This document shows, in pieces, positions 1 to 36,658 of a DNA stretch of 36,658 bases (positions are counted from its first letter, which is position 1; every line of letters begins with the position of its first letter). Source of the DNA: Candidatus Nanoanaerosalina archaeon (lineage in GTDB: Archaea > Nanohalarchaeota > Nanosalinia > Nanosalinales > Nanoanaerosalinaceae); NCBI GenBank assembly GCA_022729275.1, contig JALDAH010000002.1:1-36658 (forward strand), in the 5' to 3' direction. The notes beneath the pieces were generated by a model, which ran no database searches, was not told the origin of the DNA, and worked only from the letters and a program-made list of their open reading frames with translations. Both the position numbers and the translations under genes were made by a program.

Positions 1-317
1 TCCGTGTTCTTGTCTCAGAACACGACTGACGGCTCGCGCTCTCACGCCCGCTACTGATTATCGGCACACCGAGAAGTTACCTCAGCGTATACCTAATCAG
101 CCGCAGTCCCATCCTAAGGCGCCGGAACATTTCAAGAAGACGCCATTCCAGGCAATTCTTCCCTATCCAGTATTAGCCTCAGTTTCCCGAGGTTATTCTG
201 GTCCTTAGGGCAGGTTGACTACGTGTTACTCAGCTTTCCGCTCCGATCTAAATCGGTCAGCTAGCATGGCTAAATCGGACTCCAAGAGCAGTGGCCTCCG
301 GCAGGAGCAACCGGAAT
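1..317 (-). rRNA. rrs: 16S (SSU) rRNA, 5' portion only; the gene runs off the left edge
   Basis: The reverse complement of 297-317 reads ATTCCGGTTGCTCCTGCCGGA, the archaeal SSU 5' terminus with one mismatch. The reverse complement of about 221-234 reads GCTGAGTAACACGT. GC is clearly higher than in flanking DNA. Track ORFs 215-406 and 226-426 are spurious. Confidence 0.9.
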
Positions 318-614
318 TACAGTCAATGAAGACTGTCGCACGCTCACAAAAGAGTGCTAAACCAAATCTCCCTCCAAAAAGAGAGATAAAGAAACTAGAC
401 TGGTAAAATATCACCACTATCGCCAATTACTTGCATCACACCCATTAGGGTGCTCATCATTTACTTCCAAAACAAAAGGAAGTTATTTACGTCAGCCAGC
501 CGTTACTAGCCGACAAAACCTTATTCCATCATCAAGATTTAAATAAACAACGGTACACCCAAAAACATGTTCTATGTCCTACAGGTGCGTAACACAAAAA
601 AGGTACATTAACAT

Positions 615-1748
615 TTATATATCCTCCTTCTTTAAACAACAAACTCTTGAACAGTTTGCTTCGCCTCTCATACCAACAATAAATTCAACTCCAAAAGGTT
701 CAGCGTTTGAAACTATTTTTTCCGATATGCTGCCGTCAAAAACAACCGCATAGGTATTTGAACCAAATGAGTCAAACCCGTCAGACATTCTAGAAGCAGG
801 TACCTTTCCAAGTTCATTAAGATCGTTGTCAAGAAACACTGCAGCTCGGGTGCCCACCAACTCCTTCAAGAGACTGGTAAAAACCGTTCTTTCGATGTCC
901 GAAACCTGGCATTCAACTTCATTTTCATCTTCCAAACTTTCTTCCTTTGAATTCTCTTTCATTTCGGCCAGACATAACTCTATCTCGTCAGAACTAAGAT
1001 CTTCAACCTCTTTTCCTCTAGGAGCTCTAGCTATAAAATCATATTCCACTTTCATATCCATCTCTTTCTTTATTAAATCTCCTCCTCTATCCCCATCAAG
1101 AAAAACAACAACTTTTTTATGATCTTCAGCTATTTCAGAAATTTTTTCGGGTACGGAAGTCCCTCCAATCGCCACAGCGTTGTCATAACCGTTGTTAAGG
1201 AGGTTTAAAACATCGCTTCTCCCCTCGACAAAAATTATTTCGTCAGAATTAAAAACTCCTGGACCAGCATATAACCCATAATAAGATTTAACGGTTGGGT
1301 CCATCCTTTTTCTAACGCTTTTTGAAAGATCTTCAGGTCCTGGAGCCTCATCAACCATGTTTTCAAGTATTTCTTGAGCTCTGTCCACTATGTAGCTTCT
1401 CTTAGAAATTCGAACATCTTCGACGCTTTCTACCTTTACATCTGCAATGCATGGGCCGACCCTGTCAATGGTTTCTAGTGAGGCGGCAAGGATCGATGTT
1501 TCTGCAGAATCCAGGCCGCTTGGTATTTCTAATCTGGCTTCTGAGTCGCCTTTACCGCTTTCAACCTCAACCTCTATACGGCCAACTTTGCCCTTTACTT
1601 GAAGTTTTCTTAAGTCCATGTCAGGACCTAATAAACCCTCAGTCTGGCCAAAGATCGCCCCAATTACGTCTGGTTTTTCCACAACTCCTTTTGAGTTAAT
1701 AACAGCTTTTATAATGTATTTTACAGATGAATCGTATAAGTTAGACAT
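615..1748 (-). CDS. dnaG: archaeal DnaG-type primase-like protein (Toprim domain)
   Basis: A 377-aa ORF. It carries Toprim signatures (IIFVEGRSDVLNLL ... VVVFLDGDRGGD). The N-terminal region (VEKPDVIGAIFGQTEGLLG) is typical of archaeal DnaG. It overlaps the upstream gene by 8 nt. Confidence 0.85.
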   Translation of the reverse strand: MSNLYDSSVKYIIKAVINSKGVVEKPDVIGAIFGQTEGLLGPDMDLRKLQVKGKVGRIEVEVESGKGDSEARLEIPSGLDSAETSILAASLETIDRVGPCIADVKVESVEDVRISKRSYIVDRAQEILENMVDEAPGPEDLSKSVRKRMDPTVKSYYGLYAGPGVFNSDEIIFVEGRSDVLNLLNNGYDNAVAIGGTSVPEKISEIAEDHKKVVVFLDGDRGGDLIKKEMDMKVEYDFIARAPRGKEVEDLSSDEIELCLAEMKENSKEESLEDENEVECQVSDIERTVFTSLLKELVGTRAAVFLDNDLNELGKVPASRMSDGFDSFGSNTYAVVFDGSISEKIVSNAEPFGVEFIVGMRGEANCSRVCCLKKEDI

Positions 1749-1995
1749 GATAATCCCGTAAAATACTTAATACTTCATCTTTTTCAATATCGATAATCAG
1801 CTTTTTCCTCCTTCTATGGTGTCCTGACATAATACCCGTCTTTTTTCCAAATATCTCAGATAGGCGTGTTATCAGTTCTTTATTGGCCTCTCCATGTCTA
1901 GGATCTGATTTAAGAAAAATTTTTGGGATGTTTCCAGATAGATCTACCTTGAACTCTTCGCTGCCTGTTTCGATCTTCACATAAAACGTTGCCAT
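1741..1995 (-). CDS. DUF167 / YggU-like (UPF0235) small protein
   Basis: An 84-aa ORF. HGEANKELITRLSEIFGKK...SGHHRRRKKLI fits the G-x-AN-x-x-L ... SG-x-x-S/R-R-x-K pattern of the family. It is coupled to dnaG by an overlap. Confidence 0.55.
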   Translation of the reverse strand: MATFYVKIETGSEEFKVDLSGNIPKIFLKSDPRHGEANKELITRLSEIFGKKTGIMSGHHRRRKKLIIDIEKDEVLSILRDYHV

Positions 1996-2028
1996 TAGAA
2001 TAAAATTGAGATATAAAACATTAAAATT

Positions 2029-2577
2029 TCATAGACTGTGCTCAAGTGGTTTATACCTCTGCCTTCTGGGCTTTCTGATGACCGGTTCCAGTCCAAAGTA
2101 GGCGCGTGTCTCATTGAGATACCTTCTTGTTTCTTCTTGAGCAAGTTCAACCCAGTAAAGAAACTGTTTGCTGTATACTGTGTTGAACCATATCCTTCTG
2201 AGGAACGAATGAATCCAGTTATCTTTTTCGCCAGGCATTGAAACCACAAGCTTTGTATTGACATCAAGCTGGACTGCTCCGTAGAGCCCTTCTCCCCCTT
2301 CCTTGTCCTTGAGAGGGGACTGGTTAAAATATCTTATATAAAACCTAAGCTCTGTATCAGATATCTGGTCTCTGAACCCTCCTTCCAACTGTCTTGTTGC
2401 TATTATTTCCACCTTGAAATCGTTGTTGTCAACGTTCTCCTCGTAATATACTTCATAAACATCATCAAAATTAAGATCTTGCTCAAGAATGTCCAGAAGC
2501 TTTTCATAGTACTTCACAACACTGAAAGTTTCGAACCACTCTTCCATTTCTACAACTTCTCTTTCCACCTTAAACAT
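2029..2577 (-). CDS. hypothetical protein, paralog 3 of a three-member family (182 aa)
   Basis: The ATG directly abuts the stop of the upstream gene, with GGAGGG 8 nt upstream. The C-terminal block NWIHSFLRRIWFNTVYSKQFLYWVELAQEETRRYLNETR aligns without gaps to the 153-aa protein. No known family was recognised. Confidence 0.7.
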   Translation of the reverse strand: MFKVEREVVEMEEWFETFSVVKYYEKLLDILEQDLNFDDVYEVYYEENVDNNDFKVEIIATRQLEGGFRDQISDTELRFYIRYFNQSPLKDKEGGEGLYGAVQLDVNTKLVVSMPGEKDNWIHSFLRRIWFNTVYSKQFLYWVELAQEETRRYLNETRAYFGLEPVIRKPRRQRYKPLEHSL

Positions 2578-3162
2578 TCAAGATCCCTCCTTCCCAAAGT
2601 CGGGTATAAATCCCTCTCTTTTGCTCCTTCCAATAGCCTCTGTAGATCCCAAAACCTGTCTAAAACGAGAAGCTAATTCAATGGCTAGTTCCTCTGCTTC
2701 TTCTTTGTAAACCTCCCACTCTGATTCTGAAACCCTTCCTTGCACAAAGTTCATTATGCTGCTCTTTATCGATGAGACGATGGAGGTTTTACCAACAAAA
2801 GTCTCCTCTACAAAACTGTCCAAATATCCCCATTCAGGGTCTTTTTTTCTTTCCACAGTTCCTGTGATCACGAATCTTCCTTTGACAGTATCTTCACCAT
2901 ATTTCCTGTTAGGTCTTGGTTTTTTCACTCTTGTCTTTATCTTGATTCTTATCCGTGTGTACGGATCCTTGTAATTATAACCTATAATATCTGGTTTAAT
3001 AGGTAGAGACTTCCACATCTCGCTTCTGTCCTCCTCTATTTCATCAAATCCCAGTTCTTCCATTATTCTCAGTGCGTGTCTGTAGTATTCAAAAATCTCA
3101 TTTATATTTCTCCCATATATCTCTTCCCTTCTCTCTATAACCTCCTCTTTCTTGGGATCCAT
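2578..3162 (-). CDS. hypothetical protein, paralog 2 of a three-member family (194 aa)
   Basis: A GAGG lies 7 nt upstream of the ATG, 9 nt after the upstream stop. It shares the N-terminal Y-Y..L.I.E..L.FD pattern and the C-terminal W.Y..F/V ... EEAEELAIELASRFR block with its neighbours. Confidence 0.7.
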   Translation of the reverse strand: MDPKKEEVIERREEIYGRNINEIFEYYRHALRIMEELGFDEIEEDRSEMWKSLPIKPDIIGYNYKDPYTRIRIKIKTRVKKPRPNRKYGEDTVKGRFVITGTVERKKDPEWGYLDSFVEETFVGKTSIVSSIKSSIMNFVQGRVSESEWEVYKEEAEELAIELASRFRQVLGSTEAIGRSKREGFIPDFGKEGS

Positions 3163-3171
3163 ATGATCGCC

Positions 3172-3633
3172 TCACAAATTCTTTAAACTTCCTCTGAGTT
3201 CTGAGTGAACCTCTTTTAAAAGCTCTCTGGCGTCTTCTTTCCATTTTCCTCTAGCCCAGCCATAGACCAATTTATCATAGACGCTTCTAAATGCATAGTA
3301 CCATACCGATCTCGTTCCTGAACTATTAGAATACTTTGTAACGACTTCTCCTTTTGAATCGATCGTAACAGACGCTGATGATCCTTCAGGGTTGTCTGTT
3401 GTTATATTGAGAACCAGCGTTATTTCTAAAACAGTAAAATCATCCATCTCGTTGTAACAGTTTATCTTGGATATTATGAGGCCTCTCTCAACATGGTGTC
3501 GGAATTTCTCCTCTTCAACCCGATCAAACATGAATCTTTTTTCTAAAAGATCTTTAACCTCACTATATGCTAACTCCCAATCAGAAACATCGATCGTTGT
3601 GGTTTTCCTACCAGCCTCCTCTTCTATATACAT
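3172..3633 (-). CDS. hypothetical protein, paralog 1 of a three-member family (153 aa)
   Basis: First gene of the triplet. A TATA-like TTATTTTAA on the minus strand (3656-3664) is centred about 27 nt upstream of the ATG, which fits a leaderless mRNA. The C-terminal block is VWYYAFRSVYDKLVYGWARGKWKEDARELLKEVHSELR. Confidence 0.7.
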   Translation of the reverse strand: MYIEEEAGRKTTTIDVSDWELAYSEVKDLLEKRFMFDRVEEEKFRHHVERGLIISKINCYNEMDDFTVLEITLVLNITTDNPEGSSASVTIDSKGEVVTKYSNSSGTRSVWYYAFRSVYDKLVYGWARGKWKEDARELLKEVHSELRGSLKNL

Positions 3634-3665
3634 AACAAAAAATGAACTTCACAACTTAAAATAAG

Positions 3666-3940
3666 TTACCTAACAGTCCAGTACTTCGGAATGTTTGTGG
3701 TTAATTCTTTGGTTTCACGTTTTTTCTAGTTAATTGTTCAGAAAAATGTTGGAAATGGAGTAGGTTTAAGTAAACTAGAGAGGTTCTAGGGTTGAAAAAA
3801 CAGGTTTACAGGGCTTCTAGTCACAGTTACAAACAATAGTTACAACTAATAAAAACATAACCGTCGGAAAAAAACCTTGAAAAAGACATACAAAAAGAAG
3901 TATACGACTTCTTCGATAATTCTATACGCCTATAACCACA
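3666..3940. repeat. island repeat, copy 1 (tail of module X plus full module Y)
   Basis: CCTAACAGTCCAGTACTTCGGAATGTTTGTGGTTAATTC...GTTTTTTC...AAACTAGAG...GAAAAAACAGG...CTAGT...ACGACTTCTTCGAT. It aligns by eye with 5800-6025 and 6797-6960. Confidence 0.8.
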
Positions 3941-4020
3941 ATCTAACAAAAGCCAAAACATGAGTCCTCCACTGGAAAATATGGAAGATTTTATATAACT
4001 ATTACAATTTAATTCCTGTT

Positions 4021-4431
4021 ATGTCCAACATTAAAGTGGTATTAAGTTCGAGTATGTCTTTTTTTGACAAAATAAAAAAATGGAGAGATAAACTGGAACA
4101 AAATAATTTTAAAGTGATTTTTTATCCTGAAAAAATAGAAGGAGACATAGCCAAAGGATACAGAAAAGAGTTCAAAAAATGTTATTCATCGATCAAGGAA
4201 ACAAATAAACTTGTCGTACTCAACTTTGAAAAAAACGGTGTGCCAGGTTATATCGGGGCCGGAGTCTTCGCAGAGATGGCTTTCGCACTAGGTATTGACA
4301 GAAAAGTCGATGTAAAATATTTAAATCCTATTTCAATAGAGAAACTTCCCTATGCTGAGGAGCTTAAGTTATGGAAAAAACTAGAATGGATATCAAAATT
4401 TGAAAATATGTCTGATCTCTGCAAAAAGTAA
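4021..4431 (+). CDS. orphan protein, possibly nucleoside 2-deoxyribosyltransferase-like fold (136 aa)
   Basis: A clean ORF. A TATA-like TTTTATATA at 3989-3997 is centred about 28 nt upstream of the ATG. The pattern LVVLNFEKNGVPGYIGAGVFAEMAFALG resembles the D/N-x-hydrophobic...G-x-x-G-x-x-x-E-x-G/A-x-A motif of that superfamily. The family call is weak. Confidence 0.6.
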   Translation: MSNIKVVLSSSMSFFDKIKKWRDKLEQNNFKVIFYPEKIEGDIAKGYRKEFKKCYSSIKETNKLVVLNFEKNGVPGYIGAGVFAEMAFALGIDRKVDVKYLNPISIEKLPYAEELKLWKKLEWISKFENMSDLCKK

Positions 4432-4570
4432 ACACTCACAACATTCACTAAATCTAACGGTCACGCTTTTTGAAAGAGCTTTGTTTTTTATTATATGCTT
4501 CATATATAAAAACAGTTCATAATTTCTGATAAGTCTAAACCATGTTTTCTAACACATTCCAGATTCTCAT

Positions 4571-4850
4571 CAACACCACCAAAGAACTCCTTGGTAAAAT
4601 ACAAAATGAAAACAGTGTACCAACAAAACCACTGGTCGGCAAACCGGTGAAGAAAGCCTGCATGCAACTTTTGATGAATTCATTGATAAATTATACATAC
4701 CTAACTACTGAAAACACCTCCTCCCAGTACTTCAGAAACCAATGCTGTCAACTTGATTCCGTTTTTTCATTCCAAAAAGAGCAGAAAAATCAGTTTGAGA
4801 ATTTTTAAAGTTGTTGACAGTTTTAAAAACCTTCGAGCATCGGCAGATGA
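4571..4850. repeat. island repeat, copy A (full module X plus degenerate module Y)
   Basis: Module X is nearly identical to 6650-6796 in two blocks of about 30 nt. The Y part keeps only CCAGTACTTCAGAA, CGTTTTTTC and CAGAAAAAT. Confidence 0.65.
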
Positions 4851-4895
4851 AAAGACAAATCTAATCAATAAAGATGATGTGTTATAAGTCCTAGA

Positions 4896-5717
4896 TTATA
4901 TATATACATCTATCTCGGTTTTCTCGTTTATGGTCCAGTGGTAGTTGATCCCTATTTGTCTGGGTATGTTGTTTACCTTGTATTTGATCTCAGTTATCCT
5001 GTAATCCTTATCCGCAAACTGTTCGAAAAATTTTTCTTCCTCCAAATACTGTTTGAAGTCTTCAAGGTACAAAGTGTCGTATTCCCCGTGATCTTTTGCA
5101 AATTCTAAAGTATGCCTCCATAAAGCAAACTCCTCAAGATTTGTATAGTTGAAAATATCGATTTTTTTATCCATGACAACTTCTGCAACATCTTTCCAGC
5201 TGTCGTACTTCAAAAGAAATTCTTCAATAGGAATATCTGATTTCAAAGTGTTAATTCCTTTAAACAGGTCTTTGTTAATCCTTGACGTTATTGCTAGGTC
5301 TGGGTAGTCTTCTAACCGTATCCTTCTGCCTGTTGAAAACCTTTGTCTGACCTTGCTTCCTCTTCCGTAATGTCCTCCGGTATTCACAAGCAGGTTGTAT
5401 CTGAAAAGAAACTTTTCTTCCTCCATTGTCAAGTCCTTATCAGTGTTTTTAGATATTTTTTCAAGGTCTTCCCTGATGCTTTCATAGAAGGTATCAACCT
5501 TTTCAAGCTCCTCCTCAACCTTTGATTCAATGGATATAGCTGTCAGAAAAGGTGTGATAGTGTGTTTCTCAAAGTCAAAGACCCCAGTCGCTTTCTGCTG
5601 CTCTAAGTGTTTAACTATTTTTTCCCTGTCCAGTTTTTTGAGCTCTTCAAAGTTTTCCACTTCATATATGTAGTCCCTTCCGTTCTGAGAATAAGGTTGT
5701 TCTTTAATAGCTTCCAT
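4896..5717 (-). CDS. orphan hypothetical protein (273 aa from the internal ATG)
   Basis: A long clean ORF. AAGGAG lies 7 nt upstream of the ATG at 5717, so that start is preferred over the track start at 5753. No family was recognised. Confidence 0.65.
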   Translation of the reverse strand: MEAIKEQPYSQNGRDYIYEVENFEELKKLDREKIVKHLEQQKATGVFDFEKHTITPFLTAISIESKVEEELEKVDTFYESIREDLEKISKNTDKDLTMEEEKFLFRYNLLVNTGGHYGRGSKVRQRFSTGRRIRLEDYPDLAITSRINKDLFKGINTLKSDIPIEEFLLKYDSWKDVAEVVMDKKIDIFNYTNLEEFALWRHTLEFAKDHGEYDTLYLEDFKQYLEEEKFFEQFADKDYRITEIKYKVNNIPRQIGINYHWTINEKTEIDVYI

Positions 5718-5799
5718 CCTGCACTCCTTAAAAATTACTACTTTTACATACATAAAAGTTTTAGCGGTGGCACAGTGATTAGTAATATTTTTAGTTAAA

Positions 5800-6025
5800 C
5801 TCTTTAATTTCTCGTTTTTTCTAATTAATTCTTCAAAAAAGAGTTGGGTGTGAAGTAAGTTTTGTCAAACTAGAGGGTTTGTAAGGTTAGAAAAACAGGT
5901 TCCCAAGGCCTCTAGTAATAGTTAGGACTAAGAAAAACATTTTAATTTTGAGAAAAAACCGGTGAAGAATGCAGACAGAAAGGAGTTAACGACTTCTTTG
6001 ATTATCCTAACTACTTAACTACAAA
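5800..6025. repeat. island repeat, copy 2 (module Y only)
   Basis: Over GTTTTTTC..AAACTAGAG it matches copy 1 at 48/62 and copy 3 at 50/62 in an ungapped hand alignment. It contains the inverted repeat CTAGAGG...CCTCTAG. Confidence 0.8.
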
Positions 6026-6067
6026 TAGTAATTAATCCTGTGCATATGTAGGTTATCCTCCATTTAA

Positions 6068-6595
6068 TTAATATGATTCTGAACTCCAAATCCAGTTAAC
6101 TATCGATTCAAAAACATTTTTAATCCATCTGATTATTGGTCCTGGTTTATCTACAGGAGCACTATGATCTCCTTCAACATCATAATCCTCAAAATATCCC
6201 CTTTGTTCTCTTTTTACGGTACCATTAATTCTGTTGCCAGCTGTCAGTTCATATTCATCGATTTCTTCTTCATCAGGTATAGATATACTTGCTTTTTCTC
6301 CCTCAGGAAACTCATCTAGACAGTTCTCTGTTCTATTTGAATTACTCAGATTAAAAATTTCAGAACGATTCGCTGAAGTTATATCAACCTCTAGAACATA
6401 TCTTTCAGGAGCATATAGGGATATATCCGAGCTAGGAACTGCTTCCTCATAACCTACCTCAACTATTTCGCCTTCTACATAGCAAAAAATCGGCGGGGCT
6501 ATCGAAAGAGAAATTGCATTTGTTGAAAGAAAAATTAATATGATCAATACCAAGCACGAGATTAAAAGCAGCTTATTATTATTTAACTGACCCAT
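6068..6595 (-). CDS. orphan secreted or membrane-anchored acidic protein (about 175 aa)
   Basis: The N-terminal hydrophobic segment LLLISCLVLIILIFL is followed by an acidic domain. There are four N-x-S/T sequons (NRS, NLS, NRT, NGT). The ATG at 6595 is preferred over the TTG at 6601. Confidence 0.6.
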   Translation of the reverse strand: MGQLNNNKLLLISCLVLIILIFLSTNAISLSIAPPIFCYVEGEIVEVGYEEAVPSSDISLYAPERYVLEVDITSANRSEIFNLSNSNRTENCLDEFPEGEKASISIPDEEEIDEYELTAGNRINGTVKREQRGYFEDYDVEGDHSAPVDKPGPIIRWIKNVFESIVNWIWSSESY

Positions 6596-6649
6596 AAACA
6601 ACGTTTAAATAAAAACCACATAAAAACCTAACCCTTGAACACAGACCTC

Positions 6650-6960
6650 ACTAACACATCCAAAGAACTCCTTGGTATAATACAAAATGAAAAAGAGGTT
6701 ACTGGCAACCTCTTGGTACTAATAAATCATATGAAGAAACTTTGTAGGAAGGAAGCAAAAGATTCCTTGATAAAATTTTACATGCCTAACTACTGACAGT
6801 CCAGTACGGAATGTTATTGGTTAATTCTCTGAATTCACTTTTTTTTCTATCTAATGATTCAGAAAAAGGTCGGATGTGGAGCAAGTTTTGTCAAACTAGA
6901 GGGTTTGTAGAGTGGGAAAAACAGGGTTACAAGACCCCTAGTAAGAGTTATATCTAGCAG
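6650..6960. repeat. island repeat, copy 3 (full module X plus full module Y)
   Basis: X spans 6650-6796 and Y spans 6797-6960. This is the most complete copy. Confidence 0.8.
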
Positions 6961-6975
6961 GAAAATACCGATATC

Positions 6976-6983
6976 AAAAAAAA
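6976..6983 (-). terminator. oligo-T tract directly after the CBS gene stop
   Basis: An A8 run on the plus strand gives T8 on the coding (minus) strand, beginning 12 nt after the TAG stop. Archaeal RNA polymerase terminates at oligo-T tracts. Confidence 0.35.
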
Positions 6984-6994
6984 TTATTACATAT

Positions 6995-7435
6995 CTATGG
7001 TCCTGCAGCAAGCTCCTCTAAAAGATCAACATAACCCGGCCATGTATGAAGTAAATCGGTCTGAGTTACTATACCAACCACTTCTCCGGATCCTGAAACA
7101 ATAGGAACTCTAGAAATATCGTTCTTGATCATTTTTACCGCCACATCATAAACATTATCGGATTCAAAACTGACTATCACATCTTCCGTCATGATATCCT
7201 TGACTTTGATCTCGGATACATCCTCCCCTTCTGCCACTACTTTATATAATATGTCTTTTCCAGCTATTATACCTATCACTTCATTGTTTTCTACTACAGC
7301 TAATCCTCTTACATCTTTTTCATTCATTTCTTGGGCTGCTTCTTTTATAGAAGCATTTTTATCGATTCCATATACATCATTGCTCATTATTTCGCTGACA
7401 CTTAGTTTGTTCATACCTAATTTTTTATTCCTCAA
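6995..7435 (-). CDS. CBS-domain pair protein
   Basis: Two CBS repeats are present: VSEIMSNDVYGIDKNASIKEAAQEMNEKDVRGLAVVENNEVIGIIAGKDIL and VKDIMTEDVIVSFESDNVYDVAVKMIKNDISRVPIVSGSGEVVGIVTQTDLL. Confidence 0.85.
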   Translation of the reverse strand: MRNKKLGMNKLSVSEIMSNDVYGIDKNASIKEAAQEMNEKDVRGLAVVENNEVIGIIAGKDILYKVVAEGEDVSEIKVKDIMTEDVIVSFESDNVYDVAVKMIKNDISRVPIVSGSGEVVGIVTQTDLLHTWPGYVDLLEELAAGP

Positions 7436-7479
7436 CTAATTAAAACTAACTATCACGTAAGAAATATGAAACAAAAAAT

Positions 7480-7801
7480 GAATGTGAAATTAAACTCTGA
7501 ACGACACACCCCCTTATTTCATCTGGAGAAAAAGGTGTTATTAAAACCTGGAAAAGTTTTATCAAAACAACCCCTTCATTTCTATTAAAATTGTTATTGT
7601 AAAATAACAACATTTAGTTGGCGTGTTGGACTCTGTAAACAGAAAAAAACTTCATATGCAGATACTAAAAAACAATAATTTACAACACAACAATACATAT
7701 AAACCCCCTTCCATGGAAAAAAGCAGTGTGAACAAAAAACATATATACCCCCCTATTTCATGTGCAGAAAAACTTATAAAACCCTTCTATGTATGGAAAA
7801 G
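7480..7801. other. cluster of ORB-like (origin recognition box) motifs downstream of the PolD large-subunit gene
   Basis: C-string plus dyad motifs occur in one orientation. They are 7505-7533 CACACCCCCTTATTTCATCTGGAGAAAAA, 7568-7590, 7701-7723 AAACCCCCTTCCATGGAAAAAAG, 7745-7772 ATACCCCCCTATTTCATGTGCAGAAAAA and 7778-7801. A weaker opposite-orientation copy lies near 7480-7495. Confidence 0.5.
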
Positions 7802-7814
7802 AAAATGAAAAAAA

Positions 7815-10800
7815 TTATTTAGATGTGAACTGACCAAGACTGGACTGCCTGTCAGCTCTGCCGAATAAAGATATAATCTGGTCCTTTAAAAGATAAATAT
7901 ACTGTCTTCTATAATTAGAAACCTTAAATTCATCAGCTATTTCCTCAGAGGGTTCAAGATATTTTCTTATAGCGCCTTCAGAAACTGTCAGAAGTATTCT
8001 GCCTCCGCATCTTGTACATACTCCTCTCAAAGGAACTCTCCTGAACTTTTCATTACAGTTCACACATCGGAATCTCTGCCTAGAAAAAGCGTTCAAGTTT
8101 CCCTTTATATCAGGTATAAAATGCTCTGTCAATAAAAGCTCGGCCAACATATCTTCATTGACGGATTTTATTTTTTTCCCGAGATCAAGTTGTGTCTGAA
8201 CTTTTTCGGACATCTCTCCAAGAGTAACATAGTTAGACTGAACAGGACCGTCTTCTATGTCTTTAGTAGGGTGTGTAAAATCAAAATCAAAAGACTGGTT
8301 TTTTTCGATCAAGTTCTCAGCAAGACCTATATTTAACTCGAAAGGAGAACAGAAGTTTTGGGATTTTTCATAAAGTTCCAAGGGATACTCAGAAACCACG
8401 TCAACGTTCCATGATTCATCATCAACCTCGTCAGGATGTAGAACTGTTGAAAGGATTAAAGGAGCGTCCATGGTTCTAGAACCTGTGCTGTCCGGTAAAA
8501 ACTGTCTAGAAAAGTTTAATAAAGCATCCATCAAAAGTATTACCGAATCCTCATCTCCGTCGCAGTTTCTTCTTTTTGCAGCATGCCAGTAAGGGTGTGC
8601 ATAAGTGCCCTTTGCATCGGCAAAACCTATTATCCTTCCAACTATGCCTCCGGATGTGTGAGGTGCAAGACCTATCACAAGCTCCCCTACCAGGTCTTCT
8701 GCTTTTTCAAAGTTGTAAAAAGAATCCAGTCCATAAAATTTTTCAAGTAGTTCATCAACGAACTTAGAAACGTTTAGAAGGTATTCATCGGCGGAAAAGT
8801 TGTAGCTGTTGTTGGATAAAACTATGTCTTGCGGCTTTAATACCAATACCTGATCGTCTCTTTCAAGTTTTTCTCCATTCACATCTTTTTTGTAACCCAG
8901 TTCTCTCAATTTATCAACAGAGGTTCCTATTTCACAAGGTTTAAAATGTGTAAGCGTCAAATCAGTTGAATCATATCTTACTGTGCCGTCCTTGTTGACA
9001 TATAGGTCGTACTTTTCTCTCAAAAGACCTTTCTCTATCGGTTCAACATGCCTTAGTTTACCGGTTACTTTTTTCGGTGACTTCAAAAGTTCTGGAAGAA
9101 CCCTCAAACCAAGATTTCTCTTTGCCTTGTTCATAAGTTCCTTGACCGGTATCTTGGTCTTTTTACTTCTCGACGTTTCTCCGCCACAGTTTCCGCATTT
9201 ATTTTCTTTACCTCTTTTACCACATTTTTTACACGTCCTCACCGGTTCGGATTTTTTCCCACAGTAAGGACAGTAGGAGAAATGAACTGTTCTGTTGCAT
9301 TCAGTGCAGAAATTATGTATTATTTCCTCGTTAACCGTTCCGTGTTCGCCATAACTTCTCATAAAATTACGCATTCTTCCTCCTTCCTCAGATCCACAGG
9401 GGAAAAGAAAGTGGGGGTCTCCTTTTAAAGACCTTCTCTCGGCTTTCTCCGGTCTTCCCATCCTTGCTCCTATATACACGGAATCTCTTTCTCGGATTTC
9501 AACTCCCAAAACATCCGAGATGCCTTTTATTATGCTTTCTTCAAAATCGCTTAAATCTGTTTTTTCAGGTTCCAGAGACCTATAAAGAATCTTAGAATCC
9601 TTTTCAGACAATATTATTTGTTGGCCGGATATTTCATGCTGAACAAAAAGTTCCTCAAGAGGTTTCTTAGCGGATTTTCCTAGCTTTAGCTTTTCGCCTT
9701 TATCAAAATCTGCTTTTTCAACTTCTTCATAAAGTTTTTTGAACAGTTCAAAATCTATACCAGACCAGAAAAACGTCATCCAGGGATGCAAAGGAACTTC
9801 TAATTTCTCCGATATTTTTATAGCTTCTTCAAAAGTAGGTTGTCCAAAAGGTCTTTTGATAAACTTCTTGATATCGAGATCTTTTTTTCCGTTTTTTTCA
9901 AGTGCTTTCCTCACATCCTTGGACCACCACTCAACAACATAAGGGGAAGGCACAAGATCTTTGCCATTCTCCACGAATTCTCCAAATGGAACAAGAACAT
10001 CTCCAAGGAAAAGAATCTCATCAATATCTCCTATGATCTCTCTGGCTTCCTCTCTGCTGTTTATACTCAAAACACTTCCGTCCTCCAGTCTTACAACAGG
10101 GCCTTCCACTGAATCGCAAGGTGTTGAAACAGTTGCCTTTCCAGGATATTCCATCTTTAGCTGTGTTCCGAGAGCCATAAACCTCTCAGTAACTTCCATT
10201 GTAGCAGGGTGGAAAGAAAGAGCTGCAAGACCTCCGGTCCTCGATCTTCCATATCTTATCCTGAAACCTCCTCTAACACCTGGAAAAGAAAAAATAGGTC
10301 TGCCCGCGACTACATGTTCCAAAAACTTGTCCGAAGCTTCATAAATTTTTTCTCCCTCGTCTTCTTCCTCAGCCTCTTCGGTACCGTTTCCATTATCTGA
10401 ATGTATTTCTTTCTGTAATTCCAGATAATCTTCGACCCATGACCAGTTTTCTATCCCAAAATCCTCTCCATAATTGTTTACTCTTTTCTTTATTTTTGGA
10501 GCTTTTAGTGGAAGACCATCAAGGTATATCAGACACATACCGCCTCTAATTCTGTTTGTATCCACTCTTTCTAAATCTTTGTAACTTGAAACTTCAAGGC
10601 TTTCTGTAGGAGTTCCGGTAATTTCAACAGGGACGTTCTCAGCTATAAAACGAGTTTCTTTTCTTTCAGGAGTGTACTGTTTTGTAGTGATCCTTGTAAA
10701 ATAATCCTCTACCTCAACAGCATACCTTTCGATTTCATCATCTCTTATCTTGAATCTTTCCAGACCGATGTTTTTTCTGATATAATCAGCCAGTAAAACA

Positions 10801-11291
10801 GACATTGCAGAAGCGGTTCCTCCTGCAGATCTTATAGGCCCTGCATACGAAACAGCCAGATACTTTGATCCATCATCATTTCTCTTTATGAATGTGTCGG
10901 ATATTCCTTCCAAAGGTGCTGTAACAATACCTCCTGTTATATAAGCGAGTCCTACTCTTATACCTGCATCCACAGCGTTTTCGAGTGATTCAAACTTAAC
11001 AAACTTTCCGCTCGCTATTTCCTCTCCTATCTTGAAAGCCACTCTTTCGTCATTTTTTCCATACTCTTTTTCCAGTTCTTCTATCCTTTGCTCCGCTCCA
11101 CAACCTTCAAGTTCAGGATAAAGAGACGCTGATATCAGTCCCAAAGATTTAGCTGCTAGATTTTCTGCAACAGGGATATCGACATTTTTTTCCGGGTCTT
11201 TTCCTTTTGACCTAGCTTTTTCAGCTACTACATATGCCTTCTCAGTCTTTTCCTCTATATCATTAAAATACTGTTCCATCCGTTCTACCAA
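7815..11291 (-). CDS. dp2: DNA polymerase D (Pol II) large catalytic subunit DP2
   Basis: An 1158-aa ORF with the characteristic DP2 N-terminus and Cys clusters (CTECNRTVHFSYCPYCG...CKKCG...CGNCGG; CVNCNEKFRRVPLRGVCTRCGG). GAGGTG lies 7 nt upstream of the TTG start at 11291. No intein-sized insertion is evident. Confidence 0.95.
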   Translation of the reverse strand: MVERMEQYFNDIEEKTEKAYVVAEKARSKGKDPEKNVDIPVAENLAAKSLGLISASLYPELEGCGAEQRIEELEKEYGKNDERVAFKIGEEIASGKFVKFESLENAVDAGIRVGLAYITGGIVTAPLEGISDTFIKRNDDGSKYLAVSYAGPIRSAGGTASAMSVLLADYIRKNIGLERFKIRDDEIERYAVEVEDYFTRITTKQYTPERKETRFIAENVPVEITGTPTESLEVSSYKDLERVDTNRIRGGMCLIYLDGLPLKAPKIKKRVNNYGEDFGIENWSWVEDYLELQKEIHSDNGNGTEEAEEEDEGEKIYEASDKFLEHVVAGRPIFSFPGVRGGFRIRYGRSRTGGLAALSFHPATMEVTERFMALGTQLKMEYPGKATVSTPCDSVEGPVVRLEDGSVLSINSREEAREIIGDIDEILFLGDVLVPFGEFVENGKDLVPSPYVVEWWSKDVRKALEKNGKKDLDIKKFIKRPFGQPTFEEAIKISEKLEVPLHPWMTFFWSGIDFELFKKLYEEVEKADFDKGEKLKLGKSAKKPLEELFVQHEISGQQIILSEKDSKILYRSLEPEKTDLSDFEESIIKGISDVLGVEIRERDSVYIGARMGRPEKAERRSLKGDPHFLFPCGSEEGGRMRNFMRSYGEHGTVNEEIIHNFCTECNRTVHFSYCPYCGKKSEPVRTCKKCGKRGKENKCGNCGGETSRSKKTKIPVKELMNKAKRNLGLRVLPELLKSPKKVTGKLRHVEPIEKGLLREKYDLYVNKDGTVRYDSTDLTLTHFKPCEIGTSVDKLRELGYKKDVNGEKLERDDQVLVLKPQDIVLSNNSYNFSADEYLLNVSKFVDELLEKFYGLDSFYNFEKAEDLVGELVIGLAPHTSGGIVGRIIGFADAKGTYAHPYWHAAKRRNCDGDEDSVILLMDALLNFSRQFLPDSTGSRTMDAPLILSTVLHPDEVDDESWNVDVVSEYPLELYEKSQNFCSPFELNIGLAENLIEKNQSFDFDFTHPTKDIEDGPVQSNYVTLGEMSEKVQTQLDLGKKIKSVNEDMLAELLLTEHFIPDIKGNLNAFSRQRFRCVNCNEKFRRVPLRGVCTRCGGRILLTVSEGAIRKYLEPSEEIADEFKVSNYRRQYIYLLKDQIISLFGRADRQSSLGQFTSK

Positions 11292-11325
11292 CCATATACA
11301 CCTCTAAATGTTTTAATCAACAATT

Positions 11326-12726
11326 TTAAACCTCCTTAACCTTAACATCTCTAGTCATGAGGTTTACCATAGCTATTTTCCCAGGATCTGGTTTGTGGCC
11401 CATCCTTTTCTGAAAAGAAGTCTGGCTCTGCATAGTTCCTGAAGAAATTAAATTAATGCCTTTATAGTTTGAAATGCTGAATCCGTGTGTATGACCCATA
11501 ACAAATATGTCAGGAACCATATCTATAACCAAATAATCTCTATCCTCAGGGCTCAAAAGATTAGAACCATACATAGGCGCAAGATGTCTTCTCTTTATAT
11601 AATCCACCATGCATCTGCACGGATCCTCATAAGCGTTCTCCCTAAGATCAGGTATCGAATCAACGTGTCCATCAAAAGAATAACCGTGGTACAATAAAAC
11701 TCGTATCCCTCCTGAAGAAAATCCATGTATAGTAACGGTTGCAGGATTGGAAAGGAAATGCACGTTTTCACGGTCATGTAATTCAGAACATACTTTCCTT
11801 GGTAAAGGTGGTTGAGGTTCTGCCATCCTTACAACATCGTGGTTTCCTGGTGTTACGACAACCTGTATGTGTTCGGGAATCACATCTACAAATTCTCTGA
11901 ATTCATCGTACTGTGAATAAACGTCATGAACATCAAGATCGTTCTCCTGTCCAGGATAATTTCCTATGCCTTCAACAATATCACCGTTTAAAAAAATATA
12001 TCCTATCTTATTCGCAACTCCTTTACCGGAACAAACCCACTCAGCGAACTTCAAAGCTTTGTTTCCAAAAGCGTCCTTTGAACCGAAATGTAGATCTGAC
12101 AGGAACGCAGCATAAACCTCTTCATCGGTTTCACCGTACTCTCTTGAAAGAGGTACATCCGGTCTTATCACTTCGCTTGCAAAAACAATATCATCTCCAA
12201 CAACTCCTTTAAATCCAACCACTTCATCTGAGACGATCCATTCACCCTCATCTTCATCAACAAGAACTTTAGTCATACCTGTATCATCTTCTACATAAAC
12301 TATCCAACGACCGCTGTTAACCTTGTACTTTCTTGAAACCATTCCTATTATAGAAACATCTTCCCTGTCATTGTAACCTTTCAATCTTCCTATTGAAATA
12401 GCATCTGATAATTCAACCCTGTTCATCAAAAATTCTTTCAGTCTGAAAAACCTGTCATTGAAATACTGAACAAACTCATCAACATCTTTACCCTCTTCTT
12501 TCCCTGTAAAACACTTTTCTATAACTATATCAGTTTCTAAACCATTCTCATAACATTTCTTGTTTTTTCTTATTTCTGAAAGTGATTCCTCGTCAATATG
12601 ATCTATGTTTTTTTCTGACTCCATAATTCTATAAAAATCTCTCTCAGAAATATAATCAGCTACATCTGGACTTACAGTAATACCTTTTTTCAAAAATTTT
12701 TTTATCAAACTGTTTCCGTCCATCAA
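11326..12726 (-). CDS. dp1: DNA polymerase D small subunit DP1 (Mre11-like phosphoesterase/exonuclease)
   Basis: Calcineurin-type phosphoesterase motifs are present (LSDLHFGS, NGDIVEG, GNHD, GHTH). It sits between cdc6 and DP2. Confidence 0.9.
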   Translation of the reverse strand: MMDGNSLIKKFLKKGITVSPDVADYISERDFYRIMESEKNIDHIDEESLSEIRKNKKCYENGLETDIVIEKCFTGKEEGKDVDEFVQYFNDRFFRLKEFLMNRVELSDAISIGRLKGYNDREDVSIIGMVSRKYKVNSGRWIVYVEDDTGMTKVLVDEDEGEWIVSDEVVGFKGVVGDDIVFASEVIRPDVPLSREYGETDEEVYAAFLSDLHFGSKDAFGNKALKFAEWVCSGKGVANKIGYIFLNGDIVEGIGNYPGQENDLDVHDVYSQYDEFREFVDVIPEHIQVVVTPGNHDVVRMAEPQPPLPRKVCSELHDRENVHFLSNPATVTIHGFSSGGIRVLLYHGYSFDGHVDSIPDLRENAYEDPCRCMVDYIKRRHLAPMYGSNLLSPEDRDYLVIDMVPDIFVMGHTHGFSISNYKGINLISSGTMQSQTSFQKRMGHKPDPGKIAMVNLMTRDVKVKEV

Positions 12727-12732
12727 ACAACC

Positions 12733-13926
12733 TCAGATATAAAACTTGTTTTTTAGAATGTTGTCCAGTTTTTCAACTATGCTTTTATCAAGGTCAACAG
12801 ATATTTTTCTTGTTCTTCCATATCTGCCTTTAGAAACTACTCTAGCATTTATAACCCCTAACATGTCAAGTTCAGCAATTAGATCACTCACTCTCCTCTG
12901 GGTTAATGGTTTACTTCCTGCTCTTCTGGCCATATCTTGATAATCTTTATATACATCTCCTGTATGTATTTCTCCTTCATCCATGTTTATTATTGTATAT
13001 AAAATTATTTGAGAATGTTTTGGTTGGCTTCTAACAGCTTCTACAACTCTATCTTTTTCTATTTTATCTTGTGCTCGATCAACATGTTTTGTTGTAACTT
13101 TTTTTTCATCTTCTCTTTCGGCAAGTTCCCCTGCTACTCTTAAAAGATCTATAGCTCTTCTTGCATCTCCGTGTTCTGAAGCTGCTAGTGCAGAACATTT
13201 TGAAATAACGCCGTTATCAAGAACCTCTTCGTTAAACCCTTCTTCACATCTCTGTTTAAGAATTCTTTTCAGTTCCATTCCATCATATGGAGGAAAAATT
13301 ATTTCTTCCTCTGAAAGAGAACTTTTTACCCTGGCATCTATATAATCAACGAAGTTAAGATCGTTTGAAATTCCTATAAGAGATACTTTTGTGGATTTTA
13401 AATCATCATTTACCCTTGTAAGGTTATACAAAAAATCATCTCCAATTTTACGTACAAGCGCATCTATCTCGTCAAGAACTAAAATAACAACCCCTGTTTT
13501 ATCTTCTAAAGCTTCAAAAAATCTTTCATATACTGCATCTGTAGGTAACCCTGTTGCTGGAACTTCTGCTCCAAGCTCTCTTGCTAATTTTGCTGATAAC
13601 CTGTATTCTGTATCAGCAACTTTCTTCATTTTGCAGTTAATATAAACAACATTTAATTTGCTGGAACCATTTCCAGCTACTTTCATTAATTCTTCGCAAA
13701 CATGTTTTGTGACAAGTGTTTTTCCCGTACCCACAGTACCATAAACAAAAACATTTGATGGATCATTTCCTTTAAGACATGGAGCAAGAATTGAAGCTAA
13801 TTCATCTACCTGTTTATCCCTGTGTAAAATATTATCAGGATGGAAATTTGTGGATAATACATCTTTATTTTTAAAAATAGATTCTCTCTCAAGATATTCT
13901 GTAAATTTCTCCTGAAGTGAACTCAT
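12733..13926 (-). CDS. cdc6: Orc1/Cdc6 replication initiator
   Basis: It has AAA+ Walker A (GTVGTGKT) and Walker B (VLDEID) motifs and a C-terminal winged-helix region (RRVSDLIAELDMLGVI). It heads the operon next to the ORB-bearing spacer. Confidence 0.92.
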   Translation of the reverse strand: MSSLQEKFTEYLERESIFKNKDVLSTNFHPDNILHRDKQVDELASILAPCLKGNDPSNVFVYGTVGTGKTLVTKHVCEELMKVAGNGSSKLNVVYINCKMKKVADTEYRLSAKLARELGAEVPATGLPTDAVYERFFEALEDKTGVVILVLDEIDALVRKIGDDFLYNLTRVNDDLKSTKVSLIGISNDLNFVDYIDARVKSSLSEEEIIFPPYDGMELKRILKQRCEEGFNEEVLDNGVISKCSALAASEHGDARRAIDLLRVAGELAEREDEKKVTTKHVDRAQDKIEKDRVVEAVRSQPKHSQIILYTIINMDEGEIHTGDVYKDYQDMARRAGSKPLTQRRVSDLIAELDMLGVINARVVSKGRYGRTRKISVDLDKSIVEKLDNILKNKFYI

Positions 13927-13970
13927 TTTAACAACCGTTGAATTAACATAGAAAGACTAATTTTAAAACA

Positions 13971-14121
13971 GTTTCCACTTGAAACAAGGTAGTTCTACAC
14001 CACCACCCCTTTGTTTCCTATGGAAATATAGTAATAATAACAATATAAGTATAACAGTGTTATATTATGATTATATTATGTTTTTTCTCTTGTTTAAATC
14101 TCCATATGAAATTAAGGTGTG
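13971..14121. other. oriC: candidate replication origin (ORB elements flanking an AT-rich unwinding region)
   Basis: Three ORB elements are present. O1 is 13971-13992, GTTTCCACTTGAAACAAGGTAG. O2 is 14001-14027 and its reverse complement reads ATTTCCATAGGAAACAAAGGGGTGGTG. O3 is 14098-14121, ATCTCCATATGAAATTAAGGTGTG. O2 and O3 are inverted around a 70-nt, very AT-rich stretch (14028-14097). Confidence 0.65.
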
Positions 14122-14230
14122 ATACCTTAAAAAAATATAACAATGTTATATTTTTTGATTTTATTTTATTTCACAGAAAATGAATATATAACTATGTTAT
14201 GTGAAATAAAATTTATATAACACTGTTATA
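14050..14230. repeat. four copies of the 15-bp palindrome TATAACANTGTTATA
   Basis: The copies are 14050-14064 TATAACAGTGTTATA, 14136-14150 TATAACAATGTTATA, 14187-14201 TATAACTATGTTATG (imperfect) and 14216-14230 TATAACACTGTTATA. Confidence 0.85.
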
Positions 14231-14235
14231 TTATT

Positions 14236-15303
14236 CTAGAGGAGTAATACAGGTATAATTATACATGACATCAATAATGATTTTTTTGCATCCAGACGTG
14301 AACTTATTAGACCTACACCGGTTGAAATGAAATAAATACTTACACCTGTGTGACCTGTCATATATAGTATCAGGAGAAGAAGTAATGTAATTATAGTGAT
14401 TTTTATTATTTTTTCATCTATTTTTTCTAAAATGAAAGAGAACATGAAAACTATTTTTTTACTTAATAACAACGTTAAACCTGAACTTATAATTCCAACA
14501 GAAATAATATACAATATTTTGATTTTTTCAGTGGAATAATTTGAAATAATGAAATCAGCAAGACCTGTTCTACTCCTAAGACTTGTTAAAATAATAATCA
14601 TTGAAGTAATAATATTAGTAGTATTTACAGATCCAAGTGCAGACATGAATTCTAGTCTATCCTCAGTATCAAGTACAGTAGCTGTGGATGAAGGACCTAT
14701 TCCAGGTAAAACAGATGAAAATATTCCTGCTATAAATCCCTTGAAACCTCCGACAAAATTTTTTTTATTGGGAAAAAAGAAATTAATTTTTTGAACAGGA
14801 AAATCATTACTAAATTTTTTTACCAGCAAAGGAGTTCCAAAAAGACCAGCAAACATAGGAAGGAAAGCTTCAGAAGTTCCTATTGAATTTATATTAAATA
14901 CTATCAAACCCACTAAAGAACCTAAAAAAACAGTTAATAAACCTTCTCTTATTTTTTTACAACTTAATATTATGTAGAAAAGAATAATTATTATAATAAA
15001 ATTTTGAATATATGATATGATTTCTAAAAAATAATTATAGAAAAAATAAAGAGGATATAAAAACAAGCAAGTGATTATAACTCCTGTTATAGATCCGTAG
15101 TAAGTTGTAAAAAAAGCCTTTGATCCTTCTCCTTTTAACACAAATTTTTTACCAGGTAATGTTATTAAAGGAGAATTTTCGTCAGGTATACCTATGAAAA
15201 TAGAAGGGCCATGATTTATCAGGCTATGAGTTATACCAATACCAAGAGCAAACATCACACCGTTTATACCATCTATAGAATAAACCATCAATACAGAAAA
15301 CAC
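14236..15303 (-). CDS. polytopic membrane protein, TctA/DUF112-like permease
   Basis: It is highly hydrophobic throughout, with LPGIGPSSTATVL-type motifs. The reading frame stays open a further 29 codons upstream of the GTG start (to 15390), and that stretch encodes a family-like N-terminus. Confidence 0.5.
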   Translation of the reverse strand: MFSVLMVYSIDGINGVMFALGIGITHSLINHGPSIFIGIPDENSPLITLPGKKFVLKGEGSKAFFTTYYGSITGVIITCLFLYPLYFFYNYFLEIISYIQNFIIIIILFYIILSCKKIREGLLTVFLGSLVGLIVFNINSIGTSEAFLPMFAGLFGTPLLVKKFSNDFPVQKINFFFPNKKNFVGGFKGFIAGIFSSVLPGIGPSSTATVLDTEDRLEFMSALGSVNTTNIITSMIIILTSLRSRTGLADFIISNYSTEKIKILYIISVGIISSGLTLLLSKKIVFMFSFILEKIDEKIIKITIITLLLLLILYMTGHTGVSIYFISTGVGLISSRLDAKKSLLMSCIIIPVLLL

Positions 15304-15483
15304 TGTGTTAGGATGAACACCAGGAAGACTTCCAGTAACAAGTCCTGAAAGACAACCTATTAATGCAAATATAACAGGATGAAGTATTGTTCACACACCT
15401 AGTGAAAAAAAGATCTCCATATAATTTTTCAGGTTAATACAAAAAAATATTCATTATACTAATGTTTTCATAAATAAATGAAA

Positions 15484-15498
15484 TATAACAGTGTTATA
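15484..15498. repeat. fifth copy of the palindrome TATAACAGTGTTATA
   Basis: A perfect copy in the divergent spacer between the permease and nac genes. An ORB-like ATCTCCATATAATTTTTCAGG lies at 15412-15432. Confidence 0.85.
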
Positions 15499-15547
15499 TG
15501 ATGGTTATGATTAAAAAGTGTGGAGTTAAAATAAACTGGTGATAATT

Positions 15548-15859
15548 ATGTTTAATCCAAAGAATATGGAGAAAATGATGAAGCAGATGGGTATGAAAAC
15601 AGAAGACGTAGGCGCTAAAAAAGTTGTTGTGGATCTTGGAGATGAAGAAATGGTTTTTAATGATCCAGAACTTGTAAAAATATCTGTTAAAGGGAAGGAT
15701 ATGTTCCAGTTACAGGGAAAATTTACAAAAAAGGGAAAAGGACCTTCCGAAGAGGATATAGAGCTTGTTTCTGAAAAGGCGGGCGTTTCGAAGGAAGAAG
15801 CAAAGAATGCTCTTGAAGAGCATGAAGATATTACAGACGCGATAATGAGCCTGAAATAA
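15548..15859 (+). CDS. nac: nascent polypeptide-associated complex protein (NAC domain plus UBA)
   Basis: MFNPKNMEKMMKQMGM ... a NAC beta-barrel segment ... and a C-terminal UBA-like EEDIELVSEKAGVSKEEAKNALEEHEDITDAIMSL. GGTGA lies 6 nt upstream of the ATG at 15548. Confidence 0.85.
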   Translation: MFNPKNMEKMMKQMGMKTEDVGAKKVVVDLGDEEMVFNDPELVKISVKGKDMFQLQGKFTKKGKGPSEEDIELVSEKAGVSKEEAKNALEEHEDITDAIMSLK

Positions 15860-15863
15860 AATA

Positions 15864-17507
15864 TTAAACATCCAATATATCTAGGGCAGTAGCATATGCA
15901 GGTCTTGTGACTGATATTCCTACTATAACACCTATTATAGTTGTGATTGCGAAACCTCTTACAGCTCCTGCACCAATAGTCATTACAGGTATCATAGCCC
16001 CTATCGTGGATGCTGCTGAAGTGAAAATTATGAAGAAAGCTCTTTTCACTCTCTTCTTTAACGATTTAATTCTTTCTCTAGTCCTTTCATCAGTAATAAT
16101 AATCTGATCGTCAACTCCTGTACCCACAGCCGAGATAATGCCTGCTATAGCTGCAAGATCCAAACCTGTGGAAAATCTTATCATACCTATCAAAAACAGA
16201 GATACTACAGGAAGCATCAACACAGTAAAATCGCTTTGTTTGAAACCTGTTATTAAACCTATTATTGTTGGCACACCAATGACAAGAAATATTATGCTCA
16301 TCCCTCTTGCTGTTTCGAAAAGGTGAGAACCATCTGCGAATATCCCTATCATTATGAACACTTCCGAAAAACCTGTGATTATTATAGGTAGCGCGACCTT
16401 TGGAGTGTTGTACCTGATAAATATCAGTAATCCGACACCGATTACAGCGAAAAATATAGCTGTCAGTGCAACTCTCATAAACTCTTCTCCCAGAACCGCT
16501 GAAACAGTATCGGTTGAAGATATAGAGATAGGAACAGGCAAAGCACCTGACTCAAGAACTGATTTAAGTGCATTCATCTGCTCTTTTGCTTCTTCTCTTG
16601 TTGGTTCTCCACCACTTATCGATGGTTCTGTTACAACCCTATCTCTAAATACCGAACCAACGTTTAAAGAGCTTACTACATTGTTGTCAAGTATTAAAAC
16701 AAGCTGAGTTCCTTGTAAATAAGTTGTTTCATCTCCTGGAGCAACCCCTCCTGCTTCGAAGTTCTGTGCAAGATCCCTAAATCGTTCAGCTGCTGACCTG
16801 TCTATAGATACTTGGAACTGGAATGGGAAGTTTCCGTTTTGTTCTCTACCAACACCCGATCTGGAAGGAGTTATATCAACTCCTGTTATGTCTTCTCCTT
16901 TGTACGCTACTAACCTCAAATTATAGTTTCCTTCTTCTGTTAAATTCACAAATTCAACAGGAACACTGTATTCAGAACCCTCAACTTCTTTCTCCTCACC
17001 TACCATGATTTCTGTATTTCCAAGAACAATCGATTCGTTCCGTCCTTCAAGTTCAAATTCTGAACCTCCTAATAAAATAATGTCTCCGTGTTCTGCTTCC
17101 ATTGAAAGGGAAGCCTTGAAGACACCTTCACTATCTATAACATTTTTAAGTTCTTCTGTTGTGGCTCCAGCCATCTCCATCTGGATAAATTCCTGGTCTG
17201 CTGTTAAACTATTTACTTGACGTATGGTCATATCTTCCAGCCCATAAGCGTCAACCCTCGTCCTTAAAATCCTTATAGTCTGTTCTATAGTACTTTGTCT
17301 TTCTTCATAAGGAACATCAGATAGGTCAGGTTCGATGAGTATCCTTGCACCCCCTGCAAGATCCAATCCCTGTATAATATTAGTGTCTAACCTGGTTGTG
17401 CCGTCCTCTGCTTCAATATAATGAGGACCTATAGCTACTAGAGCACCCATTAAGGCGGTTATAAGCATCCAGATCCGCCATTCTTTCAATAATTCTTTGA
17501 GCACCAT
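15864..17507 (-). CDS. secD: protein-export membrane protein SecD
   Basis: It has an N-terminal TM segment, a GLDLAGGARILIE motif, a large periplasmic-type domain and C-terminal TM helices. It lies immediately downstream of secF. Confidence 0.85.
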   Translation of the reverse strand: MVLKELLKEWRIWMLITALMGALVAIGPHYIEAEDGTTRLDTNIIQGLDLAGGARILIEPDLSDVPYEERQSTIEQTIRILRTRVDAYGLEDMTIRQVNSLTADQEFIQMEMAGATTEELKNVIDSEGVFKASLSMEAEHGDIILLGGSEFELEGRNESIVLGNTEIMVGEEKEVEGSEYSVPVEFVNLTEEGNYNLRLVAYKGEDITGVDITPSRSGVGREQNGNFPFQFQVSIDRSAAERFRDLAQNFEAGGVAPGDETTYLQGTQLVLILDNNVVSSLNVGSVFRDRVVTEPSISGGEPTREEAKEQMNALKSVLESGALPVPISISSTDTVSAVLGEEFMRVALTAIFFAVIGVGLLIFIRYNTPKVALPIIITGFSEVFIMIGIFADGSHLFETARGMSIIFLVIGVPTIIGLITGFKQSDFTVLMLPVVSLFLIGMIRFSTGLDLAAIAGIISAVGTGVDDQIIITDERTRERIKSLKKRVKRAFFIIFTSAASTIGAMIPVMTIGAGAVRGFAITTIIGVIVGISVTRPAYATALDILDV

Positions 17508-18407
17508 TTATATCTTCCCTTCATCGTACATTTTTAGTATCGCTGCGTTTCCAAGCCATGTTATCGGCATGTCTATAGCCAAACCCATTATCATAACTGC
17601 CGCTATCTGGTCGAGAACAGGTGAAGTCGATACCAGTAAAAGTATTGTGAACGCCAGTATTCCTCCTGAAGACATAGTTGTACCTGTTGCTATGGAATCC
17701 CTGATTCTTTCCTTCAGACTACCCTCTCTCTGTTTTAATACTCTGGTCGATAGAACTATGTCTGTATCAACAGAATAACCGATAAGCATTAAAAGAGCGG
17801 CAAGAGATCCCAGAGTAAGGTTTATACCTATTATATTCATACCAGCCATCGCAAACATTATAATTGAAACAGCGGATAATATGACTGCTATCGAAGGTAT
17901 AAATGACCTGAACGCCACAAATATCGCCGTTGACATGATTAAAAATGCGATGAGAACAGCTAATTGTGCTTCAAATAGGAAACCTTCCGAAACAGCAGCC
18001 CCCATAGTACTAACATTTATCTCTCCAAAATCTTCTATTCCTGCATCTATAAGGATTTGCTCAATTTCCGTCCGATTTTCAATTTCGGTCTGTGTCTCAA
18101 GTATAATCCATTTTTGATCTCCTCTCGACAACTGTCTTACATTCAGATTTTCAAGTTCGCCCTCCAGAGACTCTGATATTGTATCTAGTGTAATATCTTC
18201 CGGAGCCCTGAACTGTATTTCCATTCCTCCTGTGAACTCTATTCCCAAACCCACGACATAACCTGTGTTAGCATATGTGATGCCTAATACAGTTATGGAG
18301 AAAATTATTATCGCTAGGGGAACTATCACCCATTTTTTATGATTATCAAATATGCTGCTGGTTCCCTGTTCGAACTTTTCCTTGAATTTTTCCCTAAATT
18401 TGGACAT
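17508..18407 (-). CDS. secF: protein-export membrane protein SecF
   Basis: It has a GIEFTGGMEIQF motif and six predicted TM segments. Its stop abuts the secD start. Confidence 0.85.
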   Translation of the reverse strand: MSKFREKFKEKFEQGTSSIFDNHKKWVIVPLAIIIFSITVLGITYANTGYVVGLGIEFTGGMEIQFRAPEDITLDTISESLEGELENLNVRQLSRGDQKWIILETQTEIENRTEIEQILIDAGIEDFGEINVSTMGAAVSEGFLFEAQLAVLIAFLIMSTAIFVAFRSFIPSIAVILSAVSIIMFAMAGMNIIGINLTLGSLAALLMLIGYSVDTDIVLSTRVLKQREGSLKERIRDSIATGTTMSSGGILAFTILLLVSTSPVLDQIAAVMIMGLAIDMPITWLGNAAILKMYDEGKI

Positions 18408-18462
18408 ACAGTTAAAGAGATTGGTTAACTATTTTAAATCTAACTTGTTAACCCTAATTTTA

Positions 18463-21120
18463 ATGGGCGGAATAGACAAAGGCATAGATTTTTTTAGGGA
18501 GACCCTTGAACCAAAAAAGGTTGTTTATGGAATAGTTCTTTTTGCTATATTTATTGTTGCTCTCTGGGTAAGATACATTCCTGTAGAAAACATGGATTAT
18601 ATACAGGCGCTTGATCCTTACATGATAACAAGGATGTCCGCTTCAATAGCTGAATCAGGCAGCTTACCGACTGTGGATGTTTTAAGATACTTCCCTTATT
18701 TTAATCCTGTGTACATGATAAACGAGGGAACAGTTGTTATACCGGCATTAATGTTTCAGGTCGCTAGACAATTTGGAATAGACTTTTTGACCTGGGCCCA
18801 GTTTTATCCTGCTCTTATGGGAGCTTTGGCGGTTATTCCTTTGTATTTCATTGGAAAAAAGATGTTTGATAAGAAGGCGGGTTTGTTTGCGGCTTTTTTC
18901 CTTGCCACTTCTGTTGCTGTTATGCACAGATCTTCCGCAGGATGGTTTGGTAAAGAACCTCCCGCGATGTTTTTGATGATCACATCGATCTATTTTTTCT
19001 TTAAGTCCTGGGATGAAAACAAGTGGTGGCCTGGCATAGTTTCAGGTGTTTTAATGGGTATTTCAGGAACCGCATGGGGTGGAACACGTTTCCTTTACAT
19101 GCTTTATCCCTTCACGGTGATAGGGTTTGTGGCAGTATTACCCATCCTTGCCTCGATTTTTGTAGCTGTATTTGACGGAAAAATGAAAAAATTGGAGGTT
19201 GATAGAGTTTTTAAGGCATTTGCACCTGTCGCATTGTTAGGCACTCCTATTACGATAATGCTTGATGGGTCTGCTAACACTCTTAGCTTTCCGAACGCAT
19301 ACACCTATTTCCATCTTGCTGTTCTTGGTTTTCTGGCTGCGAGATATTTTATTGAAAAGTTTGAGTTAGTATCGAAGGATAATGTTCCGTATATATCGCA
19401 TTCTCTGGTATTAATAGGAGGTCTGGCTCTTTTACTTTCTCCTGTATATTCTCAGACGGTTGCGGATACGACTTCATCAGTAATAAGTCGTGCTTTACAG
19501 GATTCTACAGGGGTTATAGGCGGAACAGTTGCTGAAAACACACCTGCTACGATCGACGAGGTTGTTGTTCAACTTGGAGCTTCCATGAGCGGAGAATTTT
19601 TCGCTGATTATTTGAGTGGCTGGACATTTGGACTGATAGGTATAGGTATCATATCTGTGTTTTTCATTTGCGCTTTCTTCAAGTATTACTTTGAGGTGGA
19701 TAAGATAGGAAAGAACGTAGTTGTTGGAGGGGTTTCAATAGCTGTTTCACTGACATCTTTGATTATTTATTACGGTCTTGATGGAGAAGGCGTTTCAGGG
19801 TTTTTACCTGCTATAGTGTTAACTACAATAACAACTTCATCTGTTTTCGTATATAACTCCTTCACAGACAAAGAAATGGAACAGTGGAAGACCGTTATTT
19901 TGATGTTCTGGTTAGCAATTTTCATTATATCGGTTTTTCTGGGACAAATTCTCCTTGTGGCTATTTTAGGAGCATTACAAGGCATTTTCCTAGCTTTTCA
20001 AAGAGGAGAAAAGATCACGGTAGAGTTCGAATGGTCGTATCTCATAATTTTTGTCTGGATAGCATCAACAATATATGGGGCTACAAGAAGATCAAGACTT
20101 TTCATACTCACAGGAGCCCCTGTGGCACTTGTAGCCGGTCTGGGAGTTTCTAAATCAATAGACTATGTCAGAAGCTGCAATTTCTGGGATACTTTTAGAG
20201 ATAATATAAATCTAGTTTTAATGGGTTTGTTCTTGACTGCTTTTTGTGTTTCTATGATAACTGTGAATTTATCGGCCGTAAACGCAAGGGCCGACCGTTT
20301 GGGAGGATCTCCGGAACAGCCATGGTACGAGGCTTTTGAATATATGAGGGAGGAAACTCCAGAAGGATCGGTCATGCTTTCATGGTGGGACTACGGTTAC
20401 TGGACTCAGTCCATAGGCGAAAGACCCACTATAGCGGACGGAGGAAATCACTTCCATTACAGGAACGAAAATATCACCGAAAGAGTAAATTATCCTATAG
20501 CGGATTTCCTATCATCTAGCGAACCCGAAAATCACACCGACTGGCTTGAAATGTACGGCGCCGACTATATTTTCCTTGACAGAACCATGATAGGAAAGTA
20601 TTCCGCGGTATCTCAGATAGCTCACAGGTCTAATGAGGAATTCTACAGAATGCAGGAGTTGAACTGCGTTTTTGATGAGAATACCGGATCATGCAAGATA
20701 TCTCAGCTGGAAGACAACACAGTTATACATTATGATATGGGTGGAGAAATGGAACTTCTGCTGCCTTTGGATTTTATGGAGGAAGAAATACAGTTCACCT
20801 CAACACCTGTTATTCGGTATCCTGGAGAAACAAGAAAGGTGGCCAATATTTGTTCTGAACAGGGCCTGATAAATTTTGAGGAAGGCGGATCAACAGGAGG
20901 AATTGAGGAAGCGTTTGGAGAAACTTTTCAGGAGGAAAAACCCTTTGGGGGCTGCGTTTCTGTACATCCTTTCTATGGACCGTCAACACTTGTTATGGTG
21001 CCACCAGCTATAATGGATTCCACCTTTGTTAGGTTGTATCTTATGGACGGTCAAGACATAGATTTTGTTGAGAAAGTGTTTGATAACGGCTATGTAAAGA
21101 TGTGGGAGATAGAGAGGTGA
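18463..21120 (+). CDS. aglB: dolichyl-phosphooligosaccharide-protein glycotransferase AglB (STT3 family)
   Basis: It has a multi-TM N-terminal half followed by the WWDYGYW motif (WWDYG) and a soluble C-terminal domain. The ATG at 18463 is preferred because the track start at 18352 overlaps secF. Confidence 0.9.
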   Translation: MGGIDKGIDFFRETLEPKKVVYGIVLFAIFIVALWVRYIPVENMDYIQALDPYMITRMSASIAESGSLPTVDVLRYFPYFNPVYMINEGTVVIPALMFQVARQFGIDFLTWAQFYPALMGALAVIPLYFIGKKMFDKKAGLFAAFFLATSVAVMHRSSAGWFGKEPPAMFLMITSIYFFFKSWDENKWWPGIVSGVLMGISGTAWGGTRFLYMLYPFTVIGFVAVLPILASIFVAVFDGKMKKLEVDRVFKAFAPVALLGTPITIMLDGSANTLSFPNAYTYFHLAVLGFLAARYFIEKFELVSKDNVPYISHSLVLIGGLALLLSPVYSQTVADTTSSVISRALQDSTGVIGGTVAENTPATIDEVVVQLGASMSGEFFADYLSGWTFGLIGIGIISVFFICAFFKYYFEVDKIGKNVVVGGVSIAVSLTSLIIYYGLDGEGVSGFLPAIVLTTITTSSVFVYNSFTDKEMEQWKTVILMFWLAIFIISVFLGQILLVAILGALQGIFLAFQRGEKITVEFEWSYLIIFVWIASTIYGATRRSRLFILTGAPVALVAGLGVSKSIDYVRSCNFWDTFRDNINLVLMGLFLTAFCVSMITVNLSAVNARADRLGGSPEQPWYEAFEYMREETPEGSVMLSWWDYGYWTQSIGERPTIADGGNHFHYRNENITERVNYPIADFLSSSEPENHTDWLEMYGADYIFLDRTMIGKYSAVSQIAHRSNEEFYRMQELNCVFDENTGSCKISQLEDNTVIHYDMGGEMELLLPLDFMEEEIQFTSTPVIRYPGETRKVANICSEQGLINFEEGGSTGGIEEAFGETFQEEKPFGGCVSVHPFYGPSTLVMVPPAIMDSTFVRLYLMDGQDIDFVEKVFDNGYVKMWEIER

Positions 21121-21126
21121 TAAGGC

Positions 21127-22137
21127 GTGTGGCCCATATTTTTTTCTGTTTTGGCGGGTTTCTTTTCTACTTTGTTACTGACACATGTCTCAATTGATTT
21201 TCTTAGATCCTCAGGGATAGTTGGAAAAGACCAGCAGAAGAAAGGCAAACCTGTTCTGCCAACTTCAGGAGGAATACCTGTTCTTTTCGGATTTATGGTT
21301 TCTGTGAGCGTTTTTATAGGTTTAAGAACTTTTCTATTTGCCTCAGTTGATAATTCTCTGGTACTAGCTTCGCTATCCTCTGTACTGGTAATAGGGTTAA
21401 TAGGGTTGATGGACGACATACACGTTAAAAACGACGCTGAAATGGTTAAAATGGAAAGCCAATTATCAGTAGGTTTCAGAAAAGGCTGGGTAAAACCCCT
21501 GTTGGTAGTGCCTGCTGCACTTCCACTGATGGTGGTTAGAGCCGGCCAATCATCGATGTTATTCCCGTTTATAGGTTCTGTGGACTTCGGGATTTTATAT
21601 CCTCTTATACTAATACCTATTGGTGTCATATGTGTATCCAATGGAACTAACTTGTTAGCAGGCCAGAACGGTCTTGAAGCAGGTACAGGCGCCATAGCGC
21701 TTTTTTCTATCGGTGTTTTTTCCTTAATCCACAACCATGTTGAGGCAGCTATTCTTTCTCTTTCGATGTCTTTTTGTCTTCTGGCCTTTTTAAAGTACAA
21801 TTTTTACCCTGCAAAGATTCTTCCCGGCGATTCCCTGACATTCTCTTTTGGAGCGGTTATTGCAGCTTCAGCGATAATAGGGAACGTTCAAAGATTCGCT
21901 GTGGTGGTTTTCATTCCCTGGATTATAGAGGCATTTCTTAAACTAAGATCCGGATTTAAAGCAAGCTCTCTTGGTAACCTTCAGGAAGACGGCTCTCTAA
22001 AATCAAAACATGACAAGATATACTCTTTAAGCCATATCTTCATGAGGATGGAGGGCATGACAGAGAAAAAAATTGTTCTGAGGATGTACCTCTTGGAAAC
22101 CATAATCTGTATTTTGGCGTTTTTAATCTTTTTGTAA
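21127..22137 (+). CDS. UDP-GlcNAc:dolichyl-phosphate GlcNAc-1-phosphate transferase (AglH/Alg7, MraY-WecA superfamily)
   Basis: It has a polytopic TM layout with GLMDDI and NGTNLLAGQNGLEAG motifs. It starts with GTG, 6 nt after the aglB stop. Confidence 0.8.
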   Translation: MWPIFFSVLAGFFSTLLLTHVSIDFLRSSGIVGKDQQKKGKPVLPTSGGIPVLFGFMVSVSVFIGLRTFLFASVDNSLVLASLSSVLVIGLIGLMDDIHVKNDAEMVKMESQLSVGFRKGWVKPLLVVPAALPLMVVRAGQSSMLFPFIGSVDFGILYPLILIPIGVICVSNGTNLLAGQNGLEAGTGAIALFSIGVFSLIHNHVEAAILSLSMSFCLLAFLKYNFYPAKILPGDSLTFSFGAVIAASAIIGNVQRFAVVVFIPWIIEAFLKLRSGFKASSLGNLQEDGSLKSKHDKIYSLSHIFMRMEGMTEKKIVLRMYLLETIICILAFLIFL

Positions 22138-22160
22138 TTCGAGATTAAAAACCTCTAATT

Positions 22161-23087
22161 ATGGACAAGTCTAAGAAGATAAGGATATTTGTCAGTTTTT
22201 TAGTTATCATAGTAGGTTTTTACTATGTTTTTACCGGAGTGGCTTTTTCCGATGTTTTTCAGGTAATAAAAGGTCTGAACCCTTTGATGCTCCTCGGTTT
22301 TTTTTCTGTTCAGCTATTTATCACGCTTCTTATGAGTTATCGGTGGAAGTGTGTGATAGGGGAAAAAGGAGTCGATCTTGGCCTTTGGGACTCGTTTAGA
22401 TACTACAATATTTCGTTTTTCGTCAATTTTTTTCTACCGGCTCGTGCAGGAGATCTTTACAGAGGTTATTTATCATCCAAAAAAGACTTTATCGATTCTT
22501 CTCTGATAGTTTTGAAGGAAAGATTATTCGATTTGATTGTGCTGATGTTTTTCTTCTCTGTTCTTGTAATTACGATTTTCGAAAGCTTTACAGGTTATCT
22601 GGCGATTCTTTTCATGGTTTTATTGGCAGGAATATTTACATACTTTTTTATTGAAAAAAAAGAGGAACTGCCTGTTCTTAACAATTGGTATGTCTTGTTT
22701 CGGTCCTCCTTTATAGAAGCGGTCAAAACAAAAAGGAAAACTTTTTATCTTTTATTTACAGCGGGCATATGGTTGGTGGAAGTTTTAAAAACTTATATTG
22801 TTTTTTATGGACTAGGAATAGAGTCGGACTTGTTTTTAATCGCATTTTTCACGTTTTCTTGGTCGCTTGTAGCGGCGATACCTATAAGCCCGTCTGGACT
22901 AGGTTCTTCTGAAGCGTTAACGCTTTTCATACTGGTCTCTTACGGCATTTTAAGAACCGAAGCGGTATCATTAGTTCTAATGTATAGAGGCCTACTAGTA
23001 ACAATCACATTAATTGTTGGAGGAAGTTTCTATGTGAGGGATGTTTTGAAAAACACCGATATGAAAAGACCGATGGATCATTCGTAA
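22161..23087 (+). CDS. flippase-like membrane protein (UPF0104 / LPG-synthase TM-domain family)
   Basis: It has eight or so TM segments. The RWKCV...FFVNFFLPARAGDLYRGYL motif resembles the family signature. It sits in a glycosylation context. Confidence 0.5.
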   Translation: MDKSKKIRIFVSFLVIIVGFYYVFTGVAFSDVFQVIKGLNPLMLLGFFSVQLFITLLMSYRWKCVIGEKGVDLGLWDSFRYYNISFFVNFFLPARAGDLYRGYLSSKKDFIDSSLIVLKERLFDLIVLMFFFSVLVITIFESFTGYLAILFMVLLAGIFTYFFIEKKEELPVLNNWYVLFRSSFIEAVKTKRKTFYLLFTAGIWLVEVLKTYIVFYGLGIESDLFLIAFFTFSWSLVAAIPISPSGLGSSEALTLFILVSYGILRTEAVSLVLMYRGLLVTITLIVGGSFYVRDVLKNTDMKRPMDHS

Positions 23088-23431
23088 GGGTTTTCAAGTA
23101 TTTCCACGTCGTCCTTGTTGAAAGGGAAAATTATTTTCAACACTTCTGATACACCATCCTCCAGATTTTCGATCTGATGTGGCAGGTTAGACTCAACGAA
23201 GTGAGATTCTCCTTCGACAAGCTCGTAAAAATCGTCGTCCGCTCTTAAGTTAACAGCCCCTTTCAAAACGTATAGTATCACATTAGCCTTCCTGTGTCTT
23301 TCAAGCTCTGTCATTTCCCCAAGTTCAAGAATAGATTTCTTTACCACGAGGTTTCCGTACTTTTCCTCATTTTTTATGTCTGTGTTTATTATGAATTCTT
23401 CCGCCCCCCATGGAGTGTCTTTTTGACTCAT
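23078..23431 (-). CDS. cupin-domain protein (phosphomannose-isomerase-like small cupin)
   Basis: A 117-aa ORF. HRKANVILYVLKGAVNL ... GESHFVESNLPHQIEN is a two-motif cupin pattern. Confidence 0.55.
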   Translation of the reverse strand: MSQKDTPWGAEEFIINTDIKNEEKYGNLVVKKSILELGEMTELERHRKANVILYVLKGAVNLRADDDFYELVEGESHFVESNLPHQIENLEDGVSEVLKIIFPFNKDDVEILENPYE

Positions 23432-23465
23432 AAGAGAAATTTATGTTGAAGGATTTTAACTTTTA

Positions 23466-24872
23466 CTAAAGGTATGAAAACTTCGACATGTTCTTGTTGT
23501 GAAAACCTTTTCTATCGCTCGTCCACTCAAATAACTCCCTGTCGTACATCTTAATCAAGAAATTGATTATCTTGGTGCCTACTTCCGAACCATAAAGCTT
23601 TTCACCAGCCTTCATCCTTTTTATCAGTTCTTCGTTTTTGTACACATGTTCAACCATCATTCTAACAAACTTTCCTGAAACAGGAGGAACCAAAAGATTG
23701 GTGTTGGCCTTGAAAACAGTTTCAGGTCTGTCCGTATTAAATCTAACAGTCATGCAGAGCGTTTCCTCTATATGGTTCAGTTCTTCCTGCATGCTCCCGG
23801 AGTCTGTCAATGCAGCGAAACACTTACCTGATTTAAAAAATTCGTATACATGCGCATGTTTTTTCCAAAGACCCGTAAATAGAAAGTTTTCATGGTTTTT
23901 TCCCAACCTTTCTATTTTCTTTCTGAGATCATAAGCGTCCAGAGCTTTTTTTGTTGCGTTCATCTCAACGAAGTTCACGTTGAAACCTCTCTCAACCAAT
24001 TCGATTACACCTTCTATTATGGCGGAAAATCTTCCTGGCTGTAGGTTCGCTCTTCTGTGTATATCTACACGAATCCAGTCATCTCTTTTTTCGAGTTCGG
24101 GGTAAACATCGAATACCGATTCTTCAGAAGGAGCCATAGTTTTCATCTGTATAGCATCCACTACGGAGTTGCCCACGACCTCCATGTTTTTTCTTCCACC
24201 TGACTCTTCGTGATAGCCTTCCCTTAAAAGGTGTTCTTTGTTCGTTTTAGTTGGAGGGAAGAGGTACTGTGATCCAGCAGAACCAATGAATGTGTTGTAC
24301 TGTTCCGGGAAGGGTTCGTTTCTTTCAAGTTCCCACTCTCCATCGAACTGTTTATCTATGAACTCTGTTATAGGGTAAAAATCAGTTGTTTTTGGAGCCA
24401 TACCTCTTAGTCCTGCCTCATTATGAGCTGATTTCTGATTTGTGGCAAACATCCACGCCTGAGGAACTATGCCTGCTGCTAGCGTGTCTCCGTGCACTAT
24501 AGGAAGAATTTTTTTCCCATCATATTTTCTCAGGTGCTCGGCAAGTTTCTTAGTTTTTATCATTATCTCTGCGGTTTTCTGGCTTAAACCTCCTCTTATA
24601 TTCAGATTAGCGCCTAAATTATTGTTAAGACCGTATTCTTCCATTCCATGGCTCAAAAGTTCGTCGTAATGCTGCCCTGTGTGTATAACAAAAGAAGGCA
24701 CATCAAAGTTCTTTGCTGCTTCCATCAAAGGAGCTTGTTTGTAAAAATCCGGTTTTGTGGATGTTACGATCGCTAGTACGAAATCTCCTTTTTCCATTTG
24801 TTTCTCGATCAGTTCTTCATGTATCTTTATTCCTTTTTCCATTTTACCACTTAGTTGCCAAAATCTTTCCAT
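23466..24872 (-). CDS. UDP-N-acetylglucosamine 2-epimerase-like enzyme
   Basis: It has the HTGQHYD motif and a GT-B-like two-domain length. The true start may be the ATG at 24842, which would remove the 22-nt overlap with the upstream gene. Confidence 0.7.
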   Translation of the reverse strand: MERFWQLSGKMEKGIKIHEELIEKQMEKGDFVLAIVTSTKPDFYKQAPLMEAAKNFDVPSFVIHTGQHYDELLSHGMEEYGLNNNLGANLNIRGGLSQKTAEIMIKTKKLAEHLRKYDGKKILPIVHGDTLAAGIVPQAWMFATNQKSAHNEAGLRGMAPKTTDFYPITEFIDKQFDGEWELERNEPFPEQYNTFIGSAGSQYLFPPTKTNKEHLLREGYHEESGGRKNMEVVGNSVVDAIQMKTMAPSEESVFDVYPELEKRDDWIRVDIHRRANLQPGRFSAIIEGVIELVERGFNVNFVEMNATKKALDAYDLRKKIERLGKNHENFLFTGLWKKHAHVYEFFKSGKCFAALTDSGSMQEELNHIEETLCMTVRFNTDRPETVFKANTNLLVPPVSGKFVRMMVEHVYKNEELIKRMKAGEKLYGSEVGTKIINFLIKMYDRELFEWTSDRKGFHNKNMSKFSYL

Positions 24873-25618
24873 TCTCCTTCGTAAAGATATCCTTTTAGAA
24901 GATCTTTTTCTGAGAGCTCCTCAAAAATCGTTTCAATAGCCACTTTTTCGGTTTTTTTATCCTTGATCCTACCGATGATGGACGGTTCTATGATATAGAA
25001 ACCCGCATTTATTAGTTTTGTGGCGGCTTCTTCCGGTTTTTCTTTGAAACCCACAACTTTGTTCCCTTTCATATTAACCACACCGTACTTTGATGTGTCA
25101 TCGGTTGTCGTAAGCGCCATGGTAGCCTCAGGTCTGTTCTTCCTGTGTATTTTGAGCATATCTTCAACGTCTATATTGCAGATAACATCTCCGTTGGTAA
25201 GGATAAAAGTGTCTTTTAGATGTTCGCCTAGCTTCCTAAGACATCCTGCGGTTCCCAGGGGGTTATCTTCAACCGAGTAATATATAGTTAATCCGTACTT
25301 TTCCTCGTTTATTTTTTCTCTCATTTTTTCAGCGTCCTGATTGGTTGCGATGTATACAGTTTTTACCCCGGAATTTTCAAGATGTTTCAGTTTTTCATCT
25401 ATTATCTTGATGCTCTTTATTTTTTTTACACAGGAAGGCGTTTCTTCGCTACCTCCGCAAAGTATCACTGCTTTCTCGACCATTTTGCTTTTGAAATGTT
25501 CTTTTAGAAATTTTTCAATCGCTCTGGACCTGTTATTCATTTTTTTCTTTTCTTTTTCTCTGTCAATTCTTTCTACAAGCTCCTCATCCAGAGTTAGGGA
25601 AATCCTTTTTCTTGCCAT
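24851..25618 (-). CDS. ribbon-helix-helix (CopG-like) domain fused to a sugar-phosphate nucleotidyltransferase
   Basis: The N-terminus RKRISLTLDEELVERIDRE...NRSRAIEKFLKEH is RHH-like. The body carries NTP-transferase motifs (EDNPLGTAGCL, LTNGDVICNID, YGVV, EKP, INAGFYIIEP). The ATG at 25618 is preferred. Confidence 0.7.
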   Translation of the reverse strand: MARKRISLTLDEELVERIDREKEKKKMNNRSRAIEKFLKEHFKSKMVEKAVILCGGSEETPSCVKKIKSIKIIDEKLKHLENSGVKTVYIATNQDAEKMREKINEEKYGLTIYYSVEDNPLGTAGCLRKLGEHLKDTFILTNGDVICNIDVEDMLKIHRKNRPEATMALTTTDDTSKYGVVNMKGNKVVGFKEKPEEAATKLINAGFYIIEPSIIGRIKDKKTEKVAIETIFEELSEKDLLKGYLYEGEWKDFGN

Positions 25619-25707
25619 TATTATCAAGTAATAAGAATAAAAGGATTTAATAGATTAATGTATTATAGTCTTAAATATTAAAACGCTTTTAAGAGGAAAA
25701 TTCTTCA

Positions 25708-26781
25708 ATGAACCGAGAAAAAGCTTTATTCGTTAATCACATACATACAGAAGAGTCTGATAAAAGGATGTCTGAAAAGGAAGGTATATGGAACTATGGA
25801 GAGTTTAATCATTCTTCTGACCTCTTGAAAATAATTGAAAAATTGCCAGAAAACATAGATATTGTTTTTAACCTTACAGAACACTGGGGAAGCAATAATA
25901 AAAAGTACAAAAAAATGGAGAAAAGGATCGTAGAAAAGGGAGGTTCATTTGATTACCATGATAGACACGTCACATTGGAATTAGAAGGGAAAAGAGCAGC
26001 CATTATAAATTCAGTGGAGTTATCGGTGGAACATACTAACAGTCACTTTCTAATTTGTGGTCTGCCTTTAGATAACGATAGAAATTTTTTCCAGTTATCC
26101 TTTGAGGAATTTATTAAAGAAGCAGAAAAGGCAGAATTTGCAGCTCCCGCCCATCCGTTTACACCGCATTACAAGGTGCCTGATAGAATGCTCAACAGAT
26201 TTTATGAGGAGACAGTAACTAAGGGCATACCCACATTTATAGGGTTTTCATCGGGCTATACCAAGTTTTTTAATAGGGTGTCTCATGGAAAATATAGGAG
26301 GGTTCACGATTTCTTCAATGGAGTAGCTAAACTAAGATTTAAAGAGTTTTTGAACAGCTTAAACCCTTGGAAAAAACCGGAGAACTTAATCTCTATATCT
26401 AAAAAGTACGATGTTCCCATAGTTTCAGAAATGGACGTTCACAGCATATTACCTCAAAAATTGAATGGAGCGGGCTTGATCGAAAAAGAAACAATAGACG
26501 AACTTTTTGAAGGAAATATAAACACCGAAAAAATTTTGAACAATGAAATACTTTTATGGGACGATGTCAGGGAGGGGCTGTCATGGAAACAGTTTTTTGA
26601 AACATTTCCAGGACTGCTCTTTTTTTATCAACATGGTTTCTACAGGCCTTTTCTTCCATATACAGAGGATGAGTTTAAGGAGAAGTTTTATGAGTCATGC
26701 AAATCCCTTGAGAACATCTCATCTGAGGGTTTGGTTAAAAATTCTAGGGATTCTTACAGCCTTGCGAAAAAAATACTTTGA
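25708..26781 (+). CDS. hypothetical protein, possibly PHP-family metal-dependent phosphoesterase
   Basis: VNHIHTEESD, VEHTNSHFLICG and APAHPF resemble PHP His/Asp motifs. The call is weak. Confidence 0.35.
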   Translation: MNREKALFVNHIHTEESDKRMSEKEGIWNYGEFNHSSDLLKIIEKLPENIDIVFNLTEHWGSNNKKYKKMEKRIVEKGGSFDYHDRHVTLELEGKRAAIINSVELSVEHTNSHFLICGLPLDNDRNFFQLSFEEFIKEAEKAEFAAPAHPFTPHYKVPDRMLNRFYEETVTKGIPTFIGFSSGYTKFFNRVSHGKYRRVHDFFNGVAKLRFKEFLNSLNPWKKPENLISISKKYDVPIVSEMDVHSILPQKLNGAGLIEKETIDELFEGNINTEKILNNEILLWDDVREGLSWKQFFETFPGLLFFYQHGFYRPFLPYTEDEFKEKFYESCKSLENISSEGLVKNSRDSYSLAKKIL

Positions 26782-26810
26782 ACTGATTTATCAATTTTTG
26801 TACCGAACTG

Positions 26811-27248
26811 TTGTTTGTGGAACCTCAAAAAATTTTTGAAAAAATAGAGGAAGGAAACCACGTCCTTTTTAACGACAAGAAAAAACCTCTCAAGGTTTTA
26901 GAAAAATCGAATAAAAGGATTTTGTTGGAAGGCCCTAGAGGAGGTTTTTACCAGATTTTTAGGTCTGAAAGAGGCTTAGAAGTTTCAAAAAAAGATTCTA
27001 AAAGGTTTTCAAATGTCGTAAAAGATCTGAGGAAAACAGGAAGCTGGAAGAAAATTTCAGAAACGTTTTGGAAACACTCTGGGACAGGAGCTTCACTTGA
27101 ACTTGTTAAAAGAGAGACAGGTTTTTGGGATATTGAATTTGAAGGTTTTGAACCGGTCAAAGATCTTCCGGGATACGGGTTCATCAACAAAAATTATGCC
27201 AGGGAAGAGATTGACAAGATATTAAACAGGTATCCGGAAGGAAAGTAA
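26811..27248 (+). CDS. hypothetical protein (145 aa)
   Basis: An ORF with non-repetitive composition and a TTG or GTG start. No family was recognised. Confidence 0.45.
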   Translation: MFVEPQKIFEKIEEGNHVLFNDKKKPLKVLEKSNKRILLEGPRGGFYQIFRSERGLEVSKKDSKRFSNVVKDLRKTGSWKKISETFWKHSGTGASLELVKRETGFWDIEFEGFEPVKDLPGYGFINKNYAREEIDKILNRYPEGK

Positions 27249-27329
27249 TTTTTTATTGTTTGTTAAACGTTTTTTATGGACGGGTGAAAAACTTAAATAT
27301 TGGCAGTTAATTAAGAAAAGTTGATAAAT

Positions 27330-30300
27330 ATGTCTTTCAAGCCCAGAAAAATACAGTCGGAGATATCGAAGTACTGGAAGGAGAACAATATAGTTGAGAA
27401 AGTAAGGAAGTCTACTGAGGGAAACGAAGAATTCATTCTTATAGACGGCCCGCCGTATCTTAACGGAGCACCACATGTAGGACATATGCAGGGAAAGGTT
27501 TTGAAAGATGTTATGCTTCGGTTCAGGCAGATGCAGGGTTTCGATGTTTGGGATCAGGCAGGTTTTGACACTCATGGTTTACCGAACGAACTTGCTACAG
27601 AGGAAGAGCTGGGTATAGAAGACAAAAACGAGATAGGCAAGTCTATTTCACCGGAAGAATTTATAAAACAGTGTAGAGAAAGAGCAACATCAGCTCAGGA
27701 TTTGTGGATAGGTGTTATGGAAGACTTAGCTATATGGCAGGACTTCAGGAACCCTTATCTTACCTTTACCAATGATTACATAGAAAGCGAGTGGTGGCTT
27801 GTGAAGGAAGCTCATCGTCAAGACCTTCTTTTTCAGGCAAAAAAGCCAATTCACTGGTGTCCCAGGTGTCAGACATCTCTTTCGGGTTATGAAGTAACTG
27901 ATGAGTACAGGGAGGTAGAAGATACCTCCATATTCGTCAAGTTTCCACTTGATAACCGGGAGGAGAAAGTCCTGATATGGACTACCACTCCCTGGACGGT
28001 GCCAGCCAACATGGCGGTTTTCGTACACCCTGATTTTGATTATTCCATAGTGAAAGTAGATGACGAGAAAATTATAATAGCGACGCAGCTTGTTGATAAA
28101 GTTATGGAACAAGCAGGATATGATGAGGAGGAATACGAGGTTTTGGACAGTTTTGAAGGATTGCAGTTGCAGGGTAAGAAATACCGTCATCCATTTGTCG
28201 ATGAGATACCCAAGCAGAAAGATCTCGATAAAAAGGACAAGGTTCACAGGATACATGTATCGGAAGAACTTGTTACTTTAGAAGAAGGTACAGGACTTGT
28301 TCATGCTGCTTCAGGACACGGACAGGAGGATTATGAAGAAGCAATAAAACTCGATATACCTGTTTACTCTCCTGTTGATAAAGAGGGTATTTATACTGCA
28401 GAGGCAGGAATTTTTGAGGGCAAGATGGTTTTCGATGCTGAAGAACACATAAACACCAAGCTTCAAGAAAAAGGCTTGATGTTTCATTCTGAAAAGTACA
28501 GTCATGAGTATCCTCACTGCTGGAGGTGCAAGACCAAACTGGTTTACAGGGCTGAAAAACAGTGGTTCATTGAGAACAAGGAGACAAAAAGAAGAATTCT
28601 GGAAGAAACCGAAAAAGTTGACTGGGTTCCTGAACACGTAAGGAAAAGATTTAAGAACTTTGTAGAAAAAAGCCCTGACTGGTGTATTTCCAGACAAAAC
28701 TACTGGGGAACTCCCGTACCCGTATGGATATGTGAAGAATGTGGAGAGGAAGAAGTTGTCGGAAGCTTTGAAGAACTTGAAAAACTAGCAGGACAACTTC
28801 CTAAGGATTTTGACCCTCATAAACACGTTGTTGATAAAATAAAATGGGGATGTAATTGTGGAGGAACTTTTGAAAGAGTTGAGGACATTCTAGATGTTTG
28901 GTTTGATTCTGGTTGCGCCCCGTTCGCTTCGATGCACTATCCTTTTGATGATGTACCGGAGGACAGATTTCCTGTTGATTTTATAACAGAAGCATCAGAT
29001 CAGATAAGAGGGTGGTTTTACTCCCTTATGTTCTGTGGAATACTAGGATTTGACGTCAGGCAGTTTGAAAAAGTGCTTTTTCAGGCGCACGTCCTTGATG
29101 AAGAGGGTAAAAAAATGTCGAAATCACTGGGCAACGTGGTGGACCCTGTAGAACAGGTCGAAAAATATGGTTCGGACATTCCTCGTTTTTACTCCATGTG
29201 GGTCGCCGCTCCATGGGAACAGACCAAATACGATGAAAAAGAGATAGAGGATGAAATTTACAGGATGTTTTCCGTGTTTTACAACACCAAGGAATTTTTG
29301 GTTACCTACGTTGACAGTAAAGAAGTAAAGAACAGAAAGGAACTGAAGGAAGAGGACAGATGGATGCTATCGAAGCTCAACCATCTGGTGGAAAACGTCT
29401 CCGAGAACATGGAAAAATGCAAGTTTCATCAAGTTACAAGGGATTTGGAGAAGTTCATACTTGAAGATCTTTCAAGATGGTATGTTAAAGTTGTGAGGCC
29501 CAGGGTCAAGAGAGGAGATGAAGCAGCAGTATGGACTCTGATGAAAACAGTCAGAAAAACAAACCTTCTTCTAGCTCCTTTAGCGCCTTACACCTCCGAG
29601 AAAGTATATCAGGAGCTTGGGGGCGAAAAAGAATCAGTTCACATGGAGGGACACCCCATAACAGAGGAAAGTTTTTTGGATAAAACTCTTGAAGACTCGA
29701 TGAAGATAGTCAGAGAAATCGTGGAAAATGCGATCAAGATAAGGGACGAAAAACAGTACAGCCTCAGGTGGCCGGCTAAAGAGATTATAATATCTGCGGA
29801 TGACGAGGTCAAGTACGATTTACAGGGAATGGAACACATAATAAAGGAGATGGCCAACGTTGAATCTTTCAAGTTCGGAGAAGTATCTACTTCCTTAAAA
29901 GCCGAACCTGATTATTCAAGAATAGGTCCCAAATTCGGTAAAAAAGCTGAAAAGGTCGCTGACATGATCAGAAAACTCGAGCATGACAAGTTAGAGCAAT
30001 TGAATGATACAGGCACAATTAGGATAGACGGATTTGAAATAGCGGACGAAGACGTTGAGATAACTAAAAAAACATCCGAGAACGTAAAGGGCAAGGAATT
30101 TGAGGGAGGAAGAATATTCATGGATCTTAACATGACCGAAAAAGTGAAGAACAAGGCTTTTGTAAGTGAAGTTATAAGAGCCATACAGCAGAAGAGAAAG
30201 GAGGAAGATCTCGATGTGTCGGACCAAGTTGACCTATCTTTTGTTGGAGATTTCGATCCACTGAAGTCCAATGAGGAATTTTTGAGGGAAAGGATAAATC

Positions 30301-30398
30301 TGAATGAAGTCAATTATGGAGAAGACCGTTATAAATATGGAGGAGAAGTAGAGTTCAAGGGAAGAAACATAAGTTTTTCTTTTTCCGAACCCGTTTGA
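27330..30398 (+). CDS. ileS: isoleucyl-tRNA synthetase
   Basis: It has the class I HIGH-type motif (PPYLNGAPHVGH), KMSKS (GKKMSKSLGN), a CP1 editing insertion and Cys pairs (CPRC, CWRC, CEEC). Length is about 1020 aa. Confidence 0.95.
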   Translation: MSFKPRKIQSEISKYWKENNIVEKVRKSTEGNEEFILIDGPPYLNGAPHVGHMQGKVLKDVMLRFRQMQGFDVWDQAGFDTHGLPNELATEEELGIEDKNEIGKSISPEEFIKQCRERATSAQDLWIGVMEDLAIWQDFRNPYLTFTNDYIESEWWLVKEAHRQDLLFQAKKPIHWCPRCQTSLSGYEVTDEYREVEDTSIFVKFPLDNREEKVLIWTTTPWTVPANMAVFVHPDFDYSIVKVDDEKIIIATQLVDKVMEQAGYDEEEYEVLDSFEGLQLQGKKYRHPFVDEIPKQKDLDKKDKVHRIHVSEELVTLEEGTGLVHAASGHGQEDYEEAIKLDIPVYSPVDKEGIYTAEAGIFEGKMVFDAEEHINTKLQEKGLMFHSEKYSHEYPHCWRCKTKLVYRAEKQWFIENKETKRRILEETEKVDWVPEHVRKRFKNFVEKSPDWCISRQNYWGTPVPVWICEECGEEEVVGSFEELEKLAGQLPKDFDPHKHVVDKIKWGCNCGGTFERVEDILDVWFDSGCAPFASMHYPFDDVPEDRFPVDFITEASDQIRGWFYSLMFCGILGFDVRQFEKVLFQAHVLDEEGKKMSKSLGNVVDPVEQVEKYGSDIPRFYSMWVAAPWEQTKYDEKEIEDEIYRMFSVFYNTKEFLVTYVDSKEVKNRKELKEEDRWMLSKLNHLVENVSENMEKCKFHQVTRDLEKFILEDLSRWYVKVVRPRVKRGDEAAVWTLMKTVRKTNLLLAPLAPYTSEKVYQELGGEKESVHMEGHPITEESFLDKTLEDSMKIVREIVENAIKIRDEKQYSLRWPAKEIIISADDEVKYDLQGMEHIIKEMANVESFKFGEVSTSLKAEPDYSRIGPKFGKKAEKVADMIRKLEHDKLEQLNDTGTIRIDGFEIADEDVEITKKTSENVKGKEFEGGRIFMDLNMTEKVKNKAFVSEVIRAIQQKRKEEDLDVSDQVDLSFVGDFDPLKSNEEFLRERINLNEVNYGEDRYKYGGEVEFKGRNISFSFSEPV

Positions 30399-30415
30399 AT
30401 GAAAGGTGTTTCGCT

Positions 30416-30865
30416 ATGAACGAACTGGAACTTTTTATTGAACAGAGGAGTATAGATGCAGAAGTGATAGAATTAAACGGAAAGACCAATACCGTGTCAC
30501 AGGCAGCCAGCTCTCTGAACACAGACAAGAAAAACATAATAAAGAGCTTGGTCATCAAAGCAGGAGAAGAAAAAATTGTTACTGTGTTAAGAGGGGACAA
30601 AAGAGCTGATTTTGAAAGAATAGCTGAAGAATTCGAAGTCGAAGATGTGAATATGGCTTCAAGGAAGGAAGTTAAGAGGGTGACAGGATATGATGTTGGA
30701 GAGGTACCTCCTGTGGGCACAGGTCTGAAAAAAGTTGTTGACAAAGAGGTACTTGAGAGAGATATTGTTTTCGGTGGAGGCGGGGGCAGAAAGAAGATGA
30801 TAAAGATCGACCCAAGGTTTATAGTGGATGAGGACACAGTTGTTTCAAAAGTTAGCGAGGATTGA
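30416..30865 (+). CDS. YbaK/ProX-like aminoacyl-tRNA trans-editing deacylase
   Basis: SLVIKAG..IVTVLRGDKRADFERIA...VTGYDVGEVPPVG...VFGGGG fits the YbaK/EbsC fold pattern. GAAAGGTG lies upstream of the ATG at 30416. Confidence 0.65.
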   Translation: MNELELFIEQRSIDAEVIELNGKTNTVSQAASSLNTDKKNIIKSLVIKAGEEKIVTVLRGDKRADFERIAEEFEVEDVNMASRKEVKRVTGYDVGEVPPVGTGLKKVVDKEVLERDIVFGGGGGRKKMIKIDPRFIVDEDTVVSKVSED

Positions 30866-30867
30866 AA

Positions 30868-31968
30868 ATGTACGAGGAAGCAGTAGATTATTTGAACGAA
30901 TTAACGGAAGACGACAGAATACTCGTGGTTAATCACTGGGATATGGATGGTTCTTGTTCGGCGGCCATAATCTCCAAAATTCTCGAAGAAGTTAGGGGAA
31001 AAGGAGCTGATTTTGTAAAAGTTCCAGAAGGAAGAAAACATTTCATTGGAGAAGAAACCGAGAGACTGGTAAAAAGAAAAGATCTGAACAAGTTGATAGT
31101 TTTGGATATAAGTGTTCCAGCTCAAAGAGTGTCCGAATTATCTGGAAAATTAGGTCTCGACGTTCTTGTCATAGACCACCATGATTTCGACAGAGATCCT
31201 GATAAAGGAATACTTGTAAATCCTAGAAAGCAAAATCCAGACATATATATTCCTGCATCAAAGCTTTGCAACGATATTTCAAAGAGATTTGGAATGGATC
31301 TTGACTGGATAGCAGGACTTGGCATAATACAGGATTTTGGTGTTAATCAGGCAATGGGGTTGTTTGAGAAACTTAAAAGGCTGCATCCTAAGTATTTTCC
31401 GTCCAATCTAAGCCAGTACAACCTAGCCAAGAACTGCAGATATGGTACATACAGTTCTGTTATGAATGTTAAACCTTATAAAAATACTAACAGATGTTCA
31501 AACCTTGCTTTCAGGGTTTTAACGGAGTCAAGAGGACTAAAATATATTGAAAGCCATGAGGGTTACAAGGAGCTGTATAAATGCTATGAAAATGTAAGCG
31601 AAGAAATCGAGAACATAAAAAAGAATTTTGATGAAAACAGAGAAGTTTTCGAGGATAAAAAACTTGTTTTCTTTACATTTAAATCTCCTTACCACATCAA
31701 TTCTTCTCTTGCAACACAGATATCAGTTGAGAAGAAGGAATGGGCTTTCATAACTTTCAGAGTATTCAACGGAAATGTCAATGTGTCATCAAGATGCCAG
31801 TCCGGCAGGATAAACCTGGGCAAAATACTGAAAAACGCATTGACTCCAGACATAGCAAAAGATGCAGAGGCAGGAGGCCACAGAAAGGCTGCAGGCGCCT
31901 CATTATATAAAAAACACCTTTCTAAATTTAAGGAAAACATCCTGAAGCATATGCCTGACACCGAATAG
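30868..31968 (+). CDS. DHH/DHHA1-family phosphoesterase (NrnA/RecJ-like)
   Basis: It has the motifs NHWDMDGSCS, VIDHHD and GGHRKAAG. The ATG lies 2 nt after the ybaK-like stop. Confidence 0.8.
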   Translation: MYEEAVDYLNELTEDDRILVVNHWDMDGSCSAAIISKILEEVRGKGADFVKVPEGRKHFIGEETERLVKRKDLNKLIVLDISVPAQRVSELSGKLGLDVLVIDHHDFDRDPDKGILVNPRKQNPDIYIPASKLCNDISKRFGMDLDWIAGLGIIQDFGVNQAMGLFEKLKRLHPKYFPSNLSQYNLAKNCRYGTYSSVMNVKPYKNTNRCSNLAFRVLTESRGLKYIESHEGYKELYKCYENVSEEIENIKKNFDENREVFEDKKLVFFTFKSPYHINSSLATQISVEKKEWAFITFRVFNGNVNVSSRCQSGRINLGKILKNALTPDIAKDAEAGGHRKAAGASLYKKHLSKFKENILKHMPDTE

Positions 31969-32013
31969 GCGCAAGATTAATATTATTAAGCGTAGGAAAC
32001 AAATCTTTTTCTG

Positions 32014-33216
32014 ATGAAGAGACTGGAGATAACGGTTCCCAAGAAAAAAACGGAACACATAGAGGGCGTAGTAAAGGATTTCTGTGACGACGTTACCTAT
32101 AACAATGTTGAGAAGGATAAAGGCGATTTTGTGCAGTTTCAGGTGGTTGTAACGCCTGAAAATATAGACGAGCTTATAGAAAAAGTCAGGCATGTCAAGG
32201 AGATCAAATCAGGAGAGCTCACAATCGATATTTTGGAGGAGTCAGCAAAGATAAAAAAAGGAAGGAAGATGGAGCATGTGTCTTCTAAAATGTCTACGCA
32301 GGAGATGTATTCAAAGGCACTGTCTTTTACACGTTTCGACATGGTTTCTTGGATTTTGATAATGCTATCGGCAGGAATAGCTGTTTTTGGAATAATGCTT
32401 GAAAACATTATGGTTGTTGTTGGAGCCATGGTTATAGCACCGCTTATAGGGCCTTTTATTTCCACTTCCTTTGGTTTTGTCATTGGAGATAGAAGGATAA
32501 TTAAGGACAGCTTTCTCAATGCGATATTCGGAGTTTTTCTGGCAGTAGCAATAGCCTTTATCATACCAAAACCTGGTTTTAATGAACCCAATTCTTTAAT
32601 GTCTTTAATAGCTAACCCCACCCTCATAATGGTCCCTCTTTCTATTTTTGTAGGTTCGGCATCAGCCTTGACCTTTTTATCAGGTAACAAGGAACAACTT
32701 GCAGGAGTTGCGGTTGCTATCGCATTGGTGCCTCCGGCAGCTGTTTCTGGAATTTCCCTTTCCATAGGGGCGATGTCCGCATTTTTGAACTCTCTTGTTG
32801 TTATACTGACAAATATGACGGCTTTGATACTGGCAGGATCCCTGACATTTAAGGTGATTGGGATATCCCCATCAACTTATTACAGGAAAAAAGTCTCGCA
32901 GAAAAAACTCCGACAAGCAATAATGATATCTGCTTTTTCCATGATTTTTATAACCGTGTTTCTGGGTTATCTGACGGTTCAAAACATCAGGACTACGGAC
33001 ATAAATGCGGAAATGGAATCTATAATTGATTCCAACTTTGCTGACGATATATTGATGAGAGATATCACTATATCAGAGCAGCAGGTTCATATAGAGATAG
33101 TGGCCATAAATCCTGATGTAAGTGTGAAAGGTCTAGAAGAGGAGTTGAGGGCTGCTACTAACCGAAAGGTATCTGTTGATTTGGTAGCGGTTCAGGCAGA
33201 AAAGATCGAGGATTGA
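32014..33216 (+). CDS. DUF389 (TIGR00341-type) membrane protein
   Basis: A soluble N-terminal domain is followed by RFDMVSWILIMLSAGIAVFGIMLENIMVVVGAMVIAPLIGP, the hallmark DUF389 segment, and further TM helices. Confidence 0.7.
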   Translation: MKRLEITVPKKKTEHIEGVVKDFCDDVTYNNVEKDKGDFVQFQVVVTPENIDELIEKVRHVKEIKSGELTIDILEESAKIKKGRKMEHVSSKMSTQEMYSKALSFTRFDMVSWILIMLSAGIAVFGIMLENIMVVVGAMVIAPLIGPFISTSFGFVIGDRRIIKDSFLNAIFGVFLAVAIAFIIPKPGFNEPNSLMSLIANPTLIMVPLSIFVGSASALTFLSGNKEQLAGVAVAIALVPPAAVSGISLSIGAMSAFLNSLVVILTNMTALILAGSLTFKVIGISPSTYYRKKVSQKKLRQAIMISAFSMIFITVFLGYLTVQNIRTTDINAEMESIIDSNFADDILMRDITISEQQVHIEIVAINPDVSVKGLEEELRAATNRKVSVDLVAVQAEKIED

Positions 33217-33219
33217 AGT

Positions 33220-33873
33220 TCACTTTTTCTTTAACAGGTATATCCTGTGGTCCTTTTCAAACGGCTCCAGATCTTTTTTCCAGACAATATCGAAATTTCT
33301 TGAAAGTTTTTTCTCCTGCTCCTCAAAGATCTTCTTTTTAGATTCCGATGAGGATATGGACCTGGATTTTATGGCAAGAATGCCGGTTCCTTTGTCTTTA
33401 AGAAAAACTTCGCAGTTTTTTCGAAATATTTTAGTTTGATCCGGCTGCGCAACATCCTGGAACACAAGATCAACTGTGTCAACTATCCCGCTGTATTCTT
33501 CAGGGTTCCTAGCATCCCCTAAAATAGGGCAAAGATTATCACGGTTCTTAGAAGTTCTCAATAAATCGTTGACAACTTTATTGGAGTACTCCACACCAAA
33601 AACTACGCCTTTTTCCACTATATCTGATACATGAGATACGGTTGTTCCCGAAGCAGCTCCAAGGTAAAGCACCTTCGAATCCTTTTTTATCCCTGTTTCC
33701 GGGATTTGTTTGGCTATCGCTGCTCCTAGTTTCGATTTACTCGGATCCCACTCTCTCATCTCGCCTATATCTGTTTCTACAAACTTTTCAGTGTATGCTT
33801 TCTCTCCTTTAACAAGGTTCTTTGTGTATATCTTTTTGCCTTTGCTCCAGATGTTTGGATATGTTTCTTTCAT
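33220..33873 (-). CDS. flpA: fibrillarin, C/D box sRNP rRNA/tRNA 2'-O-methyltransferase
   Basis: It has the SAM-binding motif VLYLGAASGTTVSHVSDIV and a length of 217 aa. It lies immediately downstream of nop5. Confidence 0.92.
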   Translation of the reverse strand: MKETYPNIWSKGKKIYTKNLVKGEKAYTEKFVETDIGEMREWDPSKSKLGAAIAKQIPETGIKKDSKVLYLGAASGTTVSHVSDIVEKGVVFGVEYSNKVVNDLLRTSKNRDNLCPILGDARNPEEYSGIVDTVDLVFQDVAQPDQTKIFRKNCEVFLKDKGTGILAIKSRSISSSESKKKIFEEQEKKLSRNFDIVWKKDLEPFEKDHRIYLLKKK

Positions 33874-33876
33874 CTC

Positions 33877-34848
33877 TCAATCCCTCTTAAGTTCCCTGAA
33901 CTTTTTTTCCACCTGTTCACGGTAGGTTTTTCCTTTGAAATTGCCGTTGTACATATCAAGCCTGGCTGCAAGAGTTAACTTGTTAGCTAGGTACCTCGCC
34001 ATTTTACCTCTTTTTCCCTCAGGCAGACCGCTTACTGTGTGATGCAGAAAAATAATGCCGTGTTTTGGAGCCGAGCCCTTTCCTTCCATGTGTCTGAAAA
34101 GAGCTTTTTCAGCCCCTAACACCTGTACTGTTGATGAAGGCATCCTAGCAAGTTTTTTCAACGAACCTGCTTCAGAAACAGTTTTTGCTGCTAGAAGCGG
34201 ACCCGCAACCGAAGAAGTATTCGGCATTAGTTCTTCAGCAAGCGATTCGATGTATCCTGTTAAACTCTCCTTTTCATCATCCAAAAGTTCAACGGTTTTC
34301 ACAAATGTCTTTAACTGGTCGAGATCCCTGTCATCCATTTTGAAACCTGTGGTTTCTTCTATATTTTTTTGTTCCATTAGCTCTTTTCTTTTGAAGGTTC
34401 CATAAACCTCTTCTAGAAATTCCTGGTTTTTATCGGTCTCTTGATCGAGCTCCGGAAAGTAAAGAGAGTACCATGCTTTTAATCTCTCGAAAGACCTGTT
34501 AAATTGTTTTTCGAGCTCTGTAAGCCTTCTAACAGCCTGTATCAGGACTTGATCGTGTTCTTGATCTTCCTTTAATTTTGATCTGGTTCTTTCCGTGGCT
34601 ACTTTTTTCATCAAATCGTATACCTTTTTTCTGTCGTCCACCAAACCTGTTTTTTTACCCGCTTCGAACGCATCTATTTGGATTCTTTCCATCTTGCCGT
34701 GTTTCTCCTCAAGTTCTTTTTCCTCGGAAGTATCACACGAAATTTTTTTGGCGATCTCCACGGCTTTACCTGAAAACTCTCTGTGATCGATAACTTCGCC
34801 GTCTTCTAAGACGAAGACCCCTAGAACGTTTTTTGCCAGTTTCTTCAT
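33877..34848 (-). CDS. nop5: Nop5 (Nop56/58) C/D box sRNP scaffold protein
   Basis: Nop-domain motifs are present: AGSLKKLARMPSSTVQVLGAEKALFRH and GKMARYLANKLTLAARLD. At 323 aa it is short for the family. Confidence 0.88.
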   Translation of the reverse strand: MKKLAKNVLGVFVLEDGEVIDHREFSGKAVEIAKKISCDTSEEKELEEKHGKMERIQIDAFEAGKKTGLVDDRKKVYDLMKKVATERTRSKLKEDQEHDQVLIQAVRRLTELEKQFNRSFERLKAWYSLYFPELDQETDKNQEFLEEVYGTFKRKELMEQKNIEETTGFKMDDRDLDQLKTFVKTVELLDDEKESLTGYIESLAEELMPNTSSVAGPLLAAKTVSEAGSLKKLARMPSSTVQVLGAEKALFRHMEGKGSAPKHGIIFLHHTVSGLPEGKRGKMARYLANKLTLAARLDMYNGNFKGKTYREQVEKKFRELKRD

Positions 34849-34881
34849 AAAAGGAGACTTTCAACTCCCATCTTTTTCAAC

Positions 34882-36276
34882 TTACTGTTTGTACTTGTGA
34901 ACCGGTCTGTCGATTAAATCTTCTGCAGCCTCCATCACAGCTTCAGAAATAGAAGGATGCGGATGTACGGTCATCTCAACGTCTTCAACAAGACAACCCA
35001 TTTCTATACCTAGACTGAGTTCTGATATCAGTTCAGAGGCTTCAGGACCGCAGATAGTCGCCCCAAGAAGGGTTTTATTTTCTTTGTCCGCAATAAGCTT
35101 TACGAAACCTTTTTTGTAATCCATGGTCATGGCTCTTCCGTTAGCGGCCATCGAAAAACTACCTGTTTCAACCTCAAAACCTTTTTCAACAGCCTTTTTT
35201 TCCGATAATCCTGTTGTGGCAACTTCTGGATCGGTGTAAACAACTGATGGAACTGCTTGCCTAGTTGAAAAAGCTGTTTTTCCTGAAATAGTTTTTGCAG
35301 CTACTTTTCCTTCATGCATAGCAACATGTGCAAGCATAGGTTGCCCTGAAACATCTCCTATTGCGAAAACATCAGGATTTGATGTCCTCATCACATCATC
35401 AGTGTCTATGAATCCTTTATCGTTTTTTTCAACATTTGCATGATCCAGGCCGATATTTTCCGTTCTTGGAACTCTACCAACAGCCACAAGAACTTTATCG
35501 GCAACATACTCGGATTTGCTGGTTTTAACCTTGATTTTGGACTCTTTTTCGACAGCTTCCTCGGCTTTTTCGCCCGTGATTATTTTCATCCCGATTTCTT
35601 TGGCTCTTCTCTCAACCACTTTTGCGGCTTGAGAATCCATGTTTGGAAGAATGTTTTTGGAGGCCTCTATAACTGTCACTTCTGAACCAAGTTTTTGATA
35701 AACGGTCCCAAGCTCCATACCGATGTAACCTCCACCGATAACGAGAAGGTTTTCCGGGATCTCTTCGAGCTTTAAAGCCTGTTTAGAATCTATAATCCCT
35801 TTTTTTGAGAACTCAAACCCCGGTATCTCTAAGGGTTTTGAACCTGTGGCGATGACGCATTTGTTAAATTTTAAAGTTTTTGACGCTTCATCTGTGTTGA
35901 TATGGACTTCTTTAGGGCTTGTGATCTTCGCCCTTCCTTCTATTATTTCTACGTCGTTTTTTTCCTCCAGCAGCTTCACCCCTGAAGTAAGTTTGTTAAC
36001 GACGTTTTCTTTCCACTCCTGCAATTCTTTAGAACTAACCTTTATATCTGATTTTAAGCATTCAAGCCCCTTTATCTCTTCTAAAGTTTTTGCAACGTGT
36101 ATCAATGCTTTAGAGGGTATGCATCCATCGTTTAAACACACTCCTCCTATCTTGTTTTCTTCTACAAGGGTTACATCTTTTCCGAGCTGAGCTAATTTTA
36201 TGGCCGCAACATATCCTCCGGGACCTGCTCCGATGACAACAACGTCAGCAGACTCTTTTATATTTCCAACTACCAT
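34882..36276 (-). CDS. lpdA: dihydrolipoyl dehydrogenase (E3)
   Basis: It has an FAD motif (VVVIGAGPGGYVAA), the redox disulfide GGVCLNDGCIPSKALI, an NAD motif (LLVIGGGYIGMELG) and a C-terminal HPHPSISE. Confidence 0.93.
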   Translation of the reverse strand: MVVGNIKESADVVVIGAGPGGYVAAIKLAQLGKDVTLVEENKIGGVCLNDGCIPSKALIHVAKTLEEIKGLECLKSDIKVSSKELQEWKENVVNKLTSGVKLLEEKNDVEIIEGRAKITSPKEVHINTDEASKTLKFNKCVIATGSKPLEIPGFEFSKKGIIDSKQALKLEEIPENLLVIGGGYIGMELGTVYQKLGSEVTVIEASKNILPNMDSQAAKVVERRAKEIGMKIITGEKAEEAVEKESKIKVKTSKSEYVADKVLVAVGRVPRTENIGLDHANVEKNDKGFIDTDDVMRTSNPDVFAIGDVSGQPMLAHVAMHEGKVAAKTISGKTAFSTRQAVPSVVYTDPEVATTGLSEKKAVEKGFEVETGSFSMAANGRAMTMDYKKGFVKLIADKENKTLLGATICGPEASELISELSLGIEMGCLVEDVEMTVHPHPSISEAVMEAAEDLIDRPVHKYKQ

Positions 36277-36285
36277 TTTTAGACC

Positions 36286-36658
36286 TCAGTCATCTATAAG
36301 AAGTAATTCAGAGTCTTCCAAGTGTTTTGCTACAAACTCTATGAACTTTGCGGCGTATGCTCCGTCCACAGCTCTGTGGTCAAAGGTTAAAGAAAGTGGC
36401 AGAACTTTTTCTACTCTGATATCTCCGTTTACTACAACAGGTTTTTCTTTTGCTCGTCCTATGCCCAGTATTCCAACATCAGGATAATTTATGAGAGGCG
36501 TCCCGTACTCTCCTCCGATGCTTCCCCAGTTGGTGATGCTGAAACTGCTTCCTCTGATTTCTTTTAATTTTAGATTGCCTTTTCTGGCTTTTTCCGCCTT
36601 TTCGTTTATGGCTTTCCCTAGTTCGAGAATTGTTTTGTTGTCGGCTTCTTTCACAACA
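36286..36658 (-). CDS. dihydrolipoamide acyltransferase (E2), C-terminal catalytic domain; the 5' part lies beyond the right edge
   Basis: It has SLTFDHRAVDGAYAAKF (the DHRxxDG catalytic motif). The ORF is open to the window end. Confidence 0.88.
   Translation of the reverse strand, partial: VVKEADNKTILELGKAINEKAEKARKGNLKLKEIRGSSFSITNWGSIGGEYGTPLINYPDVGILGIGRAKEKPVVVNGDIRVEKVLPLSLTFDHRAVDGAYAAKFIEFVAKHLEDSELLLIDD

Follow-up and report, generated by a model that had tools for sequence, protein, structure and literature searches.

The closest known proteins of comparable layout belong to the SRPBCC/START/Bet v 1 group, which includes CoxG (APE2225, 2ns9), Maqu_3174 (3p9v), CERT START, Lam4 StARkin and Ups1-Mdm35. 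They are similar in size (150-190 aa) to the three small proteins, A, B and C, described here, and like them combine an N-terminal strand-helix unit, an antiparallel sheet and a long C-terminal helix. The helix-grip topology of this group is beta-alpha-alpha-beta6-alpha, with a seven-stranded sheet. A second point of reference is the TBP-like fold (SCOP d.129), a two-layer beta-alpha-beta4-alpha arrangement represented by the TBP repeat and the N-domain of RNase HIII; TBP binds nucleic acid through the exposed side of its sheet. Complexes of three paralogs have precedent in replication, for example heterotrimeric PCNA and RPA. For the archaeal exosome (Rrp41/Rrp42, Rrp4/Csl4), a Sulfolobus study reports that DnaG depends on the cap subunit Csl4 for binding to it (PMC3672285), and Cluster-2 DPANN archaea are reported without Csl4 (PMC7414124).

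The locus lies on a 36,658-nucleotide stretch of a Candidatus Nanoanaerosalina archaeon, referred to as a whole as the window. Its relevant features are the following:

6995..7435, minus strand: gene for a CBS-pair protein (Pfam CBS, 2.4e-28)
3665-3656, minus strand: TATA-like box CTTATTTTAA, read from the sequence, centred about 27 nt 5' of the gene A ATG
3633-3172, minus strand: gene A, an ORF of 153 aa, the first and best-conserved paralog
3173-3165, minus strand: Shine-Dalgarno-like motif GAGGCGATC, read from the sequence, overlapping the gene A stop codon and ending 2 nt before the gene B ATG
3162-2578, minus strand: gene B, an ORF of 194 aa, the paralog whose conserved beta-sheet face RIRIKIKTRVKKPRPNRK is basic, as is its tail, AIGRSKRE
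2590-2582, minus strand: Shine-Dalgarno-like motif GGAGGGATC, read from the sequence, within the 3' end of gene B and 4 nt before the gene C ATG
2577-2029, minus strand: gene C, an ORF of 182 aa, the paralog with the conserved tail G-L-E-P-x-x-x-K-x-R-R-x-x-Y-x-P-L
1741..1995, minus strand: DUF167 (YggU family) gene (Pfam PF02594, 4.7e-8), 33 nt 3' of gene C
615..1748, minus strand: gene for archaeal DnaG (Toprim; NCBIfam NF003108, 1.5e-116), a recurrent downstream neighbour of the array

The coordinates agree with the three-ORF layout of the initial annotation, including the distance from gene C to DUF167: A and B are separated by 9 nt, B and C by 0 nt (TGAATG), and all three genes share one reading frame. 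The Shine-Dalgarno-like motifs reported there before the second and third ORFs are present as well, and have counterparts in relatives, with AGGTGATC (L001) and GGAGG (L003) at the equivalent place before B and further such motifs upstream of C in both loci. An AT-rich box is kept at the equivalent distance from A in L001, L003 and L088, and this conservation suggests a leaderless first cistron. The TATA-like box is the probable promoter from which the A-B-C operon would be transcribed as a leaderless mRNA. B and C would be translated from their own Shine-Dalgarno-like sites, so that the subunits would be made in roughly equal amounts.

Searches of A, B and C against Pfam, NCBIfam, PHROG and PADLOC returned nothing above noise, family profiles had no match among PDB sequences at E<=10, and literature searches retrieved no description of the family. 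A profile search yielded 123 cluster representatives, all of them unnamed. The initial description of an unrecognised family therefore holds, and the A-B-C proteins constitute a new family without a database name. The best PHROG match (phrog_2333, a family of unknown function; gene A, E=0.0039) is absent from 88 relatives, and a Foldseek search of viral predicted structures (BFVD) gave no match at E<=1e-3; with the PHROG, PADLOC and viral-structure comparisons all negative, a phage or defence-system protein was rejected.

Computed pairwise comparisons also sustain the proposal that the three proteins are paralogs. Single-pair BLASTP gave E=7e-4 for A-C (over 139 aa), 0.007 for A-B and 0.034 for B-C, and comparison of ortholog alignments with hhalign gave 4.7e-8, 1.5e-9 and 5.1e-8, respectively, over 134-149 columns each. 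Judged by these alignments, A, B and C are true diverged paralogs, similar beyond chance over nearly their full length. Residues Y23, F36, E41 and R147 are invariant across the three. Gene A has 22 orthologs at 56-100% identity, several of which are named Nanohaloarchaea by their sources.

Profile searching placed the family in Nanohaloarchaeota, in Aenigmatarchaeota (222 species loci) and in Woesearchaeota-like genomes; in nearly every case, two or three paralogs stand in close tandem. Such arrays, spaced by about 0-9 nt, recur in 78 of the 86 Aenigmatarchaeota and Nanohaloarchaeota loci that were fetched, these 78 having exactly two neighbouring copies, and most Woesearchaeota-like metagenome loci also carry two or three. 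As to whether the triplet always occurs together, the A-B-C order is present in the three Nanohaloarchaeota-type loci besides the window (gaps of 2-24 nt), and between lineages the number of copies ranges from one to three. These recurrent arrays strongly favour the earlier suggestion of a hetero-oligomer, which we infer from comparative sequence data and which is supported by the obligate co-occurrence of the paralogs together with the common fold of the A and C models.

AlphaFold models of A (pLDDT 82) and C (pLDDT 90.7, pTM 0.85) have one and the same fold, consisting of a strand, a helix, four strands and a 40-residue C-terminal helix (DSSP E-H-E-E-E-E-H). Of the shared architecture proposed at the outset, the long C-terminal helix is present in both models, whereas the N-terminal helix is not: the models start with a long beta-strand, and the helix follows. 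The order of elements exactly matches that of the TBP-like fold, element order being all that was compared, and the basic exposed sheet face of B is a further likeness to TBP. However, A and C have much longer strands (up to 17 residues) and a much longer final helix, no sequence similarity was found, and neither TBP nor RNase HIII is among the best 50 Foldseek PDB matches of either model.

The gene neighbourhood provides a further line of evidence. The DUF167-dnaG pair named in the initial annotation is confirmed by the Pfam and NCBIfam matches listed above; the end of DUF167 and the beginning of dnaG overlap by 8 nt. DUF167 lies 3' of the array in all Nanohaloarchaeota-type loci seen (window, L001, L003, L088), and outside Nanohaloarchaeota it was not found between the array and DnaG. 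The CBS gene lies 34-40 nt upstream of the first paralog in relatives; in the window, an insert of 3.3 kb, framed by repeats, lies between it and A. The order CBS-array-DUF167-DnaG is present in the window, L001 and L088, and the order (proteasome)-aCPSF1-CBS-array-DnaG recurs, whole or in part, in L006, L087, L094, L097-L101, L104, L107 and L111. Across the DPANN phyla, the arrays often have genes for RNA processing on either side. DnaG itself is found 3' of the array in the window, L001, L088, L006, L098, L101, L104 and L107. The array is not always near dnaG, however: adjacency is partial in Woesearchaeota-like loci (about 5 of 13 with enough downstream sequence) and absent from L003 and from all 80 of 80 Aenigmatarchaeota loci. 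At one locus outside Nanohaloarchaeota, a mini-Toprim protein is encoded between the array and DnaG.

A different context accompanies the arrays of Aenigmatarchaeota and of L091 and L106, where the linked genes encode a divergent protein of 518-586 aa and a small coiled-coil protein whose N-terminus is amphipathic, with Yip1 next. In Aenigmatarchaeota and L091/L093, a conserved protein of 82-92 aa is encoded within about 9 nt 3' of the array; its N-terminus reads MG[ILM]F..F.[RK]KKK, it contains a coiled coil, and the Yip1 membrane protein often comes after it. Comparison of these Aenigmatarchaeota neighbours (586-, 607- and 92-aa proteins) with Pfam, NCBIfam and PDB sequences gave no identification, and none has a homolog in the window.

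Taken together, the data lead us to favour, tentatively, an obligate, non-enzymatic, nucleic-acid-binding hetero-oligomer that works together with DnaG/aCPSF1. In this model, A, B and C would be subunits of one soluble complex, each a diverged copy of the same two-layer alpha/beta domain. The complex would have no enzymatic activity, a reading supported by the lack of a catalytic signature in the family alignment (122 sequences), in which conservation reaches 90% or more at just one position, a Glu. It may bind nucleic acid, most likely RNA, through the sheet face of B, which is exposed and invariantly basic, and through the basic tails at the C-termini of B and C. In this regard, R78, K80, R83, R86, K94, K181 and R182 are invariant among B orthologs, strand register analysis of beta4 of B shows a hydrophobic/basic alternation that places Y-R-R-K-K-R on one face, and the basic residues and tails are invariant in the ortholog alignments of B and C. 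The proteome is otherwise acidic (window proteins mostly have a pI of 4.2-5.8; A, 5.2; B, 5.8; C, 4.9), and a basic surface kept on B in such a background supports nucleic-acid binding. Among family members from non-halophiles the median pI is about 9, which is weak evidence because high pI is common in AT-rich DPANN proteomes.

Synteny across phyla further supports a partnership with DnaG and aCPSF1, and we infer both this link and the binding of nucleic acid. The complex may serve archaeal DnaG, and perhaps also the aCPSF1/FttA nuclease, as a partner or adaptor in Cluster-2 DPANN archaea, and the CBS-pair protein encoded nearby might be a regulator that senses nucleotides. The array is associated in the genome with DnaG and with the RNA-processing nuclease aCPSF1, and the family occurs in DPANN lineages reported without Csl4 (PMC7414124). 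We counted this loss, together with the requirement for Csl4 reported in Sulfolobus (PMC3672285), in favour of the adaptor role. On the other hand, A-C differ from archaeal exosome subunits in their predicted fold and lack S1, KH, Zn-ribbon and RNase PH domains, and any physical link to DnaG or the exosome is conjectural. Several observations count against the nucleic-acid-binding complex: no RNA- or DNA-binding domain was detected in A, B or C, DnaG adjacency is partial, the context in Aenigmatarchaeota, L091 and L106 points towards membranes, and the best structural matches are lipid- or ligand-binding folds and not nucleic-acid binders. In addition, the conserved order beside proteasome-aCPSF1 might be no more than a legacy of ancestry, with no bearing on function.

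The main rival, which we consider unlikely, is a helix-grip (START/SRPBCC-like) heteromer that would carry lipids or other hydrophobic ligands, for example isoprenoid lipids held between the sheet and the C-terminal helix. A resemblance to START/SRPBCC proteins had been guessed from the sequence, and proteins of this kind do head the Foldseek searches of both models (CoxG, Maqu_3174, CERT START, Lam4 StARkin, Ups1/PRELID and PYL/Bet v 1; E 1.5e-4 to 1e-3, probability up to 0.99). Aromatic residues are very frequent in the first half of the C-terminal helix, and a lipid-carrying function would suit DPANN cells, which obtain their membrane lipids from hosts. The small amphipathic-helix protein would recruit the complex to membranes in some lineages, in agreement with the 82-92-aa protein and Yip1 encoded 3' of the array in Aenigmatarchaeota and L091/L093. 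Yet the matches have TM values of 0.17-0.35 and rmsd of 8-17 A despite a confident query model (pTM 0.85), short of the global superposition on solved SRPBCC members (TM about 0.5 or more), and with TM at most 0.35 they argue only weakly for the guess. The models are beta-alpha-beta4-alpha, which makes five strands against the seven of the helix-grip fold and a single N-terminal helix against its two. Neither is there a relationship at the level of sequence profiles: no SRPBCC/START-type Pfam or NCBIfam model (START, Bet_v_1, Polyketide_cyc, CoxG, AHSA1 and others) matched A, B or C at E<=1, and none matched the 88 relatives at E<=0.01. Encoding as two or three coupled paralogs is not typical of START-like proteins, a lipid carrier leaves the basic sheet face and basic tails unexplained, and the membrane-linked context is absent in Nanohaloarchaeota.

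Two more specific proposals are, in our opinion, decidedly less probable, and about equally so. The family might constitute a DPANN-specific heteromeric lipid shuttle, a new helix-grip variant with which lipid-auxotrophic symbionts would take up or distribute membrane lipids from their hosts; in some lineages the shuttle would dock to membranes through the amphipathic-helix/coiled-coil protein encoded right after the array. Alternatively, the A-B-C complex might replace the lost exosome cap Csl4 as the DnaG anchor in Cluster-2 DPANN.

A DNA-replication accessory factor, either a helper of primase or polymerase D or an origin-associated heterotrimer with DnaG as primase, is improbable. It would fit the block Cdc6 - PolD DP1 - PolD DP2 - CBS - array - DUF167 - DnaG of Nanohaloarchaeota, but the emphasis of the initial annotation on replication genes is only partly borne out: outside Nanohaloarchaeota, the conserved neighbours are aCPSF1, the CBS protein and DnaG. 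The upstream genes in Woesearchaeota-like genomes encode the proteasome and aCPSF1, and Aenigmatarchaeota have no adjacent replication gene. Crenarchaeal PCNA1-2-3 likewise comprises three diverged paralogs, possibly paralleled by a single complex near the replication genes of the window, but this is an analogy only: A-C have 153-194 aa as against about 245 aa, match neither PCNA_N nor PCNA_C nor any other Pfam replication family, and are not built from the beta-alpha-beta3 repeat, and they lack the OB-fold topology of RPA. Domain, size or topology ruled out PCNA, RPA/OB-fold proteins and exosome RNase PH subunits, as well as GINS, prefoldin, SRP9/14 and proteasome chaperones.

Equally doubtful is the absence of any mutual assembly, with the arrays arising by repeated local duplication of a single-subunit protein such as a SecB-type homo-oligomeric chaperone: copy number does vary between lineages, no array position in Woesearchaeota-like genomes could be mapped one-to-one onto A, B and C, and SecB is among the weak structural matches, but the paralogs diverged long ago (20% identity between them against 40-90% among their own orthologs) and keep their order and tight spacing across whole phyla, which is unexpected for redundant duplicates in strongly reduced genomes.

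The present value of these findings lies in a well-delimited new family with testable hypotheses and not in a solved mechanism. The family is conserved and has no name, Pfam or NCBIfam model or solved relative, and its three small soluble proteins are a concrete, clonable target; the family could also serve as a phylogenetic marker for Cluster-2 DPANN. Since very small genomes keep two or three coupled paralogs across at least three phyla, the gene set is very likely important to DPANN archaea. Its study could inform how symbionts handle host-derived lipids, and how Cluster-2 DPANN organise RNA processing around DnaG after the loss of Csl4.

Our results define A, B and C as members of one protein family, encoded in the window by three closely packed paralogous genes laid out as follows:

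3633–3172, minus strand: gene A, ORF of 153 aa
3162–2578, minus strand: gene B, ORF of 194 aa
2577–2029, minus strand: gene C, ORF of 182 aa
3665–3656, minus strand: box CTTATTTTAA, 5' of A, centred ~27 nt before the A ATG

Pairwise BLASTP signal among the three proteins is weak (A–C, E = 7e-4 with 22% identity over 139 residues; A–B, E = 0.007; B–C, E = 0.034). Profile–profile comparison of the three ortholog alignments clearly indicates paralogy, with E values of 4.7e-8, 1.5e-9 and 5.1e-8 over nearly the full length, in agreement with the diverged paralogs proposed in the initial annotation; Y23, F36, E41 and R147 are invariant in the joint alignment. The view that the family was unrecognised also held: Pfam, NCBIfam, PHROGs and PADLOC gave no match above noise for A, B or C, PDB sequences did not match the family profiles even at E<=10, a Pfam domain was absent from all 88 relatives scanned, and the family members looked up carried no functional name.

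The spacers measure 9 nt (A–B) and 0 nt (B–C), and the upstream box of A, of a kind that recurs at equal distance in three related loci, is consistent with a leaderless first cistron. GAGGCGATC precedes B and GGAGGGATC precedes C, and relatives carry AGGTGATC, GGAGG or GAGGTGG in the same places. Since the three ORFs share one reading frame and are parted only by stop-GDH at one junction and a single stop codon at the other (2029–3633, minus strand), stop-codon read-through would yield a fused polypeptide, but among 123 family representatives (all <=232 aa) none was seen to be a natural fusion. C ends 33 nt before the DUF167 start, and an AT-rich TTTTATAT box in this gap may be a separate promoter for DUF167-dnaG. 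The stop codon of DUF167 and the start of dnaG share an 8-nt overlap (ATGTCTAA, 1741–1748), so that translation of the two genes looks coupled. An archaeal 16S rRNA gene lies directly downstream of dnaG; the window edge cuts it, leaving the 5' part (1–317, minus strand; Rfam RF01959, 278 bits).

These 123 proteins (56–232 aa), each with a single-stretch profile match, were recovered at E<=1e-3 when 1.84 billion cluster representatives were searched exhaustively with the profile. BLAST clustering separates five subfamilies, of which three are A-like, B-like and C-like; the other two are a D group from Aenigmatarchaeota and an E group, one cluster of which includes a protein labelled Candidatus Woesearchaeota. 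Close homologs of A, B and C carry the source label Candidatus Nanohaloarchaea or Nanohaloarchaeota, and the window itself is archaeal (PolD DP2 and DP1, Cdc6/Orc1, SecDF, AglB, archaeal DnaG and the 16S rRNA 5' end). Its DP2 (7815–11291, minus strand, 1158 aa) lacks an intein, unlike that of the relative QJJ-7 (L003 199–5127, plus strand, 1642 aa), which has Intein_splicing and LAGLIDADG matches. We take the family's phyla to fall within 'Cluster 2' DPANN sensu Dombrowski et al. 2020 (PMC7414124).

As to whether the triplet always occurs together, the A-B-C order is always present in Nanohaloarchaeota-type loci; 78 of the 86 loci fetched up to that stage have exactly two adjacent paralogs (gaps of ~0–9 nt). 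For Aenigmatarchaeota, a relative of the query is encoded at 222 GTDB species loci, 80 of which were fetched. Many Woesearchaeota-like metagenome loci carry three adjacent members (e.g. L100, L101, L102 and L106–L110), and the second member of L095 was recognised by hhalign alone (95.6% probability). No match-up of E-group array positions to A, B and C was obtained; the duplications are therefore very old and have become blurred, or else took place more than once.

The proximity to dnaG applies to one of two recurrent genomic contexts. In the first, Woesearchaeota-like loci read (proteasome)-aCPSF1-CBS-array-DnaG and Nanohaloarchaeota CBS-array-DUF167-DnaG, with the CBS-pair gene usually ending 34–40 nt before the array's first member; in L098, a stand-alone 117-aa Toprim-like protein (VLVEGEKD ... 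LLDRDKEG; 1364–1717, plus strand) lies between array and DnaG. In the window, a 3.3-kb repeat-framed insert of lower GC parts CBS from gene A and holds three ORFans:

4021–4431, plus strand: o136
4896–5753, minus strand: o285
6068–6601, minus strand: o177

Three diverged repeat copies (66–76% identity, ~175–235 nt) lie at 3689–3924, 5784–6009 and 6810–6983, and shorter repeats recur at an equal ~2085-nt spacing (4566–4612/6647–6693 and 4688–4711/6773–6796). The context differs in Aenigmatarchaeota and in L091/L106, where the array is accompanied by (i) a divergent 518–586-aa protein of no recognised family, in 73 loci, (ii) a 607-aa TIM-barrel-like protein and nucleotidyltransferases, and (iii) right after the array, an 82–92-aa protein whose N-terminus reads MG[ILM]F..F.[RK]KKK and whose C-terminal part is a coiled coil, often followed by Yip1 and an Obg-like GTPase. 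The 518–586-aa, 607-aa and 82–92-aa families have no Pfam, NCBIfam or PDB match. Examples of these conserved flanking families are:

L057 3940–5700, minus strand; L010 1948–3771, minus strand; L042 7053–7331, plus strand: Aenigmatarchaeota (L007–L086)
L091 3288–4844, minus strand; L093 602–871, plus strand: some Woesearchaeota-like contigs

AlphaFold2 models of A (31-sequence alignment; pLDDT 82, pTM 0.74) and C (122-sequence family alignment; pLDDT 90.7, pTM 0.85, with low confidence at the conserved basic tail) share one element order: a strand of ~15–17 residues, a 15-residue helix, four long antiparallel strands and a ~40-residue helix. The acidic N-terminal helix initially described is thus, in these models, a strand plus a helix; the initial observation itself holds up, and its interpretation is largely right. 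The predicted order matches that of the SCOP TBP-like fold. The START/SRPBCC guess is weakly supported by Foldseek, in which such proteins rank first against the PDB for both models (CoxG 2ns9, Maqu_3174 3p9v, CERT START, Lam4, Ups1, PYL/Bet v 1), followed by Cyt toxins and SecB, but at E ~1e-4 to 1e-3 and TM-scores of 0.17–0.35. These searches returned no close solved structure for A or C, and a viral library gave nothing significant.

None of the 122 family members has a transmembrane segment, and neither the family nor the joint alignment reveals a conserved catalytic constellation. In strand 4 of B, hydrophobic residues alternate with R, R, K, K and R, and the next loop reads KKPRPNRK; these basic strand residues and the loop residues are invariant among B orthologs and stand out against the acidic window proteome (pI 4.2–5.8 for most proteins). 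B and C bear conserved basic C-terminal tails, and most family members from non-halophiles have a basic pI. In A, the alignment and strand register place the invariant polar residues E70, T72, D92, K94 and E96 on the helix-free sheet face as well, consistent with an interface.

Taken together, we infer that the paralogs very probably form a hetero-oligomer. What such a complex would do is more tentative; the reading with the most support, though at less than even odds, is that it binds nucleic acid, has no enzymatic activity and works with DnaG and/or aCPSF1. A helix-grip-like carrier of lipid or another ligand, the main rival, draws on the SRPBCC/START-like matches and on the membrane-flavoured gene context in Aenigmatarchaeota, and seems rather unlikely. 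An accessory role in replication is improbable, and there is an equally slim chance that the proteins are duplicates that do not interact.

For the nucleic-acid-binding complex, an adaptor role is conceivable, because Csl4 is absent from Cluster-2 DPANN (PMC7414124) and is the subunit tethering DnaG to the Sulfolobus exosome (PMC3672285). The family itself is a genuinely undescribed, phylum-spanning family of DPANN archaea encoded as coupled paralogs.

Follow-up and report, generated by a model that had tools for sequence, protein, structure and literature searches.

The interval between a CBS-domain gene and a 153-aa gene in a Nanohaloarchaeota MAG near Ca. Nanoanaerosalina halalkaliphila holds three accessory genes set among same-orientation, non-coding repeats. 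The reading that we prefer, and to which we assign roughly even chances, is that the whole intergenic region (terminator, module Y and promoter side) was duplicated as the three genes inserted, and that its first copy, Y1, acts in cis. We analyzed a window of 36,658 nucleotides (the whole stretch of DNA under study), in which an earlier note had pointed to four spacers of roughly 310–460 nt between the two genes; the measured lengths are 387, 464, 314 and 393 nt (3634–4020, 4432–4895, 5754–6067 and 6602–6994). The features of the island and its anchors are the following.

3172–3633, minus strand: 153-aa ORF, the left anchor, heading the conserved operon 153aa-194aa-182aa-DUF167-DnaG
3655–3668, minus strand: putative TATA box of the 153-aa operon, TTATTTTAA, ~27–35 nt upstream of the ATG (leaderless-type spacing)
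3672–3835, plus strand: Y1 (nhmmer E = 1e-49), the orthologous and best conserved copy
3864–3945, plus strand: Z1, an R-type module starting with an A7 run (minus-strand T7)
4021–4431, plus strand: cargo gene 1, 136 aa, distant nucleoside 2-deoxyribosyltransferase/SLOG-like family
4538–4713, plus strand: XA (profile E = 2e-46), with a conserved left end (4566–4612), a variable middle and a right end (4636–4713)
4714–4850, plus strand: degenerate Y claimed earlier (“copy A” or “YA”), not supported, at most a fully decayed relic
4896–5753, minus strand: cargo gene 2, an ORFan of 285 aa, or of 273 aa if translation starts at an internal ATG (5717)
5766–5931, plus strand: Y2 (nhmmer E = 8e-43), the most diverged copy, directly upstream of cargo gene 2
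5947–6028, plus strand: Z2, an R-type module starting with an A6 run (minus-strand T6, ~110 nt past cargo gene 3)
6068–6595, minus strand: cargo gene 3, 175 aa, hydrophobic near its N terminus
6622–6799, plus strand: X3 (profile E = 3e-47), abutting Y3
6796–6957, plus strand: Y3 (nhmmer E = 2e-47), adjoining the CBS gene and 77% identical to Y1
6976–6983, minus strand: T8 run 12 nt past the CBS stop codon, a predicted oligo-T terminator
6995–7435, minus strand: CBS-domain gene (Pfam CBS, E = 2e-28), the right anchor

The CBS gene is a conserved neighbor in all lineages, and the 153-aa gene, for which a Pfam search returned no domain and which has 22 homologues (the named ones only in Nanohaloarchaeota), lies downstream of it in relatives every time. 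Their junction is located ~6 kb from the Cdc6/ORB origin region. The box TTATTTTAA keeps the same distance in all lineages examined, and this conservation suggests that it is the promoter of the 153-aa operon. Oligo-T is an archaeal termination signal, and the T8 run is accordingly a candidate terminator of the CBS gene; a T-run is found at the equivalent place after the upstream gene in three other lineages (L004, L009 and L013).

Module Y, ~165 nt long, is present in three copies. A repeat search delineated a 174-nt family (3689–3862, 5784–5957 and 6810–6983; ungapped identity 66–71%), and a profile HMM of Y gave exactly three matches in the 36.6-kb window (3673–3835, 5769–5931 and 6796–6957; E = 1e-43 to 1e-50). 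Pairwise identity of the copies is 69–77% over ~159 aligned columns, in agreement with the identities counted earlier by hand, and the pairwise local alignment scores of spacers 1, 2 and 3 lie z = 37–51 above dinucleotide shuffles, i.e., the similarity is better than that of shuffled AT-rich sequence. Stop codons in all six frames are found in each of the three copies, and the Y core is non-coding, as had been proposed. The earlier count of four elements holds for the three copies of Y and for the X part of copy A, but not for its Y part: that region (about 4712–4850) is indistinguishable from shuffles (z = 0.2 and 2.9 vs spacers 1 and 2), yields no match to the Y profile even at E <= 100, and shares with Y a single sequence, the 14-mer CCAGTACTTCAGAA. 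Each Y contains the expected T6–T8 run (3720–25, 5815–20 and 6839–46) and is followed on its right by an A6–A8 run (3868–74, 5953–58 and 6976–83). These runs had been taken as insulators of the Y core; the runs are real, but the one to the right of Y3 is better read as the putative oligo-T terminator of the CBS gene.

Module X was correctly recognized in copies A and 3 (z = 18.5 for one vs the other); its ends show 89% and 92% conservation, and its middle varies. Another module, Z, had been overlooked. It follows Y1 and Y2, and its two copies are 76% identical over 58 nt (p < 0.001). Taken together, the modules form two collinear units, Y-Z-[cargo]-X-(Y), in which the Z-to-X distance is 699 vs 695 nt.

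The confinement of the repeats to this locus, their common orientation and their even spacing (2081–2095 nt) are also what a purely in-place tandem segmental duplication would produce. Under this explanation, which we consider improbable, the sequence between copies diverged or turned over, the two genes without known relatives were born locally without any transfer, and the repeats have no function beyond Y1. The cargo genes bear on it in different ways. All three had been called orphans, which is true of the 285-aa gene, whose sole match among 5.8 billion (5.8e9) protein clusters is to itself, which has no family-library match, and whose predicted structure is of low confidence (pLDDT 38). 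The 175-aa gene likewise has no match in Pfam, PHROG, PADLOC or NCBIfam and no viral relative; as read from its sequence, the hydrophobic segment suggests a secreted or membrane-anchored product. Both genes would suit local birth, as would the cargo GC content of 32–37%, which is not clearly foreign compared to neighboring genes. The 136-aa gene, however, is no orphan: it belongs to a widespread family with 201 representative homologues, some of which give borderline matches to PF05014 (nucleoside 2-deoxyribosyltransferase), and was therefore acquired rather than born locally. Moreover, the inner segments of the two units retain no residual similarity in DNA or protein (z = -0.1 and -0.4) although their flanks are 66–89% identical, ORFs of 175–285 aa are unlikely by chance in a 35% GC genome, and in other lineages foreign genes have demonstrably entered this junction. 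A TATA-like box of its own precedes each cargo gene (at about -25 to -34 for the 136-aa gene). At the beginning of their coding sequences, the 153-aa and 285-aa genes are similar at only p ≈ 0.06; a clear likeness there would have shown that promoter and start had been duplicated together.

Comparison to relatives reveals an empty site. In two sister lineages, Y is single-copy, with the putative oligo-T terminator of the preceding gene on one side and the TATA box of the conserved 153-aa…DnaG operon on the other. In one of them (L005, identical to L009-12; 153-aa protein 90% identical), the arrangement is CBS – 223 nt – 153aa, and the spacer consists of one Y without an island. This locus aligns to the window at 8242–6793 and 3829–3419, so that the island ends exactly in Y1 and Y3. 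In N. halalkaliphila, the arrangement is CBS – orf196 – one Y – 153aa. The order of upstream-gene T-run, Y, and TATA box ~27–35 nt before the ATG is kept in all Y-bearing lineages. The number of unrelated genes at the CBS|153aa junction in nine lineages is 0 (L019, L020, L021, L024 and L025), 1 (L013), 3 (L022: GNAT, AlbA_2 and HATPase_c_4) or 6–7 (L016-18, including DUF3800 and dCMP deaminase); thus, the junction is a recurrent insertion hot spot. Relatives thus do not share one set or order of genes here, contrary to the refuting case named in the earlier note, and this variation, together with the empty site bearing a single Y, makes “recombination hot spot” and “repeated regulatory module”, two labels offered earlier, reasonable ones. 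The fallback offered with them, local duplication of promoter regions, comes close to our preferred reading, to which real variation in gene content has to be added. It should be noted that the insertions of other lineages at this junction contain no such repeats, which are specific to this lineage.

Outside the island, the repeats are represented by a single copy, in the representative genome of N. halalkaliphila, and are absent from 151 kb of related loci, viral contigs, phages and plasmids. A pattern of the conserved core of Y gave a single match in 185,579 representative genomes and one in JGI metagenome contigs. A short, non-coding, A/T-rich unit in several copies is reminiscent of a MITE-type non-autonomous transposable element, formed by Y with or without X, that landed several times. 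We regard this origin as very improbable and already largely refuted: the rarity of the core pattern aside, the copy borders lack terminal inverted repeats and target-site duplications, all copies have one orientation within one 3.4-kb interval, a single copy occupies the orthologous position in two other species, and, as noted earlier, no integrase or transposase domain is found in window ORFs of at least 100 aa. As classes for the repeats, the integron, the MITE and the Rfam RNA family were each rejected (no attC hairpin; no TIR/TSD; no Rfam match at E <= 10).

The parallel between the two units raises the question of site-specific capture. X and/or Y may be recombination sites of an integron-like system whose recombinase would come from another part of the genome, from the haloarchaeal host or from a virus, such that the 136-aa and 175-aa genes would be two ~700-nt mobile cassettes on a shared X backbone; we find this quite improbable. 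The two Z-[cargo ~620 nt]-X units carry unrelated cargos at nearly the same length, and the shared ~175-nt X backbone, with conserved ends and variable middle, resembles the pattern of attC sites. Z2 and the right half of X are homologous (p < 0.001 for Z2 vs the XA right half; X-only profile match E = 0.004), so that direct repeats flank the cargos, although Z1 vs XA or X3 is not individually significant. At its right end, X reads RCCTAAC, a weak 7-mer match to the inverse-core consensus of attC, RYYYAAC. The locus is also a proven hot spot, and archaeal MAGs, DPANN included, have been reported to contain integrons or CALINs (PMC9668308). Conversely, the matching GTTRRRY core is absent from the other end of X, no end-to-end hairpin of X forms on either strand (z = 0.17 to -1.55), and no tyrosine or serine recombinase lies within the 36.6-kb window. 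The cargo genes occupy both strands, each with its own promoter-like box; X has only two copies, with none in relatives' loci, viral contigs, phages or plasmids; and such sites are missing where other lineages have insertions at this junction. The proposal of a gene-cassette array, in the integron sense, therefore finds no support. The likeness to integron arrays and CALINs is in single short genes that alternate with non-coding repeats of one orientation, spaced by less than 4 kb, in the layout of X and, for CALINs, in the lack of an adjacent integrase. The repeats differ in that the single-stranded attC hairpin, the defining feature, is missing, in their length and identity (160–420 nt, 66–89%, compared to shorter attCs of conserved structure and non-conserved sequence), in the strands and promoter-like boxes of the genes, and in that one repeat is an orthologous, conserved part of the core chromosome.

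The copies of Y are conserved to different degrees. Y1 and the single Y of N. halalkaliphila (L004) share 91% identity overall and 98% in the 3' hairpin, compared to 72.5% for the adjacent gene and 47% at third codon positions, and the high-identity tract around Y1 (3618–3830) has sharp ends. Y2 is 69% identical to Y1 and merely 55% in its 5' part, which is now A/T-rich (TAATATTTTTAG) and possibly serves as a TATA box for the 285-aa gene. Y2 and Y3 look like decaying relics, whereas Y1, the conserved copy beside the operon, is probably functional. The phylogeny of Y is incongruent: Y1 shares 81% identity with the closer species, below the 86% of the adjacent gene, and 91% with the more distant one, and the Y of L009 contains a 25-nt patch of Y3/Y2 type. 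This incongruence weighs against the preferred reading; to account for it, one has to invoke gene conversion, transfer or, in one lineage, a relaxation of constraint.

Among archaeal upstream regulatory regions, near-uniform identity of 91–98% over ~150 nt is unusual; an RNA gene would fit it better. Y could then be a plus-strand sRNA gene that points away from the 153-aa gene, perhaps with a TATA box common to both, and that has three paralogues in the island, at least Y1 being functional, a possibility that we take seriously while considering it unlikely. In its favor, Y1 is conserved far beyond synonymous sites and within sharp boundaries; the plus strand gives the better consensus fold (-15.0 vs -9.3 kcal/mol), with many G·U pairs that are A·C on the opposite strand; the 48-nt hairpin ACTAGAG…AAAAACA…CTCTAGT is kept in the more distant lineage L013; and in all copies an A/T-rich box precedes the conserved start CAGTCCAGTAC by ~10–20 nt. 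However, Y has no Rfam match even at E <= 10, its folding energies are no better than those of shuffles (z = -0.05 to -1.45, plus strand), and covariation among n = 5 sequences is weak (3 pairs with double changes; 88.6% of cells paired vs 86.5% in shuffled), with one “compensated” pair broken in L009. In addition, the conserved T6–T8 run ~48 nt into Y would end a plus-strand archaeal transcript before the best-conserved 3' half, and there is neither a T-run after Y on the plus strand nor a consistently placed promoter on the minus strand. Finally, Y is well conserved only next to the operon, and this favors a role in cis that depends on position. E. coli has tandem intergenic long direct repeats (LDR/Ldr-Rdl and QUAD/Sib-Ibs) coding for type I toxin-antitoxin pairs; like the repeats described here, they are a few hundred nucleotides long, occur in several tandem same-orientation copies and were first seen as “non-coding”. 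The repeats of the island differ in being separated by ordinary genes and in having no conserved small hydrophobic ORF: every copy of Y has six-frame stops, and the translation of X has no protein homologues and is not conserved as protein (4/5 substitutions in the conserved left end are non-synonymous).

To return to duplication of the intergenic region: in Nanohaloarchaeota, the junction of the CBS gene and the 153-aa…DnaG operon is a hot spot that is permissive for insertions. As judged from relatives, the ancestral junction of this genus-level clade would have consisted, on the minus strand, of an oligo-T terminator, a ~165-nt Y and the operon TATA box. Three accessory genes would have entered it, each gain being accompanied by a duplication of resident intergenic sequence, either by Campbell-type single-crossover integration of circular DNA bearing a homologous copy, or by segmental duplication followed by content replacement. 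Because the gains came with intergenic duplication, the island would be bounded and subdivided by same-orientation Y (with Z and X).

Some known systems come close to this picture. Campbell-type integration or amplification between direct repeats is a classical recombination model; it is matched here by inserts bracketed by direct repeats of a sequence that is single at the empty site, by nested repetition that fits successive events, and by repeats that permit later excision or deletion. The case differs in that no donor molecule, junction read or recombinase was found, nor any circular junction or population variant; L002 and L003 share one arrangement. The flanking copies are 23–31% diverged, so the events would be old or the donors divergent. 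Three related lineages (L002, L010 and L014) occur together in sample ERZ27266011; homologous donor DNA would therefore be available. In Neisseria, homologous recombination with related DNA is the proposed route for minimal mobile elements (MMEs) and for the mosaic arrays of intergenic repeats (NIMEs), and the repeats form genome-wide families. The island shares with them a fixed conserved flanking gene pair, different unrelated gene sets per lineage, the lack of mobility genes, modular intergenic repeats in mosaic order and the same proposed route. It differs in being archaeal (DPANN) and in that its repeats are the locus's own intergenic copies, not found elsewhere and present in one lineage only. 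We know of no natural-transformation system in this DPANN genome.

If the intergenic region was duplicated in this manner, the repeat copies would be scars of insertions, as well as a ready-made expression context, with T-runs ending the upstream gene and Y2 directly upstream of the 285-aa gene, and substrates for later homologous recombination (deletion, conversion, excision). Y1 alone, at its native place beside the operon promoter, would be under strong constraint, as a cis-acting upstream control or insulator element of the 153-aa operon, and Y3, Y2 and “YA” would be progressively decayed relics. Other lineages gained genes at the junction without repeats; therefore, intergenic duplication is not needed for insertion. 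The island is a real but local feature of genome plasticity, and not a known mobile element.

The window is archaeal, with the 5' end of a 16S rRNA gene at 1-317 (minus strand), and encodes DnaG, a DUF167 protein, three unannotated genes, a CBS-domain protein, both subunits of PolD, Cdc6/Orc1 and further core genes. The island extends from the start of the 153-aa gene (3633), which heads an operon that closes with DnaG, to the CBS stop codon (6995), and comprises three ORFs set among long spacers, four in number, of 387, 464, 314 and 393 nt (spacers 1, A, 2 and 3). A direct-repeat search returned a 174-nt family with three copies (3689-3862, 5784-5957 and 6810-6983; module Y), and the pairwise local alignment scores of spacers 1, 2 and 3 exceeded those of dinucleotide shuffles by 37-51 standard deviations. 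The repeats are real, far beyond chance. The earlier note had counted four copies of one element; the count is corrected here to a mosaic of three copies of Y, two of X and two of Z.

Repeat modules of the island
3673-3835, module Y, copy Y1
5769-5931, module Y, copy Y2
6796-6957, module Y, copy Y3
4538-4713, module X, copy XA, in spacer A
6622-6799, module X, copy X3, in spacer 3
3864-3945, module Z, copy Z1, after Y1
5947-6028, module Z, copy Z2, after Y2

A profile HMM of Y gave exactly the three Y matches listed in the whole window, all within 3.4 kb. The two X copies (alignment z = 18.5) are conserved at the left end (89% over 47 nt) and the right end (92% over 24 nt), and poorly in the middle. 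Module Z, which had not been distinguished before, is a separate unit with 76% identity between its copies. Z2 and the right half of XA are homologous (p < 0.001), an X-only profile independently matches Z2 (E = 0.004), and the 17-mer AAACCGGTGAAGAA[A/T]GC is common to both. The degenerate Y previously claimed in spacer A was not recovered: alignments to spacers 1 and 2 gave z = 0.2 and 2.9, and the Y profile found nothing there at E <= 100. Every Y copy has stop codons in all six frames. We also considered X/Z as a decayed protein gene (…DEFID…PNY-stop); in-frame indels were suggestive, but the profile search matched only a spurious 88-aa ORF of the window itself. Substitutions in the conserved left end of X are mostly non-synonymous, and X is treated as non-coding.

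By exact protein matches, the window belongs to metagenome assemblies of soda-lake type, in which L001-L003 represent one strain. Outside the window, a degenerate Y-core pattern had one match in 185,579 representative genomes, in Ca. Nanoanaerosalina halalkaliphila NHA20 (locus L004), and one match in JGI metagenome contigs (L005, identical to L009-L012). Y is single-copy in both lineages, in the same position and orientation as in the window, and the 223-nt spacer between the CBS gene and the 153-aa gene of L009 is essentially Y throughout. L005 aligns continuously to window positions 8242-6793 (the end of PolD, CBS and Y3) and also to 3829-3419 (Y1 and the 153-aa gene); therefore, the island lies exactly between two copies of an element that is single at the empty site. 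The more distant L013 retains only a 48-nt palindromic piece of Y (ACTAGAG…AAAAACA…CTCTAGT), and a covariance model of this piece had no further match in 151 kb (the window and related loci). A phylum-wide hairpin upstream of the 153-aa gene was considered and rejected, as most candidates were 7-8-bp inverted repeats occurring at the chance rate (about 0.1-1 per 230 nt); among them, only that of L013 is truly homologous to Y. No copy of X or Z was found outside the island in the window and the related loci compared. The repeats had no match in phage and plasmid collections, and motif scans of viral contigs gave four chance matches with no wider similarity.

Using contigs that carry homologues of the 153-aa gene, we compared the junction between this gene and the CBS gene across nine lineages; the homologous proteins bear names only from Nanohaloarchaeota.

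Junction between the CBS gene and the 153-aa gene outside the window
L005 (= L009-L012; 153-aa identity to the window 90%): gap of 223 nt, gene-free
L004 (N. halalkaliphila): orf196
L013/L014: one 87-aa membrane ORF
L021: 157 nt
L019, L020, L024 and L025: 37-51 nt
L022: acetyltransferase, AlbA_2 and HATPase_c_4
L016-L018: 6-7 genes, among them DUF3800, a dCMP-type deaminase and a zinc-ribbon protein

The junction thus holds 0, 1, 3 or 6-7 unrelated genes in these nine lineages, and the inserted proteins are related neither to one another nor to the three cargo proteins of the window. Because differing, mutually unrelated genes occupy it across lineages, the junction is a recurrent insertion hot spot. 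The earlier note had called for a comparison of gene content between the repeats with that in relatives, and variation was the outcome; the same flanking orthologues enclose different content in related genomes, which is the pattern that defines flexible-gene hot spots. No long repeats of comparable length were found in the islands of the other lineages at this junction.

Several features of these loci are recorded here in their own right. The CBS protein is longer (185-199 aa) in L019 (5364-5963), L020 (5406-5963), L024 (3394-3963) and L025 (3383-3949), with what its sequence suggests is a Cys-rich, zinc-ribbon-like C-terminal extension; these genes end 37-51 nt before the 153-aa gene, and the TATA box of the operon directly follows the stop. 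In L022, at least five copies of an 11-nt periodic motif, (A)ATCAACAA, lie at 5841-5967 upstream of the 158-aa homologue; the array occupies the equivalent position of Y, which it replaces, and its copies resemble iterons or repeated sites for a regulator. Between PolD and CBS, the window (7446-7613, minus strand) and L009 (9032-9232) each have a short ORF, of 55-66 aa, and the two share the peptide LLLYNNNFNRNEGV, with 14 of 15 residues identical by BLAST; this may be a conserved micro-gene, or else conserved non-coding DNA that happens to read as an ORF.

The position of transcription signals around Y indicates what was multiplied. A box, TTATTTTAA, lies about 27-35 nt before the ATG in all homologues of the 153-aa gene, and in the window it is found at 3655-3668, just left of Y1. 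Since the box is between Y1 and the ATG, Y is upstream of the core promoter, and the mRNA of the operon is probably leaderless. Read on the coding (minus) strand, the A-run that lies right of each Y becomes a run of T; at Y3 this is a T8, located 12 nt past the CBS stop. In L004 and L009, orf196 and CBS, respectively, are likewise followed by a T-run. Oligo-T is a known archaeal termination signal. Y itself contains the inverted repeat TTTTTCT-N13-AGAAAAA, made up of a T6-8 and an A5-6 run, which puts T-runs on both strands. With T-runs after the upstream genes and the box on the promoter side, we conclude that the multiplied unit is the complete intergenic region (terminator, Y and promoter side). 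The T/A runs described earlier as insulating the core are indeed present, and their proposed meaning is replaced by a simpler one, the probable terminator of the upstream gene within a copied intergenic region.

A TATA-like box precedes every cargo gene, at about -25 to -35, and that of the 285-aa gene is in the diverged 5' part of Y2. The start codon and the next four codons of the 153-aa gene (MYIEE; 3621-3635) and the 285-aa gene (MYVKV; 5741-5755) agree at 13 of 15 nt and are collinear with Y1 and Y2. The gene start may thus have been part of the duplication, though the match reaches only p ≈ 0.06 versus shuffles. Homology of the 153-aa promoter region to the 3' end of X/Z was not significant (p = 0.43-0.84).

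The island can be described as two units. Unit 1 is Y1-Z1-[136-aa gene]-XA, with the unsupported Y relic behind it, and unit 2 is Y2-Z2-[175-aa gene]-X3-Y3; the 285-aa gene is between the two units, with Y2 immediately upstream. The distance from Z to X is 699 nt in unit 1 and 695 nt in unit 2, and no homology was found between the cargo segments of the two units. Direct repeats of resident sequence flanking each insert, in combination with one copy at the empty site, would be the expected product of two routes: a Campbell-type single crossover with circular DNA carrying a homologous segment, or segmental duplication with later replacement of content. Either route is an inference. Homologous donors are plausible because three related nanohaloarchaeal lineages, represented by L002 (island-bearing), L010 (empty site) and L014 (orf87), co-occur in one ENA assembly, ERZ27266011.

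A site-specific, integron-like system is less likely. The spacing of the island repeats, 0.9-2.1 kb, is within the limit used for such arrays, defined as at least two sites <4 kb apart with short ORFs mostly in one orientation (PMC9668308); the island ORFs run +, -, -, each with a TATA-like box. There are only two X copies, and X lacks an end-to-end hairpin. In integrons and CALINs, the attC sites consist of imperfectly inverted repeats (R''-L''…L'-R'), which as single strands adopt a conserved hairpin; the conserved ends of XA and X3 were unpaired in single-stranded DNA folding of both strands (z = 0.17 to -1.55), and the one RYYYAAC-like 7-mer lacks its GTTRRRY partner. Integrons have an IntI-type tyrosine recombinase and an attI site beside the array, and CALINs lack both. 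The absence of an integrase or transposase noted before was borne out: no integrase or recombinase domain was found in window ORFs of at least 100 aa or in the island ORFs. The likeness to an integron/CALIN array is superficial, as the defining attC structure is not there. An undescribed cassette capture in Nanohaloarchaeota, with X/Z/Y as recombination sites and neither a nearby integrase nor an attC-type hairpin, seems to us quite improbable; if true, single-gene cassettes of ~700 nt with a common backbone of ~175 nt would move between co-occurring DPANN lineages into a hot spot near the origin. In a milder version of this reading, Y would be a new clade-specific small RNA, the gene of which is also a landing pad.

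A miniature inverted-repeat transposable element (MITE) is essentially excluded: terminal inverted repeats and target-site duplications are both missing, and Y is single-copy and orthologous in other species. A repeat search and inspection of the alignments found no terminal inverted repeats at the copy borders, and dispersed copies were not found: N. halalkaliphila has one Y, and there are none elsewhere in 151 kb of related loci. The repeats appear to be local. The locus behaves like bacterial flexible-gene hot spots between conserved core genes, and the nearest known analogue is the minimal mobile elements of Neisseria, in which intergenic repeats form mosaics. We would class the locus as a hot-spot island of a DPANN archaeon whose gene slots are marked off by duplicates of its own presumed intergenic control region.

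The cargo (136 aa on plus, 285 aa and 175 aa on minus) had been described as three orphan genes. This held for the 285-aa protein, listed before as 273 aa, the length from an internal ATG, which found only itself in 5.8 billion clusters, and did not hold for the 136-aa protein, which has 201 representative homologues, some of the longer ones with borderline nucleoside 2-deoxyribosyltransferase/SLOG matches. Judged by eye, the 175-aa protein has a hydrophobic N-terminal segment resembling a signal or membrane anchor. Neither the island ORFs nor orf196 of the relative had a match in Pfam, PHROGs, PADLOC or NCBIfam, and no relative of the three cargo genes was found in IMG/VR. The structures predicted for the 285-aa protein (pLDDT 38) and the 153-aa protein (pLDDT 46) were of too low quality for use.

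We compared the conservation of Y to that of the adjacent 153-aa gene.

Identity of Y1 and of the 153-aa gene to their counterparts in two relatives
L004: Y 91% (98% in the 3' hairpin); 153-aa gene 72.5%; third codon positions 47%
L009: Y 81%; 153-aa gene 86%; third codon positions 66%

The two comparisons are mutually discordant. The high-identity tract between the window and L004 extends from ~3618 to 3830, after which identity falls to 25-50% (40-nt windows), and a 25-nt patch in the Y of L009 matches Y3 at 23/25, Y2 at 21/25 and Y1 at 15/25. On these alignments, either the L009 copy must have been relaxed or converted, or a segment of ~210 nt must have been exchanged between lineages, or both; the mosaic L009 copy, with its Y3-type patch, is at most an indirect hint of exchange by homologous recombination. 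Within the window, Y1 is the best conserved copy, Y3 and Y2 are 77% and 69% identical to it, and the Y of spacer A is gone. This gradient fits a position-dependent function of the operon-adjacent Y1 and decay of the other copies.

Two roles of Y were considered. The near-uniform conservation between two species would be expected of a small RNA gene; however, there is no Rfam family (Rfam 15 at gathering thresholds matched only the 16S rRNA fragment at 1-317, with nothing in the repeats, and at E <= 10 over 3500-7100 gave two chance-level matches, both outside the repeats), and the folding energies of single Y copies are no better than those of shuffles (z = -0.05 to -1.45). The consensus fold is more stable on the plus strand (-15.0 versus -9.3 kcal/mol) and makes use of G·U pairs, and the single consistent stem has 7 bp around a 34-nt loop. 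Covariation, in five sequences only, is weak, with double changes in 3 of 35 pairs, 88.6% of cells paired versus 86.5% in shuffles, and a score reached by 16 of 500 shuffles. A plus-strand transcript would also reach the conserved T6-8 run before the best-conserved half of Y. We regard a small RNA gene as rather unlikely, and a cis-acting DNA or transcription-boundary role would rank slightly above it. Other candidates were rejected. H/ACA or C/D-box RNAs for Y and X would require boxes that in fact vary between copies, and inspection by eye showed neither a pseudouridylation pocket nor a K-turn. Searches for tRNA and tmRNA were negative. As regards a type I toxin-antitoxin system, in which each repeat would pair a conserved small ORF with an overlapping antisense RNA, no small hydrophobic ORF recurs in each repeat: each Y is interrupted by the six-frame stops, a 12-aa mini-ORF in Y is not kept in Y2 or L009, and the X peptide is hydrophilic, frameshifted in XA and without homologues. 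Reading the 5' end of Y, TCCAGTAC(TTC)GGAAT, as an ORB/Orc-binding site needs a 2-5-nt insertion in the ORB core.

True ORB-like motifs are concentrated at 13971-15498. A canonical mini-ORB-like motif, TTTCAAGTGGAAAC, is located at 13971-13984 (minus strand), ~45 nt upstream of the Cdc6/Orc1 gene start, and supports a predicted replication origin ~6-7 kb from the island. A perfect palindrome, TATAACAGTGTTATA, is found in the window at 14050-14064, 14136-14150, 14216-14230 and 15484-15498, and in relatives in L009 (1284-2732), L013 (951-2401 and 9453-9467) and L021 (152-166 and 1102-1116). It clusters around the TctA/Cdc6 region (12 matches with at most 3 mismatches versus 1.4 expected) and also occurs just downstream of CBS in L013 and L021, at the junction that carries the island in the window; it may be an origin-associated or regulator-binding site. 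Two further ORFs deserve mention. The PolD large subunit of Nanohaloarchaeota archaeon QJJ-7 (L020, 199-5127; 1642 aa) has Intein_splicing and LAGLIDADG matches, which indicates a putative intein that is missing from the 1154-1158-aa PolD of the window. A nucleotidyl-transferase ORF of the window (24851-25627, minus strand; TTG start call) has an N-terminal ribbon-helix-helix (CopG) match and is either an unusual fusion or a mis-called start merging two genes.

Y is a non-coding element of ~165 nt with conservation above that of the neighbouring proteins between two species, and it is a candidate regulator or small RNA of the DnaG-ending operon in a group for which hardly any non-coding functions are known. 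If the repeats are relic duplications only, the island is a case of ordinary, though tidy, genome plasticity. Gain and loss of accessory genes are poorly understood in DPANN archaea, with their tiny genomes and dependence on hosts, and this locus is a concrete, alignable case, in which insertions across the phylum return to one junction, flanked by core genes of replication and RNA metabolism. In one lineage the empty site, the filled site and the duplicated junction sequence are available side by side, which makes the recombination route testable with existing metagenome reads.
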